DNA from: a virus
Lineage: Duplodnaviria > Heunggongvirae > Uroviricota > Caudoviricetes
Reading direction: 5' to 3' (one strand)
DNA: 21,531 nucleotides
Virus record (IMG/VR): IMGVR_UViG_2698536335_000017
Shown here: positions 1 to 21,531 of the stretch, piece after piece
Position numbering within the stretch: the stretch's first letter is position 1
How the letters are laid out: each line of letters opens with the position of its first letter
Program-made: the position numbers and the translations under genes
The notes under the pieces: generated by a model
Databases searched by the model: none
What the model was told of the DNA's origin: nothing
Seen by the model: the letters and a program-made list of their open reading frames with translations, nothing else

Positions 1-1284
1 TTACTTCTTCGCCTCTGCAACCACTTTACTACCCACGCCGCGGTTATTGTATTCCCACATGCGGTTGTAGTTAGTGTCATTCAGATTGCGCTGTATTTCG
101 TCGTTATCATCTACGCTGCCGGTATTACCCGCAAACGGACGATTAGAGATCACCGCATCGGCCCACGGTTTAGCCGTGTTAAAACCTTCGTTGATGGCGC
201 TATCACGGATCACCACCTGACCGTTGGTATTGGCATCAACATCCAGCGAGCGGCCCAGTTGCGCCACACCATCACCGAAAGCATTGAAACGGCTGTTTAC
301 GGCGAGGAAACCGTAGTAAATGTTGGACAGCGTAGCCGGTGCAAACACATACGCTTCTTGCTGAGTACGTGAGTTCACCACGCGGAATTCGGTGTTATCG
401 AACACCACTGCGCCGCGACCAGAAACGATATCCACATCCCCTTCAATGTAGCTGTTGGTCACCAGCGTACGCGGCTGACGATTCGTTTCCAGACGGTTCT
501 GCACACCGCTGTTGGTGACAAAGAAGGTGTTCTGACGACCGAGAATGTTAACGTTGTTAATCTGTACCTGGTCACCATCAGTACGCAGTGCCACCGCCGG
601 ATGGTTACCTGCATCTACGCTATCGCCCAGCGTGTTTTCGATGGTCAGATTTTGCAGTTGCAGGCCATTGTTTTGTGACCAGAAGACCGCAGAGCAGAGA
701 ACACCGATACTGTCGCTGCGTTTGCTCTGGCAGCTATCGTACATATACCACGCTGGTTTACCTGGCATATATTTGCCGCGCGGGTTGACGTCGTGACGCC
801 AGTCGGCAGGGCTCATGCCACCATCAAGGGAAAGCCCAATCTTCACATCAATCGGTTTTTCACCTGTACCGTACAGAGTAATTCCACCCGGAGCGGCAGG
901 GACATATACCGTTCCCTGATACTCACCAGGCATCACGGCAATATACTGGCGCTTGTTGGTACGCTTGATAATTGCCGCATCTACCGCCGCCTGAATCGTG
1001 GTATGCGTTACACCTTGAGTGCCCGCCGGGCCGACAACAAAGTCAGGTTGCGCAGGCAGGGTAATCGGGGAAGGATTCCACGCTGCTGCACCTGGTGTCA
1101 GGGATGCAAAATAGTGTTGAGCATCGAAATTCTGCGCTTCTTTTGCCGACAGAATCGGGCGAGAAGAGGTACCAGGCGCGGTTTGATCAGAAGGACGTTG
1201 ATCGGGCGGGGTTGAGCTACAGGCGGTCAGCGTCACGCCAAAAGCCAATGCCAGCGCCAGACGGGAAACTGAAAATGTGTTCAC
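1..1284 (-). CDS. ybhC: Host gene: YbhC-like pectinesterase-family outer-membrane lipoprotein (putative acyl-CoA thioesterase), full length 427 aa
   Basis: Complete ORF with signal peptide and lipobox (LTAC). It lies immediately beside the lambda att core, as ybhC does at attB in E. coli. Identity is from recall of the locus, not a search. Confidence 0.8.
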   Translation of the reverse strand: MNTFSVSRLALALAFGVTLTACSSTPPDQRPSDQTAPGTSSRPILSAKEAQNFDAQHYFASLTPGAAAWNPSPITLPAQPDFVVGPAGTQGVTHTTIQAAVDAAIIKRTNKRQYIAVMPGEYQGTVYVPAAPGGITLYGTGEKPIDVKIGLSLDGGMSPADWRHDVNPRGKYMPGKPAWYMYDSCQSKRSDSIGVLCSAVFWSQNNGLQLQNLTIENTLGDSVDAGNHPAVALRTDGDQVQINNVNILGRQNTFFVTNSGVQNRLETNRQPRTLVTNSYIEGDVDIVSGRGAVVFDNTEFRVVNSRTQQEAYVFAPATLSNIYYGFLAVNSRFNAFGDGVAQLGRSLDVDANTNGQVVIRDSAINEGFNTAKPWADAVISNRPFAGNTGSVDDNDEIQRNLNDTNYNRMWEYNNRGVGSKVVAEAKK

Positions 1285-1330
1285 AGGTTGCTCCGGGCTA
1301 TGAAATAGAAAAATGAATCCGTTGAAGCCT

Positions 1331-1345
1331 GCTTTTTTATACTAA
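1331..1345. other. attL: attL core (common core O) of lambda-type site-specific recombination; host B arm to the left, phage P' arm to the right
   Basis: Exact 15-bp lambda core GCTTTTTTATACTAA, preceded by attB-like TTGAAGCCT and followed by P'-arm sequence with Int arm-type repeats. Confidence 0.9.
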
Positions 1346-1418
1346 GTTGGCATTATAAAAAAGCATTGCTTATCAATTTGTTGCAACGAACAGGTCACTA
1401 TCAGTCAAAATAAAATCA
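1346..1418. promoter_or_regulatory. P' arm of attL with Int arm-type binding sites (P'1-P'3) and IHF H' site
   Basis: Sequence GAACAGGTCACTATCAGTCAAAATAAAATCATTATTTG carries three arm-type repeats; upstream TTATCAATTTGTTGCAACGAAC resembles the H' IHF site. Assigned from recalled lambda attP. Confidence 0.75.
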
Positions 1419-2489
1419 TTATTTGATTTCAATTTTGTCCCACTCCCTGCCTCTGTCATCACGATACTGTGATGCCATGGTGTCCGACTTATGCCCGAGA
1501 AGATGTTGAGCAAACTTATCGCTTATCTGCTTCTCATAGAGTCTTGCAGACAAACTGCGCAACTCGTGAAAGGTCGGCGGATCCCCTTCGAAGGAAAGAC
1601 CTGATGCTTTTCGTGCGCGCATAAAATACCTTGATACTGTGCCGGATGAAAGCGGTTCACGATGAGTAGATGCAATTATGGTTTCTCCGCCAAGAATCTC
1701 TTTGCATTTATCAAGTGTTTCCTTCATTGATATCCCGAGAGCATCAACATGCAATGTTGTAGGGATGGCAATTTTTACGCCTGTTTTGCTTTGCTCGACA
1801 TAAAGATATCCATCTACGATATCAGACCACTTCATTTCGCATAAATCACCAACTCGCTGCCCGGTAACAACAGCCAGCTCCATTGCAAGTCTTAGCCAAC
1901 ATGGTGATGATTCTGCTGCTTGATAAATTTTCAGGTATTCGTCAGCCGTAAGTCTTGATCTCCTTACCTCTGATTTTGCTGCGCGAGTGGCAGCGACCGG
2001 GTTTGTTGTTATATGGCCTTCAGCTATTGCCTCTCGGAATGCATCGCTCAGTGTTGATCTGATTAACTTGGCTGACGCCGCCTTGCCCTCGTCTATGTAT
2101 CCACTGAGCATTGCCGCAATTTCTTTTGTGGTGATGTCTTCAAGTGGAGCATCAGGCAGCCCCCTCCTTATTGCTTTAATTTTGCTCATGTAATTTATGA
2201 GAGTCTTCTGCTTGATTCCTCTGCTGGCGAGGATTTTTTCGTAGCGATCAAGCCATGAATGTAACGTAACAGAATTATCACTGTTGATTCTCGCTGTCAG
2301 AGGCTTGTGTTTGTGTCCTGAAAATAACTCAATGTTGGCCTGTATTGCTTCAGTGATTGCTATCCTCCTGTCTCGGCCTAATCCAAACTCTTTACCCGTC
2401 CTTGGGTCCCTGTAGCAGTAATATCCATTGTTTCTTATATAAAGATTAGGGGGTAAATCCCGGCGCTCATGACTTCGCCTTCTTCCCAT
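1419..2489 (-). CDS. int: Tyrosine integrase, lambda Int (356 aa)
   Basis: ORF translation matches lambda Int as recalled (MGRRRSHERRDLPPNLYIRNNGYYCYRDPRTGKEF ... HELRSLSARLYEKQISDKFAQHLLGH ... Y near C-terminus). Adjacent to att core, overlaps xis as in lambda. Confidence 0.95.
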   Translation of the reverse strand: MGRRRSHERRDLPPNLYIRNNGYYCYRDPRTGKEFGLGRDRRIAITEAIQANIELFSGHKHKPLTARINSDNSVTLHSWLDRYEKILASRGIKQKTLINYMSKIKAIRRGLPDAPLEDITTKEIAAMLSGYIDEGKAASAKLIRSTLSDAFREAIAEGHITTNPVAATRAAKSEVRRSRLTADEYLKIYQAAESSPCWLRLAMELAVVTGQRVGDLCEMKWSDIVDGYLYVEQSKTGVKIAIPTTLHVDALGISMKETLDKCKEILGGETIIASTHREPLSSGTVSRYFMRARKASGLSFEGDPPTFHELRSLSARLYEKQISDKFAQHLLGHKSDTMASQYRDDRGREWDKIEIK

Positions 2490-2685
2490 TTCTGATCCTC
2501 TTCAAAAGGCTACCTGTTACTGGTCGATTTAAGTCAACCTTTACCGCTGATTCGTGGAACAGATACTCTCTTCCATCCTTAACCGGAGGAGGGAATATCC
2601 TGCATTCGCGCACCCATCGACGAACTGTTTCAAGGCTTCTTGGGCGTCGCTGGCGTGCATTCCACTCCTGAAGTGTCAAGTACAT
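2467..2685 (-). CDS. xis: Excisionase, lambda Xis (72 aa)
   Basis: Translation MYLTLQEWNARQRRPRSLETVRRWVRECRIFPPPVKDGREYLFHESAVKVDL matches lambda Xis; 3' overlap with int. Confidence 0.95.
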   Translation of the reverse strand: MYLTLQEWNARQRRPRSLETVRRWVRECRIFPPPVKDGREYLFHESAVKVDLNRPVTGSLLKRIRNGKKAKS

Positions 2686-2791
2686 CGCAAAGTCTCCGCA
2701 ATTACACGCAAGAAAAGCCGCATTGATGCGGCGATGGTAGGTCTGGATATCATTGAGCCATGAACAGGCCTCATCGAGTGTGAGGCTGTGG

Positions 2792-3136
2792 TTAGTCCTT
2801 TCGTAACTCGCTGATTCTCCTGTAAGTCTCTGGTGCTTTGTTTCCGTGTATCTTCATTTCAGACTTCAACAGAGCAACGAGGGAATCCCATTCGTTGAGG
2901 ATGCCTTTGAATGCCGGAACGCGCTTTGCAACCTTGTCGAATGAATCTCTGATTTCTGGAATCTTCTCAACAAGTGCAACGCATCGTCGGAAGTCTGCTG
3001 CGTCATGGGGAGCGCCGAAGTGATGACCATAGATATTCTTTTTCAGGCCACATGCGATTGAGGCAAGAGTTGCGCTACTGATGCCAACATCGCCAGTCGA
3101 TTGCCATTTCAAAACCTTCATAGACAAATCTGACAT
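2792..3136 (-). CDS. Hypothetical phage protein (114 aa), early-left accessory region
   Basis: Complete ORF with upstream SD-like GGAGACAAGAA. No family recognised. Confidence 0.5.
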   Translation of the reverse strand: MSDLSMKVLKWQSTGDVGISSATLASIACGLKKNIYGHHFGAPHDAADFRRCVALVEKIPEIRDSFDKVAKRVPAFKGILNEWDSLVALLKSEMKIHGNKAPETYRRISELRKD

Positions 3137-3164
3137 TTCTTGTCTCCAATAAAAAAAACCTCCA

Positions 3165-3332
3165 TCAGGCGGCTTGGTGTTCTTTCAGTTCTTCAATTCG
3201 AATATTGGTTACGTCTGCATGTGCTATCTGCGCCCATATCATCCAGTGGTCATAGCAGTCATTGATGTTCTCTGCTTCGATAACTCTGTTGAATGGTTCT
3301 CCATTCCATTCACCTGTGACTCGGAAGTGCAT
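3165..3332 (-). CDS. Small hypothetical protein (55 aa), found by hand translation (below track cutoff)
   Basis: ATG at 3332 preceded by GGAG with 7-nt spacing on the minus strand; translation MHFRVTGEWNGEPFNRVIEAENINDCYDHWMIWAQIAHADVTNIRIEELKEHQAA. Confidence 0.4.
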   Translation of the reverse strand: MHFRVTGEWNGEPFNRVIEAENINDCYDHWMIWAQIAHADVTNIRIEELKEHQAA

Positions 3333-3404
3333 TTATCATCTCCATAAAACAAAATCCGCCGTAGCGAGTTCAGATAAAAGAAATCCCCGCGAGTGCGAGG
3401 ATTG

Positions 3405-3689
3405 TTATTCATTGCCGATATTCACCTTTATCGCGAACACCTTTACCGGTTTATCACCGAAGTGCGGATGTGTGATTGTCTTGATTTCATATCCGTCATA
3501 CGGAACATCAATTCTGCGGCTGGAATCGTCGCGCTTCGGATATCCCTTTGTGATAATCAGGCGGTCATACTCCCGGAACATAATTCGCTTATTCCAATAG
3601 TCATTACACAGGCGATACTCTTCCGTTTTCTCTCCTCGAATCATGGCATCGAAGTATTCACCTTTGACGGCAAGTTGTAGGTTAGCCAC
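3405..3689 (-). CDS. Small phage protein with ASCH-like motif (94 aa)
   Basis: Motif G-E-K-T-E-E-Y-R fits the ASCH G-x-K-x-x-E-x-R signature. Assignment from motif only. Confidence 0.4.
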   Translation of the reverse strand: MANLQLAVKGEYFDAMIRGEKTEEYRLCNDYWNKRIMFREYDRLIITKGYPKRDDSSRRIDVPYDGYEIKTITHPHFGDKPVKVFAIKVNIGNE

Positions 3690-3984
3690 GGTTAACCTCC
3701 TGCGGAGTAGCCTTTACAAGCACTGGTGCAAATCCATCTTCATTAAGGTTATGAATATAGACTTCTGTTCTCCTGCGCTCTTCAACGTTTAATATTGTTT
3801 CTGGATCATAAACCCATACTTTCATTCGACTATTCCATGAAGAAATCGCTTCAGATCTAGTTCGTTTTTCTGGTCCTTGGGCACCACATTTGCATGACAC
3901 ATAGCGCATTTTCCCTCTGATACTGAATGAGTATCCGATGTTAAGCACAGTGGAACCACAGAATGGGCAGCGATATAGATTCAT
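3682..3984 (-). CDS. Lar-family restriction-alleviation zinc-ribbon protein (100 aa)
   Basis: N-terminus MNLYRCPFCGS ... CKCGAQGP ... EAISSWNSR has the two Cys pairs and conserved AI-x-xWN-xR of the Lar family, plus a C-terminal extension. Confidence 0.65.
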   Translation of the reverse strand: MNLYRCPFCGSTVLNIGYSFSIRGKMRYVSCKCGAQGPEKRTRSEAISSWNSRMKVWVYDPETILNVEERRRTEVYIHNLNEDGFAPVLVKATPQEVNRG

Positions 3985-4598
3985 AAATCATCCACCTTAG
4001 GCGCAGCTGAGACAGCAACATTCCAGAACTCAGAAAACATATTGTATGCACCAGATAGATTGGAAGTAGCATACCCTCCAAGCTCACTTCTAATCTGAAC
4101 GGCTCTCATCATTTCCGGGGTTAACTCCTTCGGCACCATAACCCAACCATCCGGAGTTACCGGAGAGTTGCCACCGGGAATATTTTCCGGAATATTTTGT
4201 TGTGCGTTTTGTGGTTGTTCTGATTTACCCTGAAGCATGGCGGCGCGGCAGGCGTTCCAGCCAGCTGTTCGCCCAAGCGCGTAAACTTCAGATGGATCAA
4301 GATAATCAATGTCATGCCCGTCCTCATCGTCGTTCTCAGGTAATGCAGCAGGTACTACCGGTACTGGCGGAGCGGCGTAGACCTCAATAATTCCATTATC
4401 AATAGGCCATTCTCCATCCTTGAGGTAGTCACTTGTGCCGTCAACTTGCTGTTCTGCAATGTGGAATGCACCTATTGGTTTTGCTTCCAGCGATGCCAGA
4501 GCAATCCGTGCCAGTTCCATTTGTTCGCCACTAGTAAGTCCGTTATCAAGCGGGGATTTAATGAACAATTCGATACGTTCTTTAGTGATAGTGCTCAT
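3981..4598 (-). CDS. Hypothetical phage protein (205 aa from the internal start MSTITKERIE)
   Basis: The six-frame ORF (to 4697) overlaps the upstream gene by about 100 nt. The ATG at 4598 has SD AGGAGAG and sits 2 nt after the upstream stop, so the shorter start is preferred. Confidence 0.5.
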   Translation of the reverse strand: MSTITKERIELFIKSPLDNGLTSGEQMELARIALASLEAKPIGAFHIAEQQVDGTSDYLKDGEWPIDNGIIEVYAAPPVPVVPAALPENDDEDGHDIDYLDPSEVYALGRTAGWNACRAAMLQGKSEQPQNAQQNIPENIPGGNSPVTPDGWVMVPKELTPEMMRAVQIRSELGGYATSNLSGAYNMFSEFWNVAVSAAPKVDDL

Positions 4599-4599
4599 A

Positions 4600-5157
4600 T
4601 CACTCTCCTTTGATGCGAATGCCAGCTGCGCTTGCTGATTCTTCATATGCGCGTTTAGCAGCGTTAAGGATTGCTGCCAGTGGCGTATAGCCGCCATCCA
4701 TTCGGATTGTGTTGTGGATGCCAGCCATTGTGTCGCGCAATTTGCTGTGGCTAGCAGACAGTTCTGCTATGCACTTCTCTGCGGCATCGGCTCGATCTTT
4801 TTCACGCTGGAACATTTTGTGAGTGCGGTCTATAGCTTCGATTCGTGCCGCTGATGTCTTCTGCACGGCTTCAAGCTCAACACGCAGCTTCCCAACCGTA
4901 AGAGCAATATCCTCGTTCTTCTGGTCGCGGCGTTTGATGTATTGCTGGTTTCTTTCCCGTTCATCCAGTAGTGCCAGCACGGTTTCTGGCCCGGTCAGAA
5001 ATTTGAAGGCGTTGAGCGCATCAATATCCACACCGTAATCCTTAAGTTCCTGTTCAGTTAACAAATCATCATCAACTGGCAACATTAACAGGCGTTCCAT
5101 TGCCGGAATTGCACGCTCTGCCGCCTCACGCAGTGCCTGATAGTCAATCTTGCTCAT
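4600..5157 (-). CDS. Ea22-like coiled-coil early protein (185 aa)
   Basis: Charged, heptad-rich sequence in the int-proximal early-left region, the position of lambda Ea22. Family call is by composition and position. Confidence 0.45.
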   Translation of the reverse strand: MSKIDYQALREAAERAIPAMERLLMLPVDDDLLTEQELKDYGVDIDALNAFKFLTGPETVLALLDERERNQQYIKRRDQKNEDIALTVGKLRVELEAVQKTSAARIEAIDRTHKMFQREKDRADAAEKCIAELSASHSKLRDTMAGIHNTIRMDGGYTPLAAILNAAKRAYEESASAAGIRIKGE

Positions 5158-5729
5158 TGGATGACTCCTTTACGAAGCTGTTCGGCGATATCTTCGAGAA
5201 CGCCATCAGAGAATGAACGGTCAAAATCGCCTTCCGGCGCATTGGCCATAAACTCAGTAGAGGTAAGAATCATCCGGGCAATATCAGCGGCGTTCTTCGC
5301 AGTATCATCAATAAAACCAGCTTCCCAGGCAGCCAGCATTCTGTTCGCCACAAAGTAAGCGCCCTCCTTGCGTGCTTCAGTCTTCACTTCAGGCAGAAAA
5401 GCATCGGTGGCTGGGGTTTCAGTAATATCATCTTCCCATTCGCTAAACTCCTCACGACAAAAGTCATTAAATTCCTTCTCAGATTGCTTAAGCGAGGAAT
5501 TTTCAGCAGCCATCTTCGCGCATTTAGCCTCAAGGTTATCAATCGTGATTCCAGCAGAACGACACTCCCGCAACGCCGTTTCTAGTTTTGATTCAAGTTC
5601 ACCGAACTTACGGACAAGATATTCATCGTTTGTTTCGTCAACCTTTAAATCACTTGGGATGCATTTACCTTTCAGAAAACCATCCATCTCAATTAGTGTC
5701 ATTTGTTTCATTTCTTCCCACTCCGCCAC
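5154..5729 (-). CDS. Ea22-like coiled-coil early protein, second copy (191 aa)
   Basis: Acidic coiled-coil ORF overlapping the next gene by 4 nt. Confidence 0.45.
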
Positions 5730-5872
5730 ATCGCATTCAGATATTTGTTGTCATTAACAGAACCGAAACTCTTTCTCTTAAGCAATTCCTCTCTCGATGG
5801 CATTGGCTTTGCGCGTTGGCGAATAATCATTTCTGCCGGAAGAATGCCGGGATTGTATGCAAGTCCTCTCAT
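5708..5872 (-). CDS. Small hypothetical protein (54 aa from internal start MRGLAYNPG)
   Basis: ATG at 5872 is preceded by GAGGAA with 6-nt spacing. The longer six-frame form overlaps the upstream 97-aa gene in another frame. Confidence 0.3.
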
Positions 5873-5882
5873 GGTAAATTCC

Positions 5883-6176
5883 TCAGTCATTACTGATAGC
5901 GCCATAGCGTGAGCGGTAATTACGCAGGCGCGGGTCAATTTCAGGGAAGTGGGTATATGTGGCTTTGCGGAATGGTCGGATTGATGTCTGGTAAATTCGC
6001 TCGCGTTCTTCTTTCTCTGCAAGCCATATACAATGGCGAAATTCCTTTTCCTCTTTCGTTTCCTGCGGTAGCGACATTATCCGATCGTAGTTTTTTCTGA
6101 ATTTATCCAGCACCTCCGATACGGAATTGCCGGAACAGCGGCGCGCGTCATCCGCACCATACAGAGGCGCTGGCAT
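5883..6176 (-). CDS. Hypothetical phage protein (97 aa)
   Basis: Strong SD AGGAGA four nt upstream of the ATG; sits between exonuclease and Ea22-like genes. Confidence 0.5.
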
Positions 6177-6192
6177 GGTTTTCTCCTGTTGA

Positions 6193-6741
6193 TTATTTAG
6201 CTAACTTTTTCCAGATCGCTGAAACGTATTTGGCTTGGTGAATGGCATCATCAAGCGCGTTGTGGCGAGTTCCTTTGAATGGCATATCTCGCTTAGGGTC
6301 TAATCCTATTACCTTCCCAAGTTCGACGATTGTTCTTACGTCGCGGTCATTCCACCACTGCCACGGAACTGGCTGCCCTGTCAGCGAATAACTGTTTCGG
6401 AGAATAACGCAGTCAAATGATGCTCCATTCCCCCAAACCTGAACGAATTTGTGGTTAGCGTTCTTTATGATGAATTCAGATAACCATGAAAGAGCCGTTG
6501 AAAGCTCCTGAGTGTTGCTGGTTAGCGATTTTCTGGCTTCTTCACTCTGTTCCAGCCACCATAAAATCGTTGAAGCGTCAGGACGCGCCCGATATCGCAT
6601 TGATGACTCAAGCGAGATATTTACCGAGAACTCTTCTCCTGTTTCTCCGGTATTCGGGTCAAAGAATACCGCCCCAATAGAAATAACTGGCGCATATGGC
6701 CCGTTGCCCATTGTTTCAAGGTCAACCATTAAGTGATTCAT
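6193..6741 (-). CDS. DEDDh-type 3'-5' exonuclease (DnaQ-like fold, 182 aa), recombination module
   Basis: N-terminal MVDLETMG (D-x-E motif I) and C-terminal H-x-x-x-D (HNALDDA) typical of DEDDh exonucleases; directly downstream of ssb and the annealing protein. Confidence 0.6.
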   Translation of the reverse strand: MNHLMVDLETMGNGPYAPVISIGAVFFDPNTGETGEEFSVNISLESSMRYRARPDASTILWWLEQSEEARKSLTSNTQELSTALSWLSEFIIKNANHKFVQVWGNGASFDCVILRNSYSLTGQPVPWQWWNDRDVRTIVELGKVIGLDPKRDMPFKGTRHNALDDAIHQAKYVSAIWKKLAK

Positions 6742-6749
6742 GTAAGTCC

Positions 6750-7255
6750 TTAAATTGCGTGAATAGCGTGACGAGGGAAGGGGAGAGTTACTGGTGCAAA
6801 GGGTATATCGTCGTCAAAATCCATCGGAGGTTCGTTGTGTTGTGCTGGTGATGATTGCTGCTGTGGCTTCTGTGATTGCCTGCTGGCTGCTTGTTGTTTG
6901 CTGTCGCCAATTCCGCCAAGCATTTGCATCACGCCATTAATTCCGACATGAACCTCGGTTGTGTAACGGTCTTGCCCTGACTGGTCTTTCCACTTTCTGG
7001 TTCTCAGCATTCCCTCGAAATAAATCTGATCACTTTTTTCACATACTGCCCCACGACCTCAGCCAGTTTCCCGGATACAGCAACACGATGCCATTCAGTC
7101 AATTCCTTTTGCTCGCCAGTATTTTTATCTCGCCATTGTTCTGACGTGGCTATTGTCAGGTTAGCGAACGCTGTACCTGATGGTGAGTATCGAACTTCCG
7201 GGTCTTGTCCTACCCGACCAAGGATAATCACCTTATTTACGCCTCTGCTTGCCAT
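6750..7255 (-). pseudogene. ssb: Phage single-stranded DNA-binding protein gene disrupted by a -1 frameshift and carrying a 15-aa extension past the DDDIPF tip
   Basis: Two adjacent ORFs (7004..7255, then 6750..7010 in another frame) together align to SSB ([23 protein letters not shown] ... TEWHRV ... / [20 protein letters not shown] ... [11 protein letters not shown]). The frame breaks at an A6 run (plus-strand T6 at 7034..7039), where one G appears missing relative to the expected AAAAAAGGTGATCAG. Confidence 0.7.
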
Positions 7256-7963
7256 TTATGCCGCCTGTTTTAGTTCGTTAACTCTGATGTTCATTACCTG
7301 AACGCATTTAGCCTGCGCCTCCTCATTGCCAGCCATTAATTGCCAGTCACGCTGATAACGCTCGATGAGTTTTTTCTTGTCAGTTTCTGTTGACGCATAA
7401 TCGCTGAAGTCTTTCAGGATTTGTTCGCAGTCAACCGATGGAGATTTCTGGTTGGTATTTTCTGGTGATGGTTTGTTATCTGATGCTGGTATTGCCCATC
7501 CCGGCAGCGATGGAGGGAGCCAGTAAAATCCTGTTCCATCCTTGAGTTTTGCCCTGTGCCATCCCTGCTTTTTATCGAGAGATGTTTGTGCGAAACCTTC
7601 CTCAAGGTTATACAGATACCGACCGATTCCCCACTGAACGGCAGCGCGCTTCATTGCACCGGAACGACCACCTTTGACGGCTTCTACCTGCGTGTTTTCA
7701 GCAGCATCCCATTTGGTTACCCATTCGGAATCAATCTTTATTGATATGCCGCATTCAACGCCGCCGTTGTTGGGAATATCGCGGTATTCATTGCGCCATC
7801 CTGCTTTGCCGCAAACATCGTCCAGGCGTTTCATGATTGCCCGGTTCGTTACATAAGCCAGCACCATAGCCCACACTTTGCCATCGCGTGTTTTACCGCT
7901 TTGCTGTATTCGCCATTCGATATCTTCAGGGCTGAATGGCTCATCGAATTTATTCAAATCCAT
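7256..7963 (-). CDS. Single-strand annealing protein, Rad52/Sak-like (235 aa)
   Basis: Central AMKRAAVQWGIGRYLY matches the Rad52/Sak signature G-I-G-R-Y-L-Y. It sits where lambda has bet, upstream of ssb and exonuclease, with SD GAGGTG. Confidence 0.65.
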   Translation of the reverse strand: MDLNKFDEPFSPEDIEWRIQQSGKTRDGKVWAMVLAYVTNRAIMKRLDDVCGKAGWRNEYRDIPNNGGVECGISIKIDSEWVTKWDAAENTQVEAVKGGRSGAMKRAAVQWGIGRYLYNLEEGFAQTSLDKKQGWHRAKLKDGTGFYWLPPSLPGWAIPASDNKPSPENTNQKSPSVDCEQILKDFSDYASTETDKKKLIERYQRDWQLMAGNEEAQAKCVQVMNIRVNELKQAA

Positions 7964-8062
7964 AATTCACCTCAGAATGGACACGGCCCAAGGAAATAAC
8001 GCTGATTTAATACTTCAACTCGGGACAAATTAAGGCATACCCGCATTCCTTCGCGGTCGCCA

Positions 8063-8221
8063 TTATGGCGATACCAGAGAGCTTTCTGCGTGTACATGCG
8101 TCTCTGTAACTTGCTCTCCTTCACTGTGGTTGCAAGTGACATGAATATCTCCTTCGTTACCGATTAATTCTTTCATCTGACGAATGAATTCTTCGTCTGA
8201 CCAGTTATCTGTAAAACTCAT
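8063..8221 (-). CDS. Small hypothetical protein (52 aa) between kil and the annealing protein
   Basis: ATG overlaps the kil stop (ATGA); translation MSFTDNWSDEEFIRQMKELIGNEGDIHVTCNHSEGEQVTETHVHAESSLVSP. Confidence 0.4.
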   Translation of the reverse strand: MSFTDNWSDEEFIRQMKELIGNEGDIHVTCNHSEGEQVTETHVHAESSLVSP

Positions 8222-8370
8222 TTCCTGCGATACCACGGATGGTTGATAGCTGATTTCATCGCTTTATTTGCTTCAAGCCACATTTTTGAATCACCAATAA
8301 ATCTGGCTATTACTGCTTTGTTCTGTGCAGCACGAAGCATCTGGTGATTGATGGCTATTTCATTGCGCAT
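8218..8370 (-). CDS. kil: Kil-like host-killing protein (FtsZ inhibitor family), 50 aa
   Basis: Translation MRNEIAINHQMLRAAQNKAVIARFIGDSKMWLEANKAMKSAINHPWYRRK; the IARFIGDSKMW segment resembles lambda Kil (recalled ATFIGDEKMF). SD GGAGG, directly downstream of the cIII-like gene as in lambda. Confidence 0.6.
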   Translation of the reverse strand: MRNEIAINHQMLRAAQNKAVIARFIGDSKMWLEANKAMKSAINHPWYRRK

Positions 8371-8489
8371 AACGCCTCCAGTTGTTTCTTTGCTGCTCTG
8401 ATTAATTGTTTAACTCGGCGTGATAATTTAGATTCGTGCGGGTAGAAAGCGGACATGACGCCGCTACCCGCGAGCTGAAAGTGCATCAT
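8355..8489 (-). CDS. cIII: CIII-like FtsH inhibitor (44 aa from internal start with SD)
   Basis: Translation MMHFQLAGSGVMSAFYPHESKLSRRVKQLIRAAKKQLEALCAMK; AG-x-G then ES-x-L-x-R amphipathic segment as in lambdoid cIII. SD AAGGAG at 6-nt spacing. The 79-aa six-frame form would run through the upstream terminator. Confidence 0.55.
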   Translation of the reverse strand: MMHFQLAGSGVMSAFYPHESKLSRRVKQLIRAAKKQLEALCAMK

Positions 8490-8555
8490 GGGTAACTCCT
8501 TATATTTGATTGCATAACGAAAACGCCTCGAGTGAAGCGTTATTGGTATGCATAT

Positions 8556-8579
8556 AAAAAAGCCCTCACACTGGAGGGC
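8556..8579 (-). terminator. Intrinsic terminator in the pL operon (tL1-like, presumably N-suppressible)
   Basis: On the minus strand: GCCCTC-CAGTGT-GAGGGC hairpin (6-bp GC-rich stem) followed immediately by TTTTTT. Confidence 0.65.
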
Positions 8580-8672
8580 AAAGAAGATTTCCAATAATCA
8601 GAACAAGTCGGCTCCTGTTTAGTTACGAGCGACATTGCTCACATAGCAGACTCGCAAATCTGCTATAGGTGC

Positions 8673-8834
8673 TTATTCGCATCGCATGACAACATCAAAT
8701 TTTTCGAGATTACTTTGTCGCAACAATCCTTCTTCTACGCGGTCAGCTTTTCTATAATTATCAAATTCGAAATGTTTAATTACTTCTTTCGTTTCTCGCT
8801 CTATAACTTCAACAATGTATTTCTTATTCATCAT
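8673..8834 (-). CDS. Small hypothetical protein (53 aa) in an AT-rich segment
   Basis: ATG overlapping the upstream stop; translation MMNKKYIVEVIERETKEVIKHFEFDNYRKADRVEEGLLRQSNLEKFDVVMRCE. Low GC suggests a moron. Confidence 0.35.
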   Translation of the reverse strand: MMNKKYIVEVIERETKEVIKHFEFDNYRKADRVEEGLLRQSNLEKFDVVMRCE

Positions 8835-9127
8835 TCTTCCCCAAGAGCTTTTCTGATTGCTGCAAGACCTTTATTAACAGCTCCATACCATTCTGGATAT
8901 GTTGTCTTTGTTCTATTTTTGGTTTGCTTAAGTAATAACTGAAGTGCTTCGAGAAGGTCAGGTGCTGCCGCTATTAGATTGGCATCTTCAATGCATTGAA
9001 CTTCCTCACAGATTGCAATATACGAACGCCAGCCTGCGCCATTTTCAAGTGAGTCTGCCTGGATGATTTTAATCTCATCGCCATCCATCATTATTTCCCA
9101 CTTACCTTCAGTACCTTTAAATTCCAT
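8831..9127 (-). CDS. Hypothetical acidic early protein (98 aa)
   Basis: Complete ORF in the pL operon; no family recognised. Confidence 0.5.
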   Translation of the reverse strand: MEFKGTEGKWEIMMDGDEIKIIQADSLENGAGWRSYIAICEEVQCIEDANLIAAAPDLLEALQLLLKQTKNRTKTTYPEWYGAVNKGLAAIRKALGEE

Positions 9128-9164
9128 GTTAGCCTCTGTTGTTTATGCCAAAAATAAAGGCCGA

Positions 9165-9488
9165 CTATTCGGCCTTATCTACATTCCTGAACCAAACGCA
9201 GATCGGACCGTCTTCTGTATCGTGAATCGAACCGACAAACCATCCTTCTCCATCTGGCATGCTTGGCTCCCATCCACTGATGTTTTGATTCCCATCTTCA
9301 AAATACGCGTCAATTACCGTTTGATTGTTGTCGTTTTCCATTTCAACAATTGATGATTCAATGCCATGCTGCTTGCAGAAAGATCTGAACTCATCAGCTG
9401 AAATTACCTCTCTATCCCCAAACAGGTTGGCGTATTCTGGGTGCGTCCAGTAGCCATCCTCGCTTCGCTCTACTACTAATGCTTCCAT
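9165..9488 (-). CDS. Hypothetical strongly acidic early protein (107 aa), first gene after N
   Basis: Complete ORF; roughly 25 Asp/Glu against very few Lys/Arg. Confidence 0.5.
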   Translation of the reverse strand: MEALVVERSEDGYWTHPEYANLFGDREVISADEFRSFCKQHGIESSIVEMENDNNQTVIDAYFEDGNQNISGWEPSMPDGEGWFVGSIHDTEDGPICVWFRNVDKAE

Positions 9489-9496
9489 ATCTCACC

Positions 9497-9796
9497 TCAA
9501 ATAAGTGGTTTGCTGCCTAATTTCATTTTCTGGCGACCAACACAAGTCACACCCATTTCACTGCGTGGCTTGCGGTAGTAAATACGGTTCTGTTTACGCT
9601 CTACTTCTTCTGCCTTCTTGCAGCGAAGGCTTCCGAGTGATGCTGCTTTATCTGCTCTGACGCAACCAGAGAGCTTTAGCGCAATTTTTCGCGCCAGTCG
9701 CTGCTCTTGCATTGCCTGTTCACGTTGAGCCTGTCTGCGTGCTCTGCGGCGATTTCTGGCGTTATCGTCAGCCAGATATGTAATGACTACTGTCAT
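9497..9796 (-). CDS. N: Antitermination protein N (99 aa)
   Basis: N-terminal arginine-rich motif NARNRRRARRQAQREQ; C-terminus RIYYRKPRSEMGVTCVGRQKMKLGSKPLI aligns with recalled lambda N. SD GGAGG 5 nt upstream; nutL upstream. Confidence 0.85.
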   Translation of the reverse strand: MTVVITYLADDNARNRRRARRQAQREQAMQEQRLARKIALKLSGCVRADKAASLGSLRCKKAEEVERKQNRIYYRKPRSEMGVTCVGRQKMKLGSKPLI

Positions 9797-9937
9797 GTTG
9801 ACCTCCGATGATTGACTTTGGCGATTGGATGGCCGGTGCTGAACTCCGGCTTATTTACAGGCACCTTGTTCTCCCGAAGCTCTCCTGCGCGCATCAGCCT
9901 GCGCATTCATCCAATCCCAAAGCCAACTACTCTTTGG

Positions 9938-9980
9938 TTCCCGCATTTCGGCGGGACAATCCCATCAATGTTAAAGAGCC
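9938..9980 (-). promoter_or_regulatory. nutL: nutL: boxA (GGCTCTTTAACA) plus boxB hairpin (TCCCGC-CGAAAT-GCGGGA)
   Basis: Minus-strand boxA at 9980..9969 followed 11 nt later by a boxB hairpin 19/20 identical to the one at nutR. Confidence 0.8.
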
Positions 9981-10022
9981 TGCCAATCTGTTCCGTTTGG
10001 CTTCCAGCGTCCTGCTGATGGC

Positions 10023-10112
10023 TAAAGAATACTGTAGGTATTTTATTGGGTAAATACCCAAGGTATTTATTTTTGGTGAAATAATGATAAGCAAATGAAT
10101 ACAAAGGATATT
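10023..10112. promoter_or_regulatory. OL operator cluster / pL promoter region
   Basis: Sites 10028..10042 (AATACTGTAGGTATT) and 10053..10067 (AATACCCAAGGTATT) match the AATAC-N5-GTATT consensus also present at OR; a weaker third site is at 10098..10112 (AATACAAAGGATATT). A minus-strand TATTCT -10-like hexamer overlaps the first site. Confidence 0.6.
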
Positions 10113-10198
10113 TATTTTTTCGTTGTCTGCTTGTTCAGTGCTTTTTATGCGGGATATGTGAAGTTGACCCCGATAGCTATTGCTGCCGGGATTATAGG

Positions 10199-10432
10199 TT
10201 AGTCAGCGAAGGTTAAGACGAGAATTACCTTAATGATGTCTGCTACAACAGACACGGCCATAGATAAACAAAAGACGATCCAAGCCATAGAGATGTCTTC
10301 ACTACCATCGTATAGAGTTCCGTAATCACTGGTGTAAGGCGTAAATGTCGCGCCTTGATACAATAGGTATAAGCTTGATCCATAGAGGATAAATGCAGAT
10401 ATCCCTTGTATTGCTATGATCACTAGAATCAT
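10199..10432 (-). CDS. Small two-helix membrane protein (77 aa) downstream of cI, rex-position gene
   Basis: Two hydrophobic segments (MILVIIAIQGISAFILYGSSLYLLY ... WIVFCLSMAVSVVADIIKVILVL). Same strand as cI, so likely read from pRM in lysogens. Confidence 0.5.
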   Translation of the reverse strand: MILVIIAIQGISAFILYGSSLYLLYQGATFTPYTSDYGTLYDGSEDISMAWIVFCLSMAVSVVADIIKVILVLTFAD

Positions 10433-10453
10433 GAAACGAGCTGATCTATGCGC

Positions 10454-10567
10454 CTAAGCCTGGCTTATTTTTTCTGATAGAGATTTCGCAATAAAAGCAT
10501 GCGCTAAGCCGTAAATTGTCGAGATTGCCAACATCCCCAAAAAGCTTGCTATAGCGGTTCCAACCAT
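10454..10567 (-). CDS. Small hydrophobic peptide (37 aa) immediately downstream of cI
   Basis: Hand-translated: MVGTAIASFLGMLAISTIYGLAHAFIAKSLSEKISQA. ATG 17 nt after the cI stop with AAGGTG 7 nt upstream. Confidence 0.4.
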   Translation of the reverse strand: MVGTAIASFLGMLAISTIYGLAHAFIAKSLSEKISQA

Positions 10568-10584
10568 AATCGCACCTTGCGTGA

Positions 10585-11301
10585 TCAAACCAGCCTTAGT
10601 TTTGTCTCAATTGCAACGCCTATAATCTTGCAGTTTCCATTGATTGGCACGAGAGGCCATGCAGGATTAAGTCCCTTGAGGTATTTATTTCCGCCGTCGA
10701 TTATCAGCTTCTTGAATGTTGCTTCGTTAGAGTCAGAAAGTTTTGCTATGACCAAGCTGCCGTTGATCGCCTCCCTTCCGGTATCGAAAAGAACGAATGT
10801 TCCCTCTGGAATGCTTAACCCAACCGGTGCCGTCATTGAATCACCTTCCACTTTAAGCCAGAACGCATTACCTTGAATATGCGCGTCAGACTCAAGCCAA
10901 ACATCTATGTCTTTAATGGTGTATGGTTCGCATGCTTCACACCACGAGCCAGCCTGGATACTGCTTAACACCGGATACCTCTTTCCTGCTCTGTATTCCC
11001 CTGCATACCTTACGTTGGCATCGCTCTTAAGGCTTTCTGCCTGTTCTGCAACCTTGGCAGCAATTGACTGGCTAAAATCAGCAATTGAGACTTGCAACAA
11101 TCGTGCAAAACCAGATGCAACCTCAACGTTTAGCGCGTTTCTGCCATTAAGATAATGCCCTACCGCTCCTTGGGTGATACCCAGTTCATCAGCGATTGAG
11201 TATTGGGTTATTCCCAATTCTTTCTTTTTTGACTCATACAAAGCCTTAAGCCGCTTAGCGTCTTCGAGCTGTTCTGTCGTCAGTGATTTTTTATTTTCCA
11301 T
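10585..11301 (-). CDS. cI: CI repressor (HTH N-terminal domain plus LexA-like S24 self-cleaving C-terminal domain), 238 aa
   Basis: N-terminus resembles lambda CI (LTTEQLEDAKRLKALYESKKKELGITQ) with a different recognition helix; the C-terminal domain (SWCEACEPYTIKDIDVWLESD ... FWLKVEGDSMTAPVGLSIPEG ... ATFKKLIIDGGNKYLKGLNPAWP) resembles 434 CI as recalled. Divergent from cro across the operators. Confidence 0.9.
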   Translation of the reverse strand: MENKKSLTTEQLEDAKRLKALYESKKKELGITQYSIADELGITQGAVGHYLNGRNALNVEVASGFARLLQVSIADFSQSIAAKVAEQAESLKSDANVRYAGEYRAGKRYPVLSSIQAGSWCEACEPYTIKDIDVWLESDAHIQGNAFWLKVEGDSMTAPVGLSIPEGTFVLFDTGREAINGSLVIAKLSDSNEATFKKLIIDGGNKYLKGLNPAWPLVPINGNCKIIGVAIETKLRLV

Positions 11302-11306
11302 AGCTT

Positions 11307-11379
11307 AATTCTAATAGCTAAGGTACTTAAACTAAAAATACCCTGAGTATTGATTGCTTTGAATACCTGTAGTATTCTT
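11307..11379. promoter_or_regulatory. OR operator cluster with divergent pRM and pR promoters
   Basis: Three sites about 24 bp apart: 11313..11327 (AATAGCTAAGGTACT, weak), 11337..11351 (AATACCCTGAGTATT), 11361..11377 (GAATACCTGTAGTATTC). pR candidate: -35 TTGATT (11351..11356), 17-bp spacer, -10 TATTCT (11374..11379). pRM candidate -10 TAGAAT on the minus strand (11307..11312) with leaderless cI. Confidence 0.65.
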
Positions 11380-11407
11380 TGTTCATGGTTAATAACGGAG
11401 AGTGCAT

Positions 11408-11602
11408 ATGATTCGAATGACACTTGCCGATTACGCCAAAATCCATGGACAGGCTAAAGCAGCCAGTGACTTTGGTGTAATCCAGTGCGCTATCAGCAAG
11501 GCCATTCTGGCAGGCCGTAACATCATGGTTACGGTAAAGCCTGATGGCAGTGTGATTGGAGAGGAAGTTCGTCCTTTCCCAAGCAACAAGAAAAACAAAT
11601 AG
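11408..11602 (+). CDS. cro: Cro repressor (about 64 aa)
   Basis: Translation [64 protein letters not shown] aligns with recalled lambda Cro. SD GGAG 7 nt upstream; the start could instead be the GTG at 11402. Confidence 0.85.
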
Positions 11603-11608
11603 TAACAC

Positions 11609-11653
11609 CGCTCTTTAACAGTCATGGTCCTCATTCCCGCCGAAATGCGGGAA
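11609..11653 (+). promoter_or_regulatory. nutR: nutR: boxA (CGCTCTTTAACA) plus boxB hairpin (TTCCCGC-CGAAAT-GCGGGAA)
   Basis: Consensus boxA at 11609..11620 followed 13 nt later by a 7-bp stem hairpin at 11634..11653, nearly identical to the nutL boxB. Confidence 0.8.
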
Positions 11654-11659
11654 TACAAC

Positions 11660-11694
11660 GCGCATAAGTTGATGCGCATAACTTCTTATTTGTT
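11660..11694 (+). terminator. Candidate tR1 terminator
   Basis: GCGCAT-AAGTTG-ATGCGC hairpin followed by a T-rich stretch, between nutR and cII as for lambda tR1. Confidence 0.4.
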
Positions 11695-11710
11695 AAGGAA
11701 ATACTTACAT

Positions 11711-11989
11711 ATGGAACTTACAAGTACTCGCAAGAAAGCGAATGCAATTACAAGCAACATCCTGAATCGAACTGCTGTACGTGGTCAGCGAAAGGTTGCC
11801 GACGCGTTAGGGATTAATGAATCGCAAATTTCGCGATGGAAAGACAGCTTCATCCCAAAAATGGGAATGCTTCTGGCTGTTCTTGAATGGGGTGTTGAAG
11901 ACGAGGAGTTGGCGGAACTGGCTAAGAAAGTAGCCAGAATGCTGACAAAAGAAAAAGCCCCGAAGAACGGCGAATTCTTCGAGGCCTGA
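11711..11989 (+). CDS. cII: CII transcriptional activator (92 aa from ATG at 11711)
   Basis: Translation ... GINESQISRWKDSFIPKMGMLLAVLEWGVEDEELAELAKKVARMLT aligns with recalled lambda CII. The six-frame ORF start at 11624 would overlap nutR. Confidence 0.85.
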   Translation: MELTSTRKKANAITSNILNRTAVRGQRKVADALGINESQISRWKDSFIPKMGMLLAVLEWGVEDEELAELAKKVARMLTKEKAPKNGEFFEA

Positions 11990-12023
11990 TGTAGAAAGAC
12001 TGGATCAATCCACAGGAGTAATT

Positions 12024-12668
12024 ATGACATACGAAAATGACAAATTCCAGGTTCTGAAGAGCATGAAGGTGCCAGATGATTTTAAATCAAATGGCTTTGT
12101 TTATGTGCTTTCGAATGAGTGCATGCCAGGAATTTATAAGATTGGGATGACTAAGCATTCACCAGAAGTCAGGGCTAAAGAAATTTCAGCCTCTACTGGC
12201 GTTCCTAAGCCATTTAAGGTGATAGCAGCCTTTCATTCAAATAATCCCGCATCAGATGAAAAACTCATTCATAAAGCCTTTGCAAAAGAGAGGCTTAGTG
12301 ATAATCGAGAGTTTTTCAAGCTTGAAGATAATGATCTTTCTGAATCTCTAAATGAAATAAGGGCGCTGGTTGGCCCTGAAAGAAATGGCGAGACGGCAGA
12401 ATACGCAATTTACGACTCATTCATTTCTTTTCGCCATGAAAATGAGCTTGATCTTAATGAGGAGCTTATAGAGCAAGGTCTGGGTAGTGTAGTTGGTCAT
12501 CTTCCTGCGGTGAAAAATTTCCTTATTCGCGCCGGAATTGATTACGCGAAGCAACTGATAAGCAAATATAACTCATCGATAGTTATTAATACAGATGGCA
12601 GTGTGGTGATGGTTAAGTTTCTTGAAGCCCAATGCTTTGATGCGGAGGTTGGAAATGAGCCTGGCTGA
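12024..12668 (+). CDS. T5orf172 / MUG113-type GIY-YIG-like domain protein (214 aa) inserted between cII and O
   Basis: N-terminal GFVYVLSNECMPGIYKIGMT ... EVRAKEIS ... PFKVIAAFHS ... EKLIHKAFAKERLSDNREFFK fits the T5orf172 pattern. Strong SD AGGAG 5 nt upstream; C-terminal about 90 aa unassigned. Confidence 0.55.
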   Translation: MTYENDKFQVLKSMKVPDDFKSNGFVYVLSNECMPGIYKIGMTKHSPEVRAKEISASTGVPKPFKVIAAFHSNNPASDEKLIHKAFAKERLSDNREFFKLEDNDLSESLNEIRALVGPERNGETAEYAIYDSFISFRHENELDLNEELIEQGLGSVVGHLPAVKNFLIRAGIDYAKQLISKYNSSIVINTDGSVVMVKFLEAQCFDAEVGNEPG

Positions 12669-13497
12669 AGTATTTTACCTGCCGAAGAGTGAACCTGTTG
12701 AACAGGAGCGAAGAGTGGCTGATATCGATGATGGTTACACCAGATTCGCTAACGAGCTGCTGGAAGCTATCGCAAGTGCCGATTTAACCGCTCGCCAGTT
12801 GAAAGTTATGCTGGCCTACGTCCGGAAAACATATGGATTCAATAAGAAAACAGATCGAATAGCCGATGAGCAAATTGCTCAGTTAACAGGACTGTCAAGG
12901 CAGAATGTTAACAAGGCTAAAAAAGAACTGATTTCAATGAATTGCCTGTTTATGGATGGAAATCAAATCGGTGTAAACAGTGAGGTATCTGCGTGGCAAT
13001 TCAGCAAGTGTCTCCAAGTTAGCAACTTTGTCTCGAAGTTAGAGACAAAAAATGTCTCCAAATTAGAGACACTCAATGTCTCGAAGTTAGAGACACACAA
13101 AAGACATTCTTTAAAGACAAAAGAAAATATTAATAAACCCCCTATATCCCCCAAAAAGGTTTCTCAGAAGTTCGACCCGCTAGAAACAGAGTTGCCTGAT
13201 TGGTTATCAGCAGAAACATGGTTGTCGTGGGTTACCTATCGCAAGGAGATAGGTAAGTCGATCAAGTCTAAGCAAAGTGTAACTCAGGCTATCAACGTTC
13301 TAAGCAGAAGTCTGGAGAAGGGATATACACCTGAAGAAATTATAAACCAGAGCATCGCCAGTGGTTGGCAGGGGATTTTTGAGCCCAAGACTCCAAAGGG
13401 GAAATCTCAACCGAGGCCGCAGCATCGAGCTATGCAGGAAAACTTTGCCACCAAAGATTACGGACAAACTGAAATGCCTTCATGGGCGCAGGAGTGA
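12655..13497 (+). CDS. O: Replication initiator O-like protein (from ATG at 12655)
   Basis: N-terminal domain ERRVADIDDGYTRFANELLEAIASADLTARQLKVMLAYVRKTYGFNKKTDRIADEQIAQLTGL aligns with recalled lambda O; iterons lie inside the gene. SD GGAGG upstream of 12655; the six-frame start at 12622 is less likely. Confidence 0.85.
   Translation: MSLAEVFYLPKSEPVEQERRVADIDDGYTRFANELLEAIASADLTARQLKVMLAYVRKTYGFNKKTDRIADEQIAQLTGLSRQNVNKAKKELISMNCLFMDGNQIGVNSEVSAWQFSKCLQVSNFVSKLETKNVSKLETLNVSKLETHKRHSLKTKENINKPPISPKKVSQKFDPLETELPDWLSAETWLSWVTYRKEIGKSIKSKQSVTQAINVLSRSLEKGYTPEEIINQSIASGWQGIFEPKTPKGKSQPRPQHRAMQENFATKDYGQTEMPSWAQE
13009..13095. repeat. ori iterons: three 19-bp palindromic repeats (TGTCTC-N7-GAGACA) at 24-bp spacing plus one degenerate copy, followed by an AT-rich segment
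   Basis: Repeats at 13029..13047, 13053..13071, 13077..13095 (first and third identical); degenerate copy at 13009..13026. They encode the repeated VSKLET peptide in O; AT-rich DNA at about 13096..13160. Confidence 0.8.
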
Positions 13498-13499
13498 AC

Positions 13500-14345
13500 A
13501 TGACGCTGGATGAAAAGATCTCCCAACTTGAGAAAAAACTTGCAGAATTGAGTTCTCCGCCAATTGCTATCGAGCATACAGCTGTAGAAATTGGCACTGG
13601 CATCTGTGAAAAACATGGTGAGTTTGAGCAGCGTAACCGTTACTCGACTGGGCCAATTAAGTTTGCCTCAAGACCTAGCGAATGCCCGGAATGCATGAGA
13701 GATGAGCTTATTCGGCTACAGGCAGAGAAGATTAAAATCGACGAGGAATCACGTAAGCGCAATGTCGAGTTTCTGTTGAATAATCTTGATATTCCTGAAC
13801 GATTCAAGGGTTGCACACTACAGAACTACGAACCAGTCAACGACGATGCAAAGAGAGTGCTCAGGGTGTGTCAGGCATACGCCAGCAAATGGCCTGAGAG
13901 GTTACAGAAAGGCGGTGGGCTGGTTATGTGTGGAAAGCCTGGTACTGGAAAGAATCATCTTGCACTGGCTATCGCCCGGCACGCAATTACGGAACATCAA
14001 AGCTCAGCTATTTTCACAACGGCGCTGAAAATTGCCAGAGAATATAAATCAACATGGTCGAAAAACTCCACCCGCACAGAGGATGAAGTGATCCGACAGT
14101 TCACTAAACCTGACTTGCTAATTATCGATGAGGTTGGTGTGCAGTTTGGAAGCGAGGCGGAAAAGATGATCATGTTCGAAATCATCAACACCCGCTACGA
14201 GCGCATGAAGCCAACAATCCTGATTAGCAACCAGAGCAAAGATGAACTGTCTGCATTCATTGGTGAGCGTGTTATTGACAGGATGAATGATGGCGGCGGG
14301 TGCACTCTTGCGTTTACATGGGATAGTTACAGGAGCAGATCGTGA
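13500..14345 (+). CDS. DnaC-like helicase loader (AAA+ ATPase)
   Basis: Walker A GKPGTGKNHLALAIA (as in E. coli DnaC) and Walker B LLIIDEVG. SD GGAG 5 nt upstream of ATG 13500; alternative start 13482. Confidence 0.85.
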   Translation: MTLDEKISQLEKKLAELSSPPIAIEHTAVEIGTGICEKHGEFEQRNRYSTGPIKFASRPSECPECMRDELIRLQAEKIKIDEESRKRNVEFLLNNLDIPERFKGCTLQNYEPVNDDAKRVLRVCQAYASKWPERLQKGGGLVMCGKPGTGKNHLALAIARHAITEHQSSAIFTTALKIAREYKSTWSKNSTRTEDEVIRQFTKPDLLIIDEVGVQFGSEAEKMIMFEIINTRYERMKPTILISNQSKDELSAFIGERVIDRMNDGGGCTLAFTWDSYRSRS

Positions 14346-14632
14346 CTGGAAAAGAAATCATCCTGGAATATCTGAAAACTCATGAACAATTCTCCCCACA
14401 TGAATTAGCACTGATCACCGGAATACCAAATAACAGAATCGCTCAAGCAGCAAGGCATATGGTGAAACAAGGACATTTGAGTGTTGTTGAGCGTAAGTGG
14501 AAGACGGTTATTTATGCAAAACGCAAAGTGAAGAAGGAGCCAATTAAAAGAAATCCAGATGGTACGGGGTGGGGATGTGCAAATCCAATGACGGCGTTTA
14601 TTAATAGGGCGCTTATGGAGGTAAGGCAATGA
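14342..14632 (+). CDS. Small putative DNA-binding phage protein (96 aa), GTG start
   Basis: SD AGGAG 6 nt upstream of GTG overlapping the upstream stop; helix-turn-helix-like segment LALITGIPNNRIAQAARHM. Confidence 0.5.
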   Translation: MTGKEIILEYLKTHEQFSPHELALITGIPNNRIAQAARHMVKQGHLSVVERKWKTVIYAKRKVKKEPIKRNPDGTGWGCANPMTAFINRALMEVRQ

Positions 14633-14656
14633 CCATCTACATCACTGAGCTAATAA

Positions 14657-14688
14657 CAGGCCTGCTGGTAATCGCAGGCCTTTTTATT
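14657..14688 (+). terminator. Intrinsic terminator in the pR operon (tR2-like)
   Basis: Perfect 8-bp stem AGGCCTGC / GCAGGCCT with 8-nt loop, followed by TTTTATTT. Confidence 0.65.
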
Positions 14689-14704
14689 TGGGGGAGGGTA
14701 AATC

Positions 14705-14911
14705 GTGGCTGAGTTAATTTTCTCTGCATTGAGGATTCTCGGTGCTATGTGGATGGTGGCGACGTTCATTGTTGTTGCCAGCAGTTTTGTCCGGTTGGTA
14801 GGCGAAGGTAAAGACCTGGTGGGTGTGCTTTTCGGTAGCATTTTCCTGTGGGTGATTATCGGTGTTATGCCTGTCGCTGTAGCAAAAATGGCGTGGAGTT
14901 TTGTGAGTTGA
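14705..14911 (+). CDS. Small membrane protein (68 aa), GTG start
   Basis: SD GGGGGAGGG upstream; two hydrophobic helices (ILGAMWMVATFIVVASSFV ... LFGSIFLWVIIGVMPVAVA). Confidence 0.5.
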   Translation: MAELIFSALRILGAMWMVATFIVVASSFVRLVGEGKDLVGVLFGSIFLWVIIGVMPVAVAKMAWSFVS

Positions 14912-14928
14912 ACTGAGGGTAAGTATCG

Positions 14929-15291
14929 ATGGACGAATCAAGAAAGCAGTTTGAAGAAAGTTGGTTGCGACGTGGAGGCGAATCCTCAGACCTTATCCGT
15001 TACCCTGAAAATCACCATGAAATTGGCAGTGGTGATATTGGTGGTCAATACGTGATGGACGATGTTCAAGGCCACTGGCAAACGTGGCAGGCATCGCGAG
15101 CAGCTATTGAACTGGATATTGACTGGCCCGAATCGAATGACGACTTTTGGAAAGATGGTGAAGAAGGTGCTTATGCGATGGGTTATGAGGATGGGAGAGA
15201 CAAAACGGTAATTGCAGTAATGAAAGCTATCAGAGCCGCTGGAATTAAAGAGAAGAATTTCGATGAAGCAAACAATCTTCCTCCGAACTAA
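14929..15291 (+). CDS. Hypothetical nin-region protein (120 aa)
   Basis: Complete ORF; overlaps the ninB start by 29 nt. Confidence 0.45.
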   Translation: MDESRKQFEESWLRRGGESSDLIRYPENHHEIGSGDIGGQYVMDDVQGHWQTWQASRAAIELDIDWPESNDDFWKDGEEGAYAMGYEDGRDKTVIAVMKAIRAAGIKEKNFDEANNLPPN

Positions 15292-15673
15292 GCAACAACA
15301 GCAAGCTGCAATAAATGCCATCCTCGCAACACCACTCGATAAAGACAAGCCAGTCACCATCCGCATTACTGACTACAAGCGCAACCTTGACCAGAACGCA
15401 AAATTTCACGCGATGCTGGCGGATATCGCTCGTCAGGTTCAATGGTGCGGCAAATGGTTAAAACCAGAACAATGGAAGGTTTTGTTGATCAGCGGTCATG
15501 CAGTGGCAACAAAACAGGAAGCTGATGTTTTTCCCGGGCTTGAAGGCGAATACGTCAACATTCGCGAAAGCAGCGCGCAGATGAGTGTGAAGCGTATGGC
15601 AAGTCTTATCGAGTACACAACAGCCTGGGCTATTGGTCATGGTGTCAGATTTACCGACAGGAGGTACGAATGA
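15263..15673 (+). CDS. ninB: NinB-like recombination protein (136 aa)
   Basis: Aligns along its length with recalled lambda NinB (LDQN ... QV-W-G-WL ... W). Confidence 0.75.
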
Positions 15674-15846
15674 GACGACAGCGACGAAGTATCACCGACA
15701 TCATCTGCGAAAACTGCAAATACCTTCCAACGAAACGCTCCAGAAATAAACGCAAGCCAATCCCAAAAGAATCTGACGTAAAAACCTTCAACTACACGGC
15801 TCACCTGTGGGATATCCGGTGGCTAAGACATCGTGCGAGGAAATGA
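15670..15846 (+). CDS. ninE: NinE-like protein (58 aa), hand-translated
   Basis: Translation [58 protein letters not shown] matches recalled lambda NinE nearly residue for residue. SD AGGAGG upstream. Confidence 0.75.
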
Positions 15847-16208
15847 CAATGGATTATTCACAGTTAAGTGATTTTGAAATTAACGTGGCGGTATTCGAAG
15901 CCATTCATAACGGATCGCCGGATTACAAAGAAGGTGAGAATGGCGATATGGTGTTTGTCTCATTTGAGGGAGACATTGTAAACGGAGACGCAGTTGAAGT
16001 AGAAGTTGAGCGCGGATCCTTTAACCCATGCGCAAACCCAGCAGACTCATGGCCGATTATTGAAAAATACAGGATTAGCATTATCAATCTCGATGAAGAC
16101 GAGTGGGGTGCACGCGGTGTGGCCTACTGTAAATCTAAGCGAGCTATACATGAAAATCCCCTTCGCGCCGCCATGATTGTCTTTCTCATGATGCAGAGAA
16201 TCCAATAA
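15843..16208 (+). CDS. Hypothetical nin-region protein (about 121 aa from ATG overlapping the ninE stop)
   Basis: ATGA overlap with ninE; acidic protein. The six-frame ORF starts earlier at 15807. Confidence 0.5.
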
Positions 16209-16384
16209 TGCTTAGCCCATCCCAATCCCTTCAATACCAGAAAGAAAGCGTCGAGCGAGCTTTAACGTGCGCTAACTGCGGTCAGAAGCTGCATGTGCTG
16301 GAAGTTCACGTGTGTGAGCACTGCTGTGCAGAACTGATGAGCGATCCGAATAGCTCAATGTACGAGGAAGAAGACGATGAGTGA
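16208..16384 (+). CDS. ninF: NinF-like Cys-rich small protein (58 aa), hand-translated
   Basis: Translation [58 protein letters not shown] matches recalled lambda NinF; TAATG overlap with the upstream gene. Confidence 0.7.
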   Translation: MLSPSQSLQYQKESVERALTCANCGQKLHVLEVHVCEHCCAELMSDPNSSMYEEEDDE

Positions 16385-16589
16385 TTACCTGAAATGGTAT
16401 CTCTGCCACCGCTGGCTAATTAAGTTTGCTGTAAAAGACTGGATGACAGCGGATGCCAACAAACTTAAGCAAAGAAAGGACTATTACTACGCCAGAATGA
16501 AGGAAAACTACTGCTCAATTCGCACTCGCATATTTATTAAAAAAGACCTTCAGTCAATTCTTCAATTGCGAGGGAAGGTAAATGGCTAA
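16377..16589 (+). CDS. Small hypothetical nin-region protein (70 aa)
   Basis: ORF overlapping ninF stop and the downstream start. Confidence 0.4.
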   Translation: MSDYLKWYLCHRWLIKFAVKDWMTADANKLKQRKDYYYARMKENYCSIRTRIFIKKDLQSILQLRGKVNG

Positions 16590-16872
16590 CCTACGCAAAG
16601 AAGCGCGCGGCAGAGAATGCCAGGTACGTATTTACGGCGTATGCAATGGCAATCCTGAAACTACAGTTCTGGCACATTACCGGATGGCTGGAATTTGTGG
16701 AACGGGGATGATGCCTGACGACCTGATCGGCGCATGGGCTTGTAGTGACTGCCACGCGGAGATCGACCGACGCACAAGGATTCTCGACAACAAAGACGCC
16801 AGACTTTACCACCTCGAAGGCGTGATCAGGACGCAGGCGATACTGCTGAAGGAGGGGAAGATTAAGTCATGA
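16582..16872 (+). CDS. YbcO-like (DUF1364) Cys-rich nin-region protein (96 aa)
   Basis: ARGRECQVRIYGVCNGNPETTVLAH ... CSDCHAEIDRRT pattern resembles DLP12 YbcO as recalled; sits directly upstream of rusA as in DLP12. Confidence 0.65.
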   Translation: MANLRKEARGRECQVRIYGVCNGNPETTVLAHYRMAGICGTGMMPDDLIGAWACSDCHAEIDRRTRILDNKDARLYHLEGVIRTQAILLKEGKIKS

Positions 16873-17231
16873 ACGAATATCAGTTTGTGCTTCCATACCC
16901 GCCGTCGGTGAATACCTACTGGCGAAGACGGGGAAGCCAATACTACATCAGCGATAAAGGCCAGAAATACCGAAAAGACGTTCAGCAAATCATCCACCAA
17001 CTCAAGTTAGATATTTTCACCAAATCACGACTCCGCATCAAAGTAATCGCAGACGTTCCAGACTCCCGCCGCCGCGACCTAGATAACATCCTGAAGGGTT
17101 TACTCGACTCCCTTATCCATGCCGGATTTGCGGAAGACGACGAGCAATTCGATGACATTCGCGTAATTCGTGGTGTGAAAGTACCAGGCGGACGGCTTGG
17201 AATAAAAATCACCGAACTGGAGAACGCATGA
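16869..17231 (+). CDS. rusA: RusA-family Holliday junction resolvase (120 aa)
   Basis: LPYPPSVNTYWRRRG ... PDSRRRDLDNILKGLLDSLIHAGF ... DDEQFDDIRVIRGVKVPGGRLGIKITE aligns with E. coli RusA including the catalytic Asp-rich core. Confidence 0.85.
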   Translation: MNEYQFVLPYPPSVNTYWRRRGSQYYISDKGQKYRKDVQQIIHQLKLDIFTKSRLRIKVIADVPDSRRRDLDNILKGLLDSLIHAGFAEDDEQFDDIRVIRGVKVPGGRLGIKITELENA

Positions 17232-17416
17232 ACGCCACAATTCAAACGATACCAGAGCTTCTTATCCAGACACGAGGCAATCAGACCGAAGTGGCGAGGA
17301 TGCTTTCCTGCGCAAGAGGAACAGTGCTCAAGTACAACCGAGACAGCAAAGGCGAGCGTCATGTAATAGTTAACGGCGTCCTGATGGTCAAACAGGGCAA
17401 GAGGGGAAGACGATGA
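17228..17416 (+). CDS. Small nin-region protein (62 aa), last gene before the moron
   Basis: ATGA overlap with rusA; no family recognised. Confidence 0.45.
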   Translation: MNATIQTIPELLIQTRGNQTEVARMLSCARGTVLKYNRDSKGERHVIVNGVLMVKQGKRGRR

Positions 17417-17544
17417 GACTCGAAAGCGTAGCTAAATTTCATTCGCCAAAAAGCCCGATGATGAGCGACTCACTACTGGCCACAGTTTATTGGTTTTCGT
17501 AACTGAGTCATTTTATTATTTTATTGCAACTTTTAATCTTTTAT

Positions 17545-17596
17545 AGTGCGAAATAAATGGAGCTGGCATTCATTTCGCACTTTATGTTTTTGTTGG
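17545..17596 (+). terminator. Terminator-like hairpin with long loop plus T-rich tail
   Basis: Perfect 10-bp inverted repeat AGTGCGAAAT ... ATTTCGCACT (17-nt loop) followed by TTATGTTTTTGTTGG. Confidence 0.35.
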
Positions 17597-17627
17597 ACTT
17601 ATGTTATTTTGATTGAATTCAATTCAG

Positions 17628-18587
17628 TTAAAAAAAGAAGGTGATTGCTCCATTTATAAATGAATAGTCATCCCCTGTCTTGAATTCTGATGTTACTTTA
17701 TTAAATGCTAGTGTGAAGGCTACAGGTGCATACCCAATTGTTGCGCCAACTTGATATTCATCAACAGTTTTGTTTAGCGATACTGTTGTTTGTTTCGTCT
17801 GTATTGTTTTTCCTTCGAGAGTATAGTTGCGATTGACATCTCGTCTTTCCATACCTGCAAAAATCTTGTATTTGAATCCGCTTGTATCGGACATATGCAT
17901 TAAACCACGGGGAGCCAGCAGACCAAAGCCATTATCCGAATTGAAGGTTTTATCATTACCAATGGCAATGGTTGCGCCATATGCTACATATTGAAATAAG
18001 TTTCCAGTAACAGCAGAAACTTCAGGGTATAATCCAACATTAGCACCTAAAATATCCATACTTGGTGTCATGGATAGCATCCCTTTTACAGTATAACCGT
18101 AGCGATTCTCTATTTGATCATCCCATGCATGATATTTTTCTGCCCCAATAATCTCATGAGCTTTATTTTGTACTTTCTGACCGCCTGCGTCGGGGCCAAC
18201 AACACCTATGTCAGTACCTAATCGATAGCGAATCCAGTCATTCGCAAGGGAGTTCCATTCAATACCAGTGTGAGTGTATGCACTAAAAGCTCTGTCTCCA
18301 GTTACAGCTGTGTTGTGTCTTTTATTACTGCCTGATGGAGAGTAAATATCTTGCGCAATATGGAGAGATAATTGGCTCGAGTCTGAGATATCGTGGCTAT
18401 ATCCCAGAAATAAGCCTTGTGAGTAATCATCTCTGTTTTCATGTTTATTGCCATAAATATCATTAAGTATTGGTTGAAACTTCCCTGCATCATCATTTGC
18501 TAATGATAATGCAAGGCTGTTCGCGATAGCTGAACACGTGGTAAATGACAGAGCAATAAAGACGCCAGCGATGACACTTTTTTTCAT
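17628..18587 (-). CDS. lpxR: Outer-membrane beta-barrel protein, probably LpxR-family lipid A 3'-O-deacylase (319 aa), prophage moron
   Basis: Signal peptide, C-terminal aromatic residues, alternating beta-strand pattern. Length equals Salmonella LpxR as recalled, and the predicted mature N-terminus NSLALSLAND puts Asn9-Asp10 where LpxR has catalytic N9/D10. Opposite strand, AT-rich flanks. Confidence 0.5.
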   Translation of the reverse strand: MKKSVIAGVFIALSFTTCSAIANSLALSLANDDAGKFQPILNDIYGNKHENRDDYSQGLFLGYSHDISDSSQLSLHIAQDIYSPSGSNKRHNTAVTGDRAFSAYTHTGIEWNSLANDWIRYRLGTDIGVVGPDAGGQKVQNKAHEIIGAEKYHAWDDQIENRYGYTVKGMLSMTPSMDILGANVGLYPEVSAVTGNLFQYVAYGATIAIGNDKTFNSDNGFGLLAPRGLMHMSDTSGFKYKIFAGMERRDVNRNYTLEGKTIQTKQTTVSLNKTVDEYQVGATIGYAPVAFTLAFNKVTSEFKTGDDYSFINGAITFFF

Positions 18588-18978
18588 ATGTTATTGTCTT
18601 CCTTTTTTTTGAATGGTGCGCGTATTTTACATACATGAGTTTGTAATACAAGGTGCGTAATCAATATGATGTTTTATAATTGCGTGAGACAATTGATTTA
18701 TTCGTTTTTTATTGTGGTTTTTATTATCTTTTAATGTAACGGTGTTTTTATTAAGTGTGTTTGCGTGGTGTTTTATGTTTTTTATAATTTTTATTTTATT
18801 AAATTTAAAAGTATTAGTAATGGCTATTCTATATAGCAATATAAGAACTGTTACAAAAAAAGGGGGGGCAATTACAGGTAGTTATGGATGATGAGTGAAA
18901 CAGATATTGGAGAACCGGGGAATGAATGATGTCTGAGTCTTATATATCAGAACTCCTTCGCTGTCGCTGGGGGCTCCT

Positions 18979-19752
18979 GTGCTTATGTCGTTTCCCCGAT
19001 TCGGTTTTGAACGATTACCGAATGTTGAAGAATTATGCCAAAATATAGAAAGGATTTACTGCATGAATACCCAATATTTACAGTATGTTCGTGAGCAACT
19101 TATGGCAGCTACTGCTGACTTGAACGGAGCAACGAAAGGCCAGCTCGAAGCCTGGCAGGAGCATGCACAATTTGATACTGGTACATACAAACGAAAGAAG
19201 CCGCGCATTCTGGATGTGGTAACTGGCAAGATGATTACGCTGGATAATACGCCGACTTCCGGTAAGCAGTCGTACGCAAAAGGTTCATCCATTGCTTTGG
19301 TCAGCCCGGTTGAATTCTCAACCTCTTCATGGCGCCGCGCGGTTTTGTCTCTCGATGAACATCAGAAAGCATGGTTGCTTTGGTGTTACAGCGAAAGCGT
19401 TCGATGGGGGCATCAGGTCACCATAACGCAATGGGCATGGAGCGAGTTTAAAGATTTGTTAAGTAACAGAAAAATTGCAGGTAAGACACTGGATCGCCTG
19501 AAGACGTTAATCTGGCTGGCTGCACAGGATGTGAAGAGCGAACTTGCAGGGCGTGAGGCCTATGAATACCAGACACTGGCATCATTGGTGGGAGTGACAA
19601 CAAAAAACTGGTCCGAGACATTTACTGAACGCTGGGTTGCAATGAAGCACATTTTTCTACAGCTTGATAGTGATGCTTTATTGCTTGTGACGAGAACACG
19701 TTCAAAACAAAAGGCAGCATTTTTACAGCAAAATATTGCAAAACTGGATTAA
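18979..19752 (+). CDS. Q: Late-gene antiterminator Q, large phage-82-like type (257 aa)
   Basis: Last gene of the early-right operon, immediately followed by a consensus-like promoter and a short terminated transcript (pR'/tR' arrangement). Start ambiguous (GTG 18979, ATG 18985 or ATG 19063). Family call is mainly by position and length. Confidence 0.6.
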   Translation: MLMSFPRFGFERLPNVEELCQNIERIYCMNTQYLQYVREQLMAATADLNGATKGQLEAWQEHAQFDTGTYKRKKPRILDVVTGKMITLDNTPTSGKQSYAKGSSIALVSPVEFSTSSWRRAVLSLDEHQKAWLLWCYSESVRWGHQVTITQWAWSEFKDLLSNRKIAGKTLDRLKTLIWLAAQDVKSELAGREAYEYQTLASLVGVTTKNWSETFTERWVAMKHIFLQLDSDALLLVTRTRSKQKAAFLQQNIAKLD

Positions 19753-19764
19753 AAGCCATATACT
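19736..19764 (+). promoter_or_regulatory. Late promoter pR' (-35 TTGCAA, 17-bp spacer, -10 TATACT)
   Basis: Near-consensus sigma70 hexamers with ideal spacing; the -35 overlaps the last Q codons as in lambdoid phages. Confidence 0.7.
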
Positions 19765-19797
19765 TCATGCAAATTTGGTATGTTGTAAAAAATGTAT

Positions 19798-19824
19798 AAA
19801 CCCGCTGCCGAGTGGGTTTTTTTT
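19798..19824 (+). terminator. tR' intrinsic terminator, closing a roughly 55-nt pR' leader transcript
   Basis: Hairpin ACCCGC-TGCCGA-GTGGGT followed by eight T residues, about 30 nt downstream of the predicted start. Confidence 0.7.
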
Positions 19825-19921
19825 ATGCCCTGAGTTGTACTTGTACGGTAAACATGCTGGCTGCTATGTAATAGAGTTTTTTTAGCCTGTAACCTCTTGA
19901 CGGCATTGAATTGCTTTTGTT

Positions 19922-20680
19922 ATGAGTTGTAAGCCAATGTTATCATCTTGTATTGGGGTGGTTATGAAGGATGGTGCGCTGCTCAGGAGTTCTTCACTTT
20001 TTATTGCCTACATGGGATGCCTTGGATGGGGGAGTGCTTATTTCTATGGATGGGGTACTTCTTTTTACTACGGCTTCCCATGGTGGATTGTAGGTGCAGG
20101 TGTTGATGATGTTGCCAGAAGTTTATTTTTTGCAGTTATCGTCATTGCTATATTTCTTATCGGTTGGGGTATTGGTGTTGTATTCTTTTTCGCAGTGAAA
20201 AGAAAACATTCTATGCAAGAGCTAAATGTATTTCGCCTTTATTTTGCTGTGGAATTATTGTTTGTGCCGGCAATTATTGAGTTTTCTATATTGAGACAGA
20301 AGATTCAGGTACCTCTTTTGCTACTGTCAGCAGCGATTGCGCTGGCGGTTACAATTTCGATAAGATCTTATGGGCGATTTTTATCGGTATCATGCTTCTA
20401 TGATAAGCCATTTATAAAAAAACATTTTTTTGAGATTGTGATGATTGCTTTTGTGGCATATTTCTGGCTTTTTTCATTTCTGACAGGATATTACAAACCA
20501 CAGTTTAAGAAAGAATATGAAATGATTAATTATAATGATGGTTGGTATTATGTTCTTGCTCGTTATGATAATTGTCTGGTTTTGTCTACTTCTTTCAATG
20601 CAGGTAGTAAAAGGTTTGTCATTTATCAATCAGCACAAGATAAGAATCTTCAGGTTGATATTGTAAGGACCAGAATTTAA
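19922..20680 (+). CDS. Multi-pass inner-membrane protein of unknown function (252 aa), moron at the stx-equivalent locus
   Basis: Four to five hydrophobic helices rich in aromatic residues and a soluble C-terminal tail of about 60 aa; low GC. Alternative starts at 19937 and 19964 (GGTGG 4 nt upstream). Confidence 0.55.
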   Translation: MSCKPMLSSCIGVVMKDGALLRSSSLFIAYMGCLGWGSAYFYGWGTSFYYGFPWWIVGAGVDDVARSLFFAVIVIAIFLIGWGIGVVFFFAVKRKHSMQELNVFRLYFAVELLFVPAIIEFSILRQKIQVPLLLLSAAIALAVTISIRSYGRFLSVSCFYDKPFIKKHFFEIVMIAFVAYFWLFSFLTGYYKPQFKKEYEMINYNDGWYYVLARYDNCLVLSTSFNAGSKRFVIYQSAQDKNLQVDIVRTRI

Positions 20681-20813
20681 TTGGCTGCATAAATAATATT
20701 TTAAGTTGCAAGTTGGCTATTCGTAGGAATAGAACCTTAGGCATGCTGAATGCGTTTTCTGAACATTGTTTTATAAACTGTGTCTGCTTGCTGTTGTGAT
20801 CCTGTTTTTAGTG

Positions 20814-20924
20814 ATGGTGATGATGGATTTCACCAGCAGGATAATGTTGGTACTGACTGATGGCGCTCTGGTCTGCGGCATTGTGGTATTGCTGTGGCCG
20901 ATGATGAAAGAACAGAATGAATAA
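20814..20924 (+). CDS. Possible small hydrophobic peptide (36 aa), hand-translated
   Basis: Translation MVMMDFTSRIMLVLTDGALVCGIVVLLWPMMKEQNE; no clear SD, so this may not be translated. Confidence 0.2.
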   Translation: MVMMDFTSRIMLVLTDGALVCGIVVLLWPMMKEQNE

Positions 20925-21109
20925 TTCTTGACTTTTTTGTTTACTGTTTATTAAAAAATCAACCGCATGGTGAATCCTCCTTGGAGGGGCTAAATGATCG
21001 AGTTTTAAGGGCACGTAGCGAGTTCTGTTTGATCATTGCAGAACTTAGCGGGAGGCGCCATGCGTACATCACTAGTGTTATTCCTTTTATCATTTTCCTT
21101 GTGAGTTCT

Positions 21110-21136
21110 GGCTGCGCATTGCGCAGCCTTTTTTTT
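21110..21136 (+). terminator. Strong intrinsic terminator upstream of the nanS-p-like gene
   Basis: Perfect 8-bp GC-rich stem GGCTGCGC / GCGCAGCC with 3-nt loop, followed by eight T residues. Confidence 0.75.
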
Positions 21137-21222
21137 ATGACCTGCCACTGGCAGATGGTCATCCTGTGATTTGATTCCGCTTCCGGCTTTTTAACTCTGT
21201 TCCTCTACACGGGAGAAATTCG

Positions 21223-21531
21223 ATGTCGATTAAACATTACGATGTTGTCAGGGCGGCGTCGCCGTCAGACCTTGCGGAAAAGCTGACACACAAACTGAAA
21301 GAGGGCTGGCAGCCATACGGCGGACCGGTTGCCATTACGCCGTACACACTGATGCAGGCGGTGGCTATTGAAGGAGAGCCACAGGTCGGCCCTTCATCTG
21401 AGCCGGATTGGTACTACGTCATCGTACTGGCCGGGCAGTCCAATGCCATGGCTTACGGTGAAGGGCTTCCGCTGCCGGATTCATACGATGCTCCGGATCC
21501 GCGCATTAAACAGCTGGCGCGCCGCAGTACA
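21223..21531 (+). CDS. 5' part of a nanS-p-like gene (DUF1737 N-terminal domain then SGNH/sialate O-acetylesterase-like domain), truncated by the window edge
   Basis: SD GGGAGA 6 nt upstream of ATG. N-terminus MSIKHYDVVRAASPSDLAEKLTHKLKEGWQPYGGPVAITPYTLMQAVAIEG is DUF1737-like, followed by VIVLAGQSNAMAYGEG (SGNH block I GQSN). Open to the window end. Confidence 0.6.
   Translation, partial: MSIKHYDVVRAASPSDLAEKLTHKLKEGWQPYGGPVAITPYTLMQAVAIEGEPQVGPSSEPDWYYVIVLAGQSNAMAYGEGLPLPDSYDAPDPRIKQLARRST

Follow-up and report, generated by a model that had tools for sequence, protein, structure and literature searches.

A probable pseudogenising single-nucleotide deletion in a prophage ssb gene, and a conserved 15-residue tail beyond the acidic tip in its intact relatives

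The free C-terminal Phe of the ssDNA-binding protein SSB is regarded as the universal site at which more than a dozen genome-maintenance proteins dock. In E. coli, the partners of SSB bind the last residues of its acidic tip, and in the structures of ExoI with the C-terminal part of SSB (ExoI/SSB-Ct) the key contacts are made by the ring of the terminal Phe and by its free carboxylate. The chromosomal SSB of E. coli (1eqq, 4mz9) has the same OB fold, disordered linker, and acidic tip as the phage SSB described here once its reading frame is repaired. It ends, however, at the Phe of DDDIPF, whereas the phage subfamily adds 15 residues after this Phe and has a linker about 25 residues shorter. 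The carboxylate contacts have been discussed for the DnaG-SSB-Ct interaction (PMC5872125).

Among phages, a role of the SSB C terminus has been described for HK620, a lambdoid, P22-like phage whose SSB is encoded next to an annealing protein, as is the one studied here. Its C-terminal residues are needed for loading of Sak4 on SSB-coated ssDNA and for recombineering (Hutinet et al. 2018, PMC5928155). The HK620 protein ends canonically in NDYPPF, with a terminal Phe, and no extension past this Phe is described there (PMC5928155). By analogy, the HK620 SSB/Sak4 pair provides a precedent for the idea that the tail of a phage SSB can adapt it to particular partners. The nearest relatives of the gene in question are those for WP_000168274.1 in phages mEp235 (gp31), mEpX2, and HK75, which have the same DNA bar one G, the same gene order, and the same tail, and are intact there; the ssb genes of the Salmonella phages epsilon34 and g341c are about 90% identical in DNA to the intact phage gene.

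The ssb gene and its prophage

We analyzed a stretch of 21,531 nucleotides (IMG/VR record IMGVR_UViG_2698536335_000017), here called the window, which turned out to be a mosaic lambdoid prophage beside ybhC. The ssb gene is the second of a minus-strand recombination module composed of a Rad52-like gene, ssb, an exonuclease gene, and a gene for an Abc2-type protein (Table 1). The stop of the Rad52-like gene abuts the ssb start, and the exonuclease gene begins 8 nt past the ssb stop. A scan of positions 6100-8700 for promoters and terminators found none inside ssb.

Table 1. Coordinates of the ssb fragments, the lesion, and the neighboring genes in the window
Feature	Position	Strand	Description	Basis
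ssb, 5' fragment	7255..7004	minus	83 aa: 74 native codons plus 9 out-of-frame codons (VIRFISREC), then TGA	ORF list
ssb, 3' fragment	7010..6750	minus	86 aa, native frame, begins at internal Met81	ORF list
Lesion site	7033..7039	minus	A6 run (7039..7034), then a single G (7033); GG in intact genes	
SSB tip	6798..6815	minus	Codons of DDDIPF	Read from the sequence; aligned to the extreme C terminus of E. coli SSB 1eqq
Tail	6753..6797	minus	15 codons after the tip; stop TAA at 6752..6750	
Rad52/Rad22-like gene	7256..7963	minus	Single-strand annealing protein	Pfam PF04098, E = 5e-26; RefSeq annotation of relatives
Exonuclease gene	6193..6741	minus	DEDDh 3'-5' exonuclease (Rv2179c-like)	Pfam PF16473, E = 3.8e-73; annotation of relatives
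abc2	5883..6176	minus	Abc2-type anti-RecBCD gene, last of the module	Pfam PF11043, E = 5.6e-63

The earlier, sequence-only reading of this DNA had reported that ssb is split at an A6 run into two open reading frames of 83 and 86 aa, and its coordinates and sequence proved exact in every respect. In profile searches, the two fragments fall one after the other on a single SSB model (phrog_44, positions 82-154 and 164-242). In the 5' fragment, the matches to the Pfam SSB family and to phrog_44 cover residues 1-74; the 3' fragment, which also matches phrog_18154, comprises the last part of the OB fold together with the disordered linker, acidic tip, tail, and TAA stop. When the frame was repaired in silico, the product was identical to the 168-aa WP_000168274.1 and matched Pfam PF00436 over residues 6-104 (E = 1.6e-36) and phrog_44 (E = 1.6e-66). 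Its residues 1-153 could be aligned with E. coli SSB (E = 6.6e-58), with the tip falling on residues 167-178 of 1eqq; in this alignment of PDB sequences the acidic tips of the two proteins are identical.

The module as a whole differs from that of a close relative. Positions 1-6176 of the window are gap-free and 99.98% identical to the STEC prophage L004, while from 6177 to about 7970 the latter has a different recombinase module. In this swap (L004 6677-7697) the exonuclease, ssb, and Rad52-like genes replace an ERF-family recombinase gene and a hypothetical gene; the flanks are 98-99.98% identical to those of the STEC prophage, with the left-hand junction at the 5' end of abc2.

Several further features of the prophage and its relatives were noted. 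An HNH endonuclease gene sits exactly between the Rad52-like gene and ssb (the 7255/7256 junction) in 17 of the 117 IMG/VR loci and also in L006 (2141-2608), and is absent from the window; it looks like a mobile homing-endonuclease insertion polymorphism. In the complete genome of E. coli 1008S13, ssb is intact and the Rad52-like gene (L002 838-1544) is annotated as frameshifted, its lesion being a 1-nt deletion at a position matching window 7289; this is a further instance of decay within this module. Between the nin region and Q, the window has, on the opposite strand, a gene for an lpxR-family lipid A deacylase (17628-18587, minus strand), a moron-like cargo shared with STEC prophages. A second frameshift suspected at 12024-13497 was rejected, as this region holds two genuine genes, one for a GIY-YIG nuclease and one for replication protein O. 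The former (12024-12668, plus strand, 214 aa) lies between cII and the replication-O gene, overlaps the start of O (12655), and is annotated as a separate gene in relatives.

The deletion in codon 75 and its inheritance

Alignment with three relatives (L001-L003) identified the lesion as a 1-nt deletion in codon 75 (GGT, Gly). Over 527 aligned bp, the window differs from both phage mEp235 and E. coli AZ147 by one missing G only, with no substitutions. The intact orthologues have GTGAAAAAAGGTGATCAG where the window has GTGAAAAAAGTGATCAG, and around the lesion GTGAAAAAAGGTGAT of the relatives becomes GTGAAAAAAGTGAT. The missing base belongs to the GG pair adjoining the A6 run, and the run itself is complete. 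A search for the intact GGT codon in orthologous genes had been proposed as a check, and codon 75 is indeed kept as GGT in mEp235 and AZ147. In the closest annotated relatives, the intact ssb is 507 nt long and encodes 168 aa; the intact gene for WP_000168274.1 is carried by the three phages named above and by many E. coli prophages.

The consequences for the fold were read from an AF2 model of an intact tail-bearing relative, not of the window copy. In this family member the OB fold is predicted with confidence over residues 7-114, and the linker, tip, and tail (residues 115-168) have a pLDDT of about 30. The frame that encodes the whole OB fold without interruption in the intact genes is broken in the window at codon 75, just after the helix formed by residues 63-71, so that strands 77-90, 96-104, and 109-114 are lost. 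Since the break removes three strands, we infer from the model that neither fragment is able to form an ssDNA-binding OB fold.

We then asked how the lesion is distributed. An exact look-up of the 83-aa product placed it on about 15 to at least 23 contigs, and that of the intact protein on at least 1000. The alleles were sorted by regular expression into A6G2 (intact), A6G1 (ΔG, the lineage of the window), and A5G2 (ΔA, a second allele), and the contigs with the 83-aa product were found to carry both of the lesions. The ΔG allele is present in the window and in L008, L011 (an ENA metagenome scaffold), L015 (Logan SRR8767890 and further samples), L016 (SRR14000921), and L134 (IMG/VR UViG_2671180643), all of which are 99.9-100% identical to the window. 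Of the contigs with the 83-aa product, CXZX01000024.1 of GCA_001277675.1 shares 100% identity with the window over 15,255 bp and represents the same genome or a clone of it. The ΔA allele occurs in L009, L010, L012, L013, L014, and L017, on haplotypes that are 1-2% divergent from the window and have different neighbors and integration sites. One member of the ΔG lineage, L011, joins window position 9283 directly to 14391 (locus position 5530) and lacks about 5.1 kb of the immunity/replication region, which reflects either a deletion or a misassembly.

Both deletion alleles are rare. Among 117 copies in IMG/VR, 116 are intact, one is ΔG, and none is ΔA or has an additional A. In about 172 complete RefSeq E. 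coli genomes with this ssb allele, no 100% match to ΔG or ΔA was found; the two alleles were queried separately, as ΔA would score 98.6% against the ΔG query. An exact-pattern scan for ΔG in a one-genome-per-species collection, which holds a single E. coli genome, gave no match.

These data bear directly on the possibility that the genome truly has GG and that one base was dropped in sequencing or assembly. The position of the lesion next to an A6 run, the lack of both deletion alleles in the complete RefSeq genomes, and the visibly error-prone assemblies from which some ΔA contigs derive (L009, with four homopolymer deletions in 2 kb, and L013, with other split genes) are all in keeping with such an error. 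On the other hand, the base call was checked through independent assemblies, and ΔG turned out to be limited to one prophage haplotype yet present in several assemblies of separate origin. An error due to the sequence context would be expected on various haplotypes, so this pattern points to an inherited allele. Moreover, the identical local context was assembled intact on the at least 1000 contigs with the intact protein and on the 116 IMG/VR contigs, and the ssb indel is the only in-gene indel of the window relative to all the relatives fetched. Its remaining indels either lie in intergenic homopolymers (8561, 18705, and 18777) or at divergent mosaic junctions; compared with the nearest relative, TT is missing after an A6 run at 8561, T6 stands against T5 at 18705, and T6 against T7 at 18777. 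We therefore consider a sequencing or assembly error unlikely. Conceivably, all the ΔG assemblies go back to a single clone that was sampled widely, in which case the allele would still be real and their independence reduced.

The favored explanation, a real, recent, and lineage-specific pseudogenising mutation, is in our judgment very probably correct. According to it, the true loss of one nucleotide from codon 75, where the GG immediately 3' of the A6 run became G, would have shifted the ssb frame in one prophage lineage; translation would end 9 codons after the lesion, yielding only the first part of the OB fold and, judging from the fold, no functional SSB. A repressed prophage would experience no selection on its recombination genes, and A6GG would be a slippage-prone context. 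Because of the latter property, a second lesion (A6 to A5) could arise at the same place, and the A6GG site, with two lesions at one spot, appears to be a slippage hotspot. Part of this hotspot signal may be sequencing error, given the other broken genes in the L009 and L013 assemblies; L010, L012, and L014, by contrast, have no indel besides the ssb lesion except at divergent junctions.

A different possibility is that the frame is restored during expression, by a -1 ribosomal slip or by transcriptional slippage adding an A, so that a full-length SSB with Gly75 replaced by Ser (KKSDQ in place of KKGDQ) is made and the allele is a low-expression one and not a null. A described example of such a site is that of dnaX in E. 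coli, where a lysine-codon A run (A AAA AAG) is shifty and is accompanied by an upstream SD-like element and a downstream hairpin. The ssb lesion resembles it in that a -1 shift on a lysine-codon A run (GUG AAA AAA GUG) restores the frame, and exactly this shift is needed. In the ΔA allele (GUG AAA AAG GUG), a -1 slip on AAA-AAG would even recreate the exact wild-type protein, and the finding of two independent lesions at the same spot also fits recoding. Unlike in dnaX, however, the X XXY YYZ heptamer is out of phase, as the zero frame is GTG AAA AAA GTG and a G precedes the run. The site also lacks a downstream structure, and it shows no conservation as a place of frameshifting. A search for a stimulatory RNA structure in the 136 nt of 7075..6940 found none (z = +0.79; 157 of 200 shuffled sequences fold at least as well). 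The A6 run is shorter than those known to give appreciable transcriptional slippage. About 99% of the copies are in frame (116 of the 117 in IMG/VR), so that the two-frame arrangement is unconserved, and the more divergent homologues keep the K-G step without the A6 run, which argues against a conserved recoding signal. Low-level ribosomal slippage on G AAA AAA G may occur, and recoding as the explanation of the locus has, in our estimate, a small probability.

Still less probable is a functional split SSB, whose 83- and 86-aa products would reassemble or act apart, for instance with the second serving as a free decoy composed of linker, tip, and tail. The ATG of the 86-aa frame (7010..7008) overlaps the upstream TGA (7006..7004) as ATGCTGA, an arrangement that could permit reinitiation, and GAGGG lies just upstream. 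This GAGGG is, however, separated from the ATG by 1-2 nt only, less than a normal Shine-Dalgarno sequence requires, and Met81 occurs within the intact protein as an ordinary residue. Residues 75-80 are lost and 9 foreign residues gained, the OB fold of the AF2 model is cut between the helix and strand 77-90, and the split form is rare and restricted to its lineage. We regard this scenario as highly improbable.

Of the three explanations offered in the sequence-only reading, the true pseudogene is thus the one favored by the recurrence of ΔG on a single haplotype and the lack of any other in-gene indel, while sequencing error and frameshift-prone expression are disfavored. The frameshift itself is ordinary: a decaying prophage gene in a rare lineage.

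The 15-residue tail of the phage SSB subfamily

The 15-aa extension after DDDIPF had been noticed together with the frameshift, and the absence of a stop after the tip was viewed as part of the same defect. The extension is present exactly as described; it is not an anomaly, however, since the intact 168-aa orthologues end with the same 15 residues. As the tail is the normal, conserved C terminus of this phage SSB subfamily, it is unrelated to the lesion, and the notion of a missing stop had to be abandoned. Fifteen residues follow the tip Phe here and in 98 of the 120 homologue cluster representatives (66-93% identity), so that none of them has a free terminal Phe carboxylate at the tip. The tail-bearing homologues come from E. 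coli, Salmonella, Klebsiella, Citrobacter, Enterobacter, Kluyvera, and phage MAGs.

The 98 tails have the consensus [AS]P[VI]xLPFPRHx[IV][HY]x[IL]. The mean frequency of the top residue is 0.87 in the tail, compared with 0.64 in the linker, 0.97 in the tip, and 0.92 in the OB fold. In a divergent tail, SPVGLQYGKHRVYAL, as many as 28 of the 45 nucleotides differ, and the length, stop position, and residue pattern are kept. These comparisons indicate that selection on the peptide maintains the tail. In the AF2 model of the intact tail-bearing relative the tail is predicted to be disordered, with no intramolecular docking. Searches of PDB sequences with the full protein and with the tip plus tail found no chain that continues past IPF, all alignments ending at residue 153. 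A full-text literature search for the tail motif found no description of it, and more general searches on SSB tails turned up work on canonical tips only.

Within the close clade there are two alternative C termini, that of 168 aa (with a 165-aa variant) and one of 153 aa ending in ...NFDDEIPF. The 153-aa variants with the canonical tip (e.g., P0003-P0008) are more than 90% identical to the 168-aa form over the OB fold and linker and have the same Rad52-like neighbor, but they stop right after IPF. The extended form occupies about 108 of the 117 IMG/VR loci and is followed by the Abc2 or the exonuclease gene. The canonical form is found in 4 of the 117, always followed by a different gene of 155 aa. 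This fixed neighbor places a recombination junction inside the 3' end of ssb and makes the two C termini of the phage SSB alternative mosaic modules. The 155-aa gene next to the canonical-tip ssb (L010 8477-8944) encodes a Cys-rich product beginning with MITCKKCGENKPP... and replaces the exonuclease gene or abc2.

Two possible associations of the tail with neighboring genes were considered and rejected. A tie to the downstream exonuclease does not hold, since abc2 directly follows the tail-bearing ssb in most loci; nor does a tie to a Rad52-type partner, since in Klebsiella aerogenes prophages the tail-bearing ssb lies beside Sak4-like AAA_24 genes. In these Klebsiella aerogenes prophages a gene for a RelA_SpoT-domain protein of 390 aa (L138 1291-2463) is located just upstream, in the early-left operon.

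Extensions of the tip are also found farther away. Among the 149 nearest 50%-identity representatives, 78 end in PF and 11 have the tip plus a short extension; several of these 11 share related features, e.g., APIGLQYPALLSVM. Capped tips seem to have arisen or diversified repeatedly. The short extensions following DDDIPF in P0178, P0288, P0270, P0243, and P0305 are APIGLQYPALLSVM, GYLGLQYPMLLNCM, MGLGYDTARSAIYAL, SNYELRSVI, and SVWHPRKAWAAI, respectively.

That the tail buries the carboxylate of the terminal Phe is chemically reasonable and applies to the whole SSB subfamily. Because it removes the free alpha-carboxylate of the last Phe of the tip, the tail, by analogy with E. coli SSB, most likely alters the set of partners recruited by the phage SSB. 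More specifically, we tentatively propose, as a possibility that may well prove wrong, that the tail is a functional short linear motif which caps the Phe against host partners (ExoI, RecQ, PriA) and perhaps provides a new docking site, for either a phage or a host factor, or a degron. The pattern underlying this proposal is [AS]-P-V-x-L-x-[FY]-x-[KR]-H-x-[IV]-[HY]-x-[IL]-COOH. We presume a loose likeness of its VTLPF to clamp-binding hexapeptides such as QLSLPL, and we likewise take its end, ...RHAIHAI-COOH, to be loosely similar to the MuA-type ClpX signal RRKKAI, a C-terminal degron.

Bearing on phage recombination modules

The frameshift is of little weight: it is a marker of one lineage, and A6GG contexts collect real as well as artefactual 1-nt deletions. 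The tail is the only part of the locus with some novelty value, and it is a trait of the family, not a defect of the window locus. The capped-tip SSB belongs to a very common enterobacterial prophage family, being encoded by thousands of contigs as well as by phages mEp235, mEpX2, HK75, and epsilon34, and is apparently an uncharacterised variant; its interpretation as a cap concerns the intact family and not the broken copy of the window. If the tail redirects or blocks partners, this would be relevant to the coexistence of phage recombination modules with the host SSB and to the choice of cognate SSBs for recombineering. If the proposal is true, capped tips would be a hitherto undescribed means by which temperate phages shield their recombination intermediates from the genome-maintenance enzymes of the host.

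Follow-up and report, generated by a model that had tools for sequence, protein, structure and literature searches.

Does the cI cassette at positions 10023-11379 of this prophage define an immunity specificity of its own, and to which phage does that specificity belong? The first-pass annotation of the sequence analysed here (the window, 21,531 bp in full) described a repressor that is mosaic between lambda and 434 and a dyad, AATAC-N5-GTATT, shared by OR and OL, and it regarded the immunity type as not assignable to a named phage. The last statement has to be withdrawn, as the cassette is assignable to HK620 (also to mEpX2, HK630 and HK140) at 98.8-99% identity. From the comparisons described below, we consider it very probable that the cassette serves an HK620-type lambdoid prophage as its primary immunity region, with a lambda-style bistable switch in which CI and Cro would bind the operators.

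The nucleotide identity to the HK620 immunity region was 98.8% over 1,471 bp (9950-11420) without gaps, and the segment OL-hkaS-cI-OR-cro was 98.4-99.0% identical, also ungapped, to those of HK620-type phages. Besides mEpX2, HK630 and HK140, the same immunity type was found in HF4s, HZ41, phi296, phi367, 611R6 and the Stx2c phages EH1904 and 5044. The HK620 GenBank record AF335538 annotates OL1-3, OR1-3, pL and pR. When we mapped this annotation onto our sequence (window = locus + 8449), OL1, OL2, OR1-3, pL and pR coincided with the positions in the window. The sequences of OL1, OL2, OR1-3, pR and nutL/nutR are identical in HK620, whereas HK620 lacks two single-base peculiarities of the window, the amber codon in hkaS and the G at 10049 in the -35 of pL, and a 92-bp stretch between N and nutL is substituted. 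The features of the region are summarised in Table 1.

Table 1. Positions of the immunity region features and neighbouring genes in the window.
Feature	Position	Strand	Remarks
N antiterminator	9497..9796	-	99 aa; leads the pL operon; same start as the annotated N of HK620
nutL	9939..9980	-	boxA GCTCTTTAAC and boxB hairpin TCCCGCCGAAATGCGGGA; mapped from HK620 annotation
pL	10026..10054	-	-35 TTTACC (10054-10049), 17-bp spacer, -10 TATTCT (10031-10026); HK620-annotated
OL1	10027..10043	.	GAATACTGTAGGTATTT; exact dyad; HK620-annotated
OL2	10052..10068	.	AAATACCCAAGGTATTT; exact dyad; HK620-annotated
OL3 position of the HK620 record	10074..10090	.	TGGTGAAATAATGATAA; PWM score -26.7, rank 14,724/21,515
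Candidate third OL site	10097..10113	.	GAATACAAAGGATATTT; 1 mismatch; 45 bp from OL2; PWM rank 5/21,515
hkaS homologue	10199..10567	-	HK620 annotation; hydrophobic protein; amber codon at 10454-10456
cI repressor	10585..11301	-	238 aa; HTH N-terminal domain (~1-92), linker, S24 C-terminal domain; Pfam HTH_3 and Peptidase_S24
Predicted pRM -10	11308..11313	-	TAGAAT; 6 nt before cI ATG; by analogy with lambda
OR3	11312..11328	.	TAATAGCTAAGGTACTT; weak; HK620-annotated; 10 nt from cI ATG
OR2	11336..11352	.	AAATACCCTGAGTATTG; exact dyad; HK620-annotated
pR	11350..11378	+	-35 TTGATT, 17-bp spacer, -10 TATTCT; HK620-annotated
OR1	11361..11377	.	GAATACCTGTAGTATTC; exact dyad; HK620-annotated
cro	11408..11602	+	64 aa; lambda Cro family, Pfam PF09048, E = 3.6e-26; HK620-annotated
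nutR	11609..11654	+	boxA CGCTCTTTAA and boxB TTCCCGCCGAAATGCGGGAA; mapped from HK620 annotation
cII	11711..11989	+	Pfam Phage_CII, E = 1.2e-41

The immunity specificity is thus already known and is not a new one. The region was reportedly sequenced and annotated in the HK620 paper of Clark, Inwood, Cloutier and Dhillon (2001, J Mol Biol 311:657). We found it in 146 of 5,426 complete E. coli genomes (~2.7%), and the cassette is ordinary, because its annotation in HK620 dates from 2001 and E. coli commonly carries it; as a discovery it carries little weight. The searchable literature yielded incidental mentions of HK620 but no binding, footprint or transcript experiments on its CI or Cro, and the operators are assigned here from their sequence and from comparisons. 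We type the prophage as immHK620 (mEpX2 type), which predicts superinfection immunity against these phages and against some Stx2c phages. Outside the cassette the prophage is mosaic in another way: some parts are 99% identical to phage 434, and others match N7 or mEpX2.

The exact dyad occurs four times in the whole 21.5-kb window, at 10028-10042, 10053-10067, 11337-11351 and 11362-11376, with two copies on each flank of cI, so the same operator type is present at OR and OL as first described. Three of the positions given initially for exact sites (10028, 10053 and 11337) were correct, and the site placed at 11361 starts at 11362. The sites at 11313 and 10098 are weaker: 11313-11327 reads AATAGCTAAGGTACT with two mismatches to the dyad, and 10098-10112 reads AATACAAAGGATATT with a single mismatch, in line with its description as a weak third OL site. 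Shuffled sequences are expected to contain 0.01 exact dyads, and none of the 100 shuffles reached four. In the scan with a position weight matrix (PWM; symmetric half-site, 21,515 positions ranked, 200 shuffles), which had been proposed as a check, the four exact dyads scored 20.8-23.8 and exceeded the highest shuffle maximum (18.7). The two weak sites ranked 5th (10098, score 12.6) and 7th (11313, score 9.25) and fall within the range of the shuffle maxima (mean 11.5, 95th percentile 16.5), so they are credible only because of their location. The centre-to-centre distances were 24 bp for OR3-OR2 and 25 bp for both OR2-OR1 and OL1-OL2, which agrees with the spacing of about 24 bp noted earlier for OR; the third OL site is the outlier.

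Could these dyads be chance palindromes or sites for a factor other than CI and Cro? The number of exact dyads is far above the expectation and they overlap both early promoters. A search with the dyad pattern alone retrieved 120 viral and 57 genome loci, and the arrangement recurs beside homologous CI/Cro genes in 66 and 15 of them, respectively. Moreover, the Cro protein fits the half-site. Under the published "evolutionary code" of Cro (PMC6649833), a recognition helix with Gln, Ala and Lys at positions H1, H3 and H6 should go with the half-site bases A2, A5 and C6. All three bases are present in 8/8 half-sites of the four strong operators. We therefore regard the chance or other-factor reading as having a negligible probability, and treat the dyads as putative CI/Cro operators.

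The cI and cro genes are divergent, and the tripartite OR lies in the 106-bp intergenic region between them. OR3 shares bases with the predicted pRM -10, and OR2 and OR1 with the hexamers of pR; on the other side OL overlaps pL, with nutL and N downstream of it. The same TATTCT hexamer, as the first-pass annotation had pointed out, overlaps the promoter-proximal operator on each side, at 11373-11378 (+) with OR1 and at 10031-10026 (-) with OL1. A sigma-70 consensus scan of 9900-11720 returned no promoter at the 9-of-12 threshold, pR and pL matching at 8/12 each. Both being below the threshold, the promoter calls rest on position, on the HK620 annotation and on conservation in relatives, in which the TTG at the edge of OR2 and TATTNT over OR1 are maintained for pR. 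The N open reading frame had a weak match to Pfam N_peptide, below the curated cutoff.

The repressor matched the lambda repressor 3BDN along its full length (E = 2.9e-52). In the N-terminal domain the identity was 51% with lambda CI and 23% with 434 CI; in the C-terminal domain it was 39% with lambda and 72% with 434, so the mosaic nature suggested for CI is borne out. Judging from the 72% and 51% amino acid identities, this pattern reflects an old divergence rather than recent recombination between lambda and 434. The residues expected for self-cleavage, Ala117-Gly118 in the linker together with Ser155 and Lys197, align with A111-G112, S149 and K192 of lambda. CI is identical to that of mEpX2 (238/238) and differs from that of HK620 at one position (237/238, A66T). 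Cro scored 91.3 bits against its family profile, for which the gathering cutoff is 32.7.

The cassette resembles lambda in its homologous CI N-terminal domain, in the Pfam family of its Cro, in operators of 17 bp built around a central base pair and in a tripartite OR whose OR3 has the same distance to the cI ATG. The OR spacing of 24-25 bp compares with 23-24 bp in lambda, and the predicted pRM -10 precedes the ATG by the same 6 nt (TAGATT in lambda). By this analogy, the placement of the pRM -10 implies a leaderless cI mRNA. The operators share the half-site bases A2, A5, C6 and C7 with those of lambda, but the half-site is AATACY here and TATCACC in lambda, and no match to the TATCACCGCCGGTGATA-type operators of lambda was found at up to 3 mismatches. 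The recognition helices differ as well: that of CI is QGAVGHYLN, compared with QSGVGALFN in lambda, and that of Cro is not the YQSAINKAIH of lambda. The likeness to 434 is confined to the C-terminal cleavage/oligomerisation domain, including AGSWCEACEPY, EGDSMT and ATFKKL. Operators of the 434 type (ACAA-N6-TTGT) are absent from OR and OL, and 434 Cro belongs to a different family. By its N-terminal domain and its operators the cassette is not of 434 immunity; only the C-terminal domain is 434-like. Comparison with lambdoid operator sets, also proposed at the outset, thus gave a match to the HK620 annotation and none to lambda or 434.

The mechanism is inferred from homology, and binding, cooperativity, looping, the start point of pRM and the status of the third OL site are all at the level of inference. 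CI dimers would bind 17-bp operators of the form N-AATACY-N3-RGTATT-N. Bound to OR1 and OR2 they would block pR, and bound to OL1 and OL2 they would block pL, by which cro, N and all lytic genes would be silent. CI at OR2 probably activates pRM, whose predicted transcript begins at the cI ATG, and the intrinsically weak OR3 would give negative autoregulation. During lytic growth Cro, with its lambda-family fold, would bind the same operators. Induction would proceed by RecA-stimulated self-cleavage of CI at Ala117-Gly118, presumably catalysed by Ser155 and Lys197 of the 434-type S24 domain.

The gene downstream of cI is of a different kind in each phage. Here hkaS takes the position of rexAB in lambda, and in 434 the position is taken by hex. 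A relationship of hkaS to 434 Hex was considered and rejected, as the proteins are unrelated despite the shared position. The hkaS product matched phrog_6534 (unknown function) and had no Pfam match. The window has TAG where HK620 has TGG, and TGG is present in 24/24 related copies. At 10049 in the pL -35, T (giving TTTACA) is present in 17/17 related copies. Both changes are absent from all related copies examined, and this particular prophage may be decaying. A stronger version of this view is that the cassette is a relic, with switch elements that are still recognisable but no longer control a viable phage; in addition to the two changes, the best phage record covers at most 33% of the window. 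We find this unlikely: neither cI nor cro is damaged, and both are identical to their counterparts in mEpX2, a viable phage; none of the four strong operators departs from the dyad; and hkaS lies in a cargo position and is probably non-essential.

At OL the third site is a candidate only. The OL3 feature in the HK620 record, at 7888-7904 in HK620 coordinates, would fall at 10074-10090 in the window. It was placed there by the deposited annotation, and its centre is 22 bp from that of OL2, a lambda-like spacing, but TGGTGAAATAATGATAA is unlike the motif, as its matrix score and rank show, and this is the most variable stretch of the OL region among close relatives. We judge it very improbable that this is the true OL3, and the feature in the record looks misplaced. 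The site at 10098, in comparison, is nearly invariant among close relatives while the neighbouring 10069-10096 varies; the one change it shows falls in the spacer, where the motif specifies no base. Members of the HK620-like subgroup keep the dyad at the homologous site with 0-2 mismatches despite diverged flanks, and in one of them (L011) it is perfect. By these comparisons the 10098 site is the better OL3 candidate, though it is oddly spaced and lies inside the annotated terminator.

It is nevertheless quite plausible, if short of probable, that OL has only two functional operators, and that the 10098 dyad is part of an AT-rich element or putative terminator, tIMM, which ends the cI-hkaS transcript, its resemblance to the operators being compositional. 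The site lies within tIMM as annotated in HK620 (10087-10117 in the window), its 45-bp distance to OL2 contrasts with 24-25 bp elsewhere, and its matrix score is within the shuffle range. A conserved ...ATTTATTTTT element is found here even where the OL3 of relatives lies at +21 or +30 from OL2. Against this, the site ranks fifth in the whole window and is less than 50 bp from OL2, and its dyad is conserved as described. Reading the AT-rich stretch 10087-10117 by eye for an IHF site or UP element, we saw no WATCAANNNNTTR match. If the 10098 site is the third operator of the HK620 lineage, its overlap with the cI-operon terminator could tune OL-OR looping.

The operator type extends beyond the HK620 lineage. 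Viral contigs from IMG/VR gave 34 distinct diverged CI/Cro pairs, in which the identity is 62-100% for the N-terminal domain and 46-100% for Cro. These pairs have AATACY operators at both OR and OL and maintain the layout of the cassette. As the set was gathered by the dyad pattern, one operator pair in each locus has its outer bases (5+5) conserved by construction, and independent observations are confined to the second operator pair, the inner bases, OR3 and the protein helices. Prophages of at least 12 enterobacterial genera carry related CI/Cro pairs. The CI helix [TS]QG[AG]VGHY[LM]NGR and the Cro helix Q-x-A-I-S-K are conserved in the 34 pairs, and the OR3 homologue has TAATACC with a degenerate right half in 29/30 diverged relatives. 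Phage Fostie (CI 62% identical overall, helix TQSAVGHYLNGRNALN) was left out, as an exact dyad is missing upstream of its cI; by eye, only GTAC/ATAC variants are seen there.

Depending on the lineage, the third OL site is at +21, +30 or +45 bp from OL2. It is conceivable, though we hold it to be doubtful, that the AATACY operator defines a very broad "super-immunity group" with cross-repression across genera; published Cro/operator databases may already contain such a group implicitly. The diverged relatives form a natural data set on how CI and Cro of the lambda family keep or change their operator specificity, and two classes of Cro recognition helix, IQCAISK and HQTAISK, are present among the pairs.

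Over its full length, 9950-11420 is 98.4-99.0 % identical to sixteen phage records, including HK620, mEpX2, HK630, HK140, HF4s, HZ41, phi296, phi367, 611R6 and two Stx2c-converting phages. Against HK620, we counted 18 substitutions and no gaps over 9950-11719. The window CI is 100 % identical to that of mEpX2 and matches HK620 CI at 237 of 238 residues. The features annotated in the HK620 GenBank record (AF335538; Clark et al. 2001) include OL1, OL2, OL3, tIMM, hkaS, cI, OR3, OR2, OR1, pL, pR, cro, nutL, nutR, pRE and cII. When mapped (window = locus + 8449), the HK620 OL1, OL2, OR3, OR2 and OR1 coincide exactly with the sites of the first-pass annotation extended to 17 bp. That annotation, made from the sequence alone, could not assign the immunity region to a named phage, but its type is that of HK620. 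The region (at least 80 % of its length) is present in 146 of 5,426 complete E. coli genomes and, given the identity with HK620, its annotation and this abundance, the specificity is a known, named and common one. No report of a binding or footprinting experiment on an HK620-type repressor was found in the literature searched, which did not extend to Clark et al. 2001, and as far as can be told the operators have only ever been assigned from sequence. The earlier observation is confirmed and its interpretation supported, the feature being the already annotated HK620-type immunity region; what we add is a probable misannotation of OL3 in the HK620 record, two changes specific to the window, in hkaS (an amber codon) and in the pL -35, and a view of how broad the AATACY operator family is.

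The 21,531-bp window holds four exact AATAC-N5-GTATT dyads, at 10028, 10053, 11337 and 11362, where 0.01 were expected from dinucleotide-preserving shuffles, none of 100 of which gave four. The strong dyads proposed before are all present, but the last had been placed one base off, at 11361. Allowing up to two mismatches, the window scan also recovered the proposed weaker sites at 11313 (AATAGCTAAGGTACT, two mismatches) and 10098 (AATACAAAGGATATT, one mismatch). A position weight matrix (PWM) scan, which the first-pass annotation had suggested as a check, was run with a symmetric half-site matrix trained on the four exact sites. These scored 20.8-23.8, above the top score of 18.7 over 200 shuffled control windows. 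Positions 10097-10113 (12.6) and 11312-11328 (9.25) ranked 5 and 7 of 21,515 in the window, scores that on their own fall within the chance range (mean shuffle maximum 11.5), so that their credibility as operators comes from their position. Pattern searches of OR (between cI and cro) and OL (at pL) in the window found neither lambda-type nor 434-type operators.

Features of the immunity region, with domain identities of CI
Feature	Position	Strand	Remarks
nutL and N-like gene	left of operator clusters		
TATTCT (pL -10)	10031-10026	-	overlaps promoter-proximal operator
Hydrophobic ORF (hkaS)	downstream of cI	-	in-frame stop splits ORF in window
cI	10585-11301	-	238 aa; Pfam HTH_3 and Peptidase_S24
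CI N-terminal domain	residues 1-92		51 % identity to lambda CI, 23 % to 434 CI
CI C-terminal domain	residues 108-238		39 % identity to lambda CI, 72 % to 434 CI
TATTCT (pR -10)	11373-11378	+	overlaps promoter-proximal operator
cro	11408-11602, right of OR		Pfam Cro PF09048, 91 bits
nutR-like boxA/boxB	after cro, right side		
cII	right of nutR		Phage_CII, E = 1.2e-41

The -10-like hexamer noticed at first pass was found at both OR and OL, with -35-like hexamers 17 bp upstream (TTGATT for pR, TTTACC for pL). A generic promoter scan over 9900-11720 reported neither pR nor pL, because each agrees with the consensus in no more than 8 of 12 positions. At window 10049 the pL -35 departs from the TTTACA of HK620 and of 17/17 related copies that could be anchored, and by this comparison the change is specific to the window and leads away from consensus. 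The layout of OR resembles that of lambda, as the distance from OR3 to the cI ATG is 10 nt in both phages and a -10-like hexamer (TAGAAT in the window, TAGATT in lambda) stands at the OR3 edge, 6 nt before the ATG. From this position, the cI mRNA made from pRM is predicted to be leaderless, as in lambda.

Two minus-strand genes, cI and the hydrophobic ORF, lie between the operator clusters. Codon 38 of the latter, hkaS (10199-10567, minus strand), is an amber TAG at 10454-10456 that divides it into pieces of 37 and 77 aa; it is TGG (Trp) in HK620 and in 24/24 related IMG/VR copies.

Regarding CI, the protein aligns to lambda repressor (3BDN) over its full length (E = 2.9e-52), and the self-cleavage site Ala117-Gly118 and catalytic residues Ser155 and Lys197 are conserved. 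The domain identities, calculated against lambda and 434 CI from annotated records, and the alignment of the recognition helix (QGAVGHYLN, QSGVGALFN in lambda) confirm the proposed mosaic CI with a distinct recognition helix. Since the identities are only 51 % and 72 %, the mosaic reflects an old divergence and is not the product of a recent cross between lambda and 434. In relatives, the identities of the N-terminal and C-terminal domains vary independently (for example 67 %/89 %, 84 %/75 % and 74 %/57 %). Three related loci (L087, L093 and L079) encode an N-terminal domain 78-84 % identical to that of the window without the 434-type C-terminal domain, and these proteins, together with the independent identities, support the two-module view of CI. 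In L087 (3389-4186), the one of the three whose fusion partner was inspected, a different S24 domain (VRVRGDSMWP...) is joined just past the AAKVA-QAESL linker, which by its sequence makes it a natural example of domain shuffling.

In the published Cro helix code (PMC6649833), the bases A at +2, A at +5 and C at +6 go with Gln, Ala and Lys at helix positions H1, H3 and H6, respectively. The window Cro (I-Q-C-A-I-S-K) has these three residues, and A2, A5 and C6 are present in 8/8 half-sites of the four strong operators when these are read, like those of lambda, as 17-mers around a central base pair. In lambda repressor, Gln44 contacts A2, Ser45 base pair 4 and Asn55 base pair 6. We take Gln44 and Asn55 to be retained in the window system with their bases (A2, pair 6), while the Ser45 position is presumably Gly in the window CI, with A-T instead of T-C at half-site positions 3-4.

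A scan of IMG/VR for two dyads 9-11 bp apart gave at least 120 loci. In 66 of the 120 listed, a homologue of the CI N-terminal domain or Cro is encoded no further than 120 nt from the pattern; 14 more have these homologues elsewhere in the locus, and there the pattern therefore lies at OL. Complete cI and cro were present in 71 of the 120 loci listed, with at least 34 distinct N-terminal-domain/Cro pairs. The 34 pairs listed are 62-100 % (N-terminal domain) and 46-100 % (Cro) identical to the window, and in all 34 the cI-cro spacer is 103-108 bp long and holds three sites at the same spacing. As the loci were fetched with the dyad pattern, one operator pair in each necessarily keeps its outer 5+5 bases. 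Free of this constraint, the pairs listed also keep the CI helix-turn-helix [TS]QG[AG]VGHY[LM]NGR, the Cro helix Q-x-A-I-S-K, Y at half-site position 7, the pR -35 TTG at the OR2 edge and a TATTNT -10 over OR1. In 29 of the 30 distinct spacers listed, OR3, likewise unconstrained, is TAATACC followed by a right half that is degenerate; its distance is 23-24 bp to OR2 and 10-11 nt to the cI ATG. The exception, window and HK620, carries G at position 6, where the others have C. Across relatives, this pattern argues that OR3 is a genuine site and weak by design. The same two-dyad scan, applied to reference genomes, placed the family in prophages of Lonsdalea, Tatumella, Scandinavium, Pectobacterium, Providencia, Kluyvera, Photorhabdus, Pantoea, Phytobacter, Siccibacter, Lelliottia and Enterobacter.

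Double AATACA...TGTATT dyads also occur in Pasteurellaceae (L131, L150, L158, L160, L161, L174, L176) and Pseudomonas genomes (L135, L172, L173, L180). At several of these loci the CI-like repressors encoded are all distant, with 35-52 % identity to the N-terminal domain over short stretches. The dyads may belong to a related but distinct operator/repressor family. Phage Fostie (L004 1270-1510, PP925832) has a CI with 62 % overall identity whose recognition helix (TQSAVGHYLNGRNALN) is almost unchanged, and encodes a lambda-type Cro absent from the PP925832 annotation; its cI-cro spacer carries GTAC/ATAC variants in place of the exact dyads.

The OL3 annotated in HK620 corresponds to window 10074-10090 (HK620 record 7888-7904; TGGTGAAATAATGATAA). 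With a PWM score of -26.7 (rank 14,724 of 21,515) it is unlike the operator motif; the feature is probably a misplaced annotation, and it is very improbable that it marks the true site. For 10097-10113, we lean slightly towards a real, weak OL3. Its place as fifth-best motif match in the window speaks against an OL of two operators only, a reading to which we give somewhat less than an even chance and which draws on the two weaknesses of the candidate, its distance of 45 bp from OL2 and its location inside the annotated terminator tIMM (10087-10117). Among the matches listed, relatives have a clear third OL site at a variable distance from OL2: +21 bp in one large group, +30 bp in another and +45 bp in the HK620-like subgroup (0-2 mismatches, a perfect copy in L011). 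In close relatives the 10097-10113 dyad has one change, in the spacer, and 10069-10096 has several. The likeness of this candidate OL3 to an operator could be partly compositional, because an element ...ATTTATTTTT is conserved at its position in almost all lineages.

A conserved AT-rich element ...GATTTATTTTT lies at 10100-10118. Nearly all the diverged relatives have it too, some 45-65 bp past OL2 (homologous position in L006-L121), regardless of the cargo next to it. It bears the tIMM label in HK620, although its stem is almost all A-T and the T-run is on the + strand; possible roles are those of a terminator, a sequence marking a module boundary, or an upstream promoter element.

Outside the cassette, the 92 bp between the N start and nutL (9824-9915) do not match HK620, where the corresponding stretch is 57 bp long; as both flanks are 99-100 % identical, a short segment within the pL leader has been substituted. 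Between cII and the O replication gene, a 214-aa ORF (12024-12668, + strand) with T5orf172/MUG113 domains (GIY-YIG-like) is found where HK620 has the small hkaW, and is possibly a moron or defence-type insertion. The stretch 1331-21531 is mosaic. Phage 434 matches about 31 % of the window at 99 % identity, a share that takes in the integrase, a lipid A deacylase and replication genes, other prophage parts match N7, mEpX2 or mEp235, and the maximum window coverage by any phage record is 33 %.

Follow-up and report, generated by a model that had tools for sequence, protein, structure and literature searches.

An interrupted allele of hkaS, encoding a predicted inner-membrane protein, in the rex position of a prophage with HK620-type immunity

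Genes and operators of the immunity region

The window analysed here, that is, the whole stretch of 21,531 nucleotides of the IMG/VR virus record IMGVR_UViG_2698536335_000017 (Caudoviricetes), carries an immunity region of the HK620 type. Its minus strand encodes cI, two short ORFs (10454..10567, or 10454..10588 from the upstream start, and 10199..10432) and N, and its plus strand encodes cro and cII (Table 1). The cI protein is 100% identical to the cI of many E. coli genomes, and 17 nt separate its stop codon from the start codon of the frame downstream; N forms the left border of the cI-to-N interval. The putative pL overlaps the OL operators and is directed leftward, away from the two ORFs, and matching copies of the palindrome AATACnnnnnGTATT at 11337-11351 and 11362-11376 are the OR operators, as annotated in HK620. 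Over the immunity region the window is approximately 99% identical to HK620, HK630, HK140, mEpX2, HF4s, 611R6 and several Stx-converting phages.

In phage lambda, rexA-rexB occupy the same map position as the two ORFs, on the cI strand between cI and OL. A first-pass annotation made from the window alone had placed ORFs of 37 and 77 codons in this rex position, and both are present exactly where it located them, on the cI strand between cI and the OL operators, with N further to the left. The only coding sequence between cI (which ends at 10585) and the operators (from 10112) is a frame of 369 nt that spans both of them.

Table 1. Features of the immunity region (positions are those of the window).
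Feature	Coordinates	Strand	Description
N antiterminator	9497..9796	-	First pL gene; weak N_peptide match; homologue annotated as N in HK620 and 611R6
Putative pL hexamers	-35 TTTACC 10054..10049; -10 TATTCT 10031..10026	-	Read from the sequence, not scored by the promoter scan; HK620 pL
Left operators	OL1 10028-10043; OL2 10053-10067; third copy 10098-10112	-	Repeat family AATACnnnnnGTATT; OL1-3 of HK620
Hairpin directly after hkaS stop	10167..10192	-	No U tract; RNA fold, z = -0.95, not significant
hkaS, full frame	10199..10567	-	123 codons (122 aa and stop), interrupted at codon 38; length and frame of HK620 hkaS; PHROG 6534
C-terminal remnant	10199..10432	-	77 aa from internal Met46; TM helices 2 and 3, periplasmic loop (predicted)
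N-terminal fragment	10454..10567	-	37 aa from ATG, 44 aa from upstream TTG; TM helix 1 and start of cytoplasmic loop (predicted)
Amber codon TAG	10454..10456	-	Replaces invariant TGG (Trp38); changed base 10455, T on the plus strand, C in relatives
hkaS Shine-Dalgarno AAGGTG	10573..10578	-	5 nt before ATG 10567, 6 nt after cI stop
cI repressor	10585..11301	-	HK620 immunity type, 238 aa; HTH_3 and Peptidase_S24

Two minor features of the region deserve mention. The start codon of cI (11301) shows no Shine-Dalgarno pairing (dG -0.6 kcal/mol) and OR lies at 11313..11376, an arrangement consistent with a leaderless, lambda-like pRM transcript. A hydrophobic ORF of 35 aa on the plus strand (10095..10202) is convergent with the 369-nt frame, overlaps its stop codon and begins within the third OL copy. 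The annotation of phage HF4s includes it as a CDS; it has only a weak Shine-Dalgarno sequence and no counterpart at the divergent loci L003 (Salmonella) and L103, and is probably spurious.

The reading frame between cI and OL

The two ORFs lie in the same frame, seven codons apart, and the TAG at 10454-10456 is the sole interruption of the 369 nt; translation of 10199..10588 yields the HkaS protein of phage HK620 with a single internal stop (...KISQA*AHRSARFMILV...). HK620 annotates the equivalent interval as one 369-bp gene, hkaS (122 aa; GenBank AF335538, AAK28867), and a single CDS over the interval is likewise annotated in phage 611R6 and in RefSeq E. coli genomes (WP_000233125). The window and HK620 copies are 97-98% identical at the DNA level in the same 369-nt frame, and the alignment at codon 38 reads TGG in HK620 and 611R6 and TAG in the window. 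Searches against the 122-position profile of PHROG 6534 led to the same arrangement: the first ORF covers positions 1-37 (E 2.6e-18) and the second positions 46-122 (E 2.9e-46) of a profile that the intact HkaS of HK620 covers from 1 to 122 (E 1.1e-78). Apart from lacking an uninterrupted ORF of 122 codons, the window copy is thus a member of this family. The codons between the two ORFs (AHRSARF), together with W38, fall within the best-conserved stretch of the family alignment. Relative to the common allele, the window copy carries two further changes, F10L and G100C, and its Shine-Dalgarno sequence reads AAGGTG where 92 of 93 relatives have AAGGGG. At the start of the second ORF (ATG 10432) no Shine-Dalgarno pairing was detected (dG +0.4 kcal/mol, against -3.9 for ATG 10567 and -10.2 for N).

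Because the two ORFs share a frame, because the relatives carry that frame as one gene and because there is no second Shine-Dalgarno sequence, we read the window as carrying a disrupted allele of one gene and no peptide pair. We are accordingly rather confident, from comparison of the sequences, that 10199..10567 is the single gene hkaS, inactivated or severely crippled by a private TGG-to-TAG change at codon 38. The first-pass annotation had recognised neither peptide; the gene is in fact already catalogued (the HK620 record, PHROG 6534, WP_000233125), without a characterised function.

A search with a degenerate pattern (TRG at codon 38) retrieved 96 IMG/VR loci, which with HK620 and 611R6 gave 98 copies; codon 38 is TGG in all 98, and every one of the 93 copies aligned at window position 10455 has the wild-type base (G in the sense of the gene, C on the plus strand). 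Even in homologues at 52-60% identity W38 is invariant. The TAG allele had no match in IMG/VR; scans of species-representative genomes and of 241 million metagenome records likewise gave no exact match, and the exact 37-, 44- and 77-aa peptides of the window are absent from a collection of approximately 15 billion proteins.

One further contig is a near twin of the window. IMGVR_UViG_2671180643_000017 (L101) matches window positions 7900..19752 at the same coordinates with two mismatches in 11,853 nt, at the amber codon (10455, where L101 has C and therefore TGG) and at 10049. Because this near-identical contig has TGG, the window would have arisen very recently from a prophage with an intact hkaS, or would be a sequencing variant of one. 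The L101 contig (19,752 nt) begins at the start coordinate of the window, and the window extends 1,779 nt beyond it. Both differences lie within 406 nt, in the left arm of the immunity region; position 10049 falls within the putative -35 hexamer of pL, which reads TTTACC in the window and TTTACA in L101, and 21 of the 93 related copies have the same base here as the window.

Distribution and conservation of the HkaS family

A word-indexed search recovered 12 clusters of homologues, essentially all of 122 aa, from E. coli, Hafnia (82% identity), Salmonella (60%) and metagenomic types (56% and 52%); W38 and the motif AHRxARF persist even at 52% identity. Among 1.84 billion cluster representatives, an exhaustive HMM search gave only two matches, so there are no remote relatives from which a function might be borrowed, and a profile-based scan of species-representative genomes returned no relative of hkaS. 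All the HkaS copies recovered in these searches belong to lambdoid and P22-like prophages of enterobacteria.

The family is closely tied to one type of repressor. In every divergent homologue examined, hkaS lies 17-20 nt downstream of a LexA-like cI of the HK620 type and upstream of OL and N; this order is seen in the window, in HK620, in the Salmonella loci L003-L006, in L103 and in L105/L106, and it covers E. coli, Hafnia-type and metagenomic copies. The linked cI proteins (238-240 aa) are 86-89% identical to the cI of the window, against 52-60% for HkaS; when the E. coli type is compared with the Salmonella type, identity is 60% for HkaS and 86% for cI. Among complete E. coli genomes the two genes occur in identical numbers, each in 146 of 5426 genomes and at 147 places, which puts hkaS in approximately 2.7% of them, O111:H8 strains included. 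Podoviral genomes (HK620, HF4s) and siphoviral ones (HK630, HK140, mEpX2) alike carry the gene along with the immunity cassette. This one-to-one linkage could simply reflect physical position within the immunity cassette, between cI and OL.

When the E. coli, Salmonella and L103 types are compared, dS is saturated while dN is 0.34-0.43, codons 38-45 included, which indicates purifying selection acting on one continuous hkaS frame. The family alignment has 42 invariant positions, and 94 of the full-length copies in IMG/VR are intact. At the population level, across 92 E. coli-type IMG/VR copies compared with window 10199..11301, hkaS has a pN/pS of 0.53 and a nucleotide diversity of 0.0126, against 0.04 and 0.0062 for cI; the pN/pS value of 0.53 fits a gene engaged in an arms race and a weakly constrained accessory gene equally well.

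The N-terminal third of hkaS is frameshifted in several database copies, namely those of phage HF4s (locus L104, 937..1326) and of the protein records P0005, P0007 and P0009. The frameshifts lie near runs of T6 and A6 and leave helices 2 and 3 in frame; these copies reflect either recurrent inactivation or homopolymer sequencing errors.

Other readings of the interval have to be weighed against that of a single, disrupted gene. The first-pass annotation spoke of two small membrane proteins and considered it plausible, but unproven, that they form either an exclusion module of minimal size acting at the membrane or a toxin and its small partner. Independent membrane peptides of 37 and 77 aa would form such a two-component module; both ORFs exist, both are hydrophobic as was claimed, and the databases have a 77-aa version as a protein entry of its own for phage HF4s and for some E. 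coli strains. However, all that separates the two is the TAG and seven conserved codons of a shared frame, the relatives (98/98) read through the site with Trp, the second ORF lacks a Shine-Dalgarno sequence of its own, the HF4s entry stems from the N-terminal frameshift of that record and not from a two-gene design, and the exact peptides are found nowhere else. The membrane character therefore holds and the pair of genes does not: the proposed partners would be the two halves of one 122-codon gene, and we give an independent pair practically no credence. The main value of the comparison is corrective in this respect, as the window on its own suggests two novel micro-proteins with a possible toxin-and-partner story, and the relatives turn these into one catalogued gene with a premature stop. 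We find it scarcely more credible that hkaS is a non-functional chance ORF in the cI-OL spacer, whose stop codon would be meaningless. Such a reading would agree with the lack of a recognised function or domain, with the recurrence of disrupted copies (the window, HF4s, P0005, P0007 and P0009) and with the moderately high pN/pS, but a 122-codon frame of identical length has been kept across lineages with saturated dS and a dN of 0.34-0.43, and the 42 invariant positions, the 94 intact copies, a proper Shine-Dalgarno sequence and a confident AlphaFold2 model (see below) all speak against it. A greater, though still small, probability attaches to the amber codon being a sequencing or assembly error or a mutation acquired in the laboratory, with hkaS intact in the source prophage: L101, which matches the window at the same coordinates with only one further mismatch, has TGG, and the TAG allele is found nowhere else. 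Against this, the change is a base substitution and not a homopolymer indel, and the other difference from L101, at 10049, is a common natural polymorphism, suggesting that the two contigs come from genuinely distinct isolates.

Predicted protein, expression and possible role

The intact protein was modelled with AlphaFold2 from an alignment of six sequences (pLDDT 87), which gave helices at residues 2-29, 31-38, 41-74 and 89-121 and a small hairpin at approximately 78-86. Hydropathy analysis showed three hydrophobic segments, with helices at about 3-26, 46-70 and 94-120. The first loop (27-45) has 3-5 Lys and Arg residues, and the second (71-93) has 0-1 of these and 2-4 acidic residues; by the positive-inside rule, the N-terminus and loop 2 would be periplasmic and loop 1 and the C-terminus cytoplasmic. 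Intact HkaS is thus predicted to be an inner-membrane protein of three helices, with its N-terminus in the periplasm and its C-terminus in the cytoplasm. W38 falls within the basic and highly conserved loop predicted to be cytoplasmic (KISQAWAHRxARF), and the acidic loop predicted to be periplasmic would fold as a small beta-hairpin (YLLYQGATFxPY...). Within the helices lie invariant residues that are polar or charged (Q54, S65, D110 and K113), the latter two in the third helix. The prediction of topology proposed in the first-pass annotation consequently assigns helix 1 to the 37-aa ORF and helices 2 and 3 to the 77-aa ORF.

Searches for a characterised relative were negative throughout. With the fragments and with full-length members, Pfam gave only sub-threshold hydrophobic matches (Cation_ATPase_C, TssN, DHHC); NCBIfam gave nothing above cut-off, the lnt model at E 0.011 being far below it; and no PADLOC-DB v2 family was matched at E <= 1 by full-length HkaS or by either fragment. 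A PDB sequence search with HkaS had no matches, comparison of the HkaS model with known folds (BFVD among them) returned nothing specific, and alignment with lambda RexB by hhalign had a probability of 0.7%. A literature search with hkaS, its accessions and its PHROG number found nothing relevant. Profile and structure searches, which the first-pass annotation had put forward as a check, hence placed the gene in PHROG 6534 and in no characterised family of either defence or non-defence type (Pfam, NCBIfam, PADLOC, PDB, BFVD).

Class I holins such as lambda S105 have three TM helices with an N-out/C-in topology, and their constitutive expression in a lysogen would be lethal. HkaS resembles them in its size class (approximately 100-120 aa), its three TM helices and its predicted topology. 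Unlike a class I holin, it ends (...LVLTFAD) two residues past helix 3 with no charged cytoplasmic tail, and its gene lies in the immunity region, whereas holin genes lie in the lysis cassette. This identity was rejected on the missing tail, the location in the immunity region and the lack of a match to any Pfam holin family.

With regard to expression, the 17-nt gap between cI and hkaS contains a Shine-Dalgarno sequence and no recognisable promoter or terminator. A promoter scan of 9750..11450 found no consensus sites, not even at the annotated positions of pL and pR, so that an internal promoter could equally have escaped it. A terminator scan found none on the minus strand between hkaS and OL; the annotators of HK620 placed tIMM at the position equivalent to approximately 10087-10117. 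Since only pRM and pRE point into hkaS, with no recognisable promoter or terminator between it and cI, hkaS would, to judge from the map, be translated from the leftward cI mRNA, made from pRM in the lysogen and from pRE at establishment, as is the case for lambda rexAB and BTP1 bstA. In the window copy, efficient synthesis would be expected only of the 37-aa fragment with helix 1; lacking a ribosome-binding site, the 77-aa remainder would arise only through weak re-initiation or amber suppression. The prophage in the window is most likely a natural hkaS null or hypomorph.

The interval between cI and N has been recognised as a hotspot of mosaicism in which prophages carry defence genes (PMC8585504). 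HkaS resembles RexB in map position and strand, presumably in being encoded on the pRM/pRE transcript, and in its predicted nature as a polytopic inner-membrane protein (PMC8585504). Unlike lambda RexAB, however, hkaS has no RexA-like partner gene, since the coding sequence between cI and OL amounts to 369 nt only, and HkaS (122 aa, three predicted helices) has no sequence relationship to RexB (144 aa). In the Salmonella prophage BTP1, likewise, the gene that follows cI directly is bstA, in tight linkage with the repressor locus; its expression in lysogens is high, and BstA has been described as gathering at the sites where phage DNA replicates (PMC8585504). HkaS is like BstA in the position of its gene immediately downstream of cI, and unlike it in being a small predicted integral membrane protein with no homology in PADLOC. 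A third comparison is with SieA of P22, a small, membrane-embedded superinfection-exclusion protein expressed in the lysogen; HK620 appears in the SieA paper for its ejection proteins only (PMC10883804). SieA, Imm of T4 and gp15 of HK97 are small, phage- or prophage-encoded and membrane-embedded, and act without an enzymatic domain; HkaS shares with them its size class, predicted membrane location and stand-alone gene, but no sequence similarity or specific similarity of fold was detected. The sieA gene is located elsewhere in the P22 genome, whereas hkaS is in the immunity cassette. By position and predicted membrane location HkaS is RexB- or Sie-like; by sequence, partner content and fold it belongs to neither family.

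An exclusion or abortive-infection role, as the first-pass annotation proposed for this position, is a reasonable hypothesis. More specifically, HkaS may act as a single component, an inner-membrane protein expressed from the prophage, in shielding the lysogen from other phages; our grounds for this are two, map position and predicted membrane location, and we put its chances somewhat below even. In that case HkaS might block genome entry at the inner membrane in the manner of P22 SieA, T4 Imm or HK97 gp15, or might alternatively collapse the membrane upon infection, as in RexB-like abortive infection. The faster evolution of hkaS relative to cI is compatible with a defence role, though not uniquely so. 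More tentative still is the suggestion that HkaS is the founding member of a family of single-gene, three-helix membrane anti-phage proteins, hard-wired to one lambdoid immunity type and co-expressed with cI. We consider it on the whole unlikely, while giving it real weight, that HkaS is a lysogen-expressed membrane protein with a role other than anti-phage defence, whether in lysogenic conversion, in modulating the host (by regulating a transporter, sensor kinase or protease at the inner membrane) or in adjusting the prophage's own lysis-lysogeny decision. HkaS has no similarity to any defence family, and a small polytopic protein with a conserved basic cytoplasmic loop and polar residues within its helices is what might be expected of a protein that binds a partner in the membrane. 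Other lysogen-expressed prophage genes, such as lom and bor of lambda, have non-defence roles, and an LpxR-like conversion gene is found in the same window. Yet the characterised occupants of the cI-to-N interval cited above (rexAB and bstA) are all anti-phage, and the more rapid divergence of hkaS than of cI (60% against 86% identity; pN/pS 0.53 against 0.04) fits antagonistic co-evolution, again not uniquely.

Beyond the correction made above, the locus is of interest for a conserved, uncharacterised membrane protein in the best-known defence slot of lambdoid prophages, that of rexAB and bstA. This makes hkaS a reasonable and cheap candidate for exclusion assays, for which the window provides a natural knockout allele; if the HkaS family did prove to serve defence, the window and L101 would constitute a near-isogenic pair of null and wild type, differing in the amber codon and in the polymorphism of the pL -35 hexamer.

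Outside the cI-to-N interval, the prophage is a mosaic: the flanks of its HK620-type immunity are 99% identical to phage 434. The plus strand encodes a protein of 214 aa with a T5orf172/MUG113 (GIY-YIG-like) domain (12024..12668), inserted between cII and the replication gene O at a site where HK620 has only the small ORF hkaW. The LpxR-like gene, for an outer-membrane lipid A deacylase, is on the opposite strand (17628..18587, minus), just upstream of the antiterminator gene Q (18979..19752), and looks like a lysogenic-conversion moron; phage 434 carries a similarly named gene.

Follow-up and report, generated by a model that had tools for sequence, protein, structure and literature searches.

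Introduction

The bor and lom genes of phage lambda are lambdoid morons, outer-membrane genes that are active in the repressed prophage. The lpxR gene described here resembles them in being a single outer-membrane-protein gene with a candidate promoter of its own, deviant composition and expression in the lysogen, set between conserved modules; unlike them, it encodes an enzyme, lies on the opposite strand upstream of Q, and is wired to the LEE regulators of the host. Another outer-membrane beta-barrel enzyme, the lipid A 3-O-deacylase PagL, removes an acyl chain from lipid A and lowers TLR4 stimulation. PagL belongs to a family other than that of LpxR, relies on a Ser-His-Glu triad without Ca2+, and removes the chain at position 3, not 3'; we saw no relationship in sequence between PagL and the LpxR of this study.

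In three later papers, the 3'-O-deacylase activity of the identical protein of Escherichia coli O157 Sakai is credited to Ogawa 2018, as are its control by Ler and Pch and the resulting dampening of innate immunity (PMC6393859, PMC7649339, PMC9263587); two of them likewise attribute reduced phagocytosis to LpxR and describe it as dependent on both regulators (PMC6393859, citing Ogawa 2018; PMC7649339). That lpxR is a prophage gene, reversed between the nin genes and Q in EHEC and EPEC prophages and in phage 434, is already known. Since the identical gene is established in O157 Sakai, EDL933 and E2348/69 and annotated in 434, the window analysed here (the whole stretch of 21,531 nucleotides of the Caudoviricetes record IMGVR_UViG_2698536335_000017) represents one more carrier and not new biology. 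What we add are the exact boundaries of the cassette, together with a lambda-type Q gene remnant; a hairpin at the 3' end of lpxR that is terminator-like on the plus strand; and the recognition of the cassette, Q and the small RNA gene PasD2 as a linked unit, within which RNA-RNA contacts to lpxR have been published.

The window encodes LpxR with its active-site residues

A first-pass annotation of the window had described an antisense gene for a 319-residue outer-membrane beta-barrel protein and had likened it to LpxR. Both descriptions were borne out by the open reading frame and its alignments.

17628..18587, minus strand: lpxR coding sequence, precursor of an outer-membrane lipid A 3'-O-deacylase (319 aa, ATG start; ORF call, Pfam, 3FID alignment)
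18522..18587, minus strand: predicted lpxR signal peptide codons, residues 1-22 (MKKSVIAGVFIALSFTTCSAIA, then N; 3FID alignment and A-x-A motif)

Residues 10-318 of the product matched positions 2-320 of the 323 positions of the Pfam profile PF09982 (LpxR) with a score of 137.4 bits (cut-off 26, E 6.8e-40). Residues 24-319 paired with residues 2-296, i.e. the whole mature chain, of 3FID, the crystal structure of Salmonella Typhimurium LpxR, a protein of the same family, fold and length (E 3.6e-153; 220/296 identical residues, or 74%; one 1-residue gap). By inspection, the N-terminus opens with MKK, runs through a hydrophobic core and ends in A-I-A before N, the end coinciding exactly with the start of the mature 3FID chain, which suggests that the signal peptide is cleaved after residue 22 and that residue 23 of the precursor would be residue 1 of the mature protein. 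Because precursor residue 24 pairs with residue 2 of the mature 3FID chain, the Asn9-Asp10 pair that had been noted at the mature N-terminus is indeed present, at precursor positions 31 and 32. The C-terminus, also by inspection, reads ...ITFFF, its terminal Phe being that of an outer-membrane beta-signal.

Comparison with 3FID showed that N9, D10, D11, K67, R68, Q118, H122, E128, K129 and Y130 are kept. In terms of the roles assigned to LpxR residues (PMC6260217), these comprise the catalytic His122, Glu128 and Lys129 (H144, E150 and K151 of the precursor), the Kdo-binding Lys67 and Arg68 (K89 and R90), and, in the Ca2+ site, N31, D32 and D33 of the precursor. The one departure is at position 34, which is Thr in the Salmonella protein and Ser (S56) here, a conservative change that retains the hydroxyl. 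Ser34 and Thr34 had both been listed as catalytic residues in the first-pass annotation; Thr is correct for Salmonella and Ser for the present protein, the two being a single residue. In simulations T34A still bound Ca2+, and residue 34 was suggested to be dispensable for Ca2+ binding (PMC6260217); the EHEC protein, which has the identical sequence and thus Ser at this position, is reported to be active. Taken together, these sequence comparisons support the identification of the gene as lpxR and of its product as a probable lipid A 3'-O-deacylase.

Older annotations name ECs0814 and E2348C_0684 'SfpA-like protein', and in the membrane the Salmonella enzyme is mostly latent (PMC6260217), such that the product might be regarded as a porin or other non-enzymatic outer-membrane protein (an 'SfpA-like systemic factor protein'), or as an inactive relic of LpxR. 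We consider this extremely improbable given the full-length identity to the crystallised enzyme and retention of its active-site residues, the intact reading frame, 100% conserved over hundreds of genomes, and the activity reported for the identical EHEC protein (PMC6393859, PMC7649339).

Boundaries and composition of the lpxR cassette

The window carries a lambdoid prophage integrated adjoining ybhC and possessing an N-like antiterminator, cI, cro, cII, O and P, with lpxR located between ninH and the late-gene antiterminator Q. In agreement with the earlier reading of a moron between the nin genes and Q, YbcO, RusA and NinH are encoded upstream and Q downstream, all on the plus strand.

17413..17502, plus strand: lambda-type Q gene remnant, a 29-codon ORF (MRLESVAKFHSPKSPMMSDS...) overlapping the ninH stop (lambda Q alignment)
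18588..18916, no strand assigned: AT-rich (28% GC) lpxR 5' region, shared divergently with ylcG-Q (composition)
18929..19048, plus strand: ylcG-family small ORF, 39 aa (annotation in identical loci; phage 82 alignment; translation)
19063..19752, plus strand: 82-type late-gene antiterminator Q, 229 aa (Pfam Phage_antiter_Q, E 1.7e-91; MNTQYLQ... start)

Neither end first proposed for the island (17417 and 18978) was retained. On the left, the stretch from 17413 to ~17483 is not island DNA but the 5' end (61-71 nt) of a lambda-type Q gene, the first 61 nt and first 20 aa of the remnant being identical to lambda Q. RefSeq and the 434 record label it an incomplete antitermination protein, and it is found in all 53 of the 53 IMG/VR loci with this lpxR allele. 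The left junction of the cassette is placed where the lambda Q homology ends, at ~17473-17483; homology to lambdoid phages lacking lpxR (HK620, N7, HK633 and others) ends at 17483. On the right, position 18979 is where ORF calling mechanically set a GTG start, over-extending the frame to 257 aa; the Q start annotated in O26, 434, DEC9B, Sakai and E2348/69 is 19063, with ylcG in between. Homology to the rus-orf45-Q region of phage 82 resumes at 18917, which sets the right junction. Thus, the remnant at the left and the phage 82 homology at the right delimit an lpxR-specific cassette spanning ~17484..18916. In related phages devoid of the insert, ninH leads directly to Q (HK620, N7 and others) or the arrangement is rus-orf45-Q (phage 82).

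The cassette has a GC content of 35.6%, with values of 0.394 for the lpxR coding sequence (GC3 0.30), 0.28 for 18588..18916 and 0.278 for the 3' flank (17484..17627); the neighbouring nin region and ylcG+Q stand at 0.478 and 0.455, respectively. The very AT-rich flank reported earlier for 18590..18900 was confirmed (GC 0.272 for 18600..18900), and the AT skew flips sign across the island, as expected for an opposite-strand gene. The two hallmarks of a moron, foreign base composition and insertion between modules that are contiguous in relatives, are both present. A search of the cassette ends for direct or inverted repeats, as signs of a mobile element, yielded only short AT-rich matches at chance level. 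From its exact boundaries and the lambda-Q remnant, the cassette seems to have arisen in one ancestral recombination event and to have spread afterwards. We are highly confident that the island, acquired horizontally, is a moron, a cassette for lysogenic conversion that carries lpxR and works along the lines proposed below.

Distribution of the cassette and its closest relatives

Among 5426 complete E. coli genomes, 620 contain lpxR with a nucleotide identity of at least 99%, as do 53 contigs of IMG/VR. Its product is 100% identical to Sakai ECs_0814 (prophage Sp3), annotated as lpxR, to E2348C_0684 (prophage PP2 of E2348/69), to the LpxR of phage 434 and to WP_000750155.1 (O26, E2348/69), and has the same sequence as the EDL933 protein (CP-933K region). 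Sakai, EDL933 and E2348/69 carry the same succession of lambda-Q remnant, lpxR, AT-rich region, ylcG and 82-type Q, with 99.4-99.5% nucleotide identity, and Sp3 occupies the same integration site adjoining ybhC as the prophage of the window. Upstream of the cassette, ninH-rusA is present in the window and in E2348/69, in contrast to ninI/pphA in Sakai and 434. Elsewhere the prophage is a mosaic unlike those of Sakai, EDL933 and E2348/69, and coverage of the window by any one complete genome of the collection does not exceed 60%.

In phage 434, the corresponding gene is CPT_434_65, annotated as an 'outer membrane beta-barrel lipid A deacylase' (OL657226, OL657227). It has the same orientation and nin-Q position, and nucleotide identity reaches 99.6% over 17402..21531; 434 is, however, a viable free phage and not an integrated prophage, and its Q remnant is preceded by ninI instead of ninH. 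The cassette and the Q gene occur together in nearly all loci.

Scanning contigs with a single protein recovered only one relative, a Citrobacter gene that is chromosomal, located between a purB-like gene and phoPQ and not phage-borne; the exact-peptide patterns used were too narrow to recover Salmonella. A 71%-identical homologue adjoins tail-fibre genes in two loci (L060, L061), a second classic moron slot, which suggests repeated capture by phages.

Candidate promoters and expression of lpxR

Candidate expression signals were located in the AT-rich region upstream of lpxR.

18598..18602, minus strand: putative lpxR ribosome-binding site GGAAG (read from sequence)
18624..18651, minus strand: candidate proximal lpxR promoter (TTGTAT, 16-nt spacer, TAAAAT; read from sequence; block kept in divergent alleles)
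18826..18854, minus strand: distal lpxR promoter-like site (GTAACA, 17-nt spacer, TAGAAT; consensus match only; kept in divergent alleles)
18641..18670, plus strand: promoter-like site toward ylcG-Q (TTGTAA, 18-nt spacer, TATGAT), back to back with the lpxR candidate (consensus scan)

The ~85 nt upstream of the lpxR ATG are near-invariant in loci L057 and L058, the remainder of the region being only 83-84% identical. Promoter-like sites as a class are not in excess in the AT-rich region, with 7 found against 9.0 +/- 3.1 expected from shuffled sequences. In published RNA-seq of an EPEC lysogen with a 99.5%-identical locus, lpxR had a baseMean of 2936, as opposed to 0.4-1.8 for the nin genes E2348C_0679-0682, which supports the expression of lpxR from the repressed prophage.

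Ler activates the identical EPEC gene 21-35-fold (PMC3891560), lpxR is part of the LEE/Ler modulon (PMC9263587), and in EDL933 an LmvR ChIP peak has its summit 68 bp upstream of the lpxR start (PMC10128022). Across strains, lpxR is strongly associated with the LEE (PMC6724679). The AT-rich 18588..18916 region is presumably where H-NS silences the gene and where Ler, Pch and LmvR act; a literature search for a direct link between H-NS and lpxR found none.

This pattern of expression bears on whether the cassette mainly benefits the phage, rather than bacterial virulence, through a remodelled outer membrane that would alter adsorption, superinfection, vesicle release or lysis efficiency. The presence of lpxR in 434, a free-living laboratory phage (from sewage, 1950s), and not only in prophages of pathogens, would fit such a role, as would the homologue lying by tail-fibre genes. 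Lipid A acyl chains, on the other hand, are buried and are not known to serve as phage receptors. Expression of lpxR goes with the LEE virulence regulon and with repression of the prophage rather than with induction, the strain-level association with the LEE is strong, and a search for data in support of a phage benefit found none. We thus regard a primarily phage-directed function as improbable, and retain lysogenic conversion of the bacterial host as the preferred reading.

Reported small RNA contacts of the lpxR mRNA

Downstream of Q, the window contains the gene of the Hfq-dependent small RNA PasD2. Over 98% of the occurrences of this gene are in linkage with the lpxR-Q module.

20965..21136, plus strand: PasD2 Hfq-dependent sRNA gene, 100% identical to PasD2 of E2348/69 (sequence match)
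18406..18433, minus strand: PasD2 site in the lpxR mRNA, GAGAUGAUUA-CUCACAAG-GCUUAUUUCU (EPEC RIL-seq, PMC8550237 supplement; exact sequence in the window)
17836..17870, minus strand: MgrR site in the lpxR mRNA (EPEC RIL-seq, PMC8550237 supplement; exact sequence in the window)

EPEC RIL-seq yielded chimeras of the lpxR mRNA with both PasD2 and MgrR (PMC8550237). In addition, plus-strand RNA from 18731..18753 (coordinates mapped onto the window) was caught on Hfq with MgrR in the EPEC lysogen. The predicted PasD2-lpxR duplex energy of -25.6 kcal/mol did not stand out from that of shuffled sequences (-24.0 +/- 2.6 kcal/mol; 26/100 shuffles as good), and the interaction therefore rests on the published chimeras and on a 10-nt perfect complement. 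MicF, reported to regulate lpxR in Salmonella, was also considered; its best pairing with the present mRNA (-17.3 kcal/mol, against -15.6 +/- 2.0 kcal/mol for shuffles) was not distinctive. An Rfam scan of the whole window at the gathering threshold returned nothing, and at E<=5 the 17300..20100 interval gave only a sub-threshold STnc240-like match in the pR'/terminator region (19759..19828; 28 bits, cut-off 55).

Proposed working of lpxR and its antisense placement

Rightward transcripts entering the cassette would first meet an inverted repeat.

17544..17580, no strand assigned: hairpin (inverted repeat I2), ~45 nt downstream of the lpxR stop codon (inverted-repeat search and folding)

On the minus strand, the RNA forms a 15-bp stem that is not followed by a U-run (-20.3 kcal/mol, z -4.5). 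In the plus-strand RNA (-16.4 kcal/mol, z -3.0), UUUAUGUUUUUGUU comes after the stem, and the hairpin resembles a terminator of rightward transcription out of the nin region.

We propose that LpxR, carrying a 22-residue signal peptide, would be inserted in the outer membrane as a beta-barrel and cleave lipid A at its 3'-acyloxyacyl ester by a Ca2+-dependent hydrolysis resembling that of phospholipase A2, with His122 activating water, Asn9, Asp10 and Ser34 (Thr in Salmonella) holding the ester-polarising Ca2+, and Lys67 and Arg68 holding the Kdo sugars. The under-acylated lipid A would be a weaker stimulus of innate immunity, and LpxR, by lowering lipid A acylation, would therefore help attaching-and-effacing E. 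coli evade TLR4-driven inflammation and phagocytosis. The gene's own promoter would lie within the 28%-GC upstream region and be active in the repressed prophage, where the nin genes are silent; Ler and Pch would switch lpxR on together with the LEE, Ler presumably by relieving H-NS silencing, and the mRNA would also be contacted by MgrR and by PasD2, whose gene lies at a distance of 2.4 kb in this prophage. Because lpxR points against the early-right operon, N-antiterminated transcription reaching Q after induction would cross the gene antisense, past the terminator-like hairpin at its 3' end. This crossing would most likely shut lpxR off in lytic growth, with Q expression still possible.

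The transcriptional conflict suggested in the first-pass annotation is read from this antisense geometry and may or may not operate; the layout is no barrier to lytic growth, since the plaque-forming phage 434 has the identical arrangement. The placement could nonetheless be functional, with convergent transcription or an H-NS filament braking or timing Q, or with an internal plus-strand promoter from which Q, the late region and PasD2 would be expressed in response to Ler and independently of pR, thereby coupling host virulence regulation to late functions. Q showed Ler activation at late log phase (PMC3891560), although the effect was small (2-fold) and came from a microarray without stated strand specificity. 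In the lysogen, Q (E2348C_0685) had a baseMean of 69 as opposed to ~1 for the nin genes. Rightward transcripts must cross the cassette and its plus-strand hairpin, the intergenic plus-strand RNA was captured with MgrR, and the cassette travels with Q. Yet the plus-strand promoter-like site at 18641..18670, which might drive such transcripts, is not above chance, and N-type antitermination normally overrides terminators and roadblocks. Moreover, 434 grows lytically with an identical cassette, and many carriers are defective, e.g. Sp3, in which the integrase, bet and portal genes are pseudogenised. On balance, we find a functional role of the placement doubtful, and keep to an lpxR moron that is simply crossed by N-antiterminated transcription.

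Equally tentative, and in our judgement unlikely, is an extension in which the cassette would act as a regulatory node before Q. Here, Ler, Pch, H-NS and LmvR, acting through the AT-rich divergent promoter region, would drive both lpxR leftward and pR-independent ylcG-Q rightward, the lpxR mRNA would be under feedback from PasD2 and from MgrR, which PhoPQ controls, and N-mediated read-through would silence lpxR on induction. Were this true, the LEE would share its regulation with both the late-region output of the prophage and the remodelling of lipid A. Apart from its regulation, LpxR has been explored as a vaccine antigen (PMC9629502).

The antisense gene is lpxR

An ORF was called on the minus strand as follows:

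17628..18587, minus strand: lpxR, 319 aa

The Pfam LpxR match spans the full length of its product (137 bits; cut-off, 26), and alignment to the crystal-structure sequence of Salmonella LpxR (3FID; E 3.6e-153) yielded 220 identical residues out of 296 with a single one-residue gap. The residues called catalytic, Ca2+-binding or Kdo-binding in PMC6260217 were inspected in this alignment and are numbered here as in mature Salmonella LpxR. N9, D10, D11, K67, R68, Q118, H122, E128, K129 and Y130 were all kept, and T34 was replaced by a Ser with retention of the hydroxyl group. The N-terminus of the protein reads MKKSVIAGVFIALSFTTCSAIA followed by N, the end of MKKSVIAGVFIALSFTTCSAIA coinciding exactly with the start of the mature chain, and the C-terminal residue is the Phe typical of outer-membrane barrels. 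The first-pass annotation, which had pointed to Asn9-Asp10 and suggested the alignment to the Salmonella enzyme with its catalytic residues, was correct in its assignment to LpxR, as borne out by the Pfam score, the 3FID alignment and the identity to a named EHEC gene.

This gene is ECs_0814 of EHEC O157:H7 Sakai (100% protein identity), annotated 'lpxR, lipid A 3'-O-deacylase' and located in prophage Sp3 adjoining ybhC. The identical protein is found as WP_000750155.1 in O26:H11 11368, DEC9B and EPEC E2348/69, and as CPT_434_65 in phage 434. At the nucleotide level, 620 of 5426 complete E. coli genomes carried lpxR at 99% identity or more, O157, O26, O145, O111 and O103 among them, and this allele was present in 53 IMG/VR contigs; among 50,697 phage records, a relative was encoded only in the two 434 records. 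Since the gene is the prophage-borne lpxR characterized earlier in EHEC and EPEC, the finding is already known. According to PMC6393859 and PMC7649339, which relay Ogawa 2018, EHEC LpxR has 3'-O-deacylase activity, reduces phagocytosis and requires Pch and Ler. The gene is a member of the LEE/Ler modulon (PMC9263587), is activated 21-35-fold by Ler in its identical EPEC form (PMC3891560) and co-occurs with the LEE across strains (PMC6724679); an LmvR ChIP peak lies 68 bp upstream of its start (PMC10128022), and LpxR has been tried as a vaccine antigen (PMC9629502).

More divergent homologues occupy other contexts. A Citrobacter homologue (L006 3995-4960; 73% amino acid identity) is chromosomal and lies between phoPQ and a purB-like gene that is accompanied by a histidine phosphatase; that of two IMG/VR contigs (L060 and L061, 835-1794; 71% amino acid identity) adjoins prophage tail-fibre genes and IS fragments; and an E. 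coli plasmid allele (L064 3501-4460; 83% nucleotide identity) lies among IS remnants on a 101-kb plasmid. LpxR genes have thus been mobilized more than once.

Setting and boundaries of the cassette

The plus-strand genes flanking lpxR are those of YbcO, RusA and NinH on one side and the Q antiterminator on the other (Pfam), and the remainder of the window is a lambdoid prophage with integrase, Erf-type recombinase, cI-type repressor, cro, cII, and O- and DnaC-like replication genes. This setting bears out the earlier placement of the gene between nin and Q and antisense to the early-right operon. The description of very AT-rich flanks also holds, the GC content being 28% upstream (18588..18916) and 27.8% in the 3' flank (17484..17627), against 39.4% in the CDS (GC3, 30%), 47.8% in the nin region and 45.5% in ylcG plus Q. 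Features of the setting are:

1-1284, minus strand: host gene ybhC, within which the window begins, with the prophage integrase next (part of 1-2489)
9497..9796, minus strand: N-like antiterminator
17413-17502, plus strand: remnant of a lambda-type Q gene, 29 codons, translationally coupled to ninH
18929..19048, plus strand: ylcG-family ORF
19063, plus strand: position corresponding to the annotated start of the 82-type Q

This prophage and Sakai Sp3 share the ybhC insertion site. Among the complete E. coli genomes searched, none accounts for more than 60% of the window, and the prophage is therefore a different mosaic. Between cII and the O-like gene, a 214-aa ORF (12024-12668, plus strand) matching only PHROG families without assigned function may be another accessory gene of the early-right operon.

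On the left, homology to lpxR-less lambdoid phages (HK620, N7, HK633 and others) continues through ninH and ends at 17483; on the right, homology to phage 82 (rus-orf45-Q) starts at 18917, just ahead of the ylcG-family ORF, which delimits the lpxR-specific DNA to ~17484..18916. The Q remnant is identical to lambda Q over its first 61 nt and first 20 codons, similarity being gone by ~nt 71, and is a fossil of the recombination that delivered the lpxR/82-type-Q module. Remnant, 3' flank, lpxR, 5' region and ylcG co-occur in all 53 IMG/VR loci with this allele; the left neighbours vary (rusA-ninH or others) and the right-hand Q is sometimes different or missing. These patterns fit one ancestral illegitimate event inside a Q gene, followed by spread via recombination in flanking conserved phage modules. 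A search for transposon-like repeats at the cassette flanks found none.

Candidate regulatory elements and transcription toward Q

Inverted-repeat, folding and consensus scans, together with inspection of the sequence, placed the following elements around lpxR:

17544..17580, both strands assessed: hairpin, ~45 nt past the lpxR stop codon
18651..18624, minus strand: candidate lpxR promoter (TTGTAT, 16-nt spacer, TAAAAT)
18854..18826, minus strand: distal promoter-like site
18641..18670, plus strand: divergent promoter-like site

The candidate lpxR promoter lies inside a near-invariant block of ~85 nt ahead of the ATG, which also holds a GGAAG ribosome-binding site and is kept in L057 and L058, two loci with divergent lpxR alleles whose upstream region is otherwise 83-84% identical. 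Promoter-like sites in the region were not enriched over shuffles, so that all promoter assignments are candidates only. On the lpxR transcript, the hairpin has a 15-bp stem (-20.3 kcal/mol, z -4.5) that no U-run follows; read on the plus strand, the stem precedes UUUAUGUUUUUGUU and so resembles an intrinsic terminator that would act on rightward transcripts.

As proposed in the first-pass annotation, read-through toward Q must cross lpxR; the geometry is real, an N-like antiterminator is present, and rightward transcripts would traverse both lpxR in antisense and the hairpin to reach Q. Phage 434, a plaque former, has this cassette at the equivalent position, indicating that the cassette does not prevent Q expression. 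The likeliest consequence of the layout would be loss of lpxR expression in the lytic phase. It appears unlikely that the cassette acts as a timer or roadblock, or that a promoter inside it drives Q in response to Ler; Q is 2-fold up with Ler (PMC3891560). The position of lpxR and its neighbours (the AT-rich divergent region, Q and the sRNA gene PasD2) might together form a functional regulatory unit. Just after Q, a promoter-like TTGCAA, 17-nt spacer and TATACT precede a strong terminator (19798-19819) with a U-run; this segment (19736-19828, plus strand) is the expected pR'/Q-utilisation region. It also gave a sub-threshold Rfam STnc240 match (28 bits; cut-off, 55).

Expression and small-RNA data from EPEC

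Because 16582..21531 is 99.5% identical, without gaps, to prophage PP2 of E2348/69, published EPEC data carry over to the window. In RNA-seq of the EPEC lysogen under activating conditions, baseMean values were 0.4-1.8 for the nin genes (E2348C_0679-0682), 136 for E2348C_0683, 2936 for lpxR, 69 for Q and 11017 for PasD2, supporting moron-type expression of lpxR from a repressed prophage. The same values suggest that transcription continues beyond the hairpin at 17544..17580 at a level of a few per cent. E2348C_0683, named as the downstream neighbour of lpxR in PMC3891560, is co-activated 3-4-fold by Ler. An ORF of 126 aa (16982-17362, minus strand), antisense to rusA and ninH and directly downstream of lpxR, may correspond to this old locus tag, in which case its signal is probably lpxR read-through and not that of a real gene.

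In EPEC RIL-seq, the lpxR CDS was partnered with PasD2 and MgrR (PMC8550237), and the sites within lpxR are found exactly in the window at 18406..18433 and 17836..17870 (minus strand). Under conditions in which the nin genes were silent, plus-strand RNA from the AT-rich interval between lpxR and Q was captured on Hfq in chimeras with MgrR. This RNA maps to 18731-18781, the exact site in the window being 18747..18781 (plus strand), and hints at a pR-independent transcript toward ylcG-Q; a promoter-like site lies at 18641-18670. Duplex-energy tests of PasD2 and MicF pairing with lpxR did not separate them from shuffled controls. The sRNA gene itself was located downstream of a DUF3927 ORF (20766-20924):

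20965..21136, plus strand: PasD2, Hfq-dependent sRNA gene, 100% identical to that of E2348/69

LpxR and Q lie no more than 10 kb from >98% of PasD genes (2026 preprint).

Follow-up and report, generated by a model that had tools for sequence, protein, structure and literature searches.

Closest described systems

The protein at the center of this study has an identical, already annotated counterpart in phage 434. There, CPT_434_68 (UMO75332.1, 'putative membrane protein') matches it with 100% amino-acid identity over 238 aa, as does E. coli WP_001302581.1, and the phage 434 DNA is 99.9% identical over 1025 bp to that of our window, by which we mean the whole analyzed stretch of 21,531 nucleotides. 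The neighbors are the same as well—lpxR, ylcG, a Q82-like Q gene, a terminator, DUF3927/TciB, a small ORF, and a SASA esterase gene—and the sole difference lies in the annotated start, which yields 247 aa in phage 434 against the homolog-backed 238 aa.

In Salmonella Typhimurium, STM1630 (SL1344_1560) is a 238-aa protein with the same motifs and 46% identity to the window protein over its full length. Like the window gene, it is encoded in low-GC, horizontally acquired DNA, here adjoining virulence genes in the order sseJ, STM1630, steB (PMC4219756); unlike the window gene, STM1630 is chromosomal, sits outside a prophage late region, and is not accompanied by Q. It possesses its own mapped promoter (PMC2639726; bioRxiv 10.1101/689075), belongs to the SPI-2 co-regulated gene set (PMC2639726), was singled out from intra-macrophage RNA-seq data (bioRxiv 10.1101/689075), and shows lower expression in ST313 strain D23580 than in strain 4/74 during macrophage infection (bioRxiv 10.1101/689075, 10.1101/450098). 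The gene has been deleted and profiled in earlier work (PMC4219756, PMC4534456, PMC2639726, bioRxiv 10.1101/689075): the deletion mutant was hypermotile in a screen (PMC4219756), a result missing from the list of phenotypes that clean deletions bore out (PMC4534456), and showed no defect in intramacrophage replication (bioRxiv 10.1101/689075).

More distant is TfpB of Moraxella bovis and Moraxella lacunata, a 261-aa protein that gave PF27470 its name and that shares with the window protein this Pfam family, ~29% identity, and the AYxYGW, YYG[FY]PW, ARSL, and C-terminal YY[IV]L motifs. It differs in its setting, inside the pilin-gene inversion region beside a Piv-like recombinase gene, and we know of no function for it since its description around 1990. 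A looser likeness exists to the TfpY/FimB-like proteins of Pseudomonas, Dichelobacter, Neisseria, and Acinetobacter, which share the overall plan (~240 aa, N-terminal TM helices, and a periplasmic beta domain), act non-enzymatically in the inner membrane, and, like Moraxella tfpB, are encoded next to a pilin gene (PMC11841053). They differ in having three TM helices (PMC11841053) against the five predicted for the window protein; the window itself contains no pilin gene, pilin adjacency being confined to the Moraxella members of the family; and TfpY/FimB-like proteins are absent from the best 120 of 135 profile matches. We therefore treat this likeness as an analogy, not as membership.

Finally, Stx phages of the BP-4795 and 933W type carry stxAB in the stretch that is bounded by Q/pR'/tR' and nanS-p and that holds the window gene here; late transcription antiterminated by Q should therefore reach both kinds of cargo alike. 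The cargo itself is unlike: the proteins are unrelated, and that of the window consists of membrane proteins with their own promoter motif and their own terminator.

Organization of the locus

An earlier note on this DNA had read the locus as the order Q, pR', tR', cargo, nanS-p, in which Shiga-toxin phages carry stxAB. This order was borne out by our scans, by the phage 434 annotation, and by the comparison of the Q-to-nanS-p interval that the note had suggested: Stx1 phage BP-4795 shows the order Q, stxA1, stxB1, small ORF, yjhS/nanS-p, with stxA1B1 occupying the interval in question. On the plus strand of the window, a ylcG-like small gene (18929..19048; RefSeq and phage 434 annotation) precedes the late antiterminator gene Q (Q82-like; 19063..19752; Pfam Phage_antiter_Q, E 1.7e-91; annotated as Q). 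The promoter scan placed a candidate late promoter pR' (TTGCAA, 17 nt, TATACT) at 19736..19764 on the same strand, matching the lambdoid late-region layout with a promoter right after Q and ahead of a terminator. The latter, the intrinsic terminator tR' (19798..19826, plus strand; AAACCCGCTGCCGAGTGGGTTT with a 9-bp stem, then a T-run), was detected by the terminator scan and is annotated in phage 434.

The TfpB-like gene is the first of a three-ORF cargo block, inserted between Q/pR'/tR' and nanS-p where Stx phages hold stxAB. It is followed, all on the plus strand, by a gene for a DUF3927/'TciB-like' small membrane protein (20766..20924; Pfam DUF3927, E 2e-14; PHROG 1470; annotated), by a putative 62-aa ORF (20981..21169; from the ORF list, 'putative membrane protein' in phage 434) that had no family match in Pfam, PHROG, PADLOC, and NCBIfam scans, and by a strong intrinsic terminator that ends the block (21110..21137; 8-bp stem with 7 GC pairs and a T-run; also annotated in phage 434). 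Beyond it, the 5' part of a nanS-p-type (DUF1737/SASA) esterase gene (21223..21531, plus strand; DUF1737, E 1.5e-16; SASA esterase in phage 434) leaves the window, and genes for holin, endolysin, and spanin lie downstream of nanS-p in the source strain and in phage 434. From the nanS-p start onward, the window is similar to 276 phage records, most of them Stx-converting; no member of the TfpB/STM1630 family was found in the Stx-converting phages of the phage collection.

Upstream of ylcG, the minus strand carries lpxR (17628..18587; Pfam LpxR, E 6.8e-40; annotated as LpxR), encoding an outer-membrane lipid A 3'-O-deacylase; this gene is a neighboring moron, recurrently linked to the TfpB/STM1630 family in enterobacteria. 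What is left of a lambda-type Q gene, its truncated N-terminal part (17413..17484, plus strand; 'antitermination protein, incomplete' in RefSeq), precedes it, and the phage 434 record, too, notes a lambda Q N-terminal fragment. The fragment in the window lies at the left joint of the low-GC module that extends from lpxR to nanS-p.

Start codon, coding sequence, and family assignment

An uninterrupted ORF occupies 19922..20680 on the plus strand; it would encode 252 aa if its first ATG were used, and its GC content is ~0.30–0.42, compared to ~0.50 in the adjacent phage genes. We obtained a dN/dS of 0.196 versus the phage 2B8 copy and of 0.14–0.22 for distant pairs, and homologs were found across four bacterial families, which argues against a chance ORF; judged by these sequence comparisons, the gene is real and under purifying selection. 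Its boundaries have to be revised. Homolog alignments start at Met15 of the 252-aa ORF, and the usual full-length homolog measures 236–238 aa (a few gene calls reach 269 aa; the phage 2B8 copy is annotated as 238 aa), so the true start is most likely the ATG at 19964, giving a CDS of 19964..20680 that encodes 238 aa plus stop. Hence, within the 19736-20680 span originally attributed to a 252-aa protein, the gene itself stands, the shorter product is likelier, and 19736-19921 is non-coding DNA comprising pR', tR', and promoter sequence.

The ATG at 19922 was rejected as the start codon: homologs align from Met15, and this ATG is part of the –10 box in a conserved motif that resembles a promoter.

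The protein had been described as one that could not be placed in a family, with a possibly undescribed function, and profile searches had been recommended. Once run, these led to a catalogued family: precomputed Pfam annotation assigned PF27470 ('TfpB') to each of the 104 single-sequence matches, to each of the 135 profile matches, and to the cluster that is 100% identical to the window protein (P0001), and the recent RefSeq name for the identical DNA is 'STM1630 family protein'. A profile of the window family recovered the Moraxella 'protein tfpB' (P0157, E 4.2e-67) and a Salmonella protein (P0075, E 7e-86), which we identify as STM1630 because it is encoded between sseJ and steB. Based on these sequence matches, the window protein is a member of the TfpB/STM1630 family (PF27470). 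Scans of the protein against NCBIfam, PADLOC, and a local Pfam copy that lacks the PF27470 model returned nothing significant, the PHROGs scan hit only families of unknown function, and no consistent weak Pfam or NCBIfam match emerged across 59 family members. No match to any housekeeping protein was seen, and a literature search on WP_001302581, PF27470, and DUF3927/TciB found no paper.

The gene is already known, then, as part of a catalogued family, through its identical phage 434 copy, and as a common occupant of E. coli prophages. To this, we add a corrected start, the family assignment, a likely promoter of its own, a predicted topology, and a cross-genus map of its contexts.

Conserved features and predicted topology

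Fifty-nine full-length members of roughly 230–260 aa were alignable end to end and share common motifs, which are kept from E. coli to Moraxella. The AF2 model built from this alignment (pLDDT 80.1, pTM 0.73) has helices at residues 4-36, 47-78, 89-111, 116-136, and 149-181, and strands at 184-235. Across the 59 homologs, the mean number of K+R minus D+E was +0.8 for the N-terminus and –0.4, +2.7, +0.3, and +2.0 for loops 1-4. From the positive-inside rule and the AF2 model, we predict that the protein spans the inner membrane with five TM helices and has a cytoplasmic N-terminus and a ~55-residue periplasmic C-terminal beta domain. GC content, modeled helices, and charge analysis thus agree with the description of a low-GC polytopic membrane protein in the earlier note. 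The structural follow-up proposed there yielded the five predicted helices, whereas fold comparison of the model gave no match, so none that would back any binding function; nor did a PDB profile sequence search give a match at E up to 1.

Six residues are invariant in the 59 members (A25, Y26, W30, W40, A51, and F218), and another fourteen are near-invariant (S10, S11, G29, G31, G37, P39, W41, R52, S53, L54, R91, G175, Y195, and Y196). The invariant and near-invariant types are A, Y, W, G, P, F, S, V, and L, plus two Arg. No His, Asp, Glu, Cys, or Lys is conserved in the alignment, and it is for this reason that we favor a non-enzymatic role.

Proposed expression from a candidate promoter and by Q read-through

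Reading the sequence 3' of tR', we noticed a candidate promoter at 19897..19926 on the plus strand (–35 TTGACG, an 18-nt spacer ending in TG, and –10 TATGAG). Escherichia sp. MOD1-EC7003, the ETEC LT plasmid, and the P393-F10 prophage all show this motif, equally spaced from the start codon, such that TTGAC(G/T), N18 with TG, TATG(A/T)(G/A) is conserved in four contexts, including the ETEC LT plasmid, where the Q gene is absent. This pattern suggests a sigma-70-like promoter that may allow expression in lysogens besides Q read-through. Placement of the gene under Q control therefore captures probably half the story: the pR'/tR' slot is as described, but a candidate promoter of its own lies past tR' and also occurs without Q.

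In the lysogen, transcription would start from this sigma-70-type promoter just 3' of tR'. Once the prophage is induced, RNA polymerase that Q has modified would pass through tR' and strongly boost expression; we infer such a Q-dependent rise because the terminator scan detected none between tR' and the gene.

In the three other contexts, the promoter motif is retained despite diverged coding sequences.

Distribution and genomic contexts

A near-identical, full-length copy (≥99% identity) is present in ~680 of 5426 complete E. coli genomes, and some family member in 1197 of them. A 59%-identical homolog lies beside eltAB on ETEC LT plasmids, divergently oriented and 867 bp from eltA, and others reside on Shigella virulence plasmids (counted on 106 Shigella plasmids), in Salmonella with sseJ and steB on either side, at the end of a pap/sfa island, and among the pilin genes of the Moraxella inversion region. 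In Pasteurellaceae and Neisseriaceae, by comparison, homologs are single genes among unrelated housekeeping genes. The scattered presence on prophages, plasmids, and islands fits the notion of a moron.

An lpxR gene adjoins family members in three arrangements (including those of C. rodentium and of P0019-type prophages), once together with pmrD. This adjacency is absent in 2B8, on the ETEC plasmids, in Shigella and Salmonella, and at all non-enteric loci, and we regard the link to LpxR as a lead, short of a conclusion. Outside enterobacteria, we found no conserved gene partner: 67 neighbors contained 96 Pfam families, each of which appeared at most three times. Given this lack of a recurrent non-enterobacterial partner, the adjacencies to lpxR and to pilin genes may merely reflect co-location in mobile low-GC DNA.

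Proposed function and competing explanations

The overall explanation we favor, with confidence at about the midpoint, is that of a TfpB/STM1630 inner-membrane protein, expressed from its own promoter as well as by Q, that serves as a stand-alone, non-enzymatic envelope factor. A stand-alone, host-directed role is supported by homologs that stay intact away from phage genes, namely beside eltAB, on the Shigella plasmids, between the Salmonella virulence genes, at the pap/sfa island, among the Moraxella pilin genes, and in Pasteurellaceae and Neisseriaceae, as well as by the co-regulation of STM1630 with SPI-2 (PMC2639726); the lpxR neighbors would suit an envelope role. In this view, the invariant aromatic/glycine-rich first helix and the periplasmic loop (AYxYGWG...YYGFPWW...ARSL) would, together with the beta domain, bind a component of the cell envelope—possibly a subunit of a surface structure, such as one resembling pilin, or else a lipid-linked molecule—and the outcome would be altered surface properties that benefit the host in animal colonization. 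More far-reaching, and rather unlikely in our estimate, would be that TfpB/STM1630 is an as yet unrecognized envelope factor which Gram-negative pathogens of mucosal surfaces exchange horizontally and which might tune pili, flagella, or lipid A/LPS during colonization, perhaps with LpxR, or else that it is a new single-gene phage-exclusion system. Were a function to be found, it would explain a gene carried by roughly one in five complete E. coli genomes, by nearly all sampled EHEC lineages, by phage 434, by Shigella and ETEC virulence plasmids, and within the Salmonella SPI-2 regulon, and would show what lambdoid phages hold in the toxin slot when they carry no toxin.

It is unlikely that the protein acts in the lysogen as a superinfection-exclusion or anti-phage membrane protein that blocks DNA entry or aborts infection. 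A prophage moron with a candidate promoter of its own and a predicted membrane-protein product would suit this role, as would the sporadic distribution with several paralogs per genome (most O157 genomes have the gene in two places, and A. actinomycetemcomitans has 2-3 copies) and the Moraxella copy in a type IV pilus locus, pili being known phage receptors (PMC11841053). However, neither the protein nor the two downstream ORFs matched PADLOC-DB at E up to 1, STM1630 is co-regulated with SPI-2 virulence genes and not with prophage genes (PMC2639726), the gene occurs in just three of 50,697 phage records, and housekeeping genes, not defense islands, surround many members.

Quite improbable is a type IV pilus accessory, that is, an analog of TfpY/FimB that would aid pilin assembly (E. 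coli PpdD/HCP, ETEC/EPEC pili). In Moraxella, the family's founding member is flanked by pilin genes and adjoins the Piv-like recombinase gene, and to our knowledge all host taxa are mucosal bacteria with type IV pili. TfpY-like proteins are also of similar length (235-245 aa) and plan (PMC11841053). Five predicted helices versus three and a differing description of the beta domain (PMC11841053) speak against this idea, as does the absence of TfpY/FimB of Pseudomonas, Dichelobacter, and Acinetobacter baumannii from the best 120 of 135 profile matches and that of pilin genes beside any member outside Moraxella.

We consider it very improbable that the gene encodes an AB5 toxin accessory, kept near toxin genes because it helps Stx or LT to be exported or released. 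Its position in the stx slot and the homolog close to eltA on ETEC LT plasmids would be in line with such a role, yet most members have no toxin neighbor, LT is exported by the type II secretion system, and, since family members are missing from all Stx-converting phages of the collection, the gene replaces stx rather than accompanying it.

A component or regulator of the lysis cassette, antiholin-like or otherwise setting lysis timing and expressed late from Q only, is similarly hard to credit. As the first gene 3' of pR'/tR', upstream of holin, endolysin, and spanin, and with a predicted membrane-protein product, it would be well placed for that task; against this, homologs remain intact on plasmids, islands, and Pasteurellaceae chromosomes that lack adjoining phage genes, a promoter motif precedes the gene itself, and the holin gene lies beyond both a terminator and the 1.9-kb esterase gene.

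That the gene is a decaying, non-functional remnant hitch-hiking on mobile DNA seems extremely improbable: truncated or frameshifted copies exist in some other lineages only (e.g., Nissle 1917), as do several clusters of 150-190 aa, fragment PHROGs, and 195-197-aa ORFs in M. lacunata and M. equi, but dN/dS stays at 0.14-0.22 across deep divergence, E. coli and Moraxella members still share the motifs, the AF2 model has good confidence, STM1630 is transcribed (bioRxiv 10.1101/689075), and the copies of close relatives, such as those in the ~680 E. coli genomes, are intact and annotated as ordinary CDSs, contrary to the decay that the earlier note had envisaged as a refutation.

Among the shorter Moraxella ORFs, that of M. 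lacunata tfpB is presumably frameshifted by a 19-bp duplication. The duplication was not confirmed in M. lacunata NCTC10359, where the tfpB ORF is truncated to 195 aa.

An alternative cargo gene in the stx slot of a lambdoid prophage

The window is part of a lambdoid prophage inserted at ybhC (the lambda att site), and each element of the order that the earlier note had proposed—Q, pR′, tR′, cargo gene, nanS-p—could be located on its plus strand. The end of the Q gene (19063..19752; Pfam Phage_antiter_Q, E 1.7e-91) overlaps a candidate pR′ (19736–19764; TTGCAA, 17 nt, TATACT) and is followed by a tR′ hairpin with a 9-bp stem and a T-run (19798–19826), which emerged from our scan and is a terminator in the curated phage 434 record. 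Downstream of the cargo gene lie a DUF3927 gene of 52 aa (20766..20924), a 62-aa ORF that contains a strong terminator (21110–21137), and a DUF1737/SASA (nanS-p-type) esterase gene starting at 21223, whose 5′ part is within the window. The proposed equivalence to the stx locus held as well: the final 300 bases of the window have matches in 276 phage records, most of them from Stx1- or Stx2-converting phages, with similarity beginning at the nanS-p start codon, and the Stx1 phage BP-4795 (Q, stxA1, stxB1, small ORF, yjhS/nanS-p, DUF1378, holin) carries stxA1 and stxB1 in the interval where the window has a TfpB-like cargo. Among 50,697 phage records searched, no Stx-converting phage had a family member; stx and this gene therefore occupy the slot as alternatives, not as companions.

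The DUF3927 ("TciB-like") membrane protein and the 62-aa ORF complete the cargo block (20766–21169); a different prophage (L032) instead combines DUF3927 with a TerB-family gene just ahead of the holin. In strain 2003-3014, whose region is 100% identical, the nanS-p-type esterase gene is annotated as frameshifted (L002/L064, 21223–23087); it is intact in phage 434.

To the left, the region 17413–18900 starts with a truncated lambda-type Q fragment (17413–17484, plus strand), followed by a low-GC insertion bearing lpxR on the opposite strand, and then by ylcG and the complete Q82-like Q; a very AT-rich spacer lies near lpxR (GC 0.27–0.33 at 18550–18900). This region looks like a recombination joint, where an entire lpxR-to-nanS-p module may have taken the place of the Q region originally present; the Q-fragment/lpxR joint is shared by phage 434.

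Start codon and coding status

An uninterrupted plus-strand ORF spans 19922..20680, with the low GC content noted earlier (0.30–0.42 versus ~0.50 in the ninB–ninH genes on its left). Counted from its first ATG it encodes 252 aa, a length that has to be revised. Full-length homologues usually have 236–238 aa (a few gene calls reach 269 aa) and their alignment begins at Met15; the 238-aa form is the exact annotation in phage 2B8, which carries a close homologue. A G-rich, Shine-Dalgarno-like run (19955–19961) lies 5′ of the ATG at 19964, and all 12 of 12 aligned diverged relatives have a comparable purine-rich run ahead of the equivalent ATG. Given the homologue alignment, this putative ribosome-binding site, and the location of ATG 19922 within the −10 hexamer of a conserved promoter-like motif, we rejected the latter start and take the gene as 19964..20680. 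PGAP and the phage 434 record choose an intermediate ATG, yielding 247 aa.

The ORF is a real gene. Compared with phage 2B8 (12 nucleotide and five amino-acid differences), dN/dS was 0.196; ratios of 0.14–0.22 against ETEC, Shigella, Salmonella, and Yersinia homologues are approximate only, as dS is saturated. A 1025-bp region is present in 692 of 5426 complete E. coli genomes (656 at ≥99% identity), where the gene is annotated as an ordinary CDS, and at lower stringency family members turn up in 1197 of the 5426, O157:H7 genomes usually having two.

The protein belongs to the TfpB/STM1630 family

Local copies of the Pfam, NCBIfam, and PADLOC libraries returned no match to the protein, and PHROGs matches were confined to families of "unknown function". 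The protein can nevertheless be placed in a family, contrary to the earlier note: every match in large-database searches carries the precomputed accession PF27470 (TfpB), and recent RefSeq records label identical DNA "STM1630 family protein". Nor is the gene undescribed, being catalogued in Pfam, in the NCBI STM1630 family, and as CPT_434_68 of classical phage 434, a 100% identical protein encoded in the region that, according to the 434 record, distinguishes 434 from 434B. It is a tractable, widespread protein in a famous locus, and these results will not surprise a specialist.

A profile built from near and distant relatives retrieved PF27470 members including Moraxella "protein tfpB" (E 4e-67), as well as Neisseria and Mannheimia proteins. 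Species-representative genomes added Haemophilus ducreyi, Glaesserella, Actinobacillus, Pasteurella, Rodentibacter, Conchiformibius, four Moraxella species, Salmonella arizonae/diarizonae, and Aggregatibacter, the last with two to three copies. Since only 55 matches came from exhaustively searching 1.8 billion cluster representatives, the family is small, and its hosts are all animal-associated members of the Gamma- and Betaproteobacteria. A 100% identical protein is also encoded on a 3-kb contig (L033) placed in the bin "MAG: Veillonella sp."; mis-binning of an E. coli prophage fragment almost certainly explains this.

Enterobacterial members are mobile cargo

Enterobacterial family members are typical mobile cargo. 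The gene directly follows Q genes of at least three Pfam kinds: in the window Q82-like PF06323, in Yersinia a PF06530-type Q, and in P0019-type prophages (which have another family member) one that matches DUF1133 and, weakly, PF06530; Q genes of other lengths adjoin it in phage 2B8 (192 aa) and the P393-F10 prophage (221 aa). ETEC LT plasmids carry a member (59% identity) 867 bp from eltA, divergent and flanked by IS elements (L003/L021, 2987–5714). This copy near eltAB retains the promoter-like motif of the prophage copy, hinting that the LT locus may derive from, or have recombined with, a lambdoid late region. Further members lie in IS-rich DNA of 106 Shigella virulence plasmids, pWR100 included, and at the end of a pap/sfa fimbrial island. 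The Salmonella copy sits between sseJ and steB and is therefore STM1630, given the gene order sseJ/STM1630/steB (PMC4219756). Nissle 1917 has a frameshifted remnant beside the salmochelin genes iroBC, between IS elements and adjoining tRNA-Arg (L030, 5003–5637); several strains, dog and human isolates among them, share its partial match (query 71–623; H110–H115).

Pilin genes flank the Moraxella member, and a 322-aa Piv-like recombinase is encoded next to it. The member is full length in M. bovis; in M. equi and M. lacunata the ORF has 195–197 aa and lacks the C-terminal beta domain (L052, 7974–8567; L053, 6831–7418; L054, 7974–8561). M. lacunata tfpB reportedly contains a 19-bp duplication; no such repeat was found in strain NCTC10359. 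In Pasteurellaceae and Neisseriaceae, the gene stands singly amid unrelated housekeeping genes. Outside enterobacteria, 67 neighbors matched 96 Pfam families, none recurring more than three times, and thus the family has no obligatory gene partner.

Expression from two candidate promoters

In lambdoid phages, Q-modified polymerase starting at pR′ reads through into downstream genes. As our scan detected no terminator between tR′ and the window gene, transcription by this polymerase is expected, and to this extent the proposed Q control stands. However, Q is probably not the sole control: a candidate promoter of the gene itself (−35 TTGACG, 19897–19902; 18-nt spacer ending in TG; −10 TATGAG, 19921–19926; plus strand) recurs, equally far from the start codon, on the ETEC LT plasmid, which has no Q gene, as well as in Escherichia sp. 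MOD1-EC7003 and in the P393-F10 prophage, whose Q differs. Promoter, genes, and terminator would together form a classical moron layout, which, along with the mobile contexts, bears out the moron character suggested earlier. Expression in the lysogen would then be constitutive or regulated from the gene's own promoter, with induction adding a burst.

The transcription start of STM1630 has been mapped, and in ST313 the gene is silenced by a pair of SNPs in the −10 box (bioRxiv 10.1101/689075). STM1630 is one of 123 genes found to be co-regulated with SPI-2 (PMC2639726) and was singled out from intra-macrophage RNA-seq (bioRxiv 10.1101/689075); during macrophage infection, its expression is lower in ST313 D23580 than in 4/74 (10.1101/689075, 10.1101/450098).

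A putative non-enzymatic envelope factor

An AlphaFold2 model (59-sequence alignment; pLDDT 80.1, pTM 0.73) predicts helices at 4–36, 47–78, 89–111, 116–136, and 149–181 and a five-strand beta domain at 184–235, in line with the polytopic membrane protein originally proposed. The net charge (K+R minus D+E, averaged over the 59 sequences) of +0.8 for the N-terminus and −0.4, +2.7, +0.3, and +2.0 for loops 1–4 fits an N-in topology with five spans and a periplasmic beta domain. Conservation peaks in the first helix, which is uncharged and 30% aromatic, and in the next, predicted periplasmic loop (SS..AY.G..GW..AY.YGWG...YYGFPWW.V..G.D..ARSL); it extends to a membrane-proximal GY.(K/R)P and a YY(V/I)L strand. 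The family alignment shows no conserved His, Asp, Glu, Cys, or Lys, which argues against an enzyme.

The best-supported reading is a stand-alone, non-enzymatic inner-membrane envelope factor, which would act through its beta domain and the aromatic motif facing the periplasm and may be retained because its bacterial host profits from it on animal mucosa. The closest functional parallel, offered as an analogy only, is with the TfpY/FimB-like pilin accessory proteins, non-enzymatic assembly helpers of ~240 aa with transmembrane helices and a periplasmic beta domain; these have three such helices (PMC11841053), whereas five are predicted here, and they were not among the family profile search matches listed (best 120 of 135). 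One rival reading is a phage-exclusion factor; the others, a toxin accessory factor, a lysis factor, and a decayed remnant, agree poorly with the distribution and selection data.

As for STM1630, a screen recorded hypermotility on its deletion (swimming 1.72, swarming 1.62; PMC4219756), a phenotype absent among those confirmed with clean deletions (PMC4534456); growth in macrophages was unaffected by the deletion (10.1101/689075).

Across contexts of the family, lpxR is a recurrent neighbor in three arrangements: that of the window, a directly divergent pair in Citrobacter rodentium, and convergent genes in prophages of the P0019 type, in one case with pmrD as well; lpxR is absent in other contexts. 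Members adjoin lpxR in differing orientations at L024–L026 (5001–7504) and L023 (3863–5717), and one E. coli prophage, with an Stx2-type late region (DUF1378, DUF826, holin), has lpxR and then a pmrD homologue in its stx slot. From this gene order, lpxR, pmrD, and the family member could be a lipid A-remodelling moron cluster.
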